A stretch of 11,863 nt of DNA from positions 1 through 11,863 of the forward strand of contig JBKJLC010000054.1 in assembly GCA_046597055.1 (NCBI GenBank), read 5' to 3'. Position 1 is the stretch's first letter. Every line of letters begins with the position of its first letter. The translations under genes were made by a program, and so were the position numbers. Shown here one piece after another: positions 1-11,863 of the stretch. The notes under the pieces were generated by a model, which worked only from the letters and a program-made list of their open reading frames with translations, was not told where the DNA came from and searched no databases. This DNA comes from Kofleriaceae bacterium (lineage in GTDB: Bacteria > Myxococcota_A > Polyangia > Haliangiales > Haliangiaceae).

Positions 1-2970
1 GCGACATCCTCGCGCGCGATCGGCGGGTCGTTGACGGCGGTGACGGCGACGGTGACGGTGGCGGTGGCGGTGGCGCCGTTGCCGTCGGCGATCGTGTACG
101 TGAAGGCCACGGTGCCGTTCGCATCGGCGGCGGGCTGGAAGCTCAGGCCGGCGCCGGTGAGGGTGACCGTACCGGTGGTCGGCTGGGTCACCGCGGTGAT
201 GGTGAGGCCATCGCCGTCGCGGTCGGTGTCGTTGGCGAGCACGTCGATCGCGGTCGCGGCGGCGTCCTCGGCCACCGTCGCGACGTCCTCGTTCGCGGTC
301 GGGGCATCGTTGACCGGCGTGACGACGACCGTCACGGTGGCGGTGGCGGTGCCGCCGTTGCCGTCGTCGATCGTGTACGTGAACGCCACGGTGCCGGTCG
401 CGTCGGCGGCGGGCTGGAAGCTCACGCCGGCGCCGGTGAGGGTGGCCGTGCCGGCGGCCGGCTGGGTCACCGCGATGATGGTGAGGACATCGCCGTCGCG
501 GTCGGCGTCGTTGCCGAGCACGTCGATCGCGGTCGCGGCGGCGTCCTCGGCGAGCGTCGTGGCGTCGTCGCGGGCGGTCGGCACGTCATTGACCGGCGTG
601 ATGACGACCGTGACGGTGGCGGTCGCGGTCGCGCCGGTGCCGTCGCCGATGCTGTACGTGAACGTGACGGTGCCGGTGGCGTCGGGCGCCGGCCGGAAGG
701 TCAGGCCGCTGCCGGTCACGACGACCGTGCCGCGCGCCGGCTGGTTGACCGCCGTGATGGCCAGGGGATCGCCGTCGACGTCGCGGTCGTTGGCGAGCAC
801 GTCGATCGCGATCGGGTCCGCGTCCTCGGCCACCGTGGCGGCGTCGTCGAGCGCGACCGGCGCATCGCGCACGGCGGTGACCGTGATCGTCGCCAGGGCG
901 GTGGCAGTGCCGCCGTTGCCGTCGCTGATCGTGTAGGCGAAGGTCATGGCGCCGGAGGCGTCGGCCGCCGGCTGGAAGCTCACGCCGGTGCCACCGCCGG
1001 TGATGACCACCGTGCCGTCGACCGGCTGGGTGACCGCGGTGATGGTCAGGACATCGCCGTCGCGGTCGGCGTCGTTCGCGAGCACCGCGATCGCCGTCGC
1101 CGCGGCGTCCTCGGTGACCGTGGCGACGTCGTCGCTCGCGGTCGGCTGATCGTTGACCGGTGACACGGTGACCGCGATCGTGGCGGTGTCGGTCAGGCCG
1201 GTGCCGTCATCGATCGTGTACGTGAAGGTCTCGATCCCGGAGGCATCGGCCGCGGGCCGGAAGCTCACGCCGGTGCCACCGCCGGTGATGACGACCGTGC
1301 CGCGGGCCGGCGCGGTCACCGCGGTGACGACCACCGGATCGCCGTCGACGTCGCGGTCGTTGGCGAGCACGTCGATCGCGGTGGCGTCGGCATCCTCGGC
1401 GACGGTGACGGCGTCGTCGGCTGCGGTCGGGGCGTCGGCGACCGGCGTGACCGTCACGGTGACGGTGGCGGTGGCGGTGCCGCCGTTGCCATCACTGATC
1501 GTGTAGGTGAACGCGTCAGCGCCGGTGGCGTTGGCCGCCGGCTGGAAGCTGAGGCCGGTGCCGCCACCGGTGATGACCACGGTGCCGCGGACCGGCGGGG
1601 TCACCGCGGCGACCGCGAGGACCTCGCCGGCGTCGGGCCCGGTCGAGTCGTTGGCGAGCACGGCGATCGCGGTGGCGGGCGCGTCCTCGGCGACCGTGAG
1701 GACCTCCCCGTTCGCGATCGGGAGATCGTTGACCGAGGTGACGGTGACGGCCACCGTGGCGGTCCGGGTCGTGCCGGTGCCATCATTGATCGTGTAGCTG
1801 AACGAGGTGACCCCGTGGAAGTCGGGGGCCGGCTGGAAGGTCAGGCCGGCGCCCGCGCCGGTGATGGTCACGGCGCCGCTGGCCGGCTGGGTGACCGCGG
1901 TGATGGTCAGCACGTCGCCGTCGACGTCGAGGTCGTTCGCGCGCACGTCGATCGCCGTCGCGGCGGCGTCCTCCGCCACCGTGACCAGGTCATCGCGCGC
2001 GATCGGCGGGTCGTTGACCGGCGTGACCGTCACCGTGACGGTCCCGATGGCGGTGCCGCCGCGACCATCGCTGATCGTGTACGTGAACGGGATGACCCCG
2101 TTGGCGTCGGCCGCGGGCTGGAAGGTGAGGCCGGTGCCGCCGCCGGTGATGACGACGGTGCCGTTGGTCGGCTGGGTGACCGCGATGATCGTGATCGTCT
2201 CGCCGGTCTCCGGGGCGGTCGAGTCGTTCGCGCGCACGTCGATCGCCCGCGGCGCCGCGTCCTCGGCGATGGTCACCGCGTCGGGGTTGGCGGTCGGCGG
2301 ATCGTTGACCGGCAGCACGGTGATCGCGATCGTGTCGGAGTCGGAGCGAGCGCCGCCCGAGCCGGAGTTGGCGCGATCGTTCGTGGTCATCGCGAGCGCG
2401 GCGTTGCCGGCGAAGTTCGGGCTCGGCGTGAACGTCACGGTCGGCAGCGCCGCGTTGAGCTGCCCGATCGGGCCGGTGAACACCAGCACCGGGTCGGACG
2501 TGCCGTCGCCGACGCTGAACATCAGCCCGGCGGTCCGGATGGAGACGCGGCCGTTGGTCGCCGCCAGCGTGATCTGCACGGCGGCACCCCCGGCATCGAC
2601 GTCGGCGGTCGACAGGCCCGCGAGCTCGAGGGTGGTGTCCTCGTTGATGGTCTGCGGTCCCGGGACGGTGTTGACCGGGGCGTCGTTGACCGCGGTGACG
2701 ACGATCGACACCGTCGCCGGGCTCGACGCCTGGGTCGCGTTCGCGGCGCGGTAGGTGAAGCTGTCGGTGCCGGCAAAGTTGCTGGCCGGCGTGTACGTGT
2801 ACGAACCGTCGCTCTCGAGCACGACCGAGCCGCTGGTGGGGCCGCTGGCAAGCACCGCGGTCAGCGTCGCCGCGTGCGGGTCGGTGTCGTTGGCCAGCAC
2901 CCCGGGTGCGGCGGTGATCAGCGCGGTGTCCTCGGCGATCCGGCCGGTGTCCGCGGTCGCGATCGGCGGT
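1..2970 (-). repeat. Coding tandem repeat array: 10 complete Ig-like units plus the start of an 11th
   Basis: Unit-start Val codons (V[N/A/R]DxP) at 2309, 2018, 1733, 1442, 1157, 872, 593, 314 and 35 give periods of 291, 285, 291, 285, 285, 279, 279, 279 bp. Shared motifs are AEDAxAxAIDVLAND, VTQPxxGTV and FTYTIxDGNGGTATATV. Two divergent units precede them at ~2310-2970. Confidence 0.9.
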
Positions 2971-3113
2971 GCGTGCGCCGCGGCGCCCTCGCGATGCACC
3001 GCGGTGTCGGCGAGGTCGGCAGGCGCTGGCGCGATCGCGCCCGGATCAGGCGCGTCGCTCGAGCATGCAGCGACGAGGAACGCGAGCGTCACAACGCGCA
3101 TGGACAGGCTCAT
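1..3113 (-). CDS. Large Ig-like (tandem-95/Big_9/cadherin-like) repeat surface lipoprotein, partial (3' end beyond window); paralog of 3338-10246
   Basis: Not in the ORF track because it has no stop in the window; translated by hand. ATG at 3113 with GGAGA just upstream. Begins MSLSMRVVTLAFLVAAC-SSDAPDP (lipobox, Cys17). Same frame is kept at every repeat start checked down to position 3 (...VNDPPIAREDV), >1037 codons. Alternative in-frame ATG at 3101. Confidence 0.93.
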   Translation of the reverse strand, partial: MSLSMRVVTLAFLVAACSSDAPDPGAIAPAPADLADTAVHREGAAAHAPPIATADTGRIAEDTALITAAPGVLANDTDPHAATLTAVLASGPTSGSVVLESDGSYTYTPASNFAGTDSFTYRAANATQASSPATVSIVVTAVNDAPVNTVPGPQTINEDTTLELAGLSTADVDAGGAAVQITLAATNGRVSIRTAGLMFSVGDGTSDPVLVFTGPIGQLNAALPTVTFTPSPNFAGNAALAMTTNDRANSGSGGARSDSDTIAITVLPVNDPPTANPDAVTIAEDAAPRAIDVRANDSTAPETGETITIIAVTQPTNGTVVITGGGTGLTFQPAADANGVIPFTYTISDGRGGTAIGTVTVTVTPVNDPPIARDDLVTVAEDAAATAIDVRANDLDVDGDVLTITAVTQPASGAVTITGAGAGLTFQPAPDFHGVTSFSYTINDGTGTTRTATVAVTVTSVNDLPIANGEVLTVAEDAPATAIAVLANDSTGPDAGEVLAVAAVTPPVRGTVVITGGGTGLSFQPAANATGADAFTYTISDGNGGTATATVTVTVTPVADAPTAADDAVTVAEDADATAIDVLANDRDVDGDPVVVTAVTAPARGTVVITGGGTGVSFRPAADASGIETFTYTIDDGTGLTDTATIAVTVSPVNDQPTASDDVATVTEDAAATAIAVLANDADRDGDVLTITAVTQPVDGTVVITGGGTGVSFQPAADASGAMTFAYTISDGNGGTATALATITVTAVRDAPVALDDAATVAEDADPIAIDVLANDRDVDGDPLAITAVNQPARGTVVVTGSGLTFRPAPDATGTVTFTYSIGDGTGATATATVTVVITPVNDVPTARDDATTLAEDAAATAIDVLGNDADRDGDVLTIIAVTQPAAGTATLTGAGVSFQPAADATGTVAFTYTIDDGNGGTATATVTVVVTPVNDAPTANEDVATVAEDAAATAIDVLANDTDRDGDGLTITAVTQPTTGTVTLTGAGLSFQPAADANGTVAFTYTIADGNGATATATVTVAVTAVNDPPIAREDV

Positions 3114-3136
3114 CGATCGTTCTCCGCGGCGACCCT

Positions 3137-3160
3137 GCGCTTCCACCAGAGAAGTCAGCA
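3137..3160 (-). promoter_or_regulatory. Conserved upstream motif, copy 1 (minus strand TGCTGACTTCTCTGGTGGAAGCGC)
   Basis: 21/24 identical to 10273-10296; lies 23 nt upstream of the ATG at 3113; contains a CTTC-N7-GAAG dyad. Function is inferred. Confidence 0.55.
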
Positions 3161-3208
3161 AGCCACCGCCGGCGGACATTATCCGGCCGCGGCGTGTCCC
3201 GGAACACC

Positions 3209-3224
3209 TGCGAATTTATTCGCA
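3209..3224. promoter_or_regulatory. Perfect inverted repeat TGCGAAT-TT-ATTCGCA, candidate transcription factor operator
   Basis: 7-2-7 dyad with an AT-rich core in very GC-rich DNA, ~100 nt upstream of the ATG at 3113. Confidence 0.45.
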
Positions 3225-3337
3225 TGCGCCAGGTCGGCACACCTGGCTCCAGGCCGGCGTTCTGGATCACATGAGCATCGTTTCCGGTTCGCCGGCGCGC
3301 AACCGAAGTCACAGCCGTGCGAGTCGGCGCTGCTCGG

Positions 3338-6300
3338 TCATTTCTCCTTGGTGTCCTCGCCGGCGCCCTGCTGCTTGTTCTCGATCGTCGTTCCGGCCTC
3401 GCCGAGCAGCTTGAACACCACCCGGCGGTTCTGCGCGCGGCCGGTCTTGGTCGTGTTCTCGGCGACCGGCTGGTCCTCGCCGTAGCCGACCGCGGTGAGC
3501 CGATCCGCGGGGACCTGCTTCTTCATCAAGTACGCGCGCACCGCGTCGGCGCGGCGCTGGGACAGCTGCTTGTTGTGGGTGGCGTTGCCCTGGTCGTCGG
3601 TGTGGCCCTGGATCTCGACGCGCAGCGCGCCGTGGGCCAGCAGCACCGTCGCCACGTTGTCGAGCAGCTTGTACGAGCGCGGCAAGATGACCGCCTTGTC
3701 GAGCGCGAAGTAGATGCTCTCGAGGATCTCGAGGCTCGTGCCGGTGAGCGTGACCAGCTGCTTGGTCTTGCAGCCCGAGTGCGCCTGGGGGCCCGGCTCG
3801 TCCGGGCAGGCGTCGAGGCGATCGACCACGGTGTCCTGGTCGCGGTCCGGATCGGGGCAGCCCCGGGTCTCGCTCGGACCCGGCTGGGCCGGACAGGTGT
3901 CGTCGGCGTCGACCAGGCCGTCCTGGTCGTTGTCGAGGTCGGGGCAGCCGTCGGTGTCCTCGAAGCTGTCGACGTCCTCGGCCACGGCCGGGCAGGTGTC
4001 GACATGATCGGCGATGGTGTCGCCGTCGGTGTCCTGGGCCGGGCAGCCGTCGAGCTCGGCGAGGCCGGGCGCCGCGCGGCAGGTATCGGCGCCGTCGAGC
4101 ACGCCGTCCTGATCGTCGTCGGGATCCGGGCACCCGTCCTGGTCGCTGAAGCCGTCGGCGTCCTCGGGCTCGAGCGGACAGCGGTCGCGCCGGTCGAGCC
4201 GGCCGTCACCATCGCGATCGAGCTCGGCCACCACCCGGTTCACCGGCTGGTCGGGGCTGCCGAGGCGGAGCCCGGCGAGCGCGCGCCAGTCGGGCGTGCC
4301 GTAGCCCTCGCGCAGGCCGCGACCGGTGGCCGCGAACAGGATCGCGGTGCGCCCGATGCGGAGGTTGGCGCCGGCCAGCGCTTCGAGCGCGTCCTGGTTG
4401 AACGTCTCGAACGGGTGGGCGGCCGCGATCGCGCCGGTGATCGTGAGATCGATCCCGACCGGCGGGCCGCCGCGGTCGGCGAAGCGATAGCCGACGCCGG
4501 CGCGGGCGAACACCTCGTCGTCGACGACGAGGTTGAGGAGCCGGGCCTGCTTGCGGGCGTGGTAGCCGGCGTTGATCGCCAGCCGCCAGCCAGTCCAGCT
4601 GCGCGAGGCCACGACCTCGGGCGCGAAGCCCACGCCGGCGTCGCCGAGGTAGTCCGAGTCCGAGCTCTTGGTCGGGAAGCTCACCGCCGGGATGACCGCG
4701 AGCCCGACGCCGTGGCGATCCTGGCTCAGCACGGTCAGCTTGGGGCTCAGCTGCAGATCGCCGACGCCGAAGCTCGACAGCGACTCGAGGTTCATCGCGC
4801 CGCCGGCGGTGGTGGTCCGGTCCTGCGCGAGCACCAGCGGGAGGTGGAACCCCAGGGTCAGCCAGCGCGTCGGCGCCAGCGAGCCGGCCAGCGCGGCCGC
4901 GGTGCGGTTCTGGACCAGCGCGCCGATCCGCTCGCGATCGCCCGCCATCTCCGTGTAGACGACCAGCGGATCGTTGGCGTAGCCGACCCACATCGCCAGG
5001 TCGAAGGCCATGCCGCCGCGACCCTCGGCCCACTCGACCCCGAGCAGGCCCTCGCGATCGCTCGCGAGCTGGAAGCGCTCGACCGAGAAGTTGCGCGGCT
5101 CGCTCGCGACCTGGGCGGCGGCGAGCGAGGGCGCGGTCACCACCGCGGCCAGCGCGACCACCACGGCCGCGTGGCGTCGGCGCCGGCGCCGGGTCAGCAC
5201 CGACAGCGCGAGGCCGAGCGCGACCAGCCCCCCGCCGTCGCCGCCGGTGGAGCAGCCGCCGCCGGACACGCCGACGTTGTCGCCGAAGCCGTCGCCATCG
5301 GCGTCGGGGTCGCAGGCGTCGCCCAGCGGATCGCGGTCGACGTTGACCTGCTCGGTGTTGGCGACGGTCGGACAGTTGTCGTCGGCGTCGGGCACGCCGT
5401 CGCGGTCGGCGTCGTCCGGGATCGGCGCGTCGTCGGTCGGATCGTTGGGATCGTGCTCGCCCTCGTCGACCTGGCCGTCGTGGTCGGCGTCCTCGGTGCC
5501 ATCGGTGATGCCGCCGCCGTCGGTGTCGGGATCCAGCGGGTCGGTGGTCGTGGTCGGATCGGCGTCGGGGACGAAGTGACCCGCGCTGACGTCGGTGTCG
5601 GGGTGGGCGGTGGTCACGCCCAGCTCGGTGCCGTCCTTGAGGCCGTCGTTGTCGCTGTCGGGATCGAGCGCGTCGATGGCGCCGTCGCCGTCGCTGTCCG
5701 CGCCGGGCATCGGCTCGAGGCCATCGAGCACGCCGTCGTCGTCGGAGTCGGCGTCGAACGGGTCGGTGCCGATCGCGAGCTCCTCGGAGTCGGTGAGTCC
5801 GTCCTCGTCGCTGTCGAGGCCGACCGTGACCATGACGATCGTGGTCGAGGTCTCGCCGTCGACGTCGGTCACCGTGTACTCGAAGGTGTCGGCGCCACGG
5901 TAGTCGGCGGTCGGCGTGTACGTGATCGTGCCATCGGCGTTGACGACCACCGTGCCGTGCGCTGGCGTGGTGGCGGTGGTCGTGATCGGGCCATCCCCGA
6001 GGCCGAGGTCGTTGCCGCGCACGTCGATCACCACGCTGGCGCCGGGGTCGACTCCCGCGAAGTCGGGCATCGCGATCGGCGTGTCATTCACCGGCGCGAC
6101 CGTGACCGTGACGGTCGCGGTGGCGGTGCCGCCGTTGCCGTCGCTGACCGTGTACGTGAACGTCACGACCCCGTGGAAGTTGGCGGGCGGCAGGTAGGTC
6201 AGGCCGGTGCCGCCACCGGTGATGACGACCGTGCCGCTGGCCGGCTGGGTCACGGTGGTGATGCGGAGCGGACCGCCGTCGACGTCGCGGTCGTTGCCGA

Positions 6301-9300
6301 GCACGTCGAGCGCGGTCGCGGCGGCGTCCTCGGCCAGCGCGATGGCATCGTCGATCGCGACCGGCGGGTCGTTGACCGGGGTGATGGTGACCGTGACCGA
6401 AGCGGTGGCGGTGCCGCCGTTGCCGTCGCTGATCGTGTAGTTGAACATCACGACGCCGGTGACGTCGGCGGCGGGCTCGAAGGTCAGGCCGGTGCCGTCG
6501 CCGGTGATGACGACGGTGCCGCTGGCCGGCTGGGTGACGCTGGTGATCCGCAGCGCGTCGCCGTCGACATCGCTGTCGGTGGCGAGCACGTCGATCGCGG
6601 TGGCGGGCGCATCCTCCGCCACCGTGATGGCGTCGTCGGTGGCGACCGGCGGGTCGTTGACCTCGGCGACGGTGATCGTGACGGTCGCGGTGGCGGTGCC
6701 GCCGTTGCCATCGCTGATCGTGTACGTGAAGGTCACGACGCCGTGGAAGTTGGCGGGCGGCTGGTAGGCCAGGCCGGTGCCGCCGCCGGTGATGGTGACG
6801 GTGCCGTCGGTCGGCTGGACCACGGCGGTGACCTGCAGCAGGTCGCCATCGACGTCGCGATCGTTGCCGAGCACGTCGATCACGGTGGCGATCGCATCCT
6901 CGGCCACGGTGGCGGCGTCGTCGATCGCGACCGGCGGGTCGTTGACCGCCGTCACGGTGATCGTGACGGTCGCGGTCGCGGTGCCACCCTCGGGGTCCCG
7001 GATGGTGTAGGTGAACGTGACGACCCCGGTCGCGTTGGCCGCCGGCTGGAAGGTCAGGCCGGTGCCGCCACCGCTGATGACCACGGTGCCATTCACTGGC
7101 TGGGTCACCGCGGTGATCTGCAGCGGACCGCCCTCGACGTCACGGTCGTTGCCGAGCACGTCGAGCGGGGTCGCATCCGCGTCCTCCGGCAGCGTGGCGG
7201 TGTCGTCGACGGCGACCGGCGGGTCGTTCACGGCGAGCACGGTCACGGTGACGGTCGCGGTATCGGTCCCGCCGTGGCCGTCACTGATCGTGTAGGTGAA
7301 CGTGATGGGGCCGCTGGCGTTGGCTGCGGGCTCGACGGTCAGCCCGGTGCCGCCGCCGGTGATGACGACCGTGCCGTTGGCCGGCTGGGTCGCCGCGGTG
7401 ATGGTGAGCGCATCGCGGTCGGGGTCGCGGTCGTTGCCGAGCACGTCGATCGGGGTGGCGATCGCGTCCTCGTTCACGGTGGCGGTGTCGTCGGTCGCGA
7501 CCGGCGGGTCGTTGACTGGCGTCACGGTGATCGTGACGGTGGCGGTCGCGGTGCCGCCGTCTCCGTCGCTGATCGTGTACGTGAAGATAATGACGCCGTT
7601 GGCGTCGGCGTCCGGCTGGAAGGTCAGACCGGTGCCCCCGCCGGTGATGACGACGGTGCCATTCGCCGGCTGGGTGACGGCGGTGATCGTCAGCGAGGCG
7701 CTGTCGAGGTCGCCGTCGTTGCCGAGCACGTTGATCGGGAGGGCGCCGGCGTCCTCGGCCACGGTGGCGGTGTCGTCGACCGCGACCGGCGGGTCGTTGA
7801 CGGGCGTCACCGTGACGTTGACGGTAGCGGTGGCGGTGCCGCCGTTGCCGTCGCTGATCGTGTAGGTGAACGTCACCAGGCCGCTAGCGTTGGCGGCCGG
7901 CTGGTAGGTCAGGCCGGTACCGGCGCCGGTGATGACGACGGTGCCATTGTCGGGCTGGGTCACGGCGGTGATCGTCAACGCGTCGCCGTCGGCGTCGCTG
8001 TCGTTGGCGAGCACGGCGATCGCAGTGGCGACCGCGTCCTCGGCCAGGGTGCCGGTGTCGTCGAGCGCGACCGGCGGGTCGTTGCTGCCGGTCACGGTGA
8101 CGGTGACCGTCGCGGTGGCGGTGCCGCCGTTGCCGTCGCTGACCGTGTAGGTGAACGTCACCAGGCCGCTGGCATTGGCGGCCGGCTGGAAGGTCAGGCC
8201 GGTGCCGCCGCCGGTGATGACCACTGTGCCCGCGCCGCCGGCCGGCTGGGTCACGGTGGTGATCGTGAGGGTCTCGCCGGCGTCGGGTGCGGCCGTGTCG
8301 TTGCCGAGCACGTTCACCGCGGTCGGCCCCGAGTCCTCGGCCACGGTGGCGGCGTCGTTGACGGCCGTGGGCGGATCGTTGACCGGCGTGACGGTCACGG
8401 TGACCGTCGCGGTGGCGGTGCCGCCGTTACCGTCGCTGACCGTGTACGTGAACGTCACGACCCCGCTGGTGTTGGCCGCCGGCTGGAAGGTCAGGCCGGT
8501 GCCGCCGCCGGTGATGACGACCGTGCCCGCGCTGCCGGCCGGCTGGGTCACGCTGGTGATGGTGAGGGTCTCGCCGGTGTCGGGCGCGATCGAGTCGTTG
8601 GTCAGCACGCTGATCGGGGTCGCGGCCGCGTCCTCGGCCACGGTGGCGCTGTCGTTGTTCGCGACCGGCGGATCGTTGACCGGCGTCACCGTGATCGCGA
8701 TCGAATCGACGTCGGTCCGCGCACCGCCGGCGCCGGTGTTGCCCTGGTCGCTGGTCGTGATCGTGATCGAGGCCGCGCCGCTGACGTTCGCGGTCGGCGC
8801 GAAGCTCAGGCTGGCCAGCGCGGTGTTGATGCTGGCGATCGTGCCGGTGAAGGTCATGGTCGTGTCCAACGTGCCGTCGCCGGTGCTGAACAGCAGGCCG
8901 CCGGTCCCGATCGTGATGCTGCCGCCGGTCGCCGCCAGCGTGACCTGCATGGTGGCGCCGCCGGCATCGACGTCCGCGATCGACACGCCGGTGATGGCCC
9001 GGCTGGTGTCCTCCGGGGTGGTCTGGGCTCCCGGCACGGTGTTGACCGGCGGGTCGTTCACCGGCGCGACCACGATCGTGACGGTCGCCGGCGTCGACAG
9101 CGACGTCGCGTTCTGCGCGCGATAGGTGAAGGTGTCGGTGCCGCTGAAGTTGGCGTTCGGCGTGTAGGTGAAGGACCCGTTGCTGTTGAGCGTGAGGGCG
9201 CCGTTGGTCGGCCCGGTGGCGAGCACGGCGGTGAGCGCGCCGCCCGACGGATCGGTGTCGTTGGCCAGGACGCCGGCCGCGGCCACGGTCAGCGCCGTGT

Positions 9301-10246
9301 CCTCGTTCGTGTTGTAGCTATCGTTGTTCGCGATCGGTGCCGCGCCCGAGGTGACCGTGAGCGCGAGGCTGCCGAAGTTGGAGTTGTAGTGATAGCTCGC
9401 GCCCGAGAAGTCGTAGATGATGCCGGTCAGGCTGAAGGTGCCGGCCCCGACCACCCGGACGGTGTAGGTGACCTGGACGTCGCCGCCGGCCTTGCCGCCG
9501 GCGAACTGGACCGGGCCGATGCAGGCGCGATAGGTGGGGCTGGTCGGCAGGTTGTCCCAGCCGCAGGCATCCGCGTAGACCTTGTCGTTGGTGGCGTTCG
9601 GTGGCGCGGTGTAGGTCGATGCGGTCGACAGCACCTGGAAGCCCGCGCTCGCGACGGTCAGGGCCGCCTCGAGCTGCTCGTAGCCGCCGGTCGCGGTCTT
9701 GGCGACCATCACGTACTGGACGACGTCGCCGATGCTCACGGAGGTGGGCCCGGTGATCGACACCGTCAGGTTGCGGTTCTGCGAGACCAGCGACTCGACG
9801 AAGATCTCGCGAGGCGTCGGCGAGGTCGCGGTCGTGAAGCCGGTGCCGGCCACCGTGACCACGTAGGACCGACGGGTGCCGTACGCCGCGCTGTTGCGGG
9901 TCACCCGGATGTTGAAGTAGGCGTCGACCGACGCGCCGGGGGCCAGCGATGCGAACGACACGACGCCGGGCCCGTCGAGGTTGATGAGGGCGTTGGCGGT
10001 GGTAAACGCGAAGCCCGCGGTCAGGCTGGTGGCCGCGGTGTCGCCGGTGTTGGTGATGCGCACGCCGACCGGGAACGTGTCCGGACCGACCGTGACGTTG
10101 TTGCTGTCGAGGCCCACGATGTTCCAGGTGATCGGCGCGACCGAGATCACCGCGAGCGACTGCTCGGTCTGGGCGAGCTGGGGCGGGTCACTCGCGCAGG
10201 CGGCGACCACGAGTGCAAGGGCGGCAATGCGCGTGAGCGTGCTCAT
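3338..10246 (-). CDS. Giant surface adhesin-like lipoprotein fused through an internal MYXO-CTERM-like tag to an OmpA-family (beta-barrel + TSP3 + OmpA_C) module; 2302 aa
   Basis: Start moved from 10363 to the ATG at 10246 (M40 of the track ORF). This gives the lipoprotein signal MSTLTRIAALALVVAAC-ASD (Cys17), has a G-rich RBS-like run upstream, and aligns with the paralog's start. Contains 12 Ig-like units, DxDxDG repeats, GGGC-TM-RRRRRR, and a C-terminal OmpA signature (GHTD..G....N..LS.RRA.AV..YL, GYGE..P, NRRV.F). Confidence 0.95.
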   Translation of the reverse strand: MSTLTRIAALALVVAACASDPPQLAQTEQSLAVISVAPITWNIVGLDSNNVTVGPDTFPVGVRITNTGDTAATSLTAGFAFTTANALINLDGPGVVSFASLAPGASVDAYFNIRVTRNSAAYGTRRSYVVTVAGTGFTTATSPTPREIFVESLVSQNRNLTVSITGPTSVSIGDVVQYVMVAKTATGGYEQLEAALTVASAGFQVLSTASTYTAPPNATNDKVYADACGWDNLPTSPTYRACIGPVQFAGGKAGGDVQVTYTVRVVGAGTFSLTGIIYDFSGASYHYNSNFGSLALTVTSGAAPIANNDSYNTNEDTALTVAAAGVLANDTDPSGGALTAVLATGPTNGALTLNSNGSFTYTPNANFSGTDTFTYRAQNATSLSTPATVTIVVAPVNDPPVNTVPGAQTTPEDTSRAITGVSIADVDAGGATMQVTLAATGGSITIGTGGLLFSTGDGTLDTTMTFTGTIASINTALASLSFAPTANVSGAASITITTSDQGNTGAGGARTDVDSIAITVTPVNDPPVANNDSATVAEDAAATPISVLTNDSIAPDTGETLTITSVTQPAGSAGTVVITGGGTGLTFQPAANTSGVVTFTYTVSDGNGGTATATVTVTVTPVNDPPTAVNDAATVAEDSGPTAVNVLGNDTAAPDAGETLTITTVTQPAGGAGTVVITGGGTGLTFQPAANASGLVTFTYTVSDGNGGTATATVTVTVTGSNDPPVALDDTGTLAEDAVATAIAVLANDSDADGDALTITAVTQPDNGTVVITGAGTGLTYQPAANASGLVTFTYTISDGNGGTATATVNVTVTPVNDPPVAVDDTATVAEDAGALPINVLGNDGDLDSASLTITAVTQPANGTVVITGGGTGLTFQPDADANGVIIFTYTISDGDGGTATATVTITVTPVNDPPVATDDTATVNEDAIATPIDVLGNDRDPDRDALTITAATQPANGTVVITGGGTGLTVEPAANASGPITFTYTISDGHGGTDTATVTVTVLAVNDPPVAVDDTATLPEDADATPLDVLGNDRDVEGGPLQITAVTQPVNGTVVISGGGTGLTFQPAANATGVVTFTYTIRDPEGGTATATVTITVTAVNDPPVAIDDAATVAEDAIATVIDVLGNDRDVDGDLLQVTAVVQPTDGTVTITGGGTGLAYQPPANFHGVVTFTYTISDGNGGTATATVTITVAEVNDPPVATDDAITVAEDAPATAIDVLATDSDVDGDALRITSVTQPASGTVVITGDGTGLTFEPAADVTGVVMFNYTISDGNGGTATASVTVTITPVNDPPVAIDDAIALAEDAAATALDVLGNDRDVDGGPLRITTVTQPASGTVVITGGGTGLTYLPPANFHGVVTFTYTVSDGNGGTATATVTVTVAPVNDTPIAMPDFAGVDPGASVVIDVRGNDLGLGDGPITTTATTPAHGTVVVNADGTITYTPTADYRGADTFEYTVTDVDGETSTTIVMVTVGLDSDEDGLTDSEELAIGTDPFDADSDDDGVLDGLEPMPGADSDGDGAIDALDPDSDNDGLKDGTELGVTTAHPDTDVSAGHFVPDADPTTTTDPLDPDTDGGGITDGTEDADHDGQVDEGEHDPNDPTDDAPIPDDADRDGVPDADDNCPTVANTEQVNVDRDPLGDACDPDADGDGFGDNVGVSGGGCSTGGDGGGLVALGLALSVLTRRRRRRHAAVVVALAAVVTAPSLAAAQVASEPRNFSVERFQLASDREGLLGVEWAEGRGGMAFDLAMWVGYANDPLVVYTEMAGDRERIGALVQNRTAAALAGSLAPTRWLTLGFHLPLVLAQDRTTTAGGAMNLESLSSFGVGDLQLSPKLTVLSQDRHGVGLAVIPAVSFPTKSSDSDYLGDAGVGFAPEVVASRSWTGWRLAINAGYHARKQARLLNLVVDDEVFARAGVGYRFADRGGPPVGIDLTITGAIAAAHPFETFNQDALEALAGANLRIGRTAILFAATGRGLREGYGTPDWRALAGLRLGSPDQPVNRVVAELDRDGDGRLDRRDRCPLEPEDADGFSDQDGCPDPDDDQDGVLDGADTCRAAPGLAELDGCPAQDTDGDTIADHVDTCPAVAEDVDSFEDTDGCPDLDNDQDGLVDADDTCPAQPGPSETRGCPDPDRDQDTVVDRLDACPDEPGPQAHSGCKTKQLVTLTGTSLEILESIYFALDKAVILPRSYKLLDNVATVLLAHGALRVEIQGHTDDQGNATHNKQLSQRRADAVRAYLMKKQVPADRLTAVGYGEDQPVAENTTKTGRAQNRRVVFKLLGEAGTTIENKQQGAGEDTKEK
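3410..3730 (-). other. OmpA/MotB-type C-terminal peptidoglycan-binding domain (within 3338-10246)
   Basis: IYFALDKAVI...VEIQGHTDDQGNATHNKQLSQRRADAVRAYL...AVGYGEDQPVAENTTKTGRAQNRRVVF matches the canonical OmpA_C motifs. Boundaries approximate. Confidence 0.93.
3770..4219 (-). repeat. Five thrombospondin type 3-like Ca-binding repeats (10 Cys)
   Basis: Five units of DxDxD[G/T]xxDxxDxC...GC[P/K] between the predicted barrel and the OmpA domain. Confidence 0.85.
4259..5113 (-). other. Predicted outer-membrane beta-barrel domain (~285 aa)
   Basis: Amphipathic alternating strands (FDLAMWVGYANDPL, WLTLGFHLP, GVGDLQLSPKLTVL, WRLAINAGYHAR, VFARAGVGYRF, GYGTPDWRALAGLRLG). The position before TSP3 + OmpA matches myxobacterial OmpA-family/TraB-like proteins. 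Fold is inferred, not computed. Confidence 0.72.
5114..5191 (-). other. Internal signal-peptide-like segment (RRRRRR-HAAVVVALAAVVTAPSLAAA|QV)
   Basis: Basic n-region, hydrophobic h-region, Pro at -6 and A-A-A at -3..-1 before Gln1712, the classical signal peptidase I pattern, but ~1690 aa into the ORF. Confidence 0.7.
5174..5263 (-). other. Internal MYXO-CTERM-like sorting motif (GGGCSTGGDGGGLVALGLALSVLTRRRRRR)
   Basis: GGGC signature (Cys1665, codon 5252-5254), Gly/Ser spacer, hydrophobic helix and Arg6 cluster (5174-5191), the tripartite layout of MYXO-CTERM tags. No stop codon follows. Confidence 0.8.
5276..5815 (-). repeat. Asp-rich DxDxDG Ca-binding (bacterial TSP3-like) region
   Basis: DSDEDGLTDSEE..GTDP, DSDDDGVLDG, DSDGDGAID, DSDNDGLKDG, DTDGGGITDG, DADHDG, DADRDGVPDADDNCP...GDACD, DADGDG. 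Confidence 0.85.
5820..9340 (-). repeat. Coding tandem array of 12 Ig-like (tandem-95/Big_9/cadherin-like) units
   Basis: Units begin [V/S]ND[P/T]P. Seven consecutive units have a 285-bp (95-aa) period, also visible in the 285/570-bp spacing of shadow-ORF stops at 6440, 7010, 7295, 7865 and 8150. Units 3-4 are slightly longer, unit 2 is a longer cadherin-like type, and units 1 and 12 are divergent. Confidence 0.92.
9350..10150 (-). other. Non-repetitive N-terminal beta-rich domain(s), putative ligand-binding tip (~267 aa)
   Basis: First half resembles CARDB/DUF11-like Ig folds (PVGVRITNTGDTAAT...SLAPGASVDAYF). Second half has two Cys (YADACGW...RACIG) and many aromatics. Absent from the paralog. 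Function is inferred. Confidence 0.55.
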
Positions 10247-10272
10247 CGATGGATCCCCCGTGACGGCTCGAC

Positions 10273-10296
10273 GCGCTTCCCCCACAGAAGTCCGCA
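10273..10296 (-). promoter_or_regulatory. Conserved upstream motif, copy 2 (minus strand TGCGGACTTCTGTGGGGGAAGCGC)
   Basis: 21/24 identical to 3137-3160; lies 26 nt upstream of the ATG at 10246; flanking DNA is not similarly conserved. Confidence 0.55.
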
Positions 10297-10657
10297 GTCG
10301 GCCGGATGTCGTGACGTGAAACGATAGCCGGGCGCGTGGGTGCGCCATGAGGGTCGGGGGCACGAATCGGGTGTCCTACCCGCGCGCGCCGCGCGCGCCC
10401 CCCTGAGCGGGGCGCGAGCCGATCTGGTTCTCGGCGGGGCTCGTCGCCGGCGCACGCTCAGCAACGCGCCGATCGCACCGGCAAGCTGCCGCGCGGTTTC
10501 GCGAGGCAGGTCGAGCCCGAGGCTCGAGTCGATCGAGGCAGACGCGATGCCGGGCCGTTCACCAGGGCACCCTACAAGATCGCCCGGGTAGCGCTGGGCG
10601 CGCTGGGGGATAGCGTCTTGTTCACTCCTGGCGGGCGAGGTCGCGCCCGGCACGTGG

Positions 10658-10981
10658 TCAGGCGCGCGCCGCGACCACCCCGGCCGGCGCGCGCGATGCG
10701 ACCAGCCCGCGGTGGACCAGGTAGGCCAGCGCGCTGATCGAGCCGAGGAACAGGAGCCCGAGCAGGTACGGCGTCGCCGGCAGCCCGCGCTGGCGAGCGT
10801 CGCGGACCATCCAGATGCTGAACAGGAAGCACGCGATCGCCACATCGAGGAGGAGCTGGAGCCCCCACGGCTCGCGCCCGGCCAGCCCGAGGAAGCCGAA
10901 GTAGCCCTGGTCGAGGGCCACCCACATCGAGAACGTGGTGAAGAGGATCAGGACGACGAGCGGGAGGGCGATGCGCTTCAT
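10658..10981 (-). CDS. Small integral membrane protein, DUF2834-like (107 aa)
   Basis: Start trimmed from 11368 to the ATG at 10981 (GGTGG upstream). MKRIALPLVVLILFTTFSMWVAL...WGLQLLLDVAIACFLFSIWMVRDARQRGLP..PYLLGLLFLGSISALAYL gives ~3-4 hydrophobic segments. The D..I...W...DAR..G pattern resembles DUF2834 from recall, not from a search. Confidence 0.8.
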   Translation of the reverse strand: MKRIALPLVVLILFTTFSMWVALDQGYFGFLGLAGREPWGLQLLLDVAIACFLFSIWMVRDARQRGLPATPYLLGLLFLGSISALAYLVHRGLVASRAPAGVVAARA

Positions 10982-11013
10982 GGCACCACCGTGCGCGTCC
11001 GTCGGCGGCCCCG

Positions 11014-11034
11014 CCATTACCTCCCAGGTAATGG
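11014..11034. promoter_or_regulatory. Perfect palindrome CCATTACCT-CCC-AGGTAATGG, probable operator of the adjacent XRE/MmyB-type regulator
   Basis: 9-3-9 inverted repeat centred in the 84-bp divergent intergenic region, 32 nt from one ATG and 31 nt from the other. Confidence 0.75.
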
Positions 11035-11065
11035 GCGCGCCGCGCCGACGCGATACCTTGGCGTC

Positions 11066-11860
11066 ATGCAATCTGCCGGGGTCGGTCTCCTGCTGCGGGC
11101 GTGGCGGGGTGCGCGCGGCGTGAGCCAGGAGGACCTGGCCGCCCGCGCCGGGGTCTCGACCCGTCATCTCAGCTTCATCGAGACCGGCCGCTCGCGCCCG
11201 GGCCGCGAGGTCCTGCTCGCGATCGCCGGCGCGCTCGACGTGCCGCTGCGCGATCGCAACCAGCTGCTGCTCGCCGCCGGGCTGGCCCCGGCCTACGGCG
11301 CGTCGGCGCTCGACGGCGACGAGCTGGCGATGGTCCGTCGCGCGCTCGATCACGTGCTGGCGCACCACGAGCCGTACCCGGCGATCGTGGTCGATCGGCT
11401 GTGGAACCTGGTGCGCATCAACGCCGGCGCCGCCCGGCTGTTCGCCGGCTTCGGCCCGCCATCACCCCCGGCCGACGTCGGTCAGAACCTGGTGCTCGCG
11501 CTGCTTCACCCCCAGGGGTGGAAGCCGGCGCTGGTCAACTGGGACGAGGTCGCCGGCGCGATGATCGAGCGGCTGCACCGCGAGGTCGCGGCCGCGCCCC
11601 GCGACCCGGGGCTGGCCGAGCTACGGACCCGCGCGCTGGCCATGCCCGGGGTGCCGGCGCACTGGCGCGCGTCGGCGCTCGGCCCGACCACGCCGTTCGC
11701 GAGCGTCCACCTGCGCCGCGATGGCCGCGAGCTGCGCCTGTTCACGATGATCACCACGCTCGGCACCCCGCTCGACGTCACCGCCGAGGAGCTACGGATC
11801 GAGAGCTACTTCCCGGCCGACGACGCCAGCGAGCGGCTGCTGCGCGAGGGTGTCTCGTGA
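11066..11860 (+). CDS. XRE-family helix-turn-helix transcriptional regulator with MmyB-like (MLTR) ligand-binding domain (264 aa)
   Basis: Start trimmed from 10712 to the ATG at 11066. N-terminal HTH: GLLLRAWRGARGVSQEDLAARAGVSTRHLSFIETGRSRP...LDVPLRDRNQLLLAAG. C-terminal motifs HEPYPAIVVDRLWN, NWDEVA and LFTMITTLGTPLDVTAEELRIESYFPAD are typical of this family. TGA at 11858-11860. Confidence 0.92.
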   Translation: MQSAGVGLLLRAWRGARGVSQEDLAARAGVSTRHLSFIETGRSRPGREVLLAIAGALDVPLRDRNQLLLAAGLAPAYGASALDGDELAMVRRALDHVLAHHEPYPAIVVDRLWNLVRINAGAARLFAGFGPPSPPADVGQNLVLALLHPQGWKPALVNWDEVAGAMIERLHREVAAAPRDPGLAELRTRALAMPGVPAHWRASALGPTTPFASVHLRRDGRELRLFTMITTLGTPLDVTAEELRIESYFPADDASERLLREGVS

Positions 11861-11863
11861 CGA

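Follow-up and report, generated by a model that had tools for sequence, protein, structure and literature searches.

A large myxobacterial adhesin joined to a TraB-like barrel protein through an internal MYXO-CTERM tag and a predicted second signal peptide

A large adhesin and an outer membrane barrel protein are encoded in a single open reading frame, P0001, of a soil myxobacterium, a Kofleriaceae bacterium; the join is genuine and widespread, and the chain is therefore probably cleaved in the cell to give two proteins that act as partners. The gene lies in an 11,863-nucleotide stretch of contig JBKJLC010000054.1 (the window), to which all positions refer. We favor as the probable explanation that a TraA/TraB-like pair is made as one precursor, which myxosortase and signal peptidase I then cleave. 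The preliminary description had left unclear whether such an architecture was already reported; it is in print for MXAN_5598, presented in the Discussion of Guo, Haft and Wall (mBio 2025, PMC11980579) as an adhesin region, an internal MYXO-CTERM, an outer membrane barrel, and an OmpA domain. The layout and the myxosortase cut were thus already proposed in 2025; the second signal peptide, the breadth of the family, and a candidate docking strand are added here.

P0001 runs from an ATG at 10246 to a stop at 3338 on the minus strand (3338..10246) and encodes 2302 amino acids, with GGGC beginning at aa 1662 (nt 5263), Q1712 at nt 5113-5111, and 591 aa thereafter, coordinates that reproduce those first reported for this DNA. 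GC3 was 0.91-0.98 per 100 codons over the ORF and 0.91-1.0 throughout the gene, junction included, and because it stays high through the junction the frame can be taken as coding; by the ORF list and GC3, long plus-strand ORFs over the gene were rejected as shadow frames, explained by the GC richness of the coding strand. The two junction segments are the most hydrophobic internal 15-mers of the entire protein (2.30 and 1.86), and the N-terminal signal, at 2.16, is the sole 15-mer comparable to them. Continuity of the junction, also claimed at the outset, was judged on assembled contigs rather than raw reads: contigs of run X1, which may be the source run, span 3937-5673 with 0 gaps, and those of run X3, from the same study, span 4521-6136 with 0 gaps and four differing letters, three of which fall in the junction (one is silent, and the others give A>V and V>G). 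The counter-sign comes from run X5, whose contigs, at a depth of 3.8-4.3, carry single-base insertions at 5094, 5226, 5229, and 5231; these are flagged as possible errors, and the contigs may come from other organisms. Since gap-free contigs of two runs cross the junction and the same junction occurs in Haliangium ochraceum (P0118, on a 9.4-Mb record), we do not regard it as an artifact. Downstream on the same strand (3..3113), a paralogous adhesin with a lipobox-like signal and tandem-95 repeats (NF012211), 64% identical over 999 aa to the P0001 repeat stalk, runs off the contig end, its C terminus falling outside the window; it is a possible second client of the P0001 barrel. The other neighbors are a small membrane gene and an HTH/MmyB regulator.

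The internal MYXO-CTERM tag (aa 1662-1691; 5174..5263, minus strand) combines the invariant cysteine motif, GGG-Cys1665 (nt 5252-5254), with a glycine linker, a hydrophobic helix at aa 1674-1685, and a basic cluster, Arg 1686-1691. As the preliminary description had predicted, the MYXO-CTERM model recognizes it: on two fragments, TIGR03901.2 scored 23.0 and 25.2 bits (cutoff, 20) and TIGR03382 scored 22.8 and 25.2 bits (cutoff, 15.85), the TIGR03901 match having come from fragments and being absent among the 25 of 49 families listed for whole P0001. The HMM match is followed by 611 aa, which places the tag outside the position that defines TIGR03901 tags. In the same genome, where 150 of 271 candidates were scored, 37 tags exceeded the cutoff; 35 of these end no more than 23 aa before a stop, and the only internal ones are in P0001 and in a protein on contig C81. 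When the 35 terminal tags were read 30 codons further, none of the 35 yielded a signal-like stretch, so that an internal tag followed by a second signal exceeds chance. Alongside its many tags the genome encodes a myxosortase (Mrt_core, 100.8 bits against a cutoff of 100, on a 96-aa fragment), three GspD secretins of the type II secretion system, and one signal peptidase I, in line with the processing proposed at the outset. Cleavage by myxosortase at the cysteine has been demonstrated in print just for TraA and MXAN_4924, according to the main text of PMC11980579; for the internal cysteine of P0001 we infer it.

A predicted second signal peptide (aa 1686-1711; 5114..5191, minus strand) begins with the Arg6 run that it shares with the tag (nt 5174-5191), continues through an uncharged hydrophobic region, and ends in P-S-L-A-A-A, with a predicted signal peptidase I site, A-A-A|Q, before Q1712. 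Its basic n-region, uncharged h-region, and small residues at -3 and -1 are conserved in relatives. By a home-made and partly compositional rule, a signal peptide was present in 109 of 112 long-frame relatives versus 9% of 3800 passenger windows, and the motif [ASV]-x-A-Q was present in 100 of 112 (mean of 20.7 and maximum of 33 in shuffled tails; 0.6% of passenger windows), in support of the second signal peptide proposed earlier. Hydrophobicity alone is a weak test, because the rule is also satisfied by half of the shuffled tails (56/112), and the residues at -1 and +1 are circular, because site picking favored A|Q/D/E; alanine at -3 (92/112) and proline at -6 (55/112) were also frequent in the long-frame relatives. 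Signal segments of fused and stand-alone forms resemble each other in site (107/112 versus 14/14) and best-9 hydropathy (2.67 versus 2.58), and the offset from the segment to the barrel is identical, with equal register. The second segment is short or weakly hydrophobic in a few relatives; 3 of 112, and 1 of 65 in a second set described below, fail the signal rule, and the Gln motif is missing in 12 of 112 and 12 of 65. Taken together, the motif and its register point to a signal peptidase I cut before Q1712.

Beyond this site lies a predicted outer membrane β-barrel with an N-terminal plug-like segment (aa 1712-1996; 4259..5113, minus strand), identified by AlphaFold2, Foldseek, the TraB model, and PF13557. 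The AlphaFold2 model has a mean pLDDT of 86.6 and 12 long strands, its Foldseek matches include FapF (5o67; E = 1.7e-10) and a COG4313 channel (4rl8; E = 9.5e-8), and the barrel matches TraB model positions 20-211 with an E value of 3.5e-12. Periplasmic TSP3 repeats follow at aa 2010-2160, approximately (3767..4219; PF02412, above the cutoff on the C-terminal module), and then an OmpA-family peptidoglycan-binding domain at aa 2179-2274 (3425..3712; PF00691, E = 1.1e-23). The description of this half as an OmpA protein therefore held for its terminal domain but not for a plain OmpA porin; the module is TraB-like, with a FapF/COG4313-like barrel, TSP3 repeats, and an OmpA C-terminal domain. Just 35 residues separate Q1712 from the first barrel strand, and because this linker is short and is predicted to be mostly folded (pLDDT, about 95), it is hard to see how the barrel would get to the outer membrane without a cut.

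The adhesin half opens with a signal peptide (aa 1-17; 10196..10246) whose V-A-A-C17 end, typed by eye, looks like that of a lipoprotein; a loose lipobox pattern, run without a control, occurred in 46 of 68 Met-starting relatives, and the adhesin may therefore carry lipid at both ends. Distal domains at aa 27-302 (9341..10168) resemble DUF11/CARDB-like immunoglobulin folds, a lead provided by ESM Atlas features (0.90-0.92; DUF11/CARDB clusters), with Pfam CARDB at just E = 0.18 and no NCBIfam match over this region. A stalk of 11-12 tandem-95/Big_9/cadherin-like repeats follows at approximately aa 303-1480 (5807..9340; 12 stretches by NF012211, 11 by PF17963, 11 by PF17892, and 12 by PF17803), and Asp-rich TSP3-type repeats precede the tag (aa 1478-1657; 5276..5815; PF18884 and PF02412), a region that also gave a sub-cutoff match to NF047638 MtsC. 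Between these repeats and the tag glycines lies a conserved hydrophobic strand, V-G-V-S (aa 1658-1661; 5264..5275, minus strand, like all these features), which is a new element of this analysis. Its pattern was found in 91 of 112 fused relatives versus 5 among the 36 other tags that this genome encodes, position alone (hydrophobic at Cys-5) separating them more weakly (74/112 versus 8/35), and the segment was modeled as a strand (E9-12; pLDDT, about 70). We regard it as a candidate barrel-docking element.

Searches yielded 136 non-redundant barrel relatives, of which 112, P0001 included, have an open frame of at least 120 codons before the barrel. Most searches used tag-bearing queries, which biases them toward fused matches, and the relatives are not independent of one another. 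The Cys-helix-basic rule held in all 112 (110 in a stricter form) and in none of 2760 passenger windows; in a second, non-overlapping set of 65, the tag was present in 65, the signal rule held in 64, and [ASV]-x-A-Q was present in 53 (shuffled mean, 12.2; maximum, 24). With a barrel-only query, the tag was found on 13 of 14 long-frame matches; a tagless long-frame match, P0103, with AraC/AlkA-type sequence upstream, was dropped at de-duplication. Passenger domains vary widely by their Pfam matches, and the junction is constant. Split versions occur as well, as had been anticipated: L039 carries the tag together with one in-frame TGA, a Shine-Dalgarno sequence, and an ATG exactly at the place of the junction, and in L014 and L022 a tag-ending frame lies at most 600 nt upstream. 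Relatives G262 and G147 each contain one stop inside the match. On the barrel tree fused and stand-alone forms are interleaved, with 11 changes, at least 4 of them forced by strong branches. NF047640 searches (18/121, 12/301, and 6/126 genomes) and six regions inspected yielded only adhesins whose tags are terminal, and in two of these a barrel/OmpA gene lies directly upstream. No Myxococcus-named protein was among the best 120 of 572 matches in the profile search.

In the reading that we favor, Sec would export the N-terminal part by way of the first signal, the MYXO-CTERM helix would stop transfer with the Arg run left in the cytoplasm, and the next hydrophobic stretch would re-insert as a signal peptide, so that, judging by this anatomy, the junction would form an inner membrane hairpin. 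The second signal peptide would export the last 591 aa, and signal peptidase I would cut after A1711, as conservation suggests, to give a Gln-starting protein that would fold into the outer membrane as the predicted barrel, its OmpA domain gripping peptidoglycan. Cys1665 would be lipidated, myxosortase would cut behind it, and the type II secretion system would deliver the adhesin to the surface, a sequence of events shown for TraA in Myxococcus xanthus and presumed for P0001. The products would probably rejoin 1:1 at the outer membrane, where, in the way suggested for TraA-TraB, the barrel-OmpA protein would anchor the adhesin on the cell wall, and a hairpin of roughly 46 residues would remain in the inner membrane. 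That the pre-Cys strand may be the contact between adhesin and barrel is the weakest step.

It is unlikely that signal peptidase I alone acts, freeing the barrel while myxosortase lies idle on the internal tag, hindered by the second helix, so that the adhesin either stays fixed in the inner membrane through the hairpin or departs with the helix attached. Such a single cut would satisfy the geometric need of the barrel, the adhesin may own an N-terminal lipid anchor, and in M. xanthus some TraA still arrives at the surface when MrtX is missing (PMC11980579, Discussion); however, the tag cysteine does not vary in alignment A4 (23 rows) and hardly varies in A1 (37 rows), cases of mid-protein sorting tags that work are cited in the same paper (refs 45 and 46), and one N-terminal peptide of MXAN_5598 (residues 741-755 of 2699), a single peptide and from that protein rather than P0001, was recovered in all three of the three vesicle samples (supplement of PMC4158809). 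We consider it very improbable that the second site stays uncut, giving a trans-envelope protein with its hairpin in the inner and its barrel in the outer membrane, or an uncleaved signal anchor: cleavage there is so far deduced, and a few relatives have the weak second segments noted above, but the conserved Ala at -3 and Pro at -6 and the short, folded linker to the barrel argue for a cut.

We judge it improbable that the barrel is instead made mostly by internal initiation close to the Arg run, such as at a GTG at V1683, the long chain being a read-through fusion processed only at the tag. Some ATG, GTG, or TTG lies in the loop of 25 of 34 fused loci, and split relatives such as L039 begin at the junction. 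Nevertheless, in agreement with the earlier expectation, a start with a Shine-Dalgarno sequence was found at the junction in 0 of 34 fused loci versus 5 of 8 stand-alone loci; terminal tags (5/35) and fused relatives (22/112) have a Met close to the basic run at similar frequencies; no start preceded by a Shine-Dalgarno-like sequence was seen in P0001; no promoter-like site was seen in 2900-5600, a weak test in a GC-rich genome; and useless read-through would be expected to regain a stop. A neutral, recurrent loss of stops between overlapping operon genes, with processing as proposed, 1:1 co-synthesis without a role, and products that do not interact, shares the first four steps of the favored mechanism, where its weight is partly counted, and as a separate account has little probability. 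It would fit the alternation of fused and split states on the barrel tree, the radical-SAM-like gene that intervenes between adhesin and barrel genes on contig C193 of the same genome, and the barrel genes that lie upstream of the adhesin in L065 and L068. Yet tags linked to a barrel have the pre-Cys strand more often than other tags do, and the adhesin-barrel pairing is kept in either gene order, and for these reasons we propose a functional link. As for an assembly or sequencing artifact joining two genes, the source is a metagenome-assembled genome and the X5 insertions lie near the junction, but gap-free contigs of X1 and X3 bridge it and it recurs in 177 non-redundant sequences (112 + 65), H. 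ochraceum among them; this recurrence refutes an artifact for the family, and for P0001 the chance is negligible.

If both of the cuts that we favor are real, a C-terminal sorting tag routinely works mid-protein across a whole phylum, hundreds of database "OmpA family proteins" are two proteins each, and the fusions reveal the surface partners of TraB-like barrels, a group whose role is unclear even for TraB. More tentatively, and with less than even confidence, we suggest that a general "tag-hairpin-signal" cassette builds envelope polyproteins in Myxococcota by means of two membrane proteases, TraB-like barrels serving as docking stations for pre-Cys strands; the barrel may bind the strand, hold the adhesin at the surface or help to flip it, and tie it to the wall. 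In the C81 family the same cassette would also link a lipoprotein to a tagged protein. Were this broader idea true, it would supply a binding code for TraB-type barrels and explain TraA-TraB pairing, with processing akin to that of viral or eukaryotic secretory polyproteins; bacterial polyproteins cut for two envelope destinations are seldom described. Cultured carriers are H. ochraceum (P0118) and probably M. xanthus (MXAN_5598), for which a myxosortase deletion is published.

Among known systems, FbcH of Bradyrhizobium japonicum is a precursor of cytochrome b and cytochrome c1 that is cut at an internal signal sequence; unlike those proposed for P0001, its products are inner membrane proteins, released by a single cut and without a sorting tag. 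FapF and the COG4313 channel are the best structural matches of the barrel (target TM score, 0.63-0.71), but they share 12-15% identity with it and have neither a TSP3/OmpA tail nor a fused passenger, and transport through the P0001 barrel is not implied. The likeness to TraA/TraB is closer, consisting of a MYXO-CTERM surface protein followed by a signal peptide, barrel, TSP3 repeats, and OmpA domain, the architecture of TraB; TraA and TraB are two genes, overlapping by 4 bases in M. xanthus (PMC3325183), whereas P0001 is one. In TraA, MrtX cleavage falls at the Cys (main text of PMC11980579), and the TraA:TraB complex is 1:1 (PMC12045341). Membership in TraB itself was rejected (NF033763; 227 bits for the C-terminal module against a cutoff of 700), as was membership in TraA, since neither PA14 nor the Cys-rich repeat of TraA appears in the 13 Pfam families or the 25 of 49 NCBIfam families listed, and there is no reason to regard P0001 as an outer membrane exchange system. 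AgmC was likewise rejected, the sole match of the genome to NF047640 (cutoff, 275) being on another contig, C206, at 266 bits. Neither a second signal peptide nor an interpretation as polyproteins was found for MYXO-CTERM proteins in the literature searched, subscription papers lying mostly outside that search, and the published MXAN_5598 peptide pattern was found in 0 of 401 genomes. By description, P0001 is nevertheless of the same type as MXAN_5598, with adhesin, internal MYXO-CTERM, barrel, and OmpA domain in one ORF. The two differ in that a second signal peptide and signal peptidase cut are predicted for P0001 and none is named for MXAN_5598 in the main text of PMC11980579, and in that MXAN_5598 adjoins ftsA/ftsZ, which is not a defining rule, whereas P0001 adjoins a paralogous adhesin and a regulator. 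Internal tags are called rare in that main text, where the myxosortase cut alone is proposed, and its authors likened MXAN_5598 to a fused TraA and TraB whose N-terminal part would be processed and anchored at the surface.

The 2302-aa precursor is read on the minus strand from an ATG at 10246 to a stop at 3338; its MYXO-CTERM tag opens with GGGC at aa 1662 (nt 5263), a run of six Arg occupies aa 1686 to 1691, and 591 aa remain from Q1712 (nt 5113). The internal position of the tag, proposed in the preliminary description, was borne out, with the first junction segment exceeding the cutoffs of both the TIGR03901.2 and TIGR03382 HMMs, and no other internal 15-mers of the protein are as hydrophobic as the two junction helices. 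Scoring of 150 of the 271 candidates in the same genome gave 37 tags above the cutoff, 35 of which end no more than 23 aa from the stop; the internal ones are that of the precursor and one on contig C81. GC3 is 0.91 to 1.0 over the full length, including the junction. The claim of an uninterrupted frame also held: gap-free contigs span the junction in sequencing runs X1, possibly the source run, and X3, from the same study but a slightly different strain, and the four single-base insertions near the junction in contigs of run X5 are of low depth and were marked by the tool as possible errors. An artifactual origin of the fusion is ruled out, and the junction is real and conserved.

Signal peptides were assessed by our own rule, applied to relatives and controls in place of SignalP. 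The survey took in 114 proteins and 43 loci, giving 156 barrel rows (P0082 and P0083 yielded none) and, after removal of 20 near-copies, 136, of which 112 were long-frame relatives, in which an open frame of 120 codons or more precedes the barrel. A Cys-helix-basic rule held in 112/112 of these (110 in a stricter version) and in 0 of 2760 windows from the passenger, the variable N-terminal adhesin part. The signal peptide rule held in 109 of the 112, compared with 9% of 3800 passenger windows and 0/35 terminal tags extended past their stops, and is partly compositional, since shuffled tails pass it in 56/112 on average. The second signal peptide claimed to follow the Arg run is nevertheless conserved in relatives, as the order-dependent motif [ASV]-x-A-Q occurs in 100/112, against a shuffled mean of 20.7 and maximum of 33 (300 shuffles). 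A second set of 65 new nonredundant sequences, from the best 120 of 572 profile matches, gave the tag in 65/65, the signal rule in 64/65, and the motif in 53/65 (shuffled mean, 12.2; maximum, 24). Most queries contained the tag, which biases these counts towards fused matches; with a barrel-only query, the tag was present in 13 of 14 long-frame matches, the exception being P0103, in which the barrel is joined to an unrelated AraC/AlkA-type sequence. The tagless P0103 has a barrel-OmpA region nearly identical to that of P0058 and may derive from a chimeric contig. Stand-alone barrels start with ordinary signal peptides at the same offset to the barrel as in fused forms, with the signal site in 14/14 and 107/112, respectively, and hydropathies of 2.58 and 2.67; passengers differ among relatives by Pfam comparison while the junction persists. 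Because the motif is conserved and the signals of stand-alone barrels match in offset and hydropathy, we read the fused junction, from sequence, as the export signal that belongs to the barrel itself, maintained by selection downstream of the tag as passengers vary.

Matches to a junction-plus-barrel query occurred in 216 of 301 phylum genomes, stand-alone barrels included. Both of the forms that the preliminary description had wished to see surveyed occur: the best 29 nonself loci comprise 24 fused, 4 stand-alone, and 1 split, the last (L039) having a tag, a single in-frame TGA, a Shine-Dalgarno sequence, and an ATG precisely at the junction position. Twelve of 14 named loci are fused, and P0118 of Haliangium ochraceum (9.4-Mb record) has the same junction as the precursor. 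On a quick barrel tree built from 61 of the 112 fused relatives and 16 stand-alone barrels (77 rows in total; P0095 and P0096 are classed as stand-alone from gene calls only), the states are intermixed, with 11 changes, at least 4 of them forced by strong branches. Contig C193 of the same genome carries a split arrangement (L072:403-7617), in which a 432-aa gene, radical-SAM-like by eye, separates a 1375-aa adhesin with a terminal tag and pre-Cys strand from a barrel/TSP3/OmpA gene that has a separate start. In L065 and L068, a barrel/OmpA gene lies immediately upstream of an AgmC_N adhesin with a terminal tag, an order opposite to that of the fusion. Other relatives (L001 / P0045, P0046, P0086, P0107, and P0113) end approximately 265 to 305 aa past the signal site and are barrel only, without a TSP3/OmpA tail, although some may be partial records.

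The N-terminal signal of the precursor ends, by eye, in a lipobox-like V-A-A-C17; DUF11/CARDB-like domains after it are a lead only, and 11 to 12 tandem-95/Big_9 repeats and then TSP3-type repeats follow. For the region past the second hydrophobic stretch, AlphaFold2 predicts 12 long strands at a mean pLDDT of 86.6, with FapF and the COG4313 channel as nearest structures; this region matches the TraB model in its N-terminal part (E 3.5e-12) and is followed by TSP3 repeats and an OmpA domain. The next gene (3-3113, minus strand) encodes a lipobox-starting adhesin paralogue, truncated by the contig end, with 64% identity to the precursor in the repeat stalk and no DUF11-like tip. A small membrane protein (10715-11101, minus strand; weak DUF2834 match, E 0.03) and a divergent HTH_3 and MmyB-type regulator (11070-11860, plus strand) appear ordinary, with no evident link to the adhesin.

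Alternating hydrophobic residues directly precede the tag glycines in 91/112 fused relatives, which are not independent, versus 5/36 other tags of the same genome, one of these 5 belonging to an adhesin whose gene is followed, two genes downstream, by a barrel gene; under a looser positional test the separation is poorer (74/112 versus 8/35). The stretch is a beta strand at residues 9 to 12 in the monomer model (pLDDT, ~70), and a pairing partner is needed in the model. In the six AgmC_N adhesins compared, the tag glycines are closely preceded, by eye, by an aromatic or aliphatic residue. We hypothesize that this modeled strand is a candidate docking element on the barrel.

The genome encodes a myxosortase core, signal peptidase I, and three T2SS secretins. 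The junction would span the inner membrane as a hairpin that keeps the Arg run in the cytoplasm; signal peptidase I would release the barrel protein, myxosortase would release the lipidated adhesin for export by T2SS, and both products would re-pair at the outer membrane. We consider it probable that the precursor is cut twice, by these two proteases. FbcH provides a precedent for a precursor cut at an internal signal. The signal peptidase I cut would be nearly obligatory because the stretch between Q1712 and the first strand is only 35 residues long and is mostly modeled as folded; a single cut only is unlikely, and a chain that stays uncut is highly improbable. Production of the barrel from an internal start is also quite improbable: a start codon of some kind is present in the loop of 25/34 fused loci, but one with a Shine-Dalgarno sequence occurs in 0/34, against 5/8 stand-alone loci, and Met in the loop is about equally frequent in fused relatives (22/112) and terminal tags (5/35), so that a start at the junction is not favored by sequence. 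For the two-cut reading, TraA has been shown to be cut by MrtX in a Cys-dependent manner (PMC11980579) and to form 1:1 complexes with TraB (PMC12045341), and one peptide of the N-terminal part of MXAN_5598 was detected in 3/3 vesicle samples and one membrane sample (PMC4158809), a thin fit with inner-membrane release.

Internal tags also occur in other fusions. One, a 1346-aa frame at C81:65787-69827 of the same genome (L071 and L074), carries the tag at aa 809; a basic loop then leads into a hydrophobic segment and a P-G-C-S-C that resembles a lipobox. Such fusions match in 37/41 family genomes, stop-free and mostly in 1160- to 1420-aa frames; the tag and lipobox-like segment are kept in all 14 loci displayed, with no conserved Met, making this a candidate tag-plus-lipoprotein polyprotein. 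A second tag, signal, barrel, and OmpA fusion in this genome, at C6:1548-6380 (L073; 1611-aa frame), has a short second hydrophobic segment and is absent among the TIGR03901 matches listed. Tentatively, a general tag-hairpin-signal cassette may build envelope polyproteins in Myxococcota, with TraB-like barrels docking adhesins via the pre-Cys strand.

Guo, Haft, and Wall (PMC11980579) describe the Myxococcus xanthus protein MXAN_5598 as an adhesin with an internal MYXO-CTERM, barrel, and OmpA, compare it to a fusion of TraA with TraB, propose processing of its N-terminal part, and call internal tags rare; their main text does not name a second signal peptide, and the available parts of 10.1101/2023.06.07.544157 and PMC3325183 (traAB) hold nothing further on internal tags. 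No published account of the two-cut reading was found in the literature searched, the coverage of which is incomplete. The precursor adds a case to an architecture that has one earlier mention in the literature; what is new is the phylum-wide conservation of a second signal peptide, which turns a remark on gene fusion into a testable two-protease polyprotein model, together with the strand proposed as a docking element and a sister family in which the tag is joined to a lipoprotein. The last 591 aa of the precursor are TraB-like in build but score 227 against the TraB model, far below its cutoff of 700. MXAN_5598, compared by its published description, shares the architecture of the precursor.
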